DNA from: Basidiobolus meristosporus CBS 931.73
Lineage: Eukaryota; Fungi; Basidiobolomycota
Direction: 5' to 3'
DNA: 64,000 nucleotides
Assembly: GCA_002104905.1 (NCBI GenBank)
Contig: MCFE01000170.1
Span: 79,868-143,867, forward strand
The notes beneath the pieces were generated by a model. The model made no database searches and was not told the DNA's origin. It saw only the letters and a program-made list of their open reading frames with translations. Positions 1 to 64,000 of this stretch are shown here, in pieces; the first letter of the stretch is position 1, and each line of letters opens with the position of its first letter. Made by a program: the position numbers and the translations under genes.

Positions 1-190
1 GCATCATCATCACCCAATAGAATCCTACTTAATATATCTATTTCTGTCTTATAAGGATCTGCTGATTCATTTGCTGATAATGCTACTGATTTGATAAAAA
101 ATACTGATATACTGATAACCTAAACATATACAAATTGATTTGACTAAAAACTGATCTAACTTAAACATTCAAGCGGCAGATCATAACCAT
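1..190. repeat. Partial copy of a ~370-bp LTR family (family L1)
   Basis: GCATCATCATCACCCAATAGAATCCTACTTAAT...CATTCAAGCGGCAGATCA aligns with the 3' halves of 1575-1943 and 2109-2478. Confidence 0.8.
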
Positions 191-194
191 TGCA

Positions 195-567
195 AGAAAC
201 AACCAACTGTGGTCCTATTTATAAGTGAAGCGGAATACATTGCTGCTTGTCAAGCAGTAAAGGTGGTTTTATGACTGCAAATTTATTCAAAGACTTGGGC
301 TATAATTCCAATGAGCCAACATGTATTTTCAAGGATAATTGAGGTTTTATTTCATTATCTAGAAATCCTACTAATCATAGCAGAACTAAGCGCCTAGCTA
401 TACAACACAACTTTGTGAGGTAGGCTGTAGATAATAAATTAGTAGAGTTAGTTTATTGCACAACAGACAAAATGGTTGAAGATATATTGACAAAACTACT
501 AGCTAGGCTACTGCCTGAGAATATTGGAGAGGAATTAGGATTAAAAAGTCATTGAGTAGAGGAGGAG
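195..567 (+). pseudogene. Ty1/copia RNase H remnant followed by polypurine tract
   Basis: Translates KQPTVV..SEAEYIAACQAVK and TDKMVEDILTK.LAR, with stops. PPT GAGTAGAGGAGGAG at 554-567 is followed by TG. Confidence 0.8.
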
Positions 568-1574
568 TGCTGAAATATTGGACTATTTGGTATTATTCAG
601 CAGCTATATATCTACTTAACAGTTCTGGACTGGTCTTGTTCACTGTGGGACAAGCTTAGAGCTCCAACTTTACCCCTTTCTTCAGATCAATGATCATATG
701 ATTATTTCCCTGTAGTCAAAACATGATCAGCACTTTACCAAACATTTATACCTGCCCTGAAGCAGTTGCAAAGTGCTCCTGAATGCTGAGAAACCCTCTT
801 CATTTAGTGTTACAGTTGTATTACTTCTACAATGGTATAAACACTGGGCTTCTTGATGAATGAAGAACAGTTCAACTATCATCAGTGTTTCTTGATATGC
901 CCCTTGTATCCAAATCAATTCTTATATTTCCACAATTGTAGGGGATAGGGACTTTTATAGCTTAATACAAATAAATAAGGTATGTCTGAGGTTCAGTAGA
1001 AATTCATGAAATCATTTGCATGAAAAGTAAGAGAATTGGTTGAGTCAGGAAGTCAGGTGTATGAAAGGAGGCAATGGCCAAACAATGTAGACATATATAG
1101 GAGGTGATTGAGTGTATGAGATAGGAAAGTGAGAGAATTGGCAGAGGACCAATCAAAAACCACTTATGTATCATTGTGACAAAAAATATTTACCAAGTTT
1201 TTTGTGAAATCTGCGGAGCAATTAACTTTTAATGGTCTTTACATGGTGTCCTGATGGGATCAATACCTCCTGGTCACAGGAATTTAATTTTGTGATGGCC
1301 TTTTGACAGGAACATCGCAATTATTTTCTATAGGGAAGTGGCTGACAAGTTATTGTTGGTTCAGTAGTGGCAGATGGATGATCAAAAATGACCTGTGTAG
1401 CATAACACTGGCCATGATTGTTATAACACTATGCTGTCTAAATGCTACATGGCTGAGAGGCATCTTACAGTAGACTTATTCCATTGTACCCTGCCAGGGG
1501 GCATGGTGCAATCATTGGTTATTAAGAGCAATCAGGCACAATGCTCTAGCTACCAGTAGGCATGATCACTCTTG

Positions 1575-1943
1575 TGTTACAAGTCATAGTACAAGAGTTG
1601 TGGAGGAACAGGGAGTTTAGCTAGTATTGTACTCACTAAAACTTGAACTGATTTTTATTGAGGTCCCAGCAGCTCCTTATATACATTTTACCAGATCAAT
1701 TGCTGACTAATTGTATTTCCCAATGTAGGTTGTGGTCAATGACTCATTTGAGTGCATCATCATTACCCAATAAGATCCTACTTAATATATCTATTTCTGT
1801 CTGATAAGGATCTGCTGATTCATTTGCTGACTAATGTTACTGATTTGATAGATAACACTGATATAATGGTAGGCTAAGCATATGATTAGCTGATTTAACT
1901 AAAAACTGATCTAACTTAAACACTCAAGAGGTAGATCACAACA
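1575..1943. repeat. LTR (family L1), TG...CA, 369 bp
   Basis: TGTTACAAG...ATCACAACA; direct repeat of 2109-2478. Confidence 0.8.
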
Positions 1944-2108
1944 CTTGGAAAAATTTCCCACTCTGTGGGACAATCTTGTACCCTATCCTATGGCACAATC
2001 TAACATGATGAGGCTGGTGCAGATGACTGCACCAACTTGTAAGTCACATGATACCACTATTATGGTAGCTAAAATCCAGTATTTGGATATGCTTCTTCAA
2101 TGTATATG

Positions 2109-2478
2109 TGTTACAAGTCTTGGTATAAGAGTTGTAGAGGAATAGGGAGTTTAGCAAGTATTGTATTCACTGAAACTTGAATTGACTTTCGTTGAGGTTC
2201 CATCAGTTTGTTACAAATGTTTTGCCAGATCAGTTGCTGACTAATTGTATTTCTTAATGTAGATTGAGGTGGATGACTCATTTGATTGCATCATCATTAC
2301 CCAATAAGATCCTACTTAATGTATCCGTTCCTATCTGACAAGGATCTACTGATTCATTTGCTGACTAATGCTACTGATTTGATAGATAACACTGGTACAC
2401 TAATAGGCTAAACATATAACTAATTGATTTGACTAAAACTGACCTCACTTAAGCATTCAAGCAGTAGATCATTATACA
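2109..2478. repeat. LTR (family L1), TG...CA, 370 bp
   Basis: TGTTACAAG...ATTATACA; diverged direct repeat of 1575-1943. Confidence 0.8.
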
Positions 2479-4379
2479 TGGATATAAATGTGTATCACAC
2501 CAGAAACTGCACTGATACTTACCATTTTGGTTATCATCACTGTGATTGGATTACATGCATCCTGAAACTATGAGCCTTCAATTCATTCATTGACTAATAT
2601 ACAAGATACCTGATTCATCATCAAATATGCAATTTTACCCATTGAGGAAATAAATCCCTCATTTAAGCAATTGCACTAGGTGTCACAGCTAGCATGCAAC
2701 CAATTGCATTGGTGCAAGACAGATCATATAGCCACACTGGTGTCACAGAAGATGTATAAGTATACAGGTTGATAGTTTATATACGTGTTGTTTTGATCAT
2801 GACAAATGATAGGAATTCAGCCTTCTTGCATCACCTTCTCTTAGGTTTTTTTCTCACAAGGATTACTACTCAGTATTTGATAGTAATTTAATCTGCACAA
2901 CTAAACTACATCTGTCTTGACTCTTATCTTGGCTGCTTGTGTACTTGTAGTCTGTATTTTGCCTCCTAGGTGATAAGTGCAGTACTACAGCTTGGCTGCT
3001 CTGAATTGCTCCAGATTGTTTTACAGAACCACCCTGAAGTGCCACATTCTGATGTGTTCTTTTACCTGCCAAAGGCTCCTGTGGTGAAGACATTTCCAGT
3101 GGGTCATTGTCAGCCAGTTCAGCTGTTGTTACTTGCTGATAGTGAGGTGTAACTGCACATGCCAGTACAACTTGATGTATTGTTATGGCCCTTGGCAGAG
3201 TTCAAGTGATGCTACTTGTTGTCAAAGCTTAGCCTGCTCTAATGGACTTGTATCTAAAGGAGTAGCTTGGCAAGTACTGGTAGTTTTTTCCTGAACCACA
3301 TGTGCTGGCCCAACATGCATTGATGCAGTGTGTGGCACTCTTGTAAAGGGTGTTGGCATAGATTGGACTGTTGTGTGCTGGCATGCTGGCATTGCAAGGG
3401 ATGATAAGCAATCCACCAAGGCATGCTGGCACAATCTACATGCAGTTGCCCACAGTCTGTATTCCTCTTCTTGAAGCTCACCTTCCAATTCCTCAAAGTA
3501 TTCACTTACTCTCTGTCTGCTACTTTAGAACTGTTTCCTTGATAAGCCCTGTGTATATTGCTCCTGGAAGCCACTTAACTCTACTAATATTTAATACACT
3601 ACATTAGTCATTGAGGCAAAAACATATTCAAGATCTGCCTGGTTTCCAAAGTTGAGGCATCTGAAGATAAATTTAATCTGTATTGCGCAAATTGCAAACA
3701 GAATCATATATGCACAGCTTCCTCATCAAGTCCCCCCACTCTCAAATCATTCTTGATTTCAATACTTGTTTTATTTTATTTCTTCCTACAAATATCTGCT
3801 GGCATCTTGATGTAGAACTTATGCCACTGCTTTCTACTCAAGTTCTTCCATCTCTGTTGACTCTCAGAAGAATCCAGTTCTGCTAGATTAATGAGTGATG
3901 CCCAAATATCTGTATGAAGACTCATCATTGACACTTAGGTCACACTGAAATCATTTGGCAAGAACTCATATGGATCCAACGTTGACTTATCTGGTCTGGA
4001 CCACACCATTGAGCTGAGGGATGTGTTTTGTCTGGGTTGTACTAAAGATGAGTTGAGACCTGGTATAGGGGCCATACTAACAGATTGCAATACTTATGCA
4101 GCAGTATATTGGCATAAACCTGACCTTATATAAAATATGTACAAAAACTAATGTGATTGTTGAGCTTTCCATCTATTATGCATGATACATCTTGGATTGC
4201 ATTGACACAGGTCTGATCACATCAGTCATAGATTTCCTAATAGATTATAGACTTGTGAGTAAATCTTCAGTAAAATTATTAAGTCACTATATGTGAGCAA
4301 TTTTGTAACATAATGATGGGAAACATGGCTATTGATAGAGGCTTAATCATAATGAATGGAAAATCAGATTAATTAAATG

Positions 4380-6370
4380 GATTGTGCCAAACTAATTCAA
4401 ATCTCATATCTCTGATCACCTACCAAACCTAATATGACTTACTCATCACCATGGTCTTGTCCCATTAGTCCCATTCCTACAACAGGATTTCCTTTTGACA
4501 CATTAAAGGAGATCTACACCAAGTATTTTAGACCATCTACCCCAATCAACTCAAGGAGATCCCTTGTTAAGCTTCTCTGTTGATACACAAACTATAGCCC
4601 TACAAAGTTTCATTACACCATCTGTGATAACAAAAGTCTTAGAAGCTTACATTCACAGCTGGCAGCAATGGGGAACCACCTTGCAAAGGGTATGAATGAT
4701 TTAGAACAAGCTCCAATAGACTTCCATATCCCAGAGTGTTCTGCAATAGTTTCCATATCAGGAGTGTCTTAGATACCTTCCCAGTCAGGATTAATAGACC
4801 TTCTAGAGGGCAGAGGCACTTGTATTCTGGCAAATACAAGGTACACTGTAGTGGGGTGACAGTGACACCCACTGACAGATGTGCTCATTCCCTTATTTTC
4901 TACTTCCCTATATCTCTACTACACTTATTTTAGTTTTATCCCATTTGTCTTACCCAATCAGTACTATCCCATAAGCTGGTTGACTATCACACCTGCTTAC
5001 CTTATTGCATAAGTTACCCCTCACTTTATGTAAGATTACTAGCTATATGTACTTATATATTAGGCAAGTACCCGCGCCAGTGCCCGTGACACATGATCAG
5101 CCCGTGTCACCATCCCTACCATTTCCATACCATATATGGTATCCCCATGTTACACAGGTTTCAGAATACTGATTCCTGATTGGTTGGATGTGCTGTGCCT
5201 CTTAGAACCTTCCGGCACCTACCTAGAACATTCCTAGGTCATTCTGATGTCATTAAGATTTCTATTGAACTCCGGAACCTTCTGGAACACCATGATTAGT
5301 AATCACTTAGCCAGTGAGAAAAGTATATAAGGGAGGCTATCCCTCAACAATAAATCATCATCCCTTTTATCAATATACCGACTTGTTGATTAGTGTGATC
5401 ACTGCTACCTGCTGCTACCTGAACTTCCAACCCTAGACCACAGGACACTCCCAGGAAACCGCGCTGACAGCCAACTGACCTTGGAGGCACTACTTGTGAG
5501 GAATACTCAGAGTAGGTATCTTTTATTATATTTGATTCTTTCCCAAGTTTGTTCTTGTACAGGCAAAGATACTTTTCTGTCTTTGTAACTATTGACCAAA
5601 GCTGCATTCTTATCAAGTCCCTGCTGGTGGAGTTTACAGTTGTTTTGACTTTGGAAGCTTTAGTACATTGTCATCTCAAAGGACGCTGAACCCAGCACAT
5701 ACTTTTGTTAAGACGCCAACTAAGTTGGGGATTGTAGCTCAATAGTTTTCCCTTGACAAGCTTGTGGCTTTATTCCCCTTCACATTAGATTAGAGACAGA
5801 ACCCAAGTATTCCTAGCAAGCTTTTGCCAGAGGTTATTGCACCCAGTGAACACCCCACACACAAAACACTTGAGAAGTGTTGGACGTATCTCTCCCTTGG
5901 ACTTATACACCACCACAATGCTGTGTGAAGCTTCAGGCACTCTCTGACATTGAGGGTTGCATCATCTGGCTTAGTGGGCCATTTACTGGAAATAGGTATG
6001 ACAAAGCACCTTTGGTAGAGAATCATCCAGAATTCATTAGAGAGAAACATATGGCAGACTTAGCCTATGCAGGATAGGACTCTCAAAGATTAGAATGTAT
6101 TATAACTATGGCAAGCTAAAGAATATGTGCTTAGCAGAAAGCAGCAGCTCCACAATGAGATGTTTTATCACATCAGAGTTAGAATATAGCAAACATTAGG
6201 ATACCTAAAGAGACTCAGTGTATTGGCAGGTGTAAAGAGAAAAAGTCATTTATAGAAGAAACAGCAGTATAGATTCAATAGTAGCAATACTTGTTAATAC
6301 TTGATATACTCATATAAGATGACATCCACTGAGAACATGTGTCTGGAGCATTTTGAGGAGTAAACAAAGT
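4380..6370 (+). mobile_element. Decayed Harbinger/IS5-like (DDE_Tnp_4-type) transposase split by a solo LTR
   Basis: VLDTFPVRINRPSRGQRHLYSGKYKV at 4770-4846 resumes after the insertion as CVKLQALSDIEGCIIWLSGPFTGNRYDK...ADLAYAG from 5918. Boundaries approximate. Confidence 0.75.
4847..5917. repeat. Solo LTR, ~1071 bp (family L2)
   Basis: TGTAGTGG...CCACCACA termini. TATA-like AAGTATATAAG and AATAAA inside. It interrupts a transposase codon run. Flanks are ACAC / ATGC. 5171-5917 is near-identical in inverted orientation to 60315-61060. Confidence 0.8.
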
Positions 6371-7044
6371 CTGAAAAGCACTATTCTGAGCAACATAAGT
6401 ATGATTGCTGGAATGATTTGGTACTATAAATAGGCTGGTAATATGTGGTACTATCTAACATAACAAGTCTAATAGCTACATTTACTTTTTTTGCCTCTGT
6501 TATAGCATTGAATCTGAGTAGTCTTCTCCATAGGGCAAACAGTTTGACACTCTACAACATACTGATATTATACCACTTTTTTTGTCAATGCTCATGTGAA
6601 ATTAAGATAGTCCTATATTTAAGACATAGCACATACATGAATATAAGATTCAATGATGACCTACCATAGCAAGCATTTAAATAAAGATGTGGTACCACAT
6701 ACACAAGTATATGTAGCACTATTTCCTCTTTGGTTTTACTCACATCCATATATATGCTGCCAAAAAATGTAGCAAAGTCAGCTGGTTCTCAACCACACCC
6801 CACTGCTGATAGCAGAAGAATGGTTGGGGAACAGCTTGCTTGTACATTCAGTGCAACAAGCAGGGCTACATTTAAAAAGGCCATGTGGCATTAAACCCAC
6901 TCATGGTAATAATTCAGACTCCTCAGGCTTGCAGTCAAGTAGGAAAATGAGCATCTCTGCAGAGCTGCTTGCTGGCACTAATGCTCAGGCAGATGTGAAT
7001 GTAGGAAATGCAGAACCTTTGGTTGAAGACCAGCAAGTAGATAT

Positions 7045-7780
7045 TAGACTTGTTCCATTGGATAGTGCCACATTGAGCCATGAGTGCCAAATGATGCCAT
7101 AGTGTGCCAGAGAGGCCAATTGAGCCTCTACCTGGCCACAGAGTGTGAAACATAGCTCCGCATCTTCATGCAAAGCAGCTCCTATGTTTCACCCATTGTG
7201 TTGGAGAAAATCCATTTTTTGACCTTTTTTTTTGGATCAATATAGCTCAGGATGTGTTAGAGCACAAGCAGATTGAAGATATGCATCTGGTACTCAATAC
7301 CCATGGCACTCTGAATCTAGCTCCTGTAGCTTGTATCATGTCACAAAAATGAATGGCACTGTCTTGGTCCACTGGTACTATCTGGCACTATATTTAAATA
7401 TTAGCCCTAAAGTAAGATCTATACAAAGCACTTATAGTGCCAGATAGTACCAGTGGACCAAGACAGTGCCATTCATTTTTGTGACATGATACAAGCTACA
7501 GGAGCTAGATTCAGAGTGCCATGGGTATTGAGTACCAGATGCATATCTTCAATCTGCTTGTGCTCTTACACATCCTGAGCTACATTGATCCACAAAAAAA
7601 GGTCAAAAAATGGATTTTCTCCTGCGCAATGGGTGAAACACAGGGGCTGCTTTACATGAAGATGCAGAGCTATGTTTCACACTCTGTGGCCAAGTATAGG
7701 CTCACTTGACCTCTCTGGCACACTATGGCATCATTTGGCACTCATGGCTCAATGTGGCACTATCCAGCGGAACAAGTCTA
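7045..7780. repeat. Long inverted repeat: ~348-bp arms (7045-7392, 7433-7780) with 40-bp spacer
   Basis: Arms are reverse complements, also visible as mirrored ORFs 6935..7153(-) and 7672..7887(+). Rich in GGCAC/GTGCC motifs. Ends are TAGACTTGTT...AACAAGTCTA. Confidence 0.9.
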
Positions 7781-7836
7781 TTATAATATCATCACAACCC
7801 CTATTAGCAAATATGTTGCTAGCTCAAACCAAACCT

Positions 7837-10220
7837 TTAGTGAGGCAAATAGGTACAGTGGCTATTAGAATAAAATTTCAGGAGTGAAGTAGATGGGTAT
7901 ATTCCATCTGCCATGATCTTGTGGCCCAGGAACAACAATTTTGTATACAGGAAATGGCACTTCTTGGGATGTAGTTTGAGTTGGTTCTTGAGGAGGGCTG
8001 TCAGGATATGTTGCATGTTATGTGTATGTTCTTCTACATTGGGGGAATATATTGTGATGCTGTCCAGATACACAAGAGCGCATTCCCATTGTAGATTTCC
8101 TAATTACTTGGTTCTTAGAGAATACTTGGGCAAGCGGGCGTATTCCTTCTAGGAACTTGTCTTGTAATGCATGCAGTAGACCAGGGTCCACATCTAGTTT
8201 GGGGAGTTCTTCTTCTGGTTCCTTGTTTGTAGGTGGTCCTTAGTTGTTGCCATCAACTTCCTCTAGGTTTAACAATGGCACTCCTCTAGGCAATGTCACC
8301 ATGTGTTGCCCATTGTTAACCACTAAGCACTTCAGACTTTGTGTTTCAAATTTTGGTGGTATCCATACTTTAGGGATCAAGATTCCTTCCAGTTGCTTGG
8401 ATGCCTTTGCTGTGGTTATCATTCTTCTGCTTGTCAAATAAGCTATTGGTGTCTCTAATGAGATCACTGTATCACTGGCGGGTGGTATTCTTATCACCTT
8501 TTGTGTGATGATTGGAGACTGCAATGGTTTCACCTCTTCAATTGTCATGCTGTTGCTATGTGCCTTGCTCTCACTGGTAATATGAATCAGTGGGATACTC
8601 TTGGTATCCCACCTGAGTTCAGATGCACTGAAAAGTATATCTATCTTGTGTTGGATAAACCAACTCTCACCAATGAGTAAGTTGTTGGCTGTGCTGGGTA
8701 GAACCAGAACATCTTAATGTATAATCAAGTTGCCTAGCTGGATAGGGCAATTAGGCACCACTCCTACTGTTGTGTCCAGTTGGTCATTTGCTAGCTGTAC
8801 CCAAATGGTGTTGTTGGGGACTATATCTAACTTTAGATGTTTTGCTAATGATTATTACATGATCAACGTACAGGATCCTGTGTCAATAAGGGCAAGAATC
8901 TCCTTACTCTCTATACGTACCTTTACGTATGAGCCTTTATTTGGTTTTTGCAGGACTGTCTGGTTGACATGAAGAGTCATTATCTCCTTCAATCCCTCTA
9001 TCAATTCCTTGACAAAAGCCAAGGCCAGTCCCAGTAAATTGGTTTTTGGGAGGGTTGCCTTGGTTTGCTCTAGTACTTTCATTATGGGGAATAGGCTGTG
9101 GGGAGATGTATTAGCGTTCTTTGTTCACTTCAACACTCCTTCCCAAGGCTCATTCTTTACCTCTTCACCTAATCCCGTGTACTTTCCATTTGACAGAGCC
9201 TCTACTACAGGTTCCTTTGCCTCCTCTCTAGAAGCATCATGTTGATGCTTCTTCTTCTGTACTTTGACTGTTCTGACCGGAGGGCTTAAGTTGACTGAGT
9301 CCTGTTGGCCTCCTGGCAAGGGACTCTGTCTTTTGATGCCTTCTTCTCTTTTGTGTCTGGTACGGGTTCTTGTCCGTACCATTTACAAATTTGTGGGCTC
9401 AGTGGCCTACTTTTCCACATACATAACACGGGTACTGTTGTTGTGGTTGTTCCATCTGTTTGGTCAGGGCTTGTACCTGGGCCTTTAAATCTACAACTGC
9501 TTCCCAGAGTTTATCACCTTCTTTGGGGACTTCTTGGACATTGTTGATTGAGAGTTCTTGGACCTTTTGCCGTAATTCCTCTAACCCACAGTCTTTTGGG
9601 GAGGCATTTTTTCCTTTCTTACAGGGGATCCCTGTCCTTTGATCATTTGTATCACTATAGGGTAGCCCCCATAGCAAGACAACCCCTCATACTTGTTTGA
9701 CCAACTCTTGCAACATTTTACATCCCTGTTGTTCTTTGGATGCCCTACATCCTATTTTGTTGTCTAAGCCCATGATGTAATACCTCATGAGCTGTTGTTT
9801 GGCAATTTTGTTCTTTGGGAGACATCAAAGTTGTTAGAGAAACAGTTCAGTGTAGGCTTCATAGCTCTCACTGCTTTTCTTCCGTGAGGACAGTAGAAGG
9901 GCTTTGTAGTGGTATCCTTTGGCATATAGAAAGAGTGTCTTGTAGGCTTCTTCTAGTGCATCCCAGTTGTCTTTAACTGCATCTTCCAACCCATAATGCC
10001 ATTGCCATGCTGACCCTTCCATATGTCCTGCAAACTCCCTTACTTTCTTATTGTTGTCCCATCCTGCATCAACCGCAACTCTCGCAAACTTATTGAACCA
10101 CTCAAGGGCTTTCCCTCTCTTTCCCTTGTACATTTTTAGTTTGATTGTAGTAGTCATTACCTCACTTGTGCTTATTTCCACAGAGATGGCACCAAATATG
10201 TGGGTTATTACTGTCTGCAC
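7837..10220 (-). mobile_element. Decayed Ty3/gypsy retrotransposon (gag, Zn knuckle, protease, RT fragment)
   Basis: Gag-like EWFNKFARVA..W; CYVCGKVGH knuckle; LALIDTGS protease; RT YLDSITIYS..EEH...KCHF...FLGH. Multiple stops and frameshifts; truncated next to the palindrome. Confidence 0.88.
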
Positions 10221-10559
10221 TTTATGAGTGGGAGAGCTTGTAGGTCAAGTCAGTACTACTTGGTTAAGAATAGCTTCCAATAGAAGGTAGCATGGTAATA
10301 AAGACTTGTGTTTATTCAGTCCCAATCCCCTTCACTTAGTTCAATTGGGTGCATATATTTATCACTTGGGGGGCTTAGATAATAGACAATGTGTTATAAA
10401 ATAGGGGTGTGAACACCTTCCTGTTATGGTAAGTGTTCTAACTAGATAAGGGCAGGGATGGGAGGGAGGGCATGTTGGGGTATCATAGGGAGGATACTGG
10501 GGGACTTTGGGTAGGACTCTGGGGAGAACTCTTGGGCAAAGAGTGGGTACTGCATTTAG

Positions 10560-11690
10560 TACTCACATCTGGCACTATAATTTCTACCATAATGCCAGTG
10601 GTAGAATATAGTTACTGGCAATTTTATTCAATTGTACTTATGTTGCTCAGGATAGTGCTTTCCTTGCTTTATTTACTCTTCATAATTCTCCAGACACATT
10701 TCTCTCAGTGGATGTCATCTTGTATGAATATATTGTGCATTAATAAGTAGACTTGTTGTGTTGAATAGTGCCATATAGTGCCTGCTTTTTATAGTGCCAG
10801 ATTGATCTGGCACCCTATGGCACCATCTGGCACTATGATTTCTACCATAATGCCAGTGGTAGGATATAGTTACTGGTAATTTTATTTAATCTTACTTATG
10901 ATGCTCAGAATAGTGCTTTCCTTGCTTTATTTACTTATCATAATGCTACAGACATGTTTCTCTCAGTGGATGTCTTCTTGCATGAATATACTGTGCATTG
11001 ATAAGTATCATAACTATTTTACCTATTCTGCTGTTTTTTCCTATATATGACTTTCCTCTGTATTTACCTGCCAATGTGCTGAATCTCTTCAAGTATCCAA
11101 ATGTATGCTCTACCCTCACTCTGAAATGACTAAATATCTCATTGTAGAGCTTCTGCTTCCTGCTAAGCACACCATTTCTTGGATTCCTATAAGCTGTAAT
11201 ACATCCTTATCTCTCATAATCCTCTCCTATATAAGTTAAGTCTGCCATATATCTCTCCACTCTACTGAATGATTCTCTACCCAGAGTGCTTTGTCATACC
11301 TACTTTCAGCAAATGGCCCACTAAACCAGCTGATGTTACCCTCAATGTCTAACAGTGCTTGAAACTTCATGCAGTGTGCCTTGTACTTGCCAGTATAAAA
11401 GTGCCTCTGCCCTCTAGAAGGTCTGTTTAGGCTAAATACCAAAAAGTTCTTTGCAGATATTCAGGTGGTATTCATGGTAGAAGTAGTGGCAACCAAGCAT
11501 ATGTTTGCAAGATATATATGTTACCAGCAATACAGGGTATATGGCAACTTTGCAACTATCACACTAAAAAGCCATGAAGCTGAGGTGATAGAAGGATGTC
11601 AATTGCAGCAGGTGTGCATGTTTGTAGAGGTTAGTAAGCAGGAGGCCATAGTATTTTTTGATTCAAACTATATGTGGAATACCTAAGGTA
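10560..11690 (-). mobile_element. Second decayed Harbinger/IS5-like DDE transposase element
   Basis: RPSRGQRHFYTGKYKAHCMKFQALLDIEGNISWFSGP; FRVRVEHTFGYLKRFSTLAGKYR. The 3' ~180 bp is duplicated (10569-10748 and ~10830-11010). Confidence 0.8.
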
Positions 11691-13626
11691 GTGGTGGGTA
11701 AGCAAATAAAGAGGGGTGATTCTACAGCAGAGTATATGACTTGTGCCATGGGAGGTAGAAAAAGGAAATGCCATTTAGTAAAATGGTATGGTAGCAATAT
11801 ACAGAACTAGCTGTAGGCTGCCATACTGCCATGATAATGCCATCAGAGGCATGCAATGAGGCCATCAAAGCACTGTCAAGTTTTTTGCCATATAAGTCAA
11901 TAAGATATACTTGCCAGTTAGATCTGTCACAATCACATGTCATCCCTGGTCTCCAATTATCTAGCCAAGTCAAGTCAGTGAAGAAATCCCACTTCCTTCC
12001 AGAAAGTTCTGCTACATTCTAGCAACTTCTTGAAAGCTCCAAGTCAACATTACACAATGGAACATTCTATGGAAGCTTCCCATTGGAGTTTATGTAGTCC
12101 AATGCCATATATGGTAACTACTTGTCACATGACCTAGTCACATGATCATCTGACCCCTGACATATCTCCATGTGATATTCCAGTCTGTTCTTTAGTATAT
12201 TCTATCTTGGCACACTTACTCTGCCTCACCCCAGAACCCCATCAGTATTAGCCTATATCTCTTGGCATCCATATTGCCAAAAAGTATATATAGTCCTATC
12301 CTCCCATATGTATTCCTCAGTCTGATAAACACAGGTCTTGAATAAACAGCCTTGCCTTGGAAATCTGCCTTGCCTTGTTGATCCACACCTAAGCCCTTTC
12401 CTGGTCCTGCCTTGCCTAGCCCTACTCTTCTGCCTTGTGTCTATTCATAACAAGATCCACTCAAATAGCTGCAGAGTGCACTAAGATTGTAACAATGCTA
12501 TGCCACTCTTGGCTAAGCACTGTACAAGCACAGTTATGTTTTTCATTTTGATTTGGCTGTAAAATTAGCCAAATGCTGTTATGATCCCATCATAGGATTG
12601 TGTAGATGGTCATTGATTCCAAGCTGCCAATATTATAGTGGTCTCCTCATGAGATCTTGATGGCTGTTCAAGAATGGATCCTCCTGCAAGACCAAATTAA
12701 TTTTCATAGGGTTATTTTTTCACCAGTTTCTCTCTCTGCTGTGTCTTTGAGCTCCTTAGACTCTGACAGAGCTTCTACCTTTCTTTGTATGAGGTAGCCA
12801 TGCAAGTATCTTGTATAATCATCAATAAAAGTGATTAAATACTTCAGCCTGCCTAAGGATAAGCTTGCATTGGTCCACACAGATCTTGTGAATTAGATCT
12901 AATTTTAGCTTAGTTTTGATTAGCTCCAAGCTCTGAGATAGTTGACTGGCTTATTTTCTATATATGCAGACTTCACAGTGCTCCAAATTTGCTGGGGGAT
13001 CATATTTACTCTGAAATTTGCTAATCTTTGACCATTTTGTGCCAATAATCAAAATTGATGTGTCCAAATTTCCAGTGCTAAGGCATTGATGTTTCTTCCT
13101 TCAAGTTACTTGTATTGGCTTCCAGATGTGATGGAATATAAGTCAACTTGTCTAGATTCTGATCTCTGATACCCAAAACAATATGAGAGCCATTTTGATT
13201 AGTGATCCTGAATCCAGATTTGCAAAAACTGAAACTAAGTCCTTCTGCAGTAGCCTTGCTTATGGAGAGTGGGTTCTTTGTTATTTCTGATACATAGAGT
13301 ACTTCTTTGAAGGTTAGTGTGTGGCTTCTTTCACTGCTTCTGGTTCACTTGGATATCTCCTTCCCCAACAGCATTAACTGTCCTATTGTCTTCTATGAAA
13401 ACCTTCTTCAATGGGATTTCTTGGTATTGGGTAAAAAATTCATTTTGGTGTGATAGTGTTGAGGTGCTCCAAGTTAATATGCCGCATCTGAGAATCCTGT
13501 ATATGGTCATATTTAGTGTAGATATGAATAGTCTATCTTCAGTTGTTGCCACATTTTCATATGCAGGCTTCTTTTGCTTACTATCACTCTTATTGAGGCA
13601 CTAATCTGATATGTGACCCTTACTTA

Positions 13627-13975
13627 TGTTGTAAAAATTTGTATTTCCACCTAAATATTCACCTAACTTAGTCACTTATATCATTGCCTTCAAATCCTAG
13701 AGAATACTGACCAAATTCCTTGTTGGGATTTACTTAGAATATTTTCACCAAAATACCAGGTACCCAGAACATGACAATTCTCAAAGTTGTCCAAACAGCC
13801 CCAAACTTTGCACACGTGATCTTGGGACCTTCCTTAACCTATTCTATGTGTTTGTAATGCCAAGACCATGTAAAAGTATAAATACTACTTTTGCGTTCAA
13901 TAAATCATTAAGTGAAAACCACATAATCTACTTGTTCTCCCAATCACTTCCAATATCTCCAAGACTCTTACAACA
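13627..13975 (+). repeat. 5' LTR of copia (family L3)
   Basis: TGTTGTAAAA...CTCTTACAACA, followed directly by the PBS. Confidence 0.95.
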
Positions 13976-14006
13976 GGTTATGAGCCCCAAGCTGTCACTT
14001 GCTGCA

Positions 14007-17000
14007 ATGTCTACTACTGCTATTACTGGAATTCTTCCCTCTGCTGAAAAGTTGGACAGTTCTAACAACCATGTGTGGAAGGTGAAGATGAAGATGCTGC
14101 TATAAGAAAGAGGCCTTTGGGATATTGTCATGGGAGAAGAATGCCCTCCTAAAAATGTGGGAGAGGAAGCCTCAAAGTACCAGAAGAAAGAACAAAGTGC
14201 CTTTAACTACATTTGCCTTAGTGTTAAAGACAAATTGCTAATTAAATGCTCAAGAGCAAAAACGGCAAAGAATGCCTGGAAGGCATTAGAAGACACCTAC
14301 CAGTCATGTTCAGCTGCTAAGAAAATGTATCTGAGACAAAAATTCTTTACTACAAAGATGCTGCCAGGAGAAGAAATGAAAAATCTAATTAACAGAATTA
14401 CCCTGCTGGTAGATGAGATGGAATCTGTGGGTGTACCAACTACTGATGAGGATGTGATAGTTACCATCCTGAATAGCCTGACTGACAAGTTTCAGGGCCT
14501 TGTATCAGCCTTAGAGTCCAGAACTGAAGATTTGACCTGAAATTATGTATATGGAAAGCTCCTGGATGAAGAATTAAGAAAATCAAGCGCCAATAAGAAG
14601 GAAGAAGAAAATGCTTTAATAAGCAATGATAACCAACAAAGGAGGTACCCAAGAGCCTACAAAGGCAACAGCAACCTGTTTTGCAGCTACTGCAAAAGGA
14701 AAGGACACACATCAGACTGGTGTCTTGAAAAGAAAGATAATCAGCAAAAGAAGCCTGAATATTGAAATGCTGCTACAACTGAAGATAGACTATTCATATC
14801 TGCACTAAATATGACCACAAACAAGGATTCTCAGATGTGGTATATTGACTCTGGAGCATCTCAACACTTTACACACCAAAAAGAACTTTTTACCCAATAT
14901 CAAGAAATTCCAATCAAGAAGGTTTTCATGGGTGACAATAGAACACTTGATGCAGTGGGTGAAGGAACTATCCAAGTAAACCTTAGAAGCAGTGAAGGAA
15001 GCCATACACTGACCTTTAAAGAAGTACTCAATGTAACAGAAATAGCCAAGAACCTACTCTCAGTAAGCAAGGCCACAGCAGAAGGACTCAGTTTCAGTTT
15101 TGACAATTCTGGATGCAGGATCACTGATCAAGACGGTGCCCATATTGCTTTGGGCATCAGAGATCAGAATCTATACAGGTTGACTTATATTCCATCATAT
15201 TTAGAAGCCAATATAAGTAACTTAAATGAAGAAACACCAATGCTTTGGCATAGGAGATTTGGACACATTGATTTTGATTATTTGTGTAAAATGAACAAAG
15301 ATCAGCTAATTTCTGGAGTGAAAATTGATCCCCCAGCTAATTTGGAGCACTGTGAAGTCTGCATATATGGGAAACAAGCCAGACAACTGTTCAAGAGCTC
15401 TGGGTTAATCAAAACTAAGAAAAAATTAGTTCTAATTCACTCAGATCTGTGTGGACCTATGCAAAATTTATCCTTAGGCTGGATGAAGTATTTAAATAGT
15501 TTTAATGATGATGATACAAGATACACATGGGTCTACTTCATGGAGAGAAAGGAAGAAGCTCTGTTTAAGCTCAGGGAGTTTAAAGCCATGGTGGAGAGAG
15601 AAACTGGTGAAAAAATCAAGAAAATACACTCTGACAATGGTGGAGAATATACCTCAAAAATCTTCATCCACTTCTGCAAAATTCATGGGATAAAGCAACA
15701 GACTACTGTACCATACTCCCCACAGCAAAATGGAGTAGCAGAACAAGCTAACAGATCAATAATTGATATGTTAAGATCTATGATCCGTGATCAAAAATTA
15801 TCCTATGATTTTTGAGCGGAATCAGTTGCCACTGCTGTATACCTTAAAAATAGGAGTTATAACAGAATACTTCGTGATTCTACTCCATTTGAAGCATAGT
15901 ATGGATACAGACCAGGTACATAACATCTAAGAATATTTGGGTGTACAGCATATGGCAAAAAACTGGCCGGAAATCAGTAAAAATTTGAGCCAAAAAGTGT
16001 AAAATGCATATTTTTGGGCTACTGCAAAGAGAGTGAAGCATACAGACTCTACAATACCAAAGCAAAGAAGCTGATCAAGTCCAGGGATGTGTTGTTTGAT
16101 GAAAACTCAAAATTTTCACAAAAAATGACATCAGATGATGACAAAAATTTGATCTCAAGTCCACCAATTGTCAGGATTGAATCAGAGCAAAACAATGAAA
16201 ATTTTTTCACTCCAGAGGACTCTACAACCGTGGTTCAGCCAGAATCAGTGCCCAGGAATATCCCAGAAGTGATCATTCCAGTATCAAATGCCCAGAGATC
16301 CAATTGGACAAGAAATAGCCCAAATTACTCTATCAATGAGGGTACAAACTTAGCCTATGCCTATTCAGTCCATATTGATGAGCACCAGACTGTAAAAGAG
16401 GCCTTAAATAGCCCTTGGACAAAGTTTTGGAGATCTGCAATGACTGAGGAATATCAGGCCCTGATGGAAAATCAAACTTGGGACTTAGTCAAATTACCAA
16501 TCAACCAAAATTCAATTGGATGCAGATGGGTCTTCAAGACAAAATACAAGGCTGATGGTACAACTGAAAGATACAAAGCTAGACTTGTAGCCAAAGGATA
16601 CTCTCAAACCAAAGGATTTGACTATACTGAGACCTTTGCACCGGTAGCCAAGTTTAATTCCATCAGATTAATATTGGCTATTGCAGCCAAATGTAAGTTT
16701 TTTATTCATCAAATGGATGTAAAAACTGCATTTTTGAATGGAGAACTTGATGAGGATGTTTGTATGGACCAGCCTGATGGGTTTGTCAACCAAGATAACC
16801 CCCATTTGGTCTGCAAGCTTAAAAAGTCACTATATGGTCGCAAACAACCACCAAGAGCCTGGAATTGCAATATAGATTCTTATTTGGAATCTTTGAGTTT
16901 CAGAAGAAGTAATGCTGACTATAGTATATACTATAAGCCTGATAGAGCAAATCCAGTTCTATTAGCTCTATATGTGGCTGATCTTATTATAGCCGCCAAT

Positions 17001-17951
17001 AACCTAGAAACATTGGAAGAGACCAAATCCAGCCTATCTAAGGAGTTCAAGATGTCCAATCTAGGAGAGCTTAGTTACTACTTAGGGATTAAGTTCTCCA
17101 TAGACAGAAGTACCCAGACTATCACCCTAAGCCAATCCAAGTATATTCAAGATATACTAAAGAAGTACAAAATGGAAGACTGTAAACTGGCAGCTACCCC
17201 AATGGAGACAAACCTTAGCTTGGTCAAAACTCAACCAAATCAAGAGAGCTTGGTGCCATCTGAAAGCCCTGACTTTCCTTATCAATCTATGGTTGGCAGT
17301 CTGATGTATATCATGCTTGGAACACGTCCAGATATCTCATATTCAGTGGGAGTTGTCAGCCAACATAATCAGAACTATGGATCTGATCATATTGCAGCAG
17401 TTAAGCGGATTTTTAGATACCTAAAAGGAACTACTGATATCTGCTTAAGATACACTTATAAGGATTCAGAACAGGATCTTGTGGGATACTCTGATGCTGA
17501 TTGAGGACAAAATTTAGAAGACAGAAGATCCACCACAGGATACACCTTTCTTTACTGTAAAGGAGCAATTTCATGGAATTCAAGAAAGCAACCAACTGTA
17601 GCGCTTTCCACCACAGAGGCAGAATATATGGCAGCCTGTGAAGCTACAAAAGAAGCAATGTGGTTAAGAAAGCTTTTTACAGATTTAGGCCTATGTCAAA
17701 AAACGCCTATTACTTTCTTTCAACATAATAAAGGATGTATACAATTAGATAGAAATCCAACTTTTCATGCTAGAACCAAGCACATAGATATTAGTTATCA
17801 TTTCATATGTGAAGCTATAGAGAATAACTTAGCTAGCTTAGTTTACTGTCCTACAGATGAAATGATTGCAGACATATTTACCAAACCATTAGCTAGAGAC
17901 AAGTTTGAATATCTTAGGTCAAAATTAGGACTAGTCAGTATGAACATTTAG
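14007..17951 (+). pseudogene. copia gag-pol (gag, Zn knuckle, protease, GAG-pre-integrase, integrase, RT, RNase H) with premature stops
   Basis: WYIDSGASQH; LWHRRFGH; HSDLCGPM; SDNGGEY; YKARLVAKGYSQ; HQMDVKTAFLNG; LYVADL; ADIFTKPL. Stops at about 14103, 14538, 15813, 15898 and 17502. Confidence 0.95.
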
Positions 17952-17962
17952 CTGAGTGGGAG

Positions 17963-18311
17963 TGTTGTAAAAATTTGTATTTCCACCTAAATATTCACCT
18001 AACTTAGTCACTTAGATCATCACCTTCAAATCCTAAAGAATACTGACCAAATTCCTTGTTGGGATTTACTTAGAATATTTTCAGCAAAATACCAGGTACC
18101 CAGAACATGAAAATTCTCAAAGTTGTCCAAACAGCCCCAAACTTTGCACACATGTTCTTGGGACCTTCCTTAACCTATTCTATGTGTTTGTAATGCCAAG
18201 ATCATGTAAAAGTATAAATACTACTTTTACATTCAATTAATCATTAAGTGAAAACCACATAATCTACTTGTTCTCCAAATCACTTCCAATATCTCCAAGA
18301 CTCTTACAACA
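17963..18311 (+). repeat. 3' LTR of copia (family L3)
   Basis: Follows the PPT; ends CAACA then TSD ACTTA. Confidence 0.95.
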
Positions 18312-19034
18312 ACTTATGCATTAGTTGTAAGACAGATTGTTGTTTCCTTTGAGGGGTCCTGAGTACCTCTTTTGTTGTTTATCATTGCTTATTAAAGTAT
18401 TTTCTTCTTCCTTCTTATTTGCACTTGATTGCCTTAATTCTTCATCCTGGAGCCTTATATATGCATAATTTAAGGCAAAATCTTCATTTTTGGACTCTAG
18501 GGCTGATACAAGGCTCAGCAATTTGGTTGTCAGGCTATTCAGGATGGCAACTATAGCATTTTCATCAGTAGTTGGTGTGCTTACAGGTTCCATATCATCA
18601 ACCAACAGGGTAATTCTGTTAATTAGATTTTTCATTTCTTCTCCTGGCAGGATCTTTGTAGCAAGGAATTCTCTTCTAAGATGCATTTTCTTGGTAGCTG
18701 AACATGACTGGTAGATGTCTTCTAATACCTTCCAGGAATTCTTTGCTGCTTTTGCTCTTGAGCATTGAATTATTAATTTGTCTTTGACATTAAAGCAACT
18801 GTAGTTAAAGGCACACTGTTCTTACTTCTAGTACTTAAAGGCTTCTTCTCTGACATTTTTGGGAGAGCATTCTTCTCCCATAACCATATCCCCAAGGTCT
18901 TTTTCTTGTAGCAGCATCTTCATCTTCACCTTCCACGCTTAGTAGTATGATCCATCCAACTTTTCAGTACAGGGAAAGTTCCAGTAATGGCAGTAGAAGA
19001 CATTGCAGAGAGTGACAGCTTGGGGCTCATAACC

Positions 19035-19381
19035 TGTTGTAAGAGCCTTGGAGATATTGGAAGTGATGAGGAGAACAAGTAGATTATGTGGATTTCACTT
19101 AATGATGTATTGAATATAAAGTAGTATTTATAGTTTTACATGGTCCTGGTAGAATAACCACATAGAATATGCTTAGGAAGGTCACAAAAGCATATACACA
19201 AAGTTTGGGGCTGTTTGGACAACTTTGCAAACTTCATGTTCTGGGTACCTGATGTTTTGGTGAAAATATTCCAGGTAAATTCTAACATGTAATTTGGTCA
19301 GTATTCCCTAAGATCTATAGGTAATAATCCAAGTGATTTAGTTGGGTGAATATTTAGTTGGAATTAAAAGCTTTTACAACA
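19035..19381 (-). repeat. 5' LTR of the older copia copy (family L3, diverged)
   Basis: Reverse complement of the L3 LTR, adjacent to the PBS. Confidence 0.9.
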
Positions 19382-21592
19382 CGTTTCTGACTCACCTACC
19401 CTGAGAAAAAAATTGAGAAAAGGCTAGTAGAAAATCAACATAATATCTGCTGAGTTCCAAGTTTCACAAAACTGACAACTGTAAATATCTCAGGTACTAG
19501 CTGTTAGGCAAACAAGCAGAAACATTTTCCAGTAGGAGACTAGGTCAGCTAGCACTCATACAAAGTTTAGTAATCAGCTGCTTATTACTTCCACCAAAAA
19601 TTGCCACTGAAAATTTGAAGGAAAAATACCAGCTGAATACTAGCTGACTATTGGCAGAATACCAGCAGAATACCAGCTGAAAATCAGGTGAATTTCAAGT
19701 TTGTGATTTCTCATAGGGCTAGTTGGCAAACATATTAAAAACAAAATTCGAGATATTCCAGTGATGTAAACAAAGGCTTGAATGTCAGGGAGTTGGCTAA
19801 CTTGGTATGAAGTATAGCTGGGTGATATATTGGGGTAGTAACACAGTATAAGATCAGTAGATGCCCATCTCAATGTCCATCAGAGTAAAGTGAGGTAAAG
19901 ATTCTTCAATGTAGTCAATAGATGACATCACTCGATGGGAATGGCAGCCACGTTGCATGTGACCTGCGGAAAGCCCTTTATAGCGGGCCTACCAACCAAG
20001 AGTCGATGGTATAGAGTTTCCCAGCCCAAGGTTTCCAAAATCCCAATTATGCAGACAGACAATGCATGTATGATCCAAACAGATCAGTTGGCTCAGGGTG
20101 GCTATGAGGATGCGGGAAGCCTTTTGGCATTTATAGTAAGCAGTTCTGGATTGGGAAATGGTGCAGATATTTAGATCAATACTTAAAATAACCCATAGCA
20201 TGGGTTCCGATGCATGCTTGATCAAGCTCCGGTGCAACCTAACTACTCCTAAAAAGGACTAGTGGGTGGTCAGTTTAGATGCCTAGCAAAATATCTGGCT
20301 AGACATTTACGTCAGTGAAGTTGCTCAGGTGAGATTTTCATGCATGCCAATCAGCCACGTACGGCGACCATGTACAAGGACATCGCACACTGGAATCGGC
20401 GGGCGGTGGGCGGTGGGCGGTGGGCGATGGCTGCTCCGGAAAACCCACCTAGTTGCACATGTCGATATGGTCTAGATGGGTCGATGGAGGTTGTGGGCCA
20501 CAGACTCTAAACCTTCCAGGACCAATGACCACGTACATTGCTGGACGTCGATGTGGATTGTTGGCTACACATCCAAAGCCATTTCTCAGTAACTCATCTA
20601 CCGTCGAGGTGGTTGTCTGATAGCAATCGCCAGCATTGTACACAAACATGTTTTACCGGCACCAGTGGGCGAACGGCTGTGGCCGGTACTCACCCTGTGG
20701 TAGGTTATACACATGACTAATGGCAGACAGATGCAGCACTGTTGCCAGCAGTTTTCTCAGTCACCCAAGTCGGGACATATGGGGATAGATTCAGTCCCAA
20801 TCCGGTATCATATGGTATAAGGCTGACTCATCGGGCGAGCGGGGGCGCGATTGGCTGATGCCACTTGCTAATCAAGCTAAGACCAAATCCCTTAAACAAG
20901 TAAAAGCTGCTATGTTGAAACTTTCCAACATCTAGACTAGACAGCATCAATTAGTACAAGCCTACATGTGGCTAGGAAGCCAATCAATGTTCCCGTGGGA
21001 TTTTCTTATTTCTGAATCATGCTTGCGGCCCGCCTCTGCAACACCCAGCCAACCAGCAATCCATGGCCCCAACAAATGATCTGTCCATCCGGATGCATTT
21101 GTTCTTCATGAGCCGATTCCATATGAGCACCACCCATCGATACGGATCGGTCATTTACAAAGCGAGGTATACAGGAACCAACTGTAGCGGTAGACAACCG
21201 CCCATTGTTTTCCAGCTCGTCAATGGCCATCGACTACAGACAAGCATTATGGAATACATAGCAACCCTGTTTACCCTTTGCAGTGGTTAGCTCCACCCGA
21301 TAGGGTGAGAAATATGCCTATGTTTTGGTAGGTGGAGAGATTTAATCATCACAGTCAGATTTACCATCATCCAATATGGTAATCCAGGTGTCCAGGTGTG
21401 ACTGAATATCCAATTTGTTAGTGCATGAACGTTATCAGTATTTGGTGCACTTCAATGTTGGGTTAGATATACTCTCTCTTTACGAAGTTCAGTCTCTTCT
21501 CAAACCCTTTACAATACAGTCCCCCGATAGTTTACATCCTTCCAGTAAACTTGCTGTTGAAACCCAACCTGTTTGGGTGTCCCTCATCCTAA

Positions 21593-24500
21593 ATGAATTC
21601 CCTCTTATCTTTGAACCCTCTTTCCTCCCGCTTGTCCATTCGGAGGCCGTTCGGTAGGAAAAGCCCTCGTCAATTGACCTCCACCAGCAACCGACCCGAG
21701 CCTTCCACATCTAGCGCTCTCCCGATTCTCCCCCCTGAACAAATCAGCAGCGAGCCGCCTGCACCTGTAATGCCAGAAGTTTTCGGCAACTCACCAAATC
21801 GATTTAATCTCGCTCGAATCCTCCCAGGCCGGGAGAGAGAGGCCATTCCCCTCACACCGGAAAATCGCTTAGAGAAGTTATTGAAGAAAGCCAAGCCATT
21901 TTTTGACGAGCGTGCTAAGCCTAGGCTCCGGTTTTTGGCGCTATGGAATCTTCTTGGTATGCTTTCAACGTAGTGTTCTATTGGAAACACGACACCCCGG
22001 GTCTTTATATGGCACTTACGGTTTTTGTCAAACGAAGATGTTGCAGATGATTTGGATCAGGCAGTGTTTTTTCAGGAGCATGCGGATAAGATTTACTCAG
22101 CTGTCTATTGCTCGTTCATTGCACAGTCCGATAAGATTCGAAGTAAGTGCTTCCCAAACCCTTTCGATTCTCAGCCGGTGATATACACCTTCAGCCCTTT
22201 CCTCTCTATCTGACTCCTCACTCAATCCCTCTCAAATACTTAGAGCGAGCAGAGAGGCCAAATTCCTTTAACTCCAAAGATATGGTAACTCTAATCAAAA
22301 TTCTGATGCTTTTACGGAAAATCTTCCTTCTGTTGCCTGACAAAATCCGACAGCGTTGGCATCAGAAAGAAATAGGTATGGTTTCCTGACGCGTCTCCTT
22401 GACAATCGGCCCTCTAACACCCCACATTCATATACGCCTATTAGCACACGTCTTGACCCAAATACTGAGTAGTGGAAATCATTACAAACTTCGAGAGATC
22501 GGGCTACGCCTGTTGCTGATATGGATCAATGTGCAAAGCGCTGAAACCCCAGAGAGTCGGGAGTTGTACCGGAACGCGGTTCCGCTTGGAATTTTCTTTC
22601 AGGAACTGGGTCGATCGGACTTGGTATTGCACCAGGAAACGATTGGCGACCTTAGCTGCATTCCGATCTATCCCGCAACCCACTTTCTACAGATCTCCGA
22701 AGTTGGGGAACTGATCCAGCTCATTCTCGACAATATTACGTATCTGGCCCATGTCGCGGCAGGCTCCACCCCTCCGTGCGACAAAATACGAATTTTAGAG
22801 ACAGACGACATAGAGAGCGGCGTGGCGGTTGGGGTTGGGATTGATGCGGCGTACGCATCCGCAAAGCTTATGTTCGAGCTGTTCAAGCAGCATTACTTGG
22901 TAAAGCTGTTTCCACAGTGCGCCAGGCGGCTTGAGCTGATCGATATTCCCAGAGACCAAGGTTTGTTCTTCGTGACGAGTGCCGGATTCGATTTGACGAT
23001 ATCTTATTCAAGCCTTCCTGCTCATTAGCATTCGGGTTCCCGAGCTGCCCCCCTTCCGCTTTGCATAAGTTGGTCAGCTTCTTGGTGGAGCACTGTGTTG
23101 ACGAGTTGAAAGGGAACCCAAAAACCACCACTTCCCCTGCTTGCCCGATTCTAAAAACCATCGTCCTTGGGTCCCCGGCGAACCGAGAATTCATTCATGA
23201 CATCATCGCCAATGCACTGTCGTTACCTATCCAGGATCTGCAGAATCTGGAGAGTGCGCGTGGGGCTGCTTATATACTGGCGGTGTGGATGTTGAGTGGG
23301 GTAAGATCAGCATTGTAAAAGCCCGATTGAAGGATGCCAACTGATGTTCCTCGTCAGGACAACGAACGCCCCTCCTTTCTACGCCGTAGCAGCAAAGCTA
23401 ACACGGATCTATTGGATGTTCCTGGCACATCGGGCGATGGCACTTTTGCCCAAGCCAACAGCTATCTGCGGCAATACTTTAGCATGCTAGTATCGGTCCT
23501 TGAGACCGGGTTTGAAAGCTACAACAACAATACGAAGCAGGAGATCCTGATACGAGAGGTTCTATCTATATTCAGAGCGGTGTCGCAGAATGGAACCATC
23601 CAGTTGGAGGAGGAAACTTGGTAATTGATAGATTCCCAACCAACTGTAAAGGGCTCACTAACGCAGAGAATCACATCTTGTAGGGAGAGTCTGCTCGTGC
23701 TTCTGGTGAATTCTTTCATCGTTTTCGCCACGAAAGCGCGGGAAGTACCCAACTGTGATCTGCCCGATGACTTGGTGAACTACTTCATCGAGGTAAGAAG
23801 GGATAGAGTGATTGAGTTGTTAGTCACCGTAATTGACCATGTGCCTCTCTCAGACATTGTTTTTTGTATGGGGGCGATCAATGACCCATAACGAAAGACT
23901 CTGGAGTAAGCTGAATACGGAGATTCTGAAGACCCCAAGATGGATTCAAACCGTTACCCAGTGGAGGGTAAGGTGGCCCAGCTATTTGGTTGTGGATCAT
24001 GGCCACTCACAGAGATATCTTGGAAACGGTTGTGTAGAGCATTATGAACCAGCTGGTGCGTATACTTGGCGAGGTATACTACGAAACCGATTACGAGCAC
24101 AGACAACCACGGAAAGCTCGACCGCGGCCTGCCAGTATAGCAGTAGTGGTTCGGAAATCATCTCGACCTGCCTCCAGTGTTGTTGAGGCTGTCGGGCGAG
24201 ATGAGGCGACTCTAACTGTATACAGCCACCTCTCTGGCACCAGCAACGATACAAGGAGGATACAAAACGATGCGAACGTCAGCGTAAGGCGGAGCTCCTC
24301 ACATCTGAGACTGTTCAATCCAGATTTGAATAGCACCAACCCTGACAAAAGCCATCCAAATGAGAATGCACTTGCCTCTCTCAAGGTTCGTTTGATCTGA
24401 TCACTGCTATCGAACATTGTTTTAACAGGATTGGGGTCCATAGGCGCTGATGCCAGTGTTCACCGATCAGCAGATCGATAACACCAGTCCAATCAACCGC

Positions 24501-27500
24501 AGGTAGGTGTTGCATAGATTTGTGTTGGCTCGAGTGCCAAGTTGCTCACCAGCCCTAATACCACTGCTGCATTCAGGCTTACCATGGAATTCGCCAACAT
24601 TGAAGACTCTGGATTCACTCATCTTTCCACCCTAAACTGGAGCAAAGAGGCGATTGCCTCGATGTGGAAAAATTTCTTGCACCTTTTAGGAAATCCAAAC
24701 GAGATTACAGTATGGTTATTCGGCTGATCCTTCTTTGGGCGCTGCTAACGTGCACTCTGCCTTCAATTGTCCCAGGACCCTACTGCACACACCAATGCCA
24801 TCCGTTGCCTTGTAGAAATGTGGGATGTCCTCGCGCAGGTTCTTCAAATTTTTCGTACTTTTACTCAGCCGGAAAGTGTCTGATGGATATTGATGTTTGC
24901 CAGATCCGTTCCGAGCAGGCCTTTACGGCCCCATACAAGCCAAATCTATTCGAGTTTGCGCCATGGATTTTCCAGGCCTCCGAAATGTCTTCGTAATCGC
25001 ACCCACATATCGCTTAGATTCACCACTTGGGCTCACAGACAGGTTTTGTAGGGTTTTCAGAGAGGGGCATCTTTTAGCCTTTGGGTGTGTCTGCCGGATG
25101 CTATGTCACCTGCAAGAAGACAAAATAGCCGATGTGTACTACGCCAACTTCTATCGCATTTTACTTCGGGTAATGCTGCGTTGGGCATGCAATCATTTCT
25201 TAACACTCAGCTAAAGCTCTAACCACCCACAGGGATTGAGTATCCAAGATAACGAGCTGCACCATTTGCTCTTTGTCAATTGCCGGAAACTGTTTGGGCT
25301 GGCATTACCTGGTTGCCCTACGGTAATACCAGCTTTCCTGTCTACGATCAAGAAGACCGTAGGTGATTCTTTGTATTACTGGAAACGTTGAAAGATACTG
25401 AGCCTGTTTTTCAATAGTTAAACTCCAGTGCTAGATACATGGCCCACTATGTGAACGAGCCGATGTGCCAGAACGCCGTCACGATTCTCCTCTCGGTACT
25501 CTGTTTCCCCAACCAATTCCCTACCCTGCGGATTCCCAATGTTTTCGTCAAAAATACTTCCCCCACTGATATCAAGCTGCTCGAATATTACGATGCTCAA
25601 GAGGTACATCCCATGCCAGTAGCCCCACGTTATTCTCGACTTACCCGATGTATCGTAGCTCAAAAACGAGTTGGAGCACACCCTTTTCTCTTGCCTGTCG
25701 GAAACGAAGAAACTCTACCGACTTTCAGACAAAACCGCCCAGACACACTCCATGTTGCTGAACGGCGTATGTGTTCTAGCATTTGATGAGCTTCTCACCA
25801 ACCCTAGGTTAGTATTTAGTGTCAACCGTTGTCTTTCGATATTGATGACTGGCAACATCTGACGTCGTACTGTCTAGCCCGTCCGCTTCAATGATTCAAT
25901 TATGCGTTCAATCGATCTTGGAACACCTGTATTGCCATGTATTCTCGGTAGTTATCAACGTTATCGAATGCCTGTACACATTCTCAGGGTATACCGAGAA
26001 ACTACGTGTCATCAACCAGGTAAGAACAATCTTATATTCATGGCCGCGACTGACTAACACAGCTCCATGTATAAAGAGTATGGTTTACGACATAATCGGG
26101 AACCTTATTAGCGCCATTGATGAGTATATTGAGGTCGTGAATGGTGACACGATCTCCGAAACAGGTACAGCTCCTGCGATGCAATGCACCATCTACACTT
26201 ACTGAAGTACCTCGGTATTGCAGGGTTCATCGTTGCTAGACTATTTTACTGCCTTTTGGAGTGGATCATGTACTCCCCATCAGAGTTCATGTCGCATTCA
26301 GGGCTGCGCCAGATGATATTCGTCACATTGGAAAAAGCGATTCAGCTCGAAGTACCCGAGAAAACGGACTTCGACCTACAGACTCACAAAATCAGAGGTT
26401 ACCGGAATTTCAGCGAAATCTCTTATTCGTACACTGCCCGGACCACCACCACCCTACCCAAAAGCCCCAATGAGAAGGGGGAGCATAGCGGCAGCAAAGA
26501 GAAACTCGCCTCCAATATTATTCAAGTAAGATCTCCGCGTACATTAAGAAGTCGCCAAGGGCTTACGGAACTCTGATTAGGAATCTGGAGAAATCGTTCT
26601 CGCGCATCTTTTGAATTATTTCAGCAACCAGTCACAGGGAGCCTCCTCGGCGCAAGGGTTTGTGTGGTACGATGGCTTGTTGTTTGGCCAATATATACTC
26701 ACTCCTGTTAGATCCAGCACGTTGCCTGAGGCTGTTGAAACCTCAGAAACGCCCCAAACTAATGGAGAGAATGTCGCTCACTTCATATACAACAACAACA
26801 CTCTCCTCACCTTGCTGAGATCACCAAACGGCGATGGAGGTAAGAGCTAAAGCCGGATATTTCAAACAACCTGCTGACCTCATGCTTCCAGAGGTGAAAA
26901 TATTCGCTCGAAATATGACCGGAAAATACACCTGGGACCCACGAGTCTTCTATGAGGCACCGTTACCAGATTTACCAGATGTTAGCGCTAATCATCAAAC
27001 ATCTCAAGCCCCGGAAGCTTTCATTGGCTCTACTGAGCCAACTCTCAAGGAGGAACCAGAAAGGTATTTCTCGGTAACTTCCTGAACTCTACGACTCTCG
27101 ATTGACTGTGATCGGTTTCCAAATTAGCCCCGATTGCGGTCCTGAAGTTATATCTGAGCAGGCATCTAGACCCAAGTCGGACGATCCTTGCGATTATCCA
27201 CTGCCTCCCTCGCCCGCTAGCTCCCAAGATCCAGAATCCGACATTTCGGCCAAGGAAGGTGGCTCATCTTTCTCAGACGCCAGCCCCACAAGGTAACCTA
27301 TGAATGCGCCCTCTTCACAAGCACCCATACTAACCATACTGTCATCAAAGCGATCCTATCGAGTCCGCAACTGATCCTTTCCCGACGGTGACGGCTCGGC
27401 CAGAGAGAGCATCTACACTGCAACGCCAGAAAACGCTACTCCTAAGCCACTTGGGAATGCTAAATCAAAACATCACCGGGGAGGAGACGTTCATTCACCT

Positions 27501-28557
27501 AAATCAGACCAGTTCCTTGGACCGAGATATCAGAGGACTTGATAAGAGGCCAGGGTAATTAGACCACAGTTCACTCCTTTCGGGCAACATGCTAAGAGCT
27601 CCGTTTCCCACTGACCTATATAGCCGAGAGACCGTGAAAATAGGAGTTTTGTACGTCGGCCCGGGCCAAGAAGATGAAAGTAGCATCCTATCGAACTCCG
27701 AAGGAAGCCCAGCCTACGAGCGCTTTCTTCACGAGCTAGGGCAAGAGGTTGAATTGGAAACTCACCCAGGCTATCTTGGTGGCCTGGAGAAGAACTTGAC
27801 CACCGGGAAAACCGCGATTTATCACTCTTCTATTAGTGTTGAGATGATGTTCCACGATGTCACCAGAATCCCGACCAATCCGAATGATCCCAAGCAATTG
27901 AAAAAGGTTTGGTGGGACTTACTTATAGCAACATGCTTAGATCATGTACACTAATACGGGGGACCATCGTTAGAAACGTCACATTGGAAACGACCATGTC
28001 CATATTGTATGGAATGAGCATTGTCGTGAGTATCGAAGAAGCACCATTGGTGGGGATTTTGGCAACGTCCAAATCATTATCACTCCTACGCCAAATGGTT
28101 TGTACGGTATCGATGTGTATAGGGACTCAGAGGTCTGTATCCTTGTGTTTTTGTGAAGAGACCTCAGCTAATGGAAGTGCATGCAGATTCCCCTGTTCGG
28201 GCCAGTTCTGGATGGCATGGTACTACCAGACGCACTACTTGCTCCTTTAATAAGGATGACTGCGCTAAATGCTTCACGATATGCCATCTATCATCCCTTC
28301 ATACTGTACCGCCACCCGTATCCTTTTCAACTTCAACGATTTTTCAAAGCTGAGCAGCCTGTTGTTCGCCTTAACCTCTTGCCATAGATATACACATAGA
28401 GCCAACGACATCAAAACGATATGCAGGCGCCACGCCTCCAAGAAATGGTATGTTGTCTAACGCTTGGAACTCGCGCTGGACATACAAATAACCCATCCCC
28501 CCCACCAGGACCTACAATCAGTTCCTGACAAAACTTTTCCCGCTTTTTGGCAGCTAA
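21593..28557 (+). CDS. RALGAPA: Multi-exon RalGAP-alpha/tuberin-like Rap-GAP domain protein
   Basis: N-terminal RLRFLALWNLL and LREIGLRLLLIW. Rap_GAP domain RETVKIGVLYVGPGQED...YERFL..LG..V.L..H.GY.GGL...KRHIGNDHVHIVWNE and PLFGPVLDG. Many GT-AG introns. Last exons read YTHRANDIKTICRRHASKKW-TYNQFLTKLFPLFGS*. Start and exon edges approximate. Confidence 0.85.
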
Positions 28558-29973
28558 TCTCCGCTCCGTACATTTCCCTACACACCCTATAGCTTCTCAC
28601 CCTATTTACCTGTATTACCTATGCAAAATCTAATGTTTTTCTTCTTACCAGCATCCCATAGCCACCTACAACCCCTTTAGTCCTTCCCTAATAGCTTCAC
28701 CGTTTCGTTCCACTCCCCTTTCTCCACACGTCACATAGTTCTACCCGCATGATACACCCTATGTCCCCGGGCCAGCCCGGAGACCATCCAAACCCCGAGT
28801 ACATCATATAGCACTCTTTTTCTTTTGGACCACCCTCCTTACCTCACAACTCTTGTACCATAGTAGCTCTTTAATTAAACTGGTATCATTTCGATGCGTT
28901 CGCTCTGTTTGAGCCTCTACAAAGGGCCGGTCGATCAACAGGGATCATCAAGATACTGTTTGATCAGATTGTCTCCCGTACCACCCACCCTCTAATCACT
29001 ATCAAGGGCAGATGCGACTGCGTGAGCCCCGGCATTGATCGGGCGTATATGGAATGCCAACATCTTCATCGAAGTTGCCAGCACATGGCATCATCGGCCT
29101 GGATTTCAAATCAACTTCGGTACAACTTGTCAGTTGGATGTGTTGTGGAATCCAACCTGCCATGTGGTTCGTCATTAGGCAACGGTCACAGCTGGCGGAA
29201 CAATACGGATCGCTTGAGAGGGTGATGCGGGACACCCTCTGGAAGTAGAATCGAGCGGATCTGCCATGCTCTGCGACAAGCCAACATCATGGAAGGGGTA
29301 CGGTTGCACGATATCCTTCACCATGGCGTTCAAGGGGCTCTGCTGATGCGGTGCAGCTTTGATCGCGGCCCCAAATCAGTTCACACGGCCTACATGATGA
29401 TTTTGGGCACGGAGCCTATTGGAAGCCTGCGTTGACGACGATTGGTAGGCTAATCATGATTGATATTTACTAATTAGGGATAGTGACTTGTGCGTATCTC
29501 ATCAGCCATCTGACCTGGCAGCAATGCCGGCTTCATATGTGGTAGGCTGGATGGGCTAATTGTGAGCATCAGTCCGTGAATCACCCATCTTGTGTTTCCC
29601 GCTATGTCGTGGAGCTGGATCTACAGTAACAGTCGGCGGTTCCTATCTGCCACCATGGCACCCCGGGATCCTGGCATGGAGTAAGGGACATGAGGCACGA
29701 GATGGGAATCTGATCCTGACCAAGGTCACCGGCCATCAGAGATCTAGATAATCTACAGGGAGGTCAGCAGGAGAAAAAGATCTCATCCCAAGTTCGCCGG
29801 GATGATTATCAATCCACGAAGTATCTAATTTCTTTTCGTGGTACTCTTCTTCGCTTGGATTTTCAATCAATTTTTATCCCATCACATAAAGCACCGTTAC
29901 CATTCTCCCGGATAGCTCGAAGTTTGGTGTGTCTCCTTTGTCACAGGCCTCTCAGTAAGAAAGACTCTCCTAA

Positions 29974-31347
<1,374 letters not shown>

Positions 31348-31732
31348 TGCTGGCCCGCCACTGGTGTAACTCATAAAGCATCCCCTCCACTTACTTCATT
31401 TCATTCCCTTACATAAATCACCCTTCCATTGAAGATAATTCGACATAATAAATCCATTCAAATGAGGCCGCCCTCTCCAAAGCCAACTCGCCTTGGCCCA
31501 AGTCTATTGCGCACATTGCCGTCGCGGCCACGTGGCTCGACGGTCAGTGGCTGATATCTCATTCTTGAGTGCATTGACGACATTGACGCTTTGGCCAATC
31601 GCATCGATGGAAGTGGGAACATTACACACCATTCAGAATTACTCAGGAATCAGGATCCGAACCAAGGTGGGCGGGGATTACTTAAGAGAAGCCTTGTGGC
31701 TAGAGGTCGCTACCGTCTTTGTTTTCTCTGGC

Positions 31733-32284
31733 ATGCTTCGATTCCAGGTACTTCATAAGGTGAGCGACCCTACCCCATGATTCACACGCGACGTGCTCTG
31801 ACATAGCCATGGCTCCAGGTTACTTACCGCGGCGCTATCCGTACATTCTCCCAGGTATGGAGGCCCACCTACATTCTTCTTTCCAGATACCAACTAAGCC
31901 ATGATAAAGGGGACCCTGGCTGCTCAAAATCGATTCACCGACTTGGTTCGGTTGGCCCGGGACGACGCCAAGATCGAAGAAATCAGCGTATCCACCCTCA
32001 AGGCCTCATACGACCCGAAAAAGCACCAGATTGTTGACGTGCGTGAGGTGTCCGAGCAACACAAGGGGATTATACCAGAGGCGATATGCCTACCACGTGG
32101 TATCCTCGAGAGGGATATCGAGAAGAAGGTCCCGATTTCCAAGGAGGTGGTGGTCTATTGTGCGGGTGGACTGCGCTCCATACTAGCTGCCGAGAATCTG
32201 AAGAGGATGGGCTACTCCGTGAAAAGCCTGCAAGGCGGATACGACGTATGGAAGGAGAGTGGTGGCGAGATCTCGAAATACTAG
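31733..32284 (+). CDS. Single-domain rhodanese/sulfurtransferase, predicted mitochondrial (exons 31733-31759, 31807-31854, 31910-32284)
   Basis: IVDVREVSE...VVVYCAGGLRSILAAENLKRMGY..LQGG...W. Two canonical introns (GTGAG..CTGAC..TAG and GTATG..CTAAG..AAG) give the N-terminus MLRFQVLHKPWLQVTYRGAIRTFSQG. Confidence 0.88.
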
Positions 32285-32820
32285 ATACTTCCTGCGTTCC
32301 ATGCACTTGGGCACCGAGCACCAATTTGTTCTATCAAACATACAATAAACTGAGGTCTGCTACTTTGAAGGGCCAACGTCAGAACACGTGTCGGCTGATG
32401 CAATTGAGTTCCATCGTGGGCCACCTGGTATGGATGGTGTTGTGTTGGCTGTCGTTTCAGATACAATGAAACGAATCCAGACATTTGGGCCTCAGAATTG
32501 ATCCTTAGAATGGATTCCCATAGAAATAGAACGTGTATCTGTTACATTACCATAACATTGAGACTTGCCTTGAGGTTGGATACCTTAGCCAGCTGTTTGT
32601 CCTGAGGTGATCCTCTCCTCACCTGAAACATATGCTTACTTGGCATCACGGACATATCCTGATGGATTTTGTGGCGAATTCAACAACATCGCCCTCTTCT
32701 AGCCGGTATATAAGTTGAATCCTACGCTTCGATGCTCCATTAAAATACAGTTCTCTGTTATTTTGACCTGTAAGATAGCCTTCTCCTCTTTGTCTTTATC
32801 ATAATATTCACCCCAGCAAT

Positions 32821-33897
32821 ATGCACGTCTTGGCTAGCTCCGCACTGTTACTGTGCTTGACAAGTCACTGGCTGATCTCCAGTGATGTATACGCCCTTCC
32901 AAATCCTGGGCGTTCCTTGGGGAAGTGGGCCAAAACTGATGCATTGGATCTTTGGGGCTTGGATGATGGGATTGAATTTAATTCAAGCAAATTTCATGAT
33001 AATGATGAAGAGGAGGAGGAAGAAGACGACGAAGGGGATGGCAATAATAATGGTGGTTCAGGAGGTAAGAGGGGCTCTGGAGGTGGTGGTGGTGGTGGTG
33101 GCAATGGCGGCTCTGGAGGTAATGGTGGCTCCGGAGGTAATGGTGGCAATGGTGGCTCTGGAGGTGGTGGTAACGGCGGTTCTGGAGGTAACGGCGGCAA
33201 TGGTGGCTCTGGAGGTAATGGCGGTAATGGTGGCTCTGGAGGTGGTGGTAATGGCGGCTCTGGAGGTAATGGCGGCAACGGTGGTTCTGGAGGTAATGGA
33301 GGTGGCGGTAGCGGTAACTATGGCGGGTCTGTAGGAAATGGTGGCTCTGGTGGCGGGGGTTTTGGTGGGCTAACTAACATTATTATCAATGGCGCATTTG
33401 GAGGAGGTCATGGCGGGGCCGGAGGTCATCGTGGGAATGGCTCGAGAAATGGTCGTGACGGAGACGATGGCGCGGATGGTGAAGATGGCGCGGATGGCGA
33501 AGATGGTAACGACGACGGGGATAGCGGCAACGAAAATACCGGAAATGGCCGTGATAGCGGCAACGCTAGTCGACTTGCAAGGATCGCACGTCATTCCCTG
33601 AGACGCATTACCAAGGTCGTTAACAAACTGAACCAACGCATCGAAGGGATCGGCAGCACGTTGGTTCTGGCCAAAACGGATGCCCGCCTCAACAAAAAAA
33701 CCTTGAGAAGATTGGGCAGAGTGGCCCTCGGGTTAAATCGGCAACTGGCCAACTTGGAAAGTAGAATGGAGGATGTAGGATCGAGATCCGACCAAGACAA
33801 CAACGGTGGCAGTAGAGGCCATGGCTCTTACCGTTCCCGCTCCCGTTCTCATTCTCGTTCCCACTCTCGTTCTTGGGCTCGCTCAAGTGCATACTGA
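32821..33897 (+). CDS. Secreted glycine-rich low-complexity protein (358 aa, intronless)
   Basis: Hydrophobic signal-like N-terminus; D/E run; GGNGGSGG repeats; GxDG triplets; amphipathic helix; RSRSHS tail. Confidence 0.8.
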   Translation: MHVLASSALLLCLTSHWLISSDVYALPNPGRSLGKWAKTDALDLWGLDDGIEFNSSKFHDNDEEEEEEDDEGDGNNNGGSGGKRGSGGGGGGGGNGGSGGNGGSGGNGGNGGSGGGGNGGSGGNGGNGGSGGNGGNGGSGGGGNGGSGGNGGNGGSGGNGGGGSGNYGGSVGNGGSGGGGFGGLTNIIINGAFGGGHGGAGGHRGNGSRNGRDGDDGADGEDGADGEDGNDDGDSGNENTGNGRDSGNASRLARIARHSLRRITKVVNKLNQRIEGIGSTLVLAKTDARLNKKTLRRLGRVALGLNRQLANLESRMEDVGSRSDQDNNGGSRGHGSYRSRSRSHSRSHSRSWARSSAY

Positions 33898-34610
33898 GTA
33901 TCGTAGAGATTGAGTGTCATCAGATCTTTGGTTTCTGAAGAATGCATGTCCACCTTCATGATTACGGTCCATACTCATCCAGCCACCATCTCGCTCATGC
34001 AGTTGCTCAACTCATTCCCTAATGATATAGATTTGATCGCTGGCATAGTGTGGACAGTAATAAAGTCTCATACTGACAATACAGTTACCTCGATGAACGT
34101 AGGATGTATGGTGGCTTAGAGATTGCATCAAAGTAGGGCACATGAAGTCTTGATTTGCATGAGCGCCGTATTGGTAGTGGTCGGGTTAAACGTAGGTCTG
34201 GGGTTTGGGATACACCCAGTATGTTTGGCCTTTCCTACGGGATGTGCTTAGTTTGTGCATATTCACCATAGAATGTCAGCTGCCATTAGAGCTTGGAGTT
34301 CCAAGCAATACTCGCCAGAGCTGTCACCACATCCGACAAGACCGCTCGTACCGAATGCCAGATCATTCCTTTTCTTTGTAACGGGTTTATTTGGGTCGAG
34401 GCATTACCCTAGGCAGACTGTGGCTCTCTATGCAGAAGGCATATTAAAACTGACATGGGGCCCACAAATAGACAACGTCCTCGTGCAAAACAGTGATGAA
34501 AGACCATGTAAAGAAGGGTGCTTGATGGGGTTGTTTCCGGATCGTCGTGATACATATAGCATAGGTCCATAGGCTATTTACAATTGCTCTGATCGGTTGG
34601 ATCGGCCCCT

Positions 34611-36455
34611 CTAGTTTGGCCTCCTCTGTTGGTCAATCTTTCGTTTGATATCTGTATGCTCCAACGCTAGCCATTGATCCACTTCGCGGACCAGATCGTT
34701 CATCTTGGCGAGCTTTAGCTGCGTCTGCAGAGTGCCGATGGTCTTTGTTGTTGGTCGGTCTTTCATCTCCTCGGTGAGAACTTTGGTAGCCTCCGAGAAG
34801 AGGCCAAAGCTACACAACGCATGTAGGTAAGATCCATATACGTTGTCGTCTATCGGATACGTACAGCGTATCTCCTCCCAAGTTGTCCGAAGGTCCTCAA
34901 GGTCGGAGTTGTACCTTATGGAATCCAGTAGAACAGAGATGTGCGGAGATACCAAGCTGAGGTCGGCTCCGCCCTCCACAATTGTCATCCACAGCTCACG
35001 CACCTTATCGTGCTTTCCCAGTCTGCTGTAGGAATCCATCAAGATCGTATACATGGGCAGGTCTGGCTCGATACCATGTTTGCGCATCTCACTGTACATA
35101 TCCAGCCCTTTCTGGACCTGGCCGTTCTTGATGTACCCATCAATCATCAAGTTGTAAATCTCGAGATTGTATTGCAAGCCAAGCTTCGGGATCGACGCGA
35201 AAAGGTCTTCGGCTTCCGGAATGGCGCCCGCCAGTTTGTACGCTTTGATCAGTGCCCCGACGGCAGGGATATCGGGCTGAACCTTATGGGTGAGCATCTC
35301 TTCGTAGACTCGGCGCGCTCCCTGCGGGTCAAAGGCTTCCGCGTGCGCGTTGATCAGCTTGGTGAACAGGGATTTGGTGGGCACCATGTTGGACTGCACC
35401 ATCTCCTTGTAGCACGACATTGCTTTCTCCAAATTCAGGTCGTCAACCAGAGCGGAGATAAACGTGGTCCAAGTAAAATGGTTCGGCTGAATACCGTTCG
35501 ATAGCATCTGGAAGAATATCTCCTCCGCCATATTCAAGCGCTTTCGTTTCACGAATGCTTGCAGTAGGGTTGTGTAGGTGATCACGTTGGGAGCTACGCC
35601 GCGCTCCAGCATGGTTCGATAGAGCTGGGTCGCCTTTCGTAGATTGCCACTCTTAGAGTAAGCGTGGATCAGGGTGGAGTAGGTGAAAACGTCGGGGAAT
35701 ACATTCTCCTGGATCATCTCCTTCGACAACTCCTCAACTTTGCCGATCCTCTTCATCTTGGCATTCGCGTCGATCATACTGTTGTATATCTTCAGGTCCG
35801 GTTTGAATCCCTCCGCCAGCATCTCGTCGTAGGCCCGATTCAGGGAATCCGGGTCGTTGTGCATCTTGCATACCTTCAATAGTATGTTGTATGTCTTGAT
35901 ATCCCTTGGTATTTTGTGAGCCCTCATAAATTCCAGCATCTTGTAGGCTTCACGGGGCCCTTGTTTGCGCAAAGTATTGATGATCAGGTTGCAAACGAAG
36001 GTGTCCGGCTTTAGCTTTTTCGCCAACATATCCTCCAGCACCAACCGAACCTGTTCGTAGGGCTCGCACAAACCCAGCACGGATAGCACTGGCGTGAACT
36101 CCTGTAGTGTGTGGAATTCAGCCTCCACTCGAGCGATGGAGCCCAGGATTTCCTGGCATTTGGAGACATCGGGCTCCGCTCCACCGGCACTTCTGTTAAA
36201 GGTTCGAAGCAGTCTCGGCCATATCTTCGAGGGCAGATTACCCTCCTCCCCCGCCTCTACCACTGCTTTGTATAGTGCCCAAGCCTCTGCCTTATCATTC
36301 TTGTTTAAGCTCCACGTAAGCCGATCTACCAAACTTGCCTGACGCTGAAGCGTTGGTTTCTCGGTGGAGTAAAGGCATCTCAAATCCAGTGGCCTGTTGG
36401 GTGCTTTTAAAGAGCCTAGCCTGGTTGCCCGAAGATTCTGCACAAGCCTAAACAT
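34611..36455 (-). CDS. Mitochondrial pentatricopeptide-repeat (PPR) protein
   Basis: Arg-rich presequence ending RCLYSTE. About ten 35-aa repeats, e.g. PDVFTYSTLIHAYSKSGNLRKATQLYRTMLERGVA and PNVITYTTLLQAFVK. Confidence 0.95.
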   Translation of the reverse strand: MFRLVQNLRATRLGSLKAPNRPLDLRCLYSTEKPTLQRQASLVDRLTWSLNKNDKAEAWALYKAVVEAGEEGNLPSKIWPRLLRTFNRSAGGAEPDVSKCQEILGSIARVEAEFHTLQEFTPVLSVLGLCEPYEQVRLVLEDMLAKKLKPDTFVCNLIINTLRKQGPREAYKMLEFMRAHKIPRDIKTYNILLKVCKMHNDPDSLNRAYDEMLAEGFKPDLKIYNSMIDANAKMKRIGKVEELSKEMIQENVFPDVFTYSTLIHAYSKSGNLRKATQLYRTMLERGVAPNVITYTTLLQAFVKRKRLNMAEEIFFQMLSNGIQPNHFTWTTFISALVDDLNLEKAMSCYKEMVQSNMVPTKSLFTKLINAHAEAFDPQGARRVYEEMLTHKVQPDIPAVGALIKAYKLAGAIPEAEDLFASIPKLGLQYNLEIYNLMIDGYIKNGQVQKGLDMYSEMRKHGIEPDLPMYTILMDSYSRLGKHDKVRELWMTIVEGGADLSLVSPHISVLLDSIRYNSDLEDLRTTWEEIRCTYPIDDNVYGSYLHALCSFGLFSEATKVLTEEMKDRPTTKTIGTLQTQLKLAKMNDLVREVDQWLALEHTDIKRKIDQQRRPN

Positions 36456-36936
36456 AACGAAGAATCAAGCAAGAATAGGTGGGCAGCGACAATGGAGGTG
36501 GCTAGGGTGCAATGGAGAATATCCCCAAAAGGTAGTCCGTATTTCACTCGCCAAACAAATTTTTTATTCATGGTTCGACATATATGGGAATGTAGCATCA
36601 TTCATGTGGCATAGTGTGAACATAATTTGCGCAAACCAAGTCAACCGCAGGAATTGGTTGAAGCGGCCATGATAGCAGATGCGGTCTGTGGAAACCATAA
36701 TTGCCAAGCGGATTTATTTAAAACATTAGATTATTTGTGTATACTACAAACCAGAATACCAAGGGCTGGAAATACAACAGAAATATTCGGCAACGGGGGC
36801 TTTTTCGCCAGCCTCCATCGGAAGTGGAGCAGCTTGCTAAATACAGCGGGAGACATGCGAGAAAGATGGCTAGGTCGGTAGGAGATTTCGTAATAAGGAG
36901 TAAGGACAGGGTATTGTTGTAAGATCCATATATATA

Positions 36937-39030
36937 CTACAAGAAATTGACATGTGCTTTGTTGGGCCCACTAGATTTACCCATGTTTTGCTTCGAAGGC
37001 ACATTTCCCGCGACAGACACATTGAGCAACGCATCGTCGACCACGCTAGTGAGCTCGACTAGACCCGCCAAAGCTTGTTGGTAGCTGTCCAGTAGAAACA
37101 CATCCAGCTTAGGGCTGATGGTCAGCTTTTTGGTGACCTCCTCGCCTTCCGTCGTGTGGTTCTGGGATGACTTGTCCCATTCAATTGTCCTAGTTCTTGA
37201 CACTTCCAGAATCGGCGGAAGGTGCGTGGATTCTGAGACAACCAACGGGGTCAAGCCAATCTTCATATGCTCGTCGAACTGCTTGGCGACACGGACAAGT
37301 TCCTTTATGGCCGAATCCAACGAGTTTCCCGTTTCCTCATGTGTTTCGTTGGCCGGCTCGGCGGCAACACGGACAATCTGCATCCCCCGCTTGAATTTCT
37401 TCTTCTTTTTCGCACTGCGGACCTCCGCTCTACGAATATGCTGGGACCAGTTTTCAATAACGATCGATACCAGATATGTCATCGTTCCTACGCCCAAAAA
37501 GACGTACACAATGAAGATGGGCGCGCCAACCGGACTCATGGGTATAACATCACCGTAGCCTAGTAAAATCCCAGGGATTAGTATGACCGACACCTCTCGA
37601 GAATTGCGTGGAGTTTGGATTCGAACCGATTGTGGTGAAGGCAACGAAGCAGAAATACAGCGCCTCTATATAGCTCCAATGCTCGGTGATGCAGAATATG
37701 GCAGCCCCCAGCACCCTAGGTCGTCATCACGGGTTAGTCCGCATCCAGAGCAAGAGAATCAGTGGCCATTCCCCCGTATTTACCAAAACAAGCTGGCCGC
37801 GCACAATGCGAAGTACAATTGCTTCTTCATCTCGTTCTCCTTTTCCTCGATCAATTTTCTGCCAAGGTCATCCCAGGTCTGATACCTCTTCAGAGACAAG
37901 ATCGTGGTTTCAGCGCCGATTCCAAGGTTGTGCTGCTCCTGCAAAATCTCCTCCCTCCCTCTCTCGAGACTCTTCGCGAACTTCATCAGGGACTTGTAAT
38001 GGATCATTTCCGACACGGAAACGTTGATCCCGGCGAACATGAAGCCCATGGCCATGATCCCGAACGTGGCGTAGAAAAAAATGAAGATCCTACCGCCTAG
38101 TGTTTGAGGTGCAAAGGAGCCGAACCCAATGGTAGCCAATGTTTCTGAGATAACACGGTCAGGCGCTTACACGGCATATCAGTAACATATGACTCTTACC
38201 CAGGCAAAAGAAAAGCGCGCTGATATACGGCCAACCTTCGATCAGACTGTACACAATTGACCCTAGCCCAGCCCAACACGCAGCAACCATGATCACTACA
38301 ATCAGGATACGCGCACGATGACTCAAACCGCATCCTACAAACGTCGGTTAGACACCTCTTTCTCTCCCTGTAGAAGTAGAGAGAATACTCACCGCACTTC
38401 TCATAATCCTCTGTGCGATTCAAGTCATATATAAACAGGCTGCTAATGAGGAAGGCTAGGCATGCTTCGATAATGGCAGCTATGAAATCTGTTGTGAGCT
38501 CGATATCCGAAAATCTGTAAACGGACAAGTACACGACGATCGCTATAGTGTGTAGCACTCCTATCGAAAACAAGTCGGAGAGGAAGGCCAGCATGGGTCA
38601 GGGATTACTGTTGAGAAAGCATCCAGCAGTTCGGGTATGACATACCGTCAAAAAACATGGCCACACAGGCTATTCTGGTTGCATATAACAGATGCCATTC
38701 TAGAAGTCGACTCAACATTGCAAAGTAAGCAACGAAGTGAAACACAAAGGCCAAGCTGAGAATGAGCGTAACGTCTGAAAAAGAACACGAAATGAGTGGT
38801 GGTTCGCCACGAAATCTGGAAGGGAAACGACGTGTACCGGTCGGCTTGACTGTGTTGCTGGTATACCCATCCCGGTTCAGGTGAAAAGAGTCAATGAGCG
38901 GAGCTAAGCTCACTAGAAACGACACGGGGGTCAGCCAACCGACCAGAAGGATAACTCTTGACCTGCGAAAACTATTTGCCCTTCGTAGATACTCTGAAAA
39001 CTTGTTTGTCTGCGAAGGAGTCTCTTCCAT
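36937..39030 (-). CDS. TOK1: TOK-type two-pore-domain K+ channel (multi-exon)
   Basis: Two pore loops, TIGFGSFAP and GYGDVIP, preceded by extra N-terminal TM segments (8TM/2P TOK layout). GT-AG introns, e.g. 38775-38836. Confidence 0.85.
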
Positions 39031-39601
39031 TTTCGCCAACACAGACCAGAGGGCAAGGGTAAATATAAAGCGGACACAAATCGCAAAATCACATTCTAGA
39101 CGGAAGGCCACTTCAAAGTCAGCCAAAATTCAATCCTCTCCAATCCTATTGGCCGACCCAGCCTTCCACAAGAAGCTTAAAATGTCCTGGAACACCGCGA
39201 TCCGACAATTAGTTTTAATTGGATTTCCTAGTTGGAGGGGTGTGCAACTATTGTACTGCTGCCAGATTGCCATGCAATAAACGGATGCGCGATCCCTGGC
39301 CCCAACTGGAGGACCCGCCGAACCGTGCATCCGACCAGGCGCACGCCAACCGTCAAAGGAAAACGATATGCGAAAAAGCATGGTTTATTTGCCTGTCAGA
39401 ATTAAAGATTTGAAGTATTTAGTGAAACATGCTGACAATTTCGCTGGGATCATGTTGGATCTGAACAGATTTGCCTAAGCATATACTGAATTACTAGGGG
39501 AGCTGAGCAATAATGTACATACTATAAATAGCATTGAACCGAATGAAATTAAATAAAAGAAACTCCGGAGGAGGTGCAGGTATCAAGGAAATCCCATCAA
39601 C

Positions 39602-40849
39602 TTAGCTCAAGTGGTATAAGACGAGGGCCACTAAAACAAGTAAATAAAATGAGCCATTGACAATTGCGGACACAGGCTTATTGTGCGACAAAAGTTTAAG
39701 TTGAACGAACCAGTTGTTGTCATTCTGGATGGCATTGGTCTTGTTGGAAAGAATCTCCTCCAAGTATTGCTCTGACTGGATGACCTTCTTGAAGCGACCC
39801 GACTCTATGCTCCAGTCCAAGTTGCCTCTGCACCATGCCTCGAAGGTCACGATGTACCTGCCAAGGGCATGGTATACCTCAGGAGAGTAGTTGTGGGAAA
39901 CCAACTTCTCGAACTCCGCCTTGGTGGCAAAGAAGTTGTCCATCTCCTGGTTCACCATCTGCCGCACCTGCTCGACCGACTCGTCGAAGGTGATGTCCCT
40001 GGCCTGCTTGAGAACCATGACCAGATTGTGGATGTCTCCCTTCTCGTACTCCTTCTCGAACGAGTATATGTCGTTCACCCAGCACACGACGTTGATGCAC
40101 TGGTCCTTCAGGGTGTTGAACTGGGGGCTGGACAGGATCTCTTCGGGGAGATAGACCCCTTCCACGTATCCGATCACCTCCAGACACAGTCTCATACTGC
40201 CAGAGTCCTGGCGGTTCTTGATGTAGGTCTCGACATCGGGGTATCTAGTGACCTGGCGCATCTCGCACTCGAAAATGTAGGCGTTCAGGTAGTTCACAAA
40301 GTTGGCGGTCACCTTTTCCTGGACCTCTATGCTGGTAGCTCGACTCAGCTCCGCCCAAAGCTCGGCCAAGGAGCAGTAAATGGGGGAGTGTTGAATTTGT
40401 TTAATCTCCGCGTTGCAAATCGCAGATAAACTCATCTCCTCCGAATATTCCTCCGGGCGGTCGTCCTTCAGAAGGGCCATGACATTTTGGGTGAATTCAG
40501 CGGTATACTTTTTGGTGACTTTGGTGTTGAATATACTAAGCAAAGCTATAAATATTATATACATCTGGGTCTTATCTTGACCGAGTTTACTGTCGTCGAA
40601 CTGATCGTCAAACATAAACAGCCAAGCGTAAAGCTTGGCAACCCACAACAAACGATCGTACTTGGCGGTCGGGTGCACCCGACATGCCAGATTTGTTAAT
40701 TTTGACTGGACGAGGCGTTCCACAGCATCCTTCCCCTGCACTAGCTGTTTCTGTGTCAACCAAAGAAGTGTATCGCTCTCAATTTTCTTGTAATCATGAC
40801 ACAATGAGGTGGGAGGGAGAAAATCGAAAGGTGGGAGGGTTATCTTCAT
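39602..40849 (-). CDS. Class I terpene synthase, intronless, with C-terminal hydrophobic tail (upstream in-frame ATG at 40969 possible)
   Basis: DDQFD (DDxxD), RQDSG effector R, VNDIYSFEKE (NSE/DTE), WSIESGRF (WxxxxxRY-like); tail FYLLVLVALVLYHLS. Confidence 0.95.
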   Translation of the reverse strand: MKITLPPFDFLPPTSLCHDYKKIESDTLLWLTQKQLVQGKDAVERLVQSKLTNLACRVHPTAKYDRLLWVAKLYAWLFMFDDQFDDSKLGQDKTQMYIIFIALLSIFNTKVTKKYTAEFTQNVMALLKDDRPEEYSEEMSLSAICNAEIKQIQHSPIYCSLAELWAELSRATSIEVQEKVTANFVNYLNAYIFECEMRQVTRYPDVETYIKNRQDSGSMRLCLEVIGYVEGVYLPEEILSSPQFNTLKDQCINVVCWVNDIYSFEKEYEKGDIHNLVMVLKQARDITFDESVEQVRQMVNQEMDNFFATKAEFEKLVSHNYSPEVYHALGRYIVTFEAWCRGNLDWSIESGRFKKVIQSEQYLEEILSNKTNAIQNDNNWFVQLKLLSHNKPVSAIVNGSFYLLVLVALVLYHLS

Positions 40850-43001
40850 TAGGGATAGATTTTTAAGCAAGAGGCATTCCTTGACCACCCAACGTTTATA
40901 TAGCCATCTGGGTGCCCAGATATCTTTATTCCGTTCAAAAGCATCACGAAACAAATTAGTCCATTGCAAAAAATCAGTCCCGATTCAACCTCATCAGAAG
41001 CCATCTAATTCAAGGAAATGCTGCAATGTCAACCGACCATATCGAATAGAAGCGCTTGATTAGAGAGATGGCATTCGCTTGTGGTGGCATTCCAATGTCT
41101 GGTCAACACCAAATGGCAATGAAAACCTCACGGCCAGCAAATGGCCAGTATCTGCCCATCTGCCAAATGGAATCGAGTTCCGGAGCCAGATTTGTCTGTT
41201 CTATTTGGAACCCACTTGCCAAAACCATCGAAGTCTAGCACTCTCCATCGCCATGATATTCTATCCAACAACAGGCGGCGCCTGGACAGCGAATTGAATC
41301 GCCGCACAAATCGAACAATCCTCAAACCACGCATTGCATCAGGCATGTGGAGTTAAATCCAACGTTGAGGTCAGAAAAGCTCTAGAAGGCCATCATACGT
41401 GTAAACAATTACCACGCCTGTCCGAGTCCCTAGTAGCATTACCTGATTGGAAGGTGGGGTGCCGGTAAACATCTGGAAAAGATCTGAATCTGATTGAGGC
41501 ATGTCCAGCATTATTATGGCAATGGCGAGAAAATCCAGTGGCACGGTGTGCTGGCGAAGCGCGCTGGGTCTAATGCGTAGGTTTAGGATTAAAGCAAGCG
41601 CTGTGCTTCTTTTGGACACGCGGCAGCCAGGCGATTGGCTACCATCCTTCAGGGTATTGCGATTGTTTTATATCTATTCCATAGTTGGCGACCATGGAAC
41701 AATGGGAAGAGCAGTTTAGGCGTATCACCCTGAAGAGCAACCCGTGGATTTTCCTGGATTTGCTCCAAGATGCCGTTGCTATCGCTTCTAGATTGTTGGC
41801 AAAGCCGTGATGCCCAGATCTGACTGGAAAGAAAGCCGAGTGTTGCCATGGAATTAAAGATTAGGGTGCAACCATTCCCGCCTCACGCAACAATGGGCAT
41901 GACGGGCGGTAATTTAAGTAATGGCTCACGGAACAGGGAAATGCTTCAAAGCCTCAACCAGCCTTAATAATTCGACTTTCCAAATGCGATGCTGATGCCG
42001 GAAGCATGAGTCTCTTTTCAACGGGCTTATAACGAAGGCTTGAACTATGCCCCTGTTTTGTTAAGGTTATGTCCCTTTTGCCACCAGTGGCATTCCCTAA
42101 TCTGATGACACTGTGATGTTGTACACTTCACATGTGCATGATTTGCATGCGGCTAAACTCTATGCCTGAAATCGAAATAATCCAGATTCTTACCTGATGA
42201 AATCTGGCGAAATTGAAATCGAGAGTTCGAAATCTCAACATCTGTACCAAGGATGCGGGTAATATTCGACCTGGACGGTGGCCTGGTAATGTACCAAAGC
42301 CATCCTCGAGCGTTGGTAATAACTCACGTCTGAACCCACACCTGGTATGCTGCAACAGTCTCTGAGCGGGAGTTTGCTGTTGCGTCACAAGAGATATGCG
42401 TCCTACGTGGCATGTGGGTTGATTACCAGGGTCGTGTAGCATGTAGATCGTCACGAACAGCGCCTATACTACTTTGGTTAGCTTGGTGTATTGAGCTCGG
42501 CCAATTCGGCCCCAACCCTCAAAAACCGATCTAGTCCGATCCGGCGGGCCTGGTGCACCCACGGACCGGCGAATTTGACTAATCCGTTGATGAATAATAC
42601 GAGCTCAAAATGATGTGCCAGTAGCGAAGCCCCGTAATAGCCCGCCCTATTAGCAGTCCGAGCATGATTGAAAGTCGTTGAGATACGAGACTAATTGGTT
42701 TGATAGGGATTTCGAATTTGCGTGATCCATGTTTAAAGGGAATTTCCGGGTTTGAGGTCTTTACTTAGCAACATATAGCAAGTCCCTGGCTTAAGCCACT
42801 GCTCTATACTCATGATTATACTATCAAACTCTTCAAATCGACAGTATGCAGCAAACCAAGCTGTACTCAAATTATGTTTTGATCATATAAAGATTGAGCG
42901 ATACTGCTGAAAACCAGATTGAATCCATTTGTAGTAAGCTTTTGAAGCAGCAGGGTTAAAGAGCCCTCGGTGATTTTAAATACTTCTTGACCTTCCACAC
43001 G

Positions 43002-44171
43002 ATGTTTCGTGCAAGCCCCTGCCTTAATATTGCTTCCAGAGCCTTGGGCCCGCTCCCCACCCGTGCCTTGAGTACCAGCGTGCCAATTCTTCGGAGCCAT
43101 ACCTTCCAACTTAGAGATGAAGACTTTGTTACCTATAACTGCGACGCACCCTCTCCTGAGATCTCTTTCTCTAAGGATGAGTTGCTGGGAATGTATCGCC
43201 AAATGAATGTTATGCGTCGATTGGAAATGGCCGCAGATGCCCTCTACAAGGCAAAGCTCATTCGCGGTTTCTGTCATTTATGTATTGGCCAGGAGGCCAT
43301 CGCAGTTGGCATGGAAAACGCCATCACTCGTAAGGATCACATCATTACATCCTACCGCTGCCACGGGTTCACCTGGATCCGTGGTAGCTCCATCAAGAGC
43401 ATCATCGCGGAGCTCATGGGGCGCAAGGACGGTGTTTCTTTTGGCAAGGGTGGCTCCATGCATATGTTTTCTGAGCGCTTCTACGGTGGCAACGGTATTG
43501 TCGGGGCTCAGGTGCCTCTCGGCGCTGGACTAGCCTTTACCTCGAAATACACCGAAGATGAGTCCTGTTCCTTTTCCCTTTACGGCGATGGCGCCGCCAA
43601 TCAAGGACAGGTATTCGAGGCCTTCAACATGGCTAAACTCTGGGACTTGCCCGCCGTATTTGTTTGCGAGAACAACCTGTATGGCATGGGAACTTCTGCC
43701 AAGAGATCCAGCTCCAACACCGAATACTTCAAGCGAGGCGACTATATTCCGGGCATCAAGGTGAACGGAATGGACGTGCTAGCGGTTTATCAAGCTTGCA
43801 AGTATGCCCGGGACTGGACCATCTCTGGAAAGGGGCCGCTCGTTCTTGAGATGCACACCTATCGCTACGGAGGCCACTCGATGTCTGATCCTGGCACCAC
43901 CTACCGTACTCGTGAAGAGATCCAACATATGCGCAGCACCAGAGACCCAATCACTGGCTTGAGAGCCAGACTGGTCGAAAACGGCATCGCCACTGAAGAG
44001 GAGCTTAAAGCCATCGAGAAGGAGGCCCGTAAGGAGGTAGACGTAGAGGTTGCCGCTGCCAAAGCCTCCCCTGAACCACCAGTCGAGGATCTCTGGACCA
44101 ACATCTATGCCGAAGGATCAGAACCCAAATTCCTCCGTGGTCGGGAGAGCCAAGAAGTTCATCGTTACTAG
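43002..44171 (+). CDS. PDA1: Pyruvate dehydrogenase E1 alpha subunit, mitochondrial
   Basis: IRGFCHLCIGQEA; YGDGAANQGQVFEAFNMAKLWDLP (TPP motif); TYRYGGHSMSDPGTTYR. Confidence 0.98.
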   Translation: MFRASPCLNIASRALGPLPTRALSTSVPILRSHTFQLRDEDFVTYNCDAPSPEISFSKDELLGMYRQMNVMRRLEMAADALYKAKLIRGFCHLCIGQEAIAVGMENAITRKDHIITSYRCHGFTWIRGSSIKSIIAELMGRKDGVSFGKGGSMHMFSERFYGGNGIVGAQVPLGAGLAFTSKYTEDESCSFSLYGDGAANQGQVFEAFNMAKLWDLPAVFVCENNLYGMGTSAKRSSSNTEYFKRGDYIPGIKVNGMDVLAVYQACKYARDWTISGKGPLVLEMHTYRYGGHSMSDPGTTYRTREEIQHMRSTRDPITGLRARLVENGIATEEELKAIEKEARKEVDVEVAAAKASPEPPVEDLWTNIYAEGSEPKFLRGRESQEVHRY

Positions 44172-47100
44172 GACGAGAACTCGGTCGTCGAGAGATTTCG
44201 GCTTTTTGGCCACCCACGAAATTCGCACCACTCCCTTTGTTCATGTAAAATTCGGCAACCATCAACCAGCCTATTCTGGCGTCAAATGTCAATACCCACC
44301 ACCAGCCATTGGATCACGGACAAACTATTTAATAAACAAGTTGAATACCACTTTCTCGATTGCCTGAATTGTAAATGGCATATCGATTTGTCGACTCACA
44401 GGACGCAGATTTGAAGCCACCGCGATAGGGCTATTTTCAGATATCTCCTAATTTCCTCGGCACCGATGATCCATTTCGGAAATTTCTACTTTGGTAGGGG
44501 CTTTTAGGGTAATACACAACGCGTTCTTTGCGTGGAATTCCAAGGAAACGATTGGAGACCGCTGCAGCGTGGCCCACTTATTAAGTTAATAACATACATA
44601 CCCTATGGGTATATTTCAGTACCTAATAGATTGGGAATCACCCCAGACACAGAAGTGGCGTGGGTCAGGATTGCGAAAGAGGTTCTAGATCGCAGTTTAA
44701 CTTCAGCGCTCGCAATAGCCGTAGCCATGATGCTGATCACAGCCACTGAAAGTTATTTTTAAGAAACATCTCTCCCAAAGGGTGCAGGGTGCTACAAGAT
44801 GAATGAGGGCTTGGTTGATCGGCTCGAAGATGATTGCCAGGCGATTGGACGGGACAGGAACAAGGACCGATTACTACAGATAAGGCAACAGGGATTCATG
44901 TGATGTCAAACATGACATTTCAACAAACTCGGCAGCCACAAAATGAGCCACCAGGAGCATCCCTTGTGTTGACATTGGCGGTGCTTCCACCATGAGCCCA
45001 CGGAATGCGATCGATGGAATGTTGTGATGTCCGATTCGCAGTCATACCTGGCCAAATCATCGCCTTATTAGATCTAGGACTATGTACCAGAATCTTGGAT
45101 TAACTTTCGAATGATGCGAATAAACAGTGCATACTCAGTTTAGGGAAGTAAACCTTCGCATGTTCCAGGTCAGATGGATGAATCTCAATTCATCAGATAC
45201 CGATCTGTTGAGATAAACATATTGCAGATTTACAAGGCAAGAACGAGATAGGTGGCTCATTGTAAGCGGTGTGGTGTATTACAAATCACTGCATCGAGGA
45301 ATCGATGGATTTTTTTTCACTCAAATATGGCAACATGGTACTGCTAACTGCCAATGTACGTAGTTGGTAGATTTCGTAGATTACGATCGGATTTTTCCCA
45401 CCTGAATCATCCTTAAGGAATGGCTTGAGGCGTTGGGGCTTATGTTCCGGAAAGTGACTAACCGAAGCCAGAAGCCGGGTGAATCTTGGTCGAGGAGCAG
45501 GCAGTGTAAATCACGCCTATCATTGCTAAATCGTTAGATCGGTTTGTGAAGAGTCCGGTGATGGAGGACACATCAAGTTGACTCGATCTGCTAACACACG
45601 AGCGAACATGTCTGGTACGAGGTTGCAGTGAGTTATTATACCCATTCCATTTGTAATTCGCCACTCCCATGGTGCTAATCAAGAATACTCTTTGGTGCAT
45701 CCTCCTTAAACTCCATAATTAAGCATGATTTATTGATGAATATCCTAAAATCTATGCTATAAAGCATTAGCCACATAATATAGCTTTGAATTGATGTGCT
45801 GTCAACTTATAATGAAAACCTCATAAAGTGAATTCGTTCTCGAAAACCCAGTTGATCCATACAATCCTGCTTTTGTATGTGGTGTAGCGATGAATGTAGA
45901 CTTGGATGCGCATTTATCTTTTATTTTCTTCGCCGGGTTTCAATAAGCTGGGGATAAGCTTTTCCTGGGTATCTTTGCTAGCACCCTAGCAAGTGTTATG
46001 AACGAATCTGAAAAGTAGAATAATCAACCAAAACCCAGCTCTGGTACTACTGTGAACTCTTGGATATGGGGTTTTGGAATGTTCAAGAAATATAGTATTC
46101 CGGCATGTAAATGGACTGCTAGTGGCGCCAAATAGATACATAGATACACTTGCTATCTCAAACTTTGCAAGCAAAACATGCACTCTAGGCTCTTGATGTA
46201 TTTCTGCATGATAAACAAAAAGCAGGGAATACATCAGGGCTACTTAAGCGGTCTCCCATTTCATGTGTATCATATACCTATTGGACAACATGACTCTGAA
46301 ACATACATGAAAGGCTTTTCGCCATCACAGACAGCTTGTGCCATAAACCAAAATCCCTTGTTGGTTTAAAGGCGCCCAATGACTATGCTGTTGTTCTACA
46401 GATGATTCCTATATCATGCAATGTGAGAGTGTATATCATTACTCAGAGCTTTTGGTCCCAGCTCAAGTATGTGGATATATATGTAGTAATAAATACTTAT
46501 AAACAACATACATAGTGACGTGGTAACCTAATTACTCAGCACTTTGCTAGTGATAATATGATTATTTATTTACTTTTACAAACTCACTCATTGTATGAAA
46601 TAGTGAGTATAAATAGTATACTGAGTTGTCAAAATTTTCAAAATCATCCAATAGACCCCAAACATTGCACGCCACTTTCTGGGGTATTTCTCAAATCATC
46701 GTCACTGTTATTTGTACACACATCTCACAACAGTAAACCACTATATTTCAGCTCAATAGATCAATGGTTGAAATACCACATTTTCTTCTAAATATTCAAA
46801 TCACTCCCAAGTGCCCACCCTGTCTTTCCATAAAAAGTGCCTACTCGTCTGGAAACTTCAGAGTCATTGTGTCCGCTTGTTTTGAAAGAAAGCCGCCGTC
46901 AAAAAGGTGGGCTATGGAATACCAATGCTCTAGCAAGTTAAATATGGAGCCGAGATGTGAAAATCAATAGGAAAAGTAGCTTTTACTTGATGCCTGGGAT
47001 CGAAGTACAGCATATATACTTTCAGTAAGGCTTGATATCCTTTATGATAACAATGCATTGGAAAAGACTTTGGGAGAACGTATGCAAAGCTTGGGGTCAC

Positions 47101-50100
47101 CCGTGCCAACTTCCAAGACTTCCATAATTTGAAGAATCAGTCAATATCTTAAGAGCTAAATCCCAAGCCAATATTCAAGATTCATATATTTTCAAAATAT
47201 CTGTTTGAAGAATAACTCAGATACTAGACTAGCTAATTGCAACAAGTGTCACTCTAGGTTTCATGTGAGAATCAGGTATTGTAGTCATTTTGGGGCTTTG
47301 AAAAACAACTAGCCAATTGTGCCTGGGAGGCTTGTAGAATGATGCGGGGTGTTGTTGGGTTGTCAGACAACTTTAAAAAGATTCCATATTCCCAAGTTTC
47401 GAGCAAATGAAGTAGATACCTTTGAGATGAATCAATCTTACAAGGTATGGGCCAAGTTTAGGATCATTTGTAATCAGGTGTAAAACCAATTATATTGCAA
47501 CATGCTAGATGCTCCAATTCTTTTCCATTTGGAGTGCTCTTCATATTTATCTTTGCTCCCATCAACGCCTGAGCCGGATTGACTTGTGTGGAGTGACTCT
47601 GAGAAGCAAATCCAGTAGATTGGTGAATTTAGAATGGACCGCAATTAGTACGGAAATGACCCAACAGTGTCCGTCAAATTTGAAAAGATAAACTTTAGGA
47701 TGCATCAATATGCAGGTACACACACAACAGACCAACTTTACAATGTTTGTTATTGTGGAGCGAGGGTTCTGTTGGTTGGTGAAACCTTGACATCGGGCAT
47801 TCTATACAACAGGCGATATTGCGATTCCCCTGATTGGCTTTGTAGCAATAGAATCCAAACACTATTTGGTGGAATCCTTGACTTTGAGCCTGGTTGTTAT
47901 GAAGGGGATGGATCAATATACTGCGCCAAGGGGATCTTTCTGGCCAATAGGCGTTTCAGTAATATATCTATGGGTGCTAGCCGAAAGTCTACCCCTCCCC
48001 TGCATATGGAGTAAAGGTAATATTGATAATGTGAGGATCACACATAATCGGTTTTGGGCCCAATCACCCGTGAAGTTAATACTCCACTCCTAGTTGACAT
48101 ACCGGTCAAACATAGTTCATCCCTTTACAACATTCAAAATCAATCCCCACGAAGATCCCTCGTTTTAGAGGTTACGGGGGTTTTAGGGCTCCTGAAAGAT
48201 TGATGCTTCTCAAAATTGTCCATCCACCAGAAGCGAAGTGATCGTCCTCACGTGGTTCAGAGGATAACTCCAACCTGTGATGAATTATATGAGTAAATGT
48301 GATGCCACATTCAATATTGTATCGATTGGGTGCAGATGGTTATGGTTGTGACCAGAAAGATGGGGGGCTGGAGTCGGAGCCAGGAATCGTCAAGAGGTAT
48401 GCACCCCACTTTGAATTCAAATCCCGACAGTGAAACCATGGGATTCCCATTCAGAAGCTAAACCAATTGCAACTAGAGCTCATTCATCAGCCTAGCCGTA
48501 CTTCTCTGAGCGCCTATTTGGTGAGGGCAGATATCGCCTCACCTTCAATTTCCACATGGATCGAGTCCGACGTTACCTGGAATCCTGTGGTTTGCGGCTA
48601 TATAAATTACCAGGCTAAGGTTCACAGGAGACTGTATCCCAGGTTTGGGCTCGGCTGAATTCCACTCGGAGTTTTCGCAAGGAATCATCGTTAGACAAAC
48701 TCGGCTAGTTCAACGTCGTATCGATCGAGTATTTTCTGTGAGTTTGGAAAGGTATCGTGTTGCTTGTTGAGGTAAAAATAGGCTAACTTCACACAGTTAA
48801 CAGTCGGATGCCAAGGGAATTGGCCAACCTTCTTTCAACAACGCTCCCAGAGCCTATGCTTACTTCTTTGCCGGAGTAGGTCGACACGATCCCCAAGTGC
48901 TCCTTGTTTTGAGTACCTTGGTATAATCACATACGCAAACCTCAGAATCAGTGTATTGCGAAGCAGTTTTGTGGCTGAAAGGGCATATATGCAGCTACAT
49001 TTTATTTCCGACAAACACTAGACCACCAACAAGCCTCAGATAGCACCTTTGCCCTCCCTATTTGCACTAAATGAGGACCTTGCGGGAGCGCGCGGAATTG
49101 AATGCAGTCTGTAGAAACACTGGATTTTCGGGCTCTTGAATAGCAATGCCATTCAATGGCTTGAGGGTGTGATCTGAATCATCAGCATCATTTGGAAATA
49201 TTGGCGGTGGAACTTCCCCAACCAGCCTCTCCTGAAACTAGCGAATACGATTTAATCCTAATTACAGCAATCAATGGGGAGGATTCATCATCTGTACGGC
49301 TATCCATGGCCTACACAAGTTGAGTTTCTGATTGAGTACTGAAGTGCCCCAACCTCAGCATAGATTGTTCGATCCAAAGCTGAGTCCAGTTTAACCATGG
49401 ATGACTGGACACTTCCACCACAAACCTGCTACCCTCAATCACGCGGCACTGATATGCATTACTATTGCCACTTCAAACATCAACCTTCTTGAATGGTAAA
49501 GCTACAGTATTGAAAAGCCGAAAAGCTAGAGAAACGCCTGCATTCATGCAAGGAGCGGGTCCAACTTTCCTGCCTGTTATTTGCGAAAAATACTACCCCA
49601 CTTCTCATCAATACGACTCATGAAACGAGCATGTATTCCCCCTACCAGGATTGCTTCTGGTCAGAGGGAATAATCTGTGCTTAACCTCGAAGAATAGCCC
49701 AATGCAAGGATTGTCATCGGATGATGATCTGCCATCAGCTTTCTCGCGGGACTTACTACTCAGTCTTCGGTAAAGAGCTGATCTTTGCAAACAGCAGTGC
49801 TTACAGTCTATGGCATATACTGGCAGCAGGTGCAACCCCAAACCAATATTCTTTGAGGTGAGGTGTTGTGCTAAACTTATTGCACCACCATTGTAGCGAA
49901 ACTCGTACTCACAATGGCTACAGATCCACTGGTGGGTTATGCAATTGGAGTGAATAGAAGTCTAATTACTGCTCTGAATTGTCTCTGTAATACTGCCATG
50001 TTTAGGATTGATCGAATGCTTATATGATCACATGGTGTTTTCCCAATCATCTGATACGGTCACCTGGAACTTTCAAGTAGTAATTCCCTTTCTTGTATAT

Positions 50101-50526
50101 TAATGAAGGATATATTTGGCATGTAATATTGAGCTGTATCAATGCACCTGTCTCAATTGGTCAATGATCGTCTCGGCAGGTTGCTTGAAGCTTTACGGCA
50201 TTTCGATCCTAGTAGTTGTGAGATGTTTCAACCATGGTAAGAGTAAGAACATAACGGAGAGTAGTTTCGATTTGCATGAGGCTGTTACTCCGTGGGTTTG
50301 GTCGGTACAATTAATACGCAAGTCTTCAAATAGTTTTATATATATTCAATGACCATGGTTCAAGTGATAACCAAGAAATGTACAACAAGGGAAGTGGTTT
50401 ACACTGAGGTTTCAATAGGCTAATTATCTTTTGTACAAATAAAGGTATGATCGGACGACTGGGCTCCCAGAGTACGCAAGACAGGTTCTATAGACACGCT
50501 CAACCAATCTAGCATCGTTAGGCTCT

Positions 50527-51509
50527 TCAAGTAGCTGCTCGCATCTTTGAACCCTTGTTGGTGTACCATTCTTTGGGGATTATTGCGATTTGACGGCCCA
50601 GTGTGCCGAAGCAGATGCAGGACGAATAAATAAGACACTAAAATGCTCATATTAGATCCCAATGTTGGCTAAAACATGCCTTGGAAAAGACTTACCGGAG
50701 CAGCGGCTCGGAATCCATAAAAATCGGGGTTGGTGAAGCTATGTTTGAACCAATGATTAAAGGTTGTATCGACTAGCACGGAAGAATGGATAGAACGTAC
50801 TGGTATATTCCATAACACACTTGAGCATAAATGAACAAGGTGCCGATGATCGTGGAAATGAGCGCTATTACGAATCCGTGTACTGTGCGGTCAAAGAGAA
50901 ACCAAAGGGCAATGGCGATTAGAGCCAAAATACCAGCAAGCTCGACGGTGTTTGAAAGAGAAAGTTTCTACAGACATTCGTATATATTAGTAAGATAAAT
51001 TGCGCTACAAGGAGCAACCAACACTTACAGAAGCAGCCAGGTTCACACCGAGAAAGCCACCAAGCGAGCTATCAGATCATTTTCGTCAGTAAAGTACTTC
51101 AACAAAGCGAAGATGCATTAGCTGCCACTTACCGAAGGGCATTAGACCAGTCGTCATAGAACATGTGAACACTGCTCGTATAATAAGTGTCTAGCCACGA
51201 ATAGGCAGTCCCCAGAAGTATTGCTAAAAGACCGGAGAGAACCGAGGTTCGGGTAGACACCATGAGCCGCGTTACAGGGTCTGGGTATTGCGTGATGTTG
51301 TGCTGTGCATCGAGTTGGTCATTGATAAGGGCAAAGGAAAAGCCAATGAAAAACAGAATAAAGGCACGTATGGTGTAATATAGGGATGAAGTTGTTGAGG
51401 AATCTTTTAAGTAACAACTGTAAGTGTGGTCTGGAATGGCGACCTTATCCAGTGGGAAGGCCCGATCAAACATTCCGTGAGGATTGCTAACTGTAGATAA
51501 CGGGGACAT
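50527..51509 (-). CDS. INSIG: INSIG-family sterol-regulatory membrane protein (multi-exon)
   Basis: LFFIGFSFALINDQL; GTAYSWLD; WSNALR; LWFLFDRTVHGF. Spliced C-terminus PDFYGFRAAAP-CLIYSSCICFGTLGRQIA. Confidence 0.85.
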
Positions 51510-53220
51510 CCCAAAAAGATGAGTGGTTTAATGAGGATTAGGGCCAAGTCAATCAACAAGACGTCCAGGTAGTTTATAAACAGATGATGAGAACGGAAAC
51601 AGGTTGTAAGCAGGAAAAACCAAGGCGATGTGTGAGTGTTGCGGAAACGTACAAGTATGGCTTACAATGAGATAAGCAAAGGATGCAACCAAGAATCAAT
51701 AAAATAGGGAGCGCCTACAGGAAGCCAGGTATGGAGATTTTTGGGAATATCTGGTGATGTGCAGAACTTTTATATGGCGACGGGAAAGATATGTAGAGTT
51801 TGATCCTGATCTTGTTGCCACATCACCTTCAATAAATTAGAGTGATGATTAAATAATAGCATCATCCAATAAATTGCAACCCCGATCATCAAACAGCTTC
51901 GAGAAATCCTTTGCTACAGAGACAATCTGCAAGTTGCGATAAATCCCTGTTTTATTCTTATTTCGAGGGTTTCCTAGGCACAATGATCCGTGAGATAGAA
52001 ATAATGATGGACATGAACTCGTGAATCCAGCAAAGAATCTCAATGTATACTTCGGCGATGCACTATTCGAGGCTCGAGCATACATTTTCCTCCTACCACA
52101 CTGCTTGATGACCGACATCAAACTCAGGCAGAAGCGTACAAAGCAGTAGTCAGGGATACATCATCCAGCCTCTGGATTCTTTGTCCGCAACCTAACACCA
52201 TGGCGGTAAGCACACGACTCCTGTGAGTAGGGACCTGGCAATGGCAGTTGGCTGACACATACCGAAGTGTGCCTTAGAGCAGAATTCCACCATTTTCCAG
52301 GAGAATCCTATGATTGTGCATGGGGATTTCCTAGCATCTTGTCACATGAAAGTGTGACCGATGCTGGTCCTGTGATATTCTTTGCGTACAGTTTCCATTG
52401 CAGAACTAATACTGCGCTACCTCAATTGATCATGAAATCTGCACCAACATCTGTGAGATAATTCCGGATTATCAGAGCCCTCATCCCTGCTGTCCTCATG
52501 CCTTCTACATTTGGATACACCCATATTCTGAGACATGCAGTGTTGTGAACTCTGCTCTATGCTCCAGTTTGAGGTACCGATGCTTAGAAAGTACCTATCT
52601 TGGGTGCTTGCCAGACGCTAACCAGATATGACAGGCAGTGCTACACCTTCTGTTGTCCCTATATCGCATCGGGTGTGAGAGCTCTTTCACGTATCTTCTC
52701 ATCACTGCTGACCAGACTGGTGTGCTGCAACCCTTAATCTCTGCTCACAGAAACATTGATGTTGTGGAGGAGTGGTGTTCCAGTAGGTGAGTGGCAATAT
52801 ATTTATTAATTTCCCTAATTTAGAGGCAACACACAAGGATCAAGGCACCTTACGAATTCATGATGCACCCAATATTCAGCCAATCACCCTCCCTCATTCG
52901 AACCTTAATTGGTCTTTCAATCCCCAGATGGATGTTTCATATGGAATTGTTTTACTGGATGTCTCAAATCTCAATATTTTAGAAATACTCTATTTATTAA
53001 GGCTTGCTGGCAGTACTGGGGAGGGAGTTGAAGTTGTGTCCCTCGAAATGCGATGTTGTCATCACATGATGGGGTCTCGCTTCAAGATCTATTTGGCGGA
53101 AGCTCTTTGATATCGGGTCCACATCATTATTTCGAATTTATAAAACTATGTTACAAGATGGATTGTGAGGTGGGCTAGCCAAGTTTACAATTTCAGACAT
53201 TGTATCCAGTCCGCCACTTT

Positions 53221-55590
53221 CTATTTGGGTGGTTGTAGCGTATTGTCCATTGTATACTGGCCAATATAGCTGTTCCATTGTTGTAATTCAGAGTCGATAC
53301 TATTGTTCCAATAGGCCGGGTTGGCAAACACAGTTGGTTCTCCAGCGGAGTGTTGTGCCATAGAAACGAACGAAGTGTTTAGCGGATTAGTTGTGGAATG
53401 GTCATTTGGAAAGAAATTATAATTCCACGCCTGGTTTCTGAACACCTCTATTGGGCCTTGAGGAATGCTCATGTTTCTAGCAGTTGGATTACTGTTGACG
53501 TAAAGAGCATTGGAAGTAGCCACAGACTTGTTGTCAATAGGTGTATCCGCCATTGGGCGAGACTTGTGCACTTTGGCGGGTTCGGAGAAGATGATCATGG
53601 TTTCCGAATCGGAACGACGTGAAAATTGGGTTCCAATAGATTTTGAAAACGACGCCTGATCGAGTGGAAGAATAATGGGGGTCAGAGTGGTCTCCTCCAT
53701 TAACTTGAGTCCCCGGGAATTTAAAATGTCCTGCAAGAAGAGAAACATAGTACTCGCTTGGTGTAGAGAAGATCGAAGTCCCTTGATTTTTTGCACGCAT
53801 ATGGAGAGGTTTACCAAAGAGGTATTCGCAAGCTGTAGATCCTTCGAATACGCGCTCACCATGAATATCATAGACGCGTGAAAATACGGGAAACATAAGA
53901 AGAAGCAACCGTGCATGATGAATTGCCAGGGCGTATTGAAATATATAGAGTTGATGATACTAGCTGAATGATTACAGACGTGAAGAGAAGGAGAGATAGT
54001 ATCGAACCTGCTTGTGGGACGCGGAATGAAAGGGCGGTGCAAGCATATTATATTAGAATGAAACAAAGCATTCAGTATACTTGCGAACGGATTGTAACTT
54101 GTAGACATATCGGTGTCCACTAGCTGGAATTCAGAGGGCAAGCAAGAGTGCCAGTGGTTAAGAGATTTGTTTAAAATCCACAGCACGTCCTCGCTGCTTA
54201 GCGCAGAGGTGTTTCGTACGGGATATATCGCCTTCAGTACCTTTCCCTGTAGAGTACACAACTTAATCAGTTGCACGAAATACCTCAAAGAAATGGGGGT
54301 ATCTTCATTTTCGGATGAGGGTCGAGTCTGGGTTTCCTCGTAAAACTTCAGTACAGTATCATAGTCAGCCTCATCGATGGACATTGGTCTACCCGTTCCA
54401 GAGCTGCAAATCCGATCAAGTACGTAGCATCCCCACCAGGCTCTTCGGCGATTTTCTTTCTCGATGTCGTTGACACCGCCCTTATCAAGTAAATTTCGAT
54501 GTAAGCCAAGATCCTGGGCCATACGAATAGCATTGCCGAGAAAGTGCCAACTGTGTGTGGGATGAAACGCCAGCAGTAGCAGGGCCTGTATATCATCCAC
54601 TGAGGAAGCATACCATCCGTTGTCCAGACATTTCTTGGCTCTATGGAAAAACGCATCTCCGGCAATTCCAGGTTGTGTAGGATTTTGGTACATGGTAAGA
54701 TCGCCAGAGTGGAGGCAAGCGACAGCAAAAACTGCGTTGAGAAGAGCTCCGGATAACTTTTGGCCAGATTCCAGTCTTGTAAGAAACCACTTTTTATGGA
54801 AAATCGGAAAGTAAGGGTGTTGATGAGTGAAGTAAATATCCAAGAGATGCTTCCTGACGTCGACAGGTGGGAAGTTGTTTGTGATGTCACAAACGTAGTC
54901 AAAATCCTCCTTTGTTCTGGGATAATTCACCTTCAAGTTCGATTGAGTATCAGAAATCATGGAGACATCTCTGAAGATCCCACGCTTGTAAAAAGAAACC
55001 CCTTCGAAGAGGTACGCTCCAGAGCTAGGACCAAGATATCTACATTGATCCTTCTCATTGGTGGTGAGCTCACCCAAAGCCCTTTCCAGAGTGTATATAT
55101 CTTCCGAAAATACGAGGCTGTCGCCAGCTATTTCGAACTAAAGCAGACAGGAAATGACAAATATGATCAGTTTTCACTCTTCACAGCAGATCTGTTTAAA
55201 AAAGATGCCTCTGACAATGCGTACCTCGTCCGTGTCAACATTCTCGCTTTTAGAACTGCTCTCTGTAGGGCTCAATTCCTCCTTTGCATTGGAAGAGCAG
55301 ATTTGATGATAGAGCTGGGGATCTTTATCCTTGAGGTTGAGTAGCAATGCCTCAAGCCGTTTAATACGCTTCTCAAGACCAATCGGACAATTCCCCCTTG
55401 GGCCCCGTTTCTTCAAGAAGTCTAGATATGTGCATTCGTACCCGAAGGAGATACAATACGAACAAACAGGTTTTTCACCGTCGCAGCGAACTTTTTTCCT
55501 CCTGCAAGTGTCACATGCTCTGGTTACCTTTCGTCTTCTCAGAGGCCCAAGATCCTTTGGGGGATTAGGTGAGTCATTAAAGTTGGACAT
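53221..55590 (-). CDS. Zn(II)2Cys6 transcription factor with fungal middle-homology domain (one intron ~55110-55215)
   Basis: ACDTCRRKKVRCDGEKPVCSYCISFGYECTY; LLDIYFTHQHPYFPIFH; AIRMAQDLGLHR; RRRAWWGCYVLDR. Confidence 0.96.
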
Positions 55591-56863
55591 TCAATGTGTT
55601 GTAAGAAATGTTTCAGCGAATGTTTAGGAGAAAATAGAAAGTTGGTGCAGGTCAAATATTTGATAACCCATTCGTGATAGAATTTCAGCCAAGGCAGATC
55701 AATTGATGAAATCAAGCAGATTTAGTGTTATAGTGAGATTTATTTGCTTACGGAATAAGTGAAGATACAAGCATCCGATTAGTAGTTCGCATCGGATCAA
55801 ATCATTGGCTCGCACCCACCTCGAGGAATGCTGATCTGATTGAATGCACCTGAAAGTCCAAATCCATTCAAGTGGTGATAGGCCAAATAGGATTGCGGCG
55901 AAGATCCGCAGCAGGTTCGGCTATGATAGTTCGTATGCTCCGAAATTGCAATTTCAATCTGGCTTGTATGACGGGTATTCGGGTGCATGTTCCACGAAAC
56001 TGCTGAAGAATAGCAAGCAACACCCAAATTAGAAACCCCTCTCCACATATTGATCAAAATGGGAGGCGTGATTGCAGAGTGCAAATGAAGAATTTCATGG
56101 AGTTAGAAGTTGCTGTTTCTCCGAGGAATATCTCGGCTCCATTTATTCGGACGGAATTTCGCTGTCGAAGTGCTGATCGTGGAACTCCTGGATTGGACGC
56201 AATCAACCAATACCCGTCCGAAGACTCAGGAAGTTGGGTGCAAAATCAGCTGTCAACAGTCCAGGGTATGTTCTTCGCAATGACGACGACATCGGCCAGC
56301 GGGCCCCATCAGCTACTCATGGTGCTTCCATTAACGGTGCTTTCTAGATTTACTTTGCATCGTATTACTTAAAGTGGATTGAGAAAAGAAATGCATAGTT
56401 GGATGATTTGATGTTATCCGAGCATAGTGGAGTATCATCAAAACTAATTCCAATACAAATCCAGATGCTTCAAATGTCTATGGTATAGATGTCAAACCAT
56501 TCCTGAGCGCGTACAACAATTGAGATAATATGTAACTTTAAGACCAATAATATTTTTCTGAATTAGGTGCTCTAAAATCGATCTCTGGTCACACAAGCCT
56601 CCCGCTATACTACTGCCAAACACGGATTGCCCATGGATAATTACTGCAAATTTGATGGCCAAGAGCCAAGATTAGCAGAAATTGTCTCTACAACTGGCCT
56701 TTTAGGGGGGTGGGGGGGGGGGGTGGCAATCACCTGGGGACGAAGTCTTTACTTCAAGAATTCAAAATAAAGAGGCTAAGCGCTACACGAGTAGCATTTT
56801 CACAAGTAAATAAAGTGAATGGTCATTTTGTGAAAGCTTATAAGAATGGTCATCAAGTATGGG

Positions 56864-57581
56864 TGTGTTATAAGAGTTGTGGAGATATTGAAAGCAACTG
56901 GAATAACAAGTGGATGATGCGGCTTTCATTCAATTATTTATTGAATGTAAAAGTAGTATTTGTACTTCTGTAGAGTTTATAATTGCCGTAAGAGTTTTGG
57001 AGATATTGGAAGTAATTAGGAGAACAAGTAGGTTATGTAGCATTCACTTCATGAACCATTGTGTGTAAGAGTAGTACTTATATTCTCCCATGTTCTTGGC
57101 ACAACACACCTGCAATATATGCTTAGGAAGGTCCCAAGAACAGGTGTGTAAGGTTTGGGGCTGTTTGGACAACTTTGATAATTTCATATTTTGGGTACTT
57201 GATGCTTTGATGAAAATATTCCAAGTAAATTTCAACAGGATAATTTGGTCAGAATTCTCCAGGTTTTGCAGGTAATGATCCAAATGGCCAAGTTAGGGGA
57301 ATACTTAGGTGCAATTACAAATTTTTACAACACTCCCACTCAACTAAATACCAATATCACATAGTCCTAATTGTGATATAAGATGCTCAAATTTGTCTGT
57401 AGCTAATGGTTTGGTAAATATGTCAGCAATTATTTCATCTGTAGGACAGTAAGCTAGATTGACTAACCCTATGAAAAGTTATCAGATCTTGTAGGTGTAT
57501 CCAATTCAGATCAGCCATCAAGATCTTGCATGAAGCCATCATAATGCTGGCAGCTTTGAATTCTTGACCCTCTTCACAATC
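56864..57581 (-). mobile_element. 3' end of a copia element (RNase H remnant, PPT, 3' LTR 56984-57332) plus partial extra LTR (56864-56970)
   Basis: Minus strand reads [24 protein letters not shown]; PPT reverse complement CTCCCACTCAAC at 57333; L3-family LTR. Cut off at the TTAGGG at 57582. Confidence 0.85.
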
Positions 57582-58129
57582 TTAGGGTTATGGGAGGGAA
57601 AGTCACCAAGTTGGTGAAATCTTTATTTGAGTCAAGAACTAATCTAAGTACAAATAAAGAAGCCAATTAAGAGGTCTAGATTCTCTCTAATAAGTAGTCT
57701 AATTTATATTTTGTTTCATCTCTAATGTTTGTTTCAATAAAGTAGAGCTCATCAGGGGTAAATATAAAATTCAGGGGTTTTGGGGGAAGTACAAATTGTA
57801 GATGTTTCTGATCAATATAATCCAAGACTGGAACCCAGCCTGGGATTAGGTGTAGTAGGAAAGGTGTGTGGACTTGTAAGTAGCTCTGCCACATAGATCT
57901 AAGATGGTCCTGAGCCAGTAGTCTTGGTTTCTCAGCTTTTTGAAGTTTTGAAGCAAGCTCTGTTACTACAGCAGAGCCTACCAGGGTGTGCCAGCAAGAA
58001 GATTTCAGGGAGGAGTTAGATTGAAGCCATTGTTTGATGGAGGGGTTATGTGATTTCTGAAGTTTCACTAGGAAGGAAGCACGGAGATAGACCATTTGGA
58101 TTTGGTATGGGTAGAACCCAAGGGCTCCA
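57582..58129 (-). mobile_element. Unit A1: 5'-truncated non-LTR RT C-terminus with telomeric-repeat 3' end
   Basis: ORF 57676..58158 is homologous to the C-terminus of 62149..63477 (GF.PY.I...YLR; SCW.T; EKP; W..YLQ.HTPF; LPP.PLN). Ends AATAAAGATTTCACC..GGTGACTTTCCCTCCCATAACCCTAA. Confidence 0.85.
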
Positions 58130-58676
58130 TTAGGGTTAGGGGGAGGGAAAGTCACCAAGGTAGGTGAAATCTTTATTTGATTTTAGACAAGTCTAACTAC
58201 AAATAAAGAAGCCAGCTGGGAATAGAAGTTCCCAAAGTAAGCACTAAGTTGAATTGAATAAATCTAAGCTAAAGTTAAGGCAGTATCCCAGAGTACACTG
58301 GAGTTCAGGTTCATAGGGTAGTGAGGTGGATAAGCTTGAGAGATATAATAATCTTTTAAGAAGTGGGTAACAGCAGGTGAAGGGGAGTTTCTGATAAGTG
58401 AAGTGAATCTTGAGAGCAGAGATTCCTCCAATGGGAAGGTCTTGTAAACTGGAGAATCAGGAAACTCTTTAAATGCATGGTCAGTAGGTTCCCAGTAAAA
58501 CTGGTCAGAGACATTTTGAGAGAATTGTTTAGCAATACTTTTGTCAAGTACTACCTCCAGAGTGTGATGGTTGATAAATCTCATGTTAACAATCTTGGAT
58601 AAATTGTAACCTTGTTGCTTGAGATACATCCTATGCTCAGATATAGGAATAAACTCCACATTGGCAAAGTAGCAGA
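58130..58676 (-). mobile_element. Unit B1: 5'-truncated ORF1-only unit with telomeric-repeat 3' end
   Basis: Near-identical to the 3' part of 61061-62064, with the same terminus ...GGTGACTTTCCCTCCCCCTAACCCTAA. Confidence 0.88.
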
Positions 58677-58981
58677 GGGTTAGGATGTAGGTGTTATAGT
58701 AAGGGCCAGGAAAAGGTTAGAAGAGCAGGGGGTTTGGGGGATGCAATCCCCCATACTGCTCCCATACTCTTTAAATTCCCTTTGGATTACTTTTCTCTCA
58801 TTCTTGGTTCTGGTCCTGTAGGGTTACAATTCCTCCTCATAACCCTTATCACCCTAACCATGTATATATTTACCCTACAATTGGCACATTGTCTGCTCAT
58901 ATAGTGGGCATGTCTGGGCCAATATTTGTCTCCCTATACTGTCTATATGCTCTGTATAAGTCTTGATGACTATTTAATTAA
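58677..58981. repeat. Module X copy 1 (non-coding, telomere-like motifs, GC hairpin)
   Basis: Repeat of 63596-63937; begins GGGTTAGGATGTAGG and is cut at TTAA 58978-58981. Confidence 0.85.
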
Positions 58982-60314
58982 CAAGTAGAGATTAGTCCAA
59001 TTGGACCAAATGGTCCAATTGTATTTAAATTATTTTGACCTCATAGCAAGAATATAAGAAGTCTAAATGAAGTTTATGAAATCTCCCTGGTATGCACTTT
59101 GTGCTGGTATTTTAATTTTTTCAAAATGGTTGCAAATACTTTGTCTTATATTGCCTTTACTGAAGCAACTTTTGGCAAATTTTAATTGGACCAAATGGTC
59201 TAACACTTCATTGATGAATAATGGGTATGGCTTTAAGCAATTATATTTCAAACATTTAATGGCCAATCCTACTCACTGCAAAGAGTTATTGAGCATTATT
59301 TGTTTTTTCATATGCCACCTTCAAGTGCCTGGTATAGCAGTCCTTACACATTGGGTGGCCAGGGCTGCAACTGCATGAAAACTCAACCTTAGTGCCTGTA
59401 ACATGAGCAGCAGTACAAGTTTTGCAAGCAAATCTATGGTGCTTTGAGCCATAACCTTTACTCATCAACAGGTAAGTGTGATTTTCATCACTTCTGAGTT
59501 GCCTCTGACTACCCAAGGGCCCCTTGATGTCTGAACTGGCCAAATTCTTACAATATTGCAAGAAATTGTATGCTGAAATATCCTTGAAAGAGAAATGAGA
59601 TACGCCACACTTTTGATAAAAAAATGTACAATAAGAGCTATAGGCATTGGCTTCACAGATACCTAGGATGAAGCCAAAGAAACACATCTCCCATCTTTCT
59701 GTAGATATTGTTGTAAGAGTCTTGGAGATATTGGAAGTGATTTGGAGAACAAGTCAATTATGTGGTTTTCACTTAATGATTTATTGAATGTAAAAGTAGT
59801 ATTTATACTTTTACCTGGTCTTGGCATTACAAGCATGTAGAATTGGTTAAGGAAGGTCCCAAGAACATGTGTGCAAAGTTTGGGGCTGTTTGGACAACAT
59901 CAAGAATTTTCATGTTCTGGGTACCTGGTATTTTGGTGAAAATATTCTAAGTAAATCCCAGCAAGGAATTTGGTCAGTATTCTCTAGGATTTGGAGGTGA
60001 TGATCTAAGTGACTAAGTTAGGTGAATATTTAGGTGGAAATACAAATTTTTACAACAGATATAACATCATGATAAGATGTCAAATTATCTTGAAGGTTAT
60101 TAGCAGCATCAACCAAACCTACAAATATAGTAAATAGAGCACATGTTGTTTCTTCAAGACAGGGTTCTACTTACTTTTATGGGTCTCATATTCTTCAACC
60201 ACTTCCGGTTGCTGAATGGTTATCACTTCACCATTGTCCCCTACAAAAGTTCTCCATCCAGTAAGCCTTGTTGTGCTGCAAGAAGAAATAAATGCTTTGA
60301 TCTTGTAATCATGG
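58982..60314 (-). mobile_element. Decayed piggyBac-like transposase with one intron, interrupted by a solo LTR
   Basis: QPEVVEEYETHKS-LVDAANN..ERWEMCFFGFILGICEANAY, plus C-terminal Cys-rich CKTC..CSC..CKDCYTRH. Abuts a TTAA. Subterminal palindrome CAATTGGACCAAATGGTCCAATTG at ~59000. Confidence 0.7.
59709..60057 (-). repeat. Solo copia LTR (family L3) with TSD GATAT
   Basis: 349 bp, TG...CA; GATAT at 59704-59708 and 60058-60062. Confidence 0.95.
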
Positions 60315-61060
60315 TGTGGTGGTGTATAAGTCCAAGGGAGAGATACGTCCAACACTTCTCAAGTGTTTTGTGTGTGGGGTGTTCACTGGGTGCAATAGCC
60401 TCTGGCAAAAGCTTGCTAGGAATACTTGGGTTCTGTCTCTAATCTAATGTGAAGGGGAATAAAGCCACAAGCTTGTCAAGGGAAAACTATTGAGCTACAA
60501 TCCCCAACTTAGTTGGCATCTTAACAAAAGTATGTGCTGGGTTCAGCGTCCTTTGAGATGACAATGTACCAAAGCTTCCAAAGTCAAAACAACTGTAAAC
60601 TCCACCAGCAGGGACTTGATAAGAATGCAGCAGTGGTCAATAGTTACAAAGACAGAAAAGTATCTTTGCCTGTACAAGAACAAACTTGGGAAAGAATCAA
60701 ATATAATAAAAGATACCTACTCTGAGTATTCCTCACAAGTAGTGCCTCCAAGGTCAGTTGGCTGTCAGCGCGGTTTCCTGGGAGTGTCCTGTGGTCTGGG
60801 GTTGGAAGTTCCGGTAGCAGCAGGTAGCAGTGATCACACTAATCAACAAGTTGGTATATTGATAAAAGGGATGATGATTTATTGTTGAGGGATAGCCTCC
60901 CTTATATACTTTTCTCACTGGCTAAGCAATTACTAATCATGGTGTTCCAGAAGGTTCCAGATATCAATAGAAATCTTGATGCATCAGAATGACCTAAGAA
61001 TGTTCTAAGTAGGTGCCGGAAGGTTCTAAGAGGCACAGCACATCCAACCAATCAGGAATC
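60315..61060. repeat. Truncated LTR of family L2 (inverted relative to 4847-5917)
   Basis: Near-identical reverse complement of 5171-5917; ends abruptly at (TTAGGG)2 TTAGGGG. Confidence 0.92.
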
Positions 61061-62064
61061 TTAGGGTTAGGGTTAGGGGAGGGAAAGTCACCAAGGTAGG
61101 TGAAATCTTTATTTGGTTTCAGACAAGTCTAACTACAAATAAAGAAGCCAGCTGGGAATAAAAGATTCCCAAAGTAAACACTAAGTTGAATATGAATAAA
61201 TCTAAGCTAAAGTTAAGGCAGTATCCCAGAGTACACTGGAGTTCAGGTTCATGGGGGAGTGAAGTAGATAAGCTTGAGAAATATAATAATCTTTGAGGAA
61301 GTGGGTAACAGCAGGTGAAGGGGAATTTTTGATAAGTGAAGTGAATCTTGAGAGCAGAGATTCCTCTAATGAGAAGGTCTTGTAAACTGGAGAATCAGGA
61401 AACTCTTTAAAGGCATGGTCAGTAGGTTCCCAGTAAAACTGGTCAGAGACATTTTGAGAGAACTCTTTAGCAATACTTTTGTCAAGTACTACCTCCAGAG
61501 TGTGATTGTTGATAAATCTCATGTTAACAATCTTGGATAAATTGTAACCTTGTTGCTTGAGATACATCCTATGCTCAGATATAGGAATGAACTCCACATT
61601 GGCAAAGTAGCAGACAGCCCAGTCAGTAGCAGGAGGCAAATCAGAAGTAGCAGGAAACTTTCTTTTAGTCTTGGGAGGAGCCGCAGGATGTCTTGAGGAA
61701 GCAGGAACAGGCTTTTTGACAGCTTCAGAGTAGGAAGAGTGAGCAGGAGCAGATGATTCTTGGGGAGTCTTGTTAACAGGAACAGCTGGCAGAGAGACAA
61801 TAGATTCTTGCAGATCAGAGAAGGCAGAAAACAGCGTTTGAACTTGTTTCTTGAGTAAAGCATTTTCAGCTTCAACAAGTGCAAGCCTTTCCTCAAGGAA
61901 GGAAATCTGAAGGGAATGGAGTGAAGGCATAAGAAATAAGAAGAAGAGGGTAAGATGGGATGGGTGGGTGGGAAAATTAGCAGGGAGAAGAGAAGGAAGG
62001 AGCAAAAATTCCAGAAGTCAGAATTTATAGATGGATGGACAGGGTAGATGGATGGATTATTCCT
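61061..62064 (-). mobile_element. Unit B2: ORF1-only non-LTR unit (ORF 61202..62005) with own polyA signal, stem-loop and CCCTAA end
   Basis: Coiled coil (LEERLALVEAENALLKKQVQTL), SYSEAVKK, Pro-rich linker and putative RRM-like domain (IVNMRFINNHTLEVVL). 3' end CCCCTAACCCTAACCCTAA. Confidence 0.8.
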
Positions 62065-63595
62065 GGGTTAGGAAAATTAGCAGGGTTAGGGGGGAGACAG
62101 TCACCAACAGGTGAAATCTTTATTTCAGTTGAAACAAAGAAGCCAGCGCTACTGTTGTAGCTTTGATACAAGAGAGTGTAGCTGAGGGGAATTTGTAGGT
62201 AAGTTAATAAGAAGTGATGATAGTTCTTCAGTGCTCAAGACACTGTTCAGTGGGAAGGGGGGTAGCAAGAGGGGTAAGAATGATCTGTGAACAACATTAA
62301 TGAGGGGAATGTGATAAGGATTGATATTCATCATAAAGGGAGTGTGCTGCTGCAGATATTGCTGCCAAAGGTCTGTCAAGTACTTCAGGTAGGCCAGCTT
62401 GGGTTTTTCTGACTGCAGAATATAGTGAGCAAACTTCTTGACTTCAGGATCTCCAAGTATAGTTCTCCAGCAGGAGTCAGGTGTTGTGTGGTGTGTTCTC
62501 TTCCAGGCCTTAATCAGTGGGTTGTTGCAGTTGTGAAGTCTGAGGTATAATCTGGTTCTAAGGTAGAGAAGTCTGATCTTATAGGGCATAAACCCAAAAG
62601 CACCAAGAATAGCATGTCTGTAGGGGCATTCAGGCAAATGAGGCACCAAGGAGGTAATGCACCATACTGCAAACTTGTCAAGCTTAGTGCAGTCTCTAGA
62701 AGTAAGAGAGAGAAGTGGTAAGCCAAATTCCAGGACATGGAAGACAAACTGCTTGAGTAGAAGGAGGCAGCTGGGAGCTGAAGTTGTAGGAGGAGTAACA
62801 GCCAGTAGCTTGTGGAGTGCCTGTCTTGCCAGGATAATTCTCTTCTTGAGATGTGCTCCAGAGTCTAGTCCAGTAGGAAGGAAAGGAAAGCCAAGATATG
62901 TAGCAGAAACCTGAGCAGGTAGAGTGGAGTTCTCCAAGTTGATAGGAGAGCCCAAAGGTACTGTCTTTGCAATGGAAAGCTGGAGATTATTCTTCTGCAG
63001 ATACTGGTGGATGGTCTGGGAGTCTTGTTGCACATTGGAGGAGGATATTCTGATGTCATCAGCAAAGAGAGTAACCAGGCAGTCAGCTGAGAGTCTTGGG
63101 AAATCATTCAGGAAGATGGCAAACAGTATAGGACCAAGCACAGAGCCTTGAACCACTCCATTAGGAACTGAGAACACTGGTGATTGCTCACTTGGGTGCA
63201 GAATTCTTGCTTGTGGATCCAGAAACAGAGACCTGACAAGGAGGGTGAGAGAGGTACTGGAGAAGCATTGCAACTTGGACCAAAGCAGATTTCTGTCAAC
63301 TGAATCAAAGGCCTTAGTAATATCAAACAGAACAGAGGGATACTTGCACTGGAGAGAGTGACCTTGGCTAAGTATGACTGCATATTCCAAGGAGAGGCCA
63401 GGAACAAAGCCAAACTGTGCAGGATGAAACTTGAGGGAGTCAGAGTAGAGCTCCTGAGCAAGCAGAAGCTCAAACACCTTTCTGCAGGTGGGCAGCAGAG
63501 ATATTGGCCTGTAGGAGCTAGGATCCAGGTGCTTTCCTTTACCCTTGTACAGTGGCAGAACATTTGCAAAGGACCATTCCTCAGGAGTAGAAAGC
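62065..63595 (-). mobile_element. Unit A2: 5'-truncated LINE-type reverse transcriptase with telomeric-repeat 3' end
   Basis: WSFANVLPLYKGKG..YRPISLL (1-nt frameshift), QFGF, FDITKAFDSV, GVVQGSVLGP, LFADD, YLGFPF. No C-terminal CCHC/RLE motif seen. Confidence 0.92.
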
Positions 63596-63937
63596 TTAGG
63601 GTGTAGGTGTTATAGTAAGGGCTAGGAAAAGGTTAGAAGAGCAGGGGGTCTGGGGGACGCAGTCCCCTAGAGAATAAAAAAGCAGGGGGTTTGGGGATGC
63701 AATCCCCCATACTGCTCTTATACTCTTTAAATTCCCGTTGGATTACTTTTCTCTCATTCTTGGTTCTGGTCCCTTAGGGTTAGAATTCCTCCTCCTAACC
63801 CTTATCACCCTAACCATAAATATTTTTACCCTACAATTGGCACATTGTCTGCTCATATGGTGGGCATGTCTGGGCCAATATTTGTCTCCCTATACTGTTC
63901 ATACGCTCTGTATAAGTCTTGATGACTATTTAATTAA
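63596..63937. repeat. Module X copy 2 (may continue beyond 63937)
   Basis: TTAGGGTGTAGG start; GGGGACGCAGTCCCC and GGGGATGCAATCCCC hairpins; TTAGGGTTAG and CCCTAACC inside. Confidence 0.85.
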
Positions 63938-64000
63938 TAAATTGTTATTTTTAATATATATCTAATAATTAATGGGATTCATCCCAATCTGACCACAATC

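Follow-up and report, generated by a model that had tools for sequence, protein, structure and literature searches.

A bacterial-like class I terpene synthase of Basidiobolus meristosporus with a lineage-specific insert and a predicted C-terminal tail anchor

Squalene synthase (Erg9/FDFT1) has the class I isoprenoid-synthase fold, uses farnesyl diphosphate and carries a single C-terminal transmembrane helix, lying on the cytosolic face of the endoplasmic reticulum (ER). This topology is the one that we propose for a terpene cyclase of the fungus Basidiobolus meristosporus, although squalene synthase belongs to a different family, is distant in sequence and catalyzes head-to-head condensation rather than cyclisation. 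Among class I terpene synthases a membrane anchor is unusual, and no precedent for a natural tail-anchored member was found within the literature searched. The bacterial class I sesquiterpene synthases 9hqd and 9hq2 (below) and the Ktedonobacteraceae homologues L001, L002 and P0004 have the DDxxD, NSE and sensor-arginine layout and a similar N terminus in common with the Basidiobolus cyclase, but at 23–36% identity and 305–345 aa they possess neither its insert nor its C-terminal extension.

Bacterial-like terpene cyclases of Basidiobolus, two per genome, have already been reported (Tabima et al. 2020, PMC7466969). In the sections of that paper devoted to these genes, a tree of 401 Dikarya and 395 bacterial sequences places them with bacteria, in a clade named “Bacteria II + Basidiobolus”; the cyclase family is given as absent from other non-Dikarya fungi, and expression is covered by a general statement on both bacterial-like genes. 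The genes described there are very probably the same as those studied here (genus, two copies per genome and bacterial affinity agree), and they figure in those sections as tree tips and candidates for horizontal gene transfer (HGT), with no mention of an insert, an extension or an anchor. Our analysis covered a window of 64,000 nucleotides (the whole stretch of DNA examined) from assembly GCA_002104905.1 of B. meristosporus CBS 931.73, contig MCFE01000170.1, in which the neighbors of the cyclase gene include INSIG, PDH E1-alpha, K+ channel and PPR genes. B. ranarum encodes a syntenic orthologue at 63% identity together with two more distant paralogues.

Catalytic core and gene model

The encoded protein belongs to Pfam family PF19086 (Terpene_syn_C_2), which it matches over profile positions 1–198 of 199 (144 bits, cut-off 23.7; 6.6e-42). 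The class I motifs, called complete in an earlier sequence-only reading of this DNA, were all found (DDQFDD, NDIYSFEKE and GDIHNLVMVL; Table 1). In an alignment of 82 relatives, D81, D82 and D85 of the first metal-binding motif are at least 90% conserved; in the second, N259, D260, S263, K266 and E267 are 90–100% conserved among relatives, with N259, S263 and E267 matching the NSE/DTE triad (N,D)Dxx(S,T)xxxE. Arg213, which we take to be the diphosphate sensor by reference to what is established for bacterial class I synthases, is, like the helix-break residue G217, invariant in alignment A1, and its conservation in alignment A3 is at least 90%. Where the C-terminal RY pair is expected, the cyclase, its orthologue and the Ktedonobacteraceae sequences P0004 and P0005 read RF, and paralogue P0003 reads RY.

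The AlphaFold2 (AF2) model of the cyclase (pLDDT 91.3, pTM 0.88) matches the all-helical alpha-domain fold in Foldseek comparisons of the predicted structure. The top-ranked structure is that of the Roseiflexus castenholzii T-muurolol synthase (9hqd; target TM 0.90), and 1-epi-cubenol synthase of Nonomuraea (9hq2) reaches 0.87. By sequence, the closest solved enzymes are bacterial sesquiterpene synthases. The predicted substrate is most likely farnesyl diphosphate and the product probably a sesquiterpene. No specific product can be transferred by homology, because the cyclase falls far under the cut-off of every NCBIfam equivalog (isoafricanol, delta-cadinene, 4-epi-cubebol and others), the best score being that for isoafricanol synthase (156 vs 500 bits). 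No terpenoid tied to the genus Basidiobolus was found in the literature searched.

An uninterrupted reading frame spans 39602–40969 on the minus strand in the ORF listing, all of which had been read as the gene. The frame stands, but its start does not: translation from TTG 40969 would add 40 codons that are an artefact of the ORF listing, given that relatives, orthologue and deposited model all begin at MKI. The first ATG, at 40849, yields a protein beginning MKITLPP that is identical to the deposited 415-aa model. The cyclase is colinear with its bacterial relatives and the B. ranarum orthologue, whose N termini align at MKI; the upstream stretch contains no ATG, and nucleotide conservation against B. 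ranarum falls 5′ of ATG 40849. Across the whole gene, omega against the orthologue is ~0.11.

Table 1 Features of the cyclase locus (positions in the window)
Feature	Position	Strand	Residues	Remarks
Cyclase coding sequence	39602..40849	(-)	415 aa	Stop codon 39602-39604; no intron predicted in the ORF
In-frame codons ahead of the ATG (ORF listing, TTG start)	40850..40969	(-)		Outside the protein
First metal-binding motif DDQFDD	40592..40609	(-)	81-86	Read from sequence
Lineage-specific insert	40406..40525	(-)	~109-148 (~39 aa)	After the helix that follows DDxxD
Arg213, presumed diphosphate sensor	40211..40213	(-)	213	46 residues upstream of NSE (N259)
Second metal-binding (NSE) motif NDIYSFEKE	40049..40075	(-)	259-267	Read from sequence
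Arg352-Phe353 at the C-terminal RY pair position	39791..39796	(-)	352-353	R352 at least 90% conserved
C-terminal extension	39605..39781	(-)	357-415 (59 aa)	Past the last core helix
Juxtamembrane helix NNWFVQLKLLSHNK	39683..39724	(-)	376-389	AF2 helix, pLDDT ~60
Predicted tail-anchor transmembrane segment	39611..39673	(-)	~393-413	Hydropathy
Conserved block 3′ of the stop codon	39374..39565	(-)		~190 nt; ends at AATAAA

The C-terminal extension and its predicted anchor

The C-terminal extension, earlier put at about 60 residues, measures 59, and bacterial relatives stop near YLExIL. The protein terminates in VSAIVNGSFYLLVLVALVLYHLS, where, as had been noticed, almost nothing follows the hydrophobic stretch (1–4 residues only). 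Transmembrane segments were called on hydropathy scales, with a Kyte-Doolittle threshold of 1.6. The best 19-mer (residues 393–411) scores 2.32 and is the sole 19-mer above 1.6 in the protein; the next best (1.26) falls on a core helix with an aligned counterpart in bacterial relatives. By hydropathy there is neither a signal peptide nor a second transmembrane segment, the N terminus being polar and colinear with bacterial N termini. Basic residues are restricted to the N side of the terminal helix and no charge follows it. Upstream lies the juxtamembrane helix, whose Trp and Lys residues are kept in the orthologue. In the AF2 model, the terminal helix (residues 399–414 of 415) follows a disordered hinge (393–398) and sits undocked from the core on a flexible linker.

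Comparison with B. ranarum indicates that this region is maintained. The extension as a whole shows a synonymous excess (pN 0.28, pS 0.69; Fisher p 5.8e-6), with a co-located stop codon and one in-frame codon indel, as do the codons of the transmembrane segment taken separately (pN 0.26, pS 0.72; p 6.8e-4). The orthologue tail retains a Kyte-Doolittle value of 2.04 while its sequence has diverged, hydrophobic residues being exchanged for hydrophobic ones; in neutral simulations of random substitution, 0.8% of trials ended with a tail still open and hydrophobic. Across 272 relatives, a hydrophobic C end occurs in four, two of which are the cyclase and its orthologue. Hydropathy, conservation with synonymous excess in the orthologue and a separate AF2 terminal helix thus all agree with the tail anchor that the sequence-only reading had predicted. 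As judged from its sequence, the C-terminal segment qualifies as a tail anchor, one that probably pins the cyclase to an internal membrane. The ER is the likeliest site of insertion, given the hydrophobic character of the helix and the lack of any charge after it.

Hydrophobic C-terminal helices also occur in bacterial members of the same synthase family, P0088 (JGI name “MYXO-CTERM domain-containing protein”), P0106 and P0055, behind a low-complexity linker. There, however, the helix is followed by an Arg/Lys run resembling a bacterial sorting or anchor signal, which the Basidiobolus cyclase lacks. Sequences of this type lie on bacterial contigs beside two-component genes and elsewhere in the tree, and their hydrophobic ends are of an origin independent of the Basidiobolus tail.

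The strongest competing account accepts bacterial descent and assigns the hydrophobic end a different role: it might mediate dimerisation or self-packing, direct the protein to lipid droplets or peroxisomes, or mark it for degradation. The borderline Hessa-scale sum of the segment (~0 kcal/mol), its Asn, Gly and Ser residues, the three Gly of the B. ranarum version and the absence of any hydrophobic tail from the subfamily-B paralogues (below) all speak for such a role. We nevertheless regard it as unlikely, given that the Kyte-Doolittle values of both orthologues exceed the threshold, that hydrophobic-for-hydrophobic substitution fits a helix that faces lipid and not a specific protein interface, and that the helix is undocked, preceded by a disordered hinge and followed by no charge.

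Bacterial relatives, fungal neighborhood and the insert

In a search of 1.84 billion cluster representatives, every labeled relative outside Basidiobolus among the 150 best is bacterial, and labeled relatives beyond the genus are 25–36% identical to the cyclase; at least 150 representatives exceed 100 bits, with the same outcome for their labels. An exhaustive search gave 38 matches at E<=1e-30, of which the labeled ones are Basidiobolus or bacteria, and loci with relatives in GTDB are bacterial in 80 of 80 cases. The nearest labeled bacterial relatives come from Ktedonobacteria (Chloroflexota), the closest, and Chitinophaga, and not chiefly from the actinobacteria or cyanobacteria suggested earlier. 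In trees of Basidiobolus and bacterial sequences, Basidiobolus forms a single clade (100/100; stem branch 1.13) among bacterial clades. A Ktedonobacteraceae MAG was considered as donor and rejected, as its FastTree sister support of 93 fell to 14/77 in mixture-model IQ-TREE; a eukaryotic origin of an unlabeled 37-row clade was likewise discarded, its members being Actinomycetota or lying in a tight operon with P450 and methyltransferase genes.

Horizontal transfer from bacteria is supported by these relatives, by the eukaryotic neighbors in conserved synteny (the K+ channel gene downstream of the cyclase is also found in B. ranarum) and by the tree in the relevant sections of PMC7466969. The transfer proposed in the sequence-only reading is thus right, but not new, having been published before for Basidiobolus. 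The Dikarya enzymes Cop4 (8gr5), Copu9 (7ofl) and BcBOT2 (8h6q) share the Pfam family and fold and are of similar size. An alternative to transfer is vertical descent from an old fungal cyclase common to the Dikarya sesquiterpene synthases, the bacterial look being due to rate differences or to losses in other early fungi. This account draws on a language-model search that ranked Dikarya clusters (Basidiomycota and Ascomycota) first, on scores of 96–98 bits for fungal AcCop4 and Copu9 with the Basidiobolus profile, on three Zoopagomycota genes listed as “clade 2” in a fungal-cyclase HMM survey (PMC10210940) and on a stem branch too long to fix the attachment point. It appears very unlikely in the face of the uniformly bacterial labels above 100 bits and of the advantage of 20–45 bits that solved bacterial enzymes hold over fungal ones: AcCop4 scores 91–98 bits vs 120–144 for the best bacterial solved chains, and with the Basidiobolus profile Dikarya enzymes reach 75–98 bits (target TM 0.79–0.84) vs 101–144 for bacterial ones. 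The grouping with bacteria in the published tree and the absence of the family from other non-Dikarya fungi, both as given in those sections of PMC7466969, also count against it.

The surroundings of the gene are less intron-rich than had been stated, since four of eight annotated genes nearby are intronless. Within 21 kb these are the PDH E1-alpha, PPR, 358-aa orphan and terpene synthase genes, and introns occur only in the K+ channel, rhodanese and Pyr_redox genes. The remark that tailoring genes are missing next to the cyclase was borne out, with no P450, methyltransferase or prenyltransferase within ~10 kb. Composition proved uninformative as a signal of HGT, the GC3 of the cyclase gene (0.69) resembling that of its PPR (0.67) and PDH (0.61) neighbors, and base composition is likewise uninformative in the account of these genes in PMC7466969.

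Downstream of the stop codon, a block ending at AATAAA shares 72–85% identity with B. ranarum across 40-nt windows, vs 5–45% for other spacer, while synonymous sites of the cyclase are saturated between the two species. The block is probably the 3′UTR of the cyclase gene. It was rejected as a structured RNA (no Rfam match; folding z-score 0.13). A 3′UTR of such unusual conservation may play a part in regulation or targeting of the cyclase.

The extra stretch after the DDxxD motif and its following helix, estimated earlier at ~35 residues, comes to ~39 and is carried by all Basidiobolus copies and absent from all bacterial relatives in the alignment. B. ranarum holds two Basidiobolus subfamilies, both with the insert, that of subfamily B being longer and in-frame. 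AF2 models it as helices at residues 110–130 and 138–153 (pLDDT 77–97), and residues 106–154 show pN 0.39 vs pS 0.81 against B. ranarum (Fisher p 7.7e-5). Purifying selection thus acts on both the insert and the tail. On reading 40400–40600 for GT...AG intervals, no plausible in-frame intron was found in the insert: candidates of 45 and 55 nt lead to a frame shift or an immediate stop, and one of 27 nt is too short. We take this region to be coding because of the orthologue and the selection test, and by these sequence measures the insert and the C-terminal extension are genuine coding sequence. That tail, insert or both are annotation artefacts (an unspliced intron or read-through) absent from the mature protein is hardly credible, for although the insert starts in an AT-rich patch and GC3 is 0.59 in insert and extension vs 0.83 in the core, frame, length class and stop position persist in B. 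ranarum, where every indel is in-frame, the synonymous excess is significant in both segments, the insert is modeled as two confident helices, an independent paralogue subfamily has a longer in-frame insert, and a reading of 40400–40600 revealed no GT...AG interval that keeps the frame and is long enough for an intron.

Proposed history and significance

The reading that we favor, and consider likely, is that the gene encodes a functional bacterial-derived class I cyclase with a predicted tail anchor in one Basidiobolus subfamily. Under this proposal, an ancestor of the genus would have gained the cyclase gene from bacteria, and duplication would have produced two subfamilies, both with the helical insert after the DDxxD region. 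The subfamily of the cyclase and its B. ranarum orthologue would bear a eukaryote-style tail anchor, in which a flexible linker leads to a short helix that is basic and amphipathic, and a hydrophobic helix of ~20 residues closes the protein. The protein would be translated on free ribosomes and its C-terminal helix inserted post-translationally, most likely into the ER, leaving the catalytic domain on the cytosolic side. There, with Mg2+ bound as a cluster by DDQFDD and NDIYSFEKE, this domain would ionise a prenyl diphosphate, and the hydrophobic cyclic product would be freed at the membrane surface, where squalene synthase and P450s sit. We put forward only tentatively, as a possibility, the fuller claim that the transferred copy evolved a true tail anchor and works at the cytosolic ER face beside squalene synthase and P450s.

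With the gene transfer itself already published, the value of the locus lies in its history after transfer. A soluble bacterial enzyme seems to have gained an anchor and a folded insert in its fungal host, and selection appears to have retained both across deeply diverged Basidiobolus species. If this is true, the protein would be the first tail-anchored class I terpene cyclase known from nature, and would illustrate clearly how an enzyme transferred from bacteria has been adapted to the architecture of the eukaryotic cell. Metabolic engineers anchor terpene synthases artificially, at the ER or on lipid droplets; a natural tether, if confirmed, would mean that evolution had reached the same solution. 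It would also supply an anchor module ready for use, and a tractable model in which to study how transferred genes adapt to compartmentalised cells.

Gene model, catalytic apparatus and probable substrate

The sequence-only reading had placed a bacterial-style terpene synthase in an intronless frame at 39602-40969. The ORF listing contains this frame on the reverse strand and it is uninterrupted, but its TTG start at 40969 is an artefact of the listing; the first ATG, at 40849, opens a 415-aa protein (MKITLPP) that is identical to the deposited gene model P0001, is encoded on MCFE01000170.1 (assembly GCA_002104905.1) and aligns at its N terminus residue for residue with bacterial relatives. 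The family assignment was borne out by Pfam (Terpene_syn_C_2, 6.6e-42, 144 bits against a cut-off of 23.7) and by the class I motifs (table), and the catalytic apparatus is, as read from the sequence, complete; the RF found in place of RY recurs in the closest Ktedonobacteraceae sequences. All named bacterial sesquiterpene synthases in NCBIfam scored below threshold, the highest being isoafricanol synthase (156 bits against a cut-off of 500). An AlphaFold2 model built from an input alignment of 82 sequences (mean pLDDT 91.3, pTM 0.88) was matched by Foldseek most closely to T-muurolol synthase of Roseiflexus castenholzii and 1-epi-cubenol synthase of Nonomuraea (target TM-scores 0.87-0.90), followed by the fungal Cop4, Copu9 and BcBOT2 (0.79-0.84). 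We regard the gene as a real cyclase, by all appearances intact, under selection and of bacterial class I type.

Most of the nearest characterised enzymes are sesquiterpene synthases of the cadalane type (T-muurolol, epi-cubenol, epi-cubebol, delta-cadinene), and one top structural match is a Streptomyces diterpene synthase. A fungal HMM survey put its three Zoopagomycota cyclases in the class of 1,10-cyclisation of NPP (PMC10210940). Our best guess is that the cyclase would be a sesquiterpene synthase with farnesyl diphosphate as its substrate; the odds lean modestly towards a C15 product, and any given product skeleton is far less probable than that.

Features of the cyclase and of its 3' flank
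Feature	Position	Strand	Description
DDQFDD	residues 81-86		motif read from sequence and alignments
Arg213	residue 213		invariant; precedes the NSE motif by exactly 46 residues; conserved Gly217 after Arg213
NDIYSFEKE (NSE motif)	residues 259-267		motif read from sequence and alignments
Arg352	residue 352		at the RY-pair position; next residue Phe, not Tyr
Loop	C-terminal extension (residues 357-415)		AlphaFold2 model
Helix	residues 376-389		NNWFVQLKLLSHNK; AlphaFold2 model
Hinge	residues 393-398		pLDDT <50; AlphaFold2 model
Terminal helix	residues 399-414		AlphaFold2 model
Conserved block	window 39374-39565	-	~190 nt; directly 3' of the cyclase stop; ends at AATAAA

Bacterial ancestry

Outside Basidiobolus, a word-based search recovered only bacterial or metagenomic proteins (22-36% identity, Ktedonobacteraceae at the top), and a prokaryote scan in which each species was represented by one genome brought up 162 relatives, led by Ktedonobacteraceae, Tengunoibacter, Chitinophaga, Streptomyces, Sorangium and others. 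Because the claim of horizontal transfer hinges on there being no closer fungal relatives, an exhaustive HMMER search was run; of the 2645 cluster representatives that it returned at E<=1e-3, just 38 reached E<=1e-30. Among the best 150 of the 2645 (all >100 bits), every labelled one was Basidiobolus or bacterial, and one unlabelled clade is bacterial by its operon context. Against solved enzymes, the single-sequence query scored 91 bits with AcCop4 (Dikarya) and 120 with a bacterial enzyme, and a Basidiobolus profile scored 75-98 bits with fungal and 101-144 with bacterial chains. Dikarya clusters ranked first in an ESM Atlas language-model search, whose rows are, by the tool's own statement, not evidence about transfer.

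Trees without Dikarya sequences unite the four Basidiobolus sequences in a single clade (100/100) on a long stem (1.13 substitutions per site), attached among Chloroflexota-rich bacterial clades; exclusion from the fungal cyclases is based on score ranking and the literature. FastTree placed a Ktedonobacteraceae MAG as sister (support 93), a position not upheld by mixture-model IQ-TREE (14/77), and we therefore name no donor. In Tabima et al. 2020 (PMC7466969), a cyclase tree that samples Dikarya (401 sequences) and bacteria (395) includes a "Bacteria II + Basidiobolus" clade of six genes, with two in each Basidiobolus genome; this matches the two subfamilies found here, and expression of these genes is described as comparable to that of housekeeping genes. 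Given the score ranking and this tree, the proposal of transfer from bacteria is right for the cyclase and is already in the literature.

Giant proteins with 4-7 separate cyclase-domain matches each (P0037, P0040 and P0047; metagenomic, 1542-1647 aa) recur in many metagenome contigs. A few members are named germacradienol/geosmin synthase; the known geosmin synthase has two domains, whereas these three have more.

Basidiobolus copies and genomic setting

A two-pore K+ channel gene lies directly downstream of the cyclase both in the window and in B. ranarum, which makes the two cyclases syntenic orthologues. A paralogue subfamily at greater distance is represented in B. ranarum by two near-identical copies (P0003 and P0036; ~40% identity; L084:6001-7275), of which P0003 is likewise intronless and has fungal neighbours, including Zn-cluster/Fungal_trans and TRAM_LAG1 genes. 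In the B. ranarum model K7432_011947 (L081:5001-5300; 480 aa), a predicted intron brings in ~65 further residues at the N terminus; alignment with the window and with bacteria suggests that its true start is the internal MKIAIRD.

Annotated neighbours of the cyclase encode INSIG, PDH E1-alpha, the K+ channel, a PPR protein, a 358-aa orphan, a rhodanese and a pyridine-nucleotide oxidoreductase, with a Rap-GAP gene and a fungal transcription factor farther off. No P450, methyltransferase or prenyltransferase was found among the neighbouring genes examined, so the description of the cyclase as stand-alone holds. That of its neighbours as intron-rich fails because four of the eight annotated genes there are intronless; cyclase GC3 is similar to that of its neighbours. 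The INSIG-family gene lies at window ~50527 and onward (L087:1-323), ~10 kb away and past PDH E1-alpha. INSIG senses sterols in the ER and regulates the mevalonate pathway, and its proximity is probably coincidence. PMC7466969 gives the intronless share among native genes as 36%.

The block 3' of the stop codon (table) is 72-85% identical to B. ranarum, while synonymous sites of the cyclase are saturated and the remaining spacer is near random. Neither an Rfam match nor a folding signal was found for it, and its conservation marks it as a strongly constrained putative 3'UTR or regulatory block.

Insert and C-terminal tail

Between the post-DDxxD helix and the next conserved helix, the Basidiobolus proteins carry residues found in no bacterial relative, in keeping with the ~35-aa insert first proposed: ~39 in this gene (roughly 109-148), six fewer in the orthologue, and ~35 more than in this gene in the paralogue subfamily, with a basic stretch (RRRSSAW...). 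AlphaFold2 folds the insert into two helices (110-130 and 138-153; pLDDT mostly >90). With pN 0.39 below pS 0.81 against B. ranarum (Fisher p 7.7e-5), the insert is less constrained than the core, yet coding rather than an unspliced intron.

Bacterial relatives stop soon after the conserved YLExIL, and the cyclase runs 59 residues further (357-415), so that the ~60-aa extension with a hydrophobic end is present as described; its capacity as a membrane helix is borderline on a simple Hessa-scale sum (~0 kcal/mol). The 19-mer at 393-411 (mean Kyte-Doolittle 2.32) is the sole segment of the cyclase over the 1.6 threshold, the second best (1.26) being a core helix common to bacterial relatives. 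The orthologue shares the architecture and stop position (hydropathy 2.04), with 48% identity across the tail and hydrophobic-for-hydrophobic substitutions. Synonymous differences exceed non-synonymous ones (extension, p 5.8e-6; 25 terminal codons, p 6.8e-4), and under random substitution at the observed number, 8.5% of trials kept the frame open and 0.8% kept it open with a tail hydropathy >=2.0. Basic residues flank the terminal helix solely on its N side (K, K, H here; R, K, K in B. ranarum), with no charge C-terminal to it. In tail-anchored proteins, a hydrophobic helix with a short uncharged tail makes the ER a more likely destination than mitochondria or peroxisomes, and by these established rules the ER is the likeliest predicted target.

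Hydrophobic C termini occur in 4 of 272 relatives: this gene, its orthologue and two bacterial proteins. The bacterial cases, including a third, weaker one, have an Arg cluster after the helix (JGI names one MYXO-CTERM) and sit elsewhere in the tree; within the cyclase family, then, C-terminal membrane segments have independent origins. In P0088, P0106 and P0055 (L085:4001-5236, L086:2460-3638) the C terminus runs from a low-complexity linker through a hydrophobic helix into an Arg/Lys cluster; P0106 and P0088 each lie downstream of paired genes for a response regulator and a histidine kinase. Membrane sorting or anchoring seems unusual for a bacterial class I cyclase. The Basidiobolus paralogue subfamily is without the hydrophobic tail, its C end being short and basic. 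In the literature searched, we found no description of a natural class I terpene cyclase with such a tail anchor and insert. What is new here would be a conserved, selected, predicted eukaryote-style tail anchor together with a folded insert, both apparently added after the transfer.
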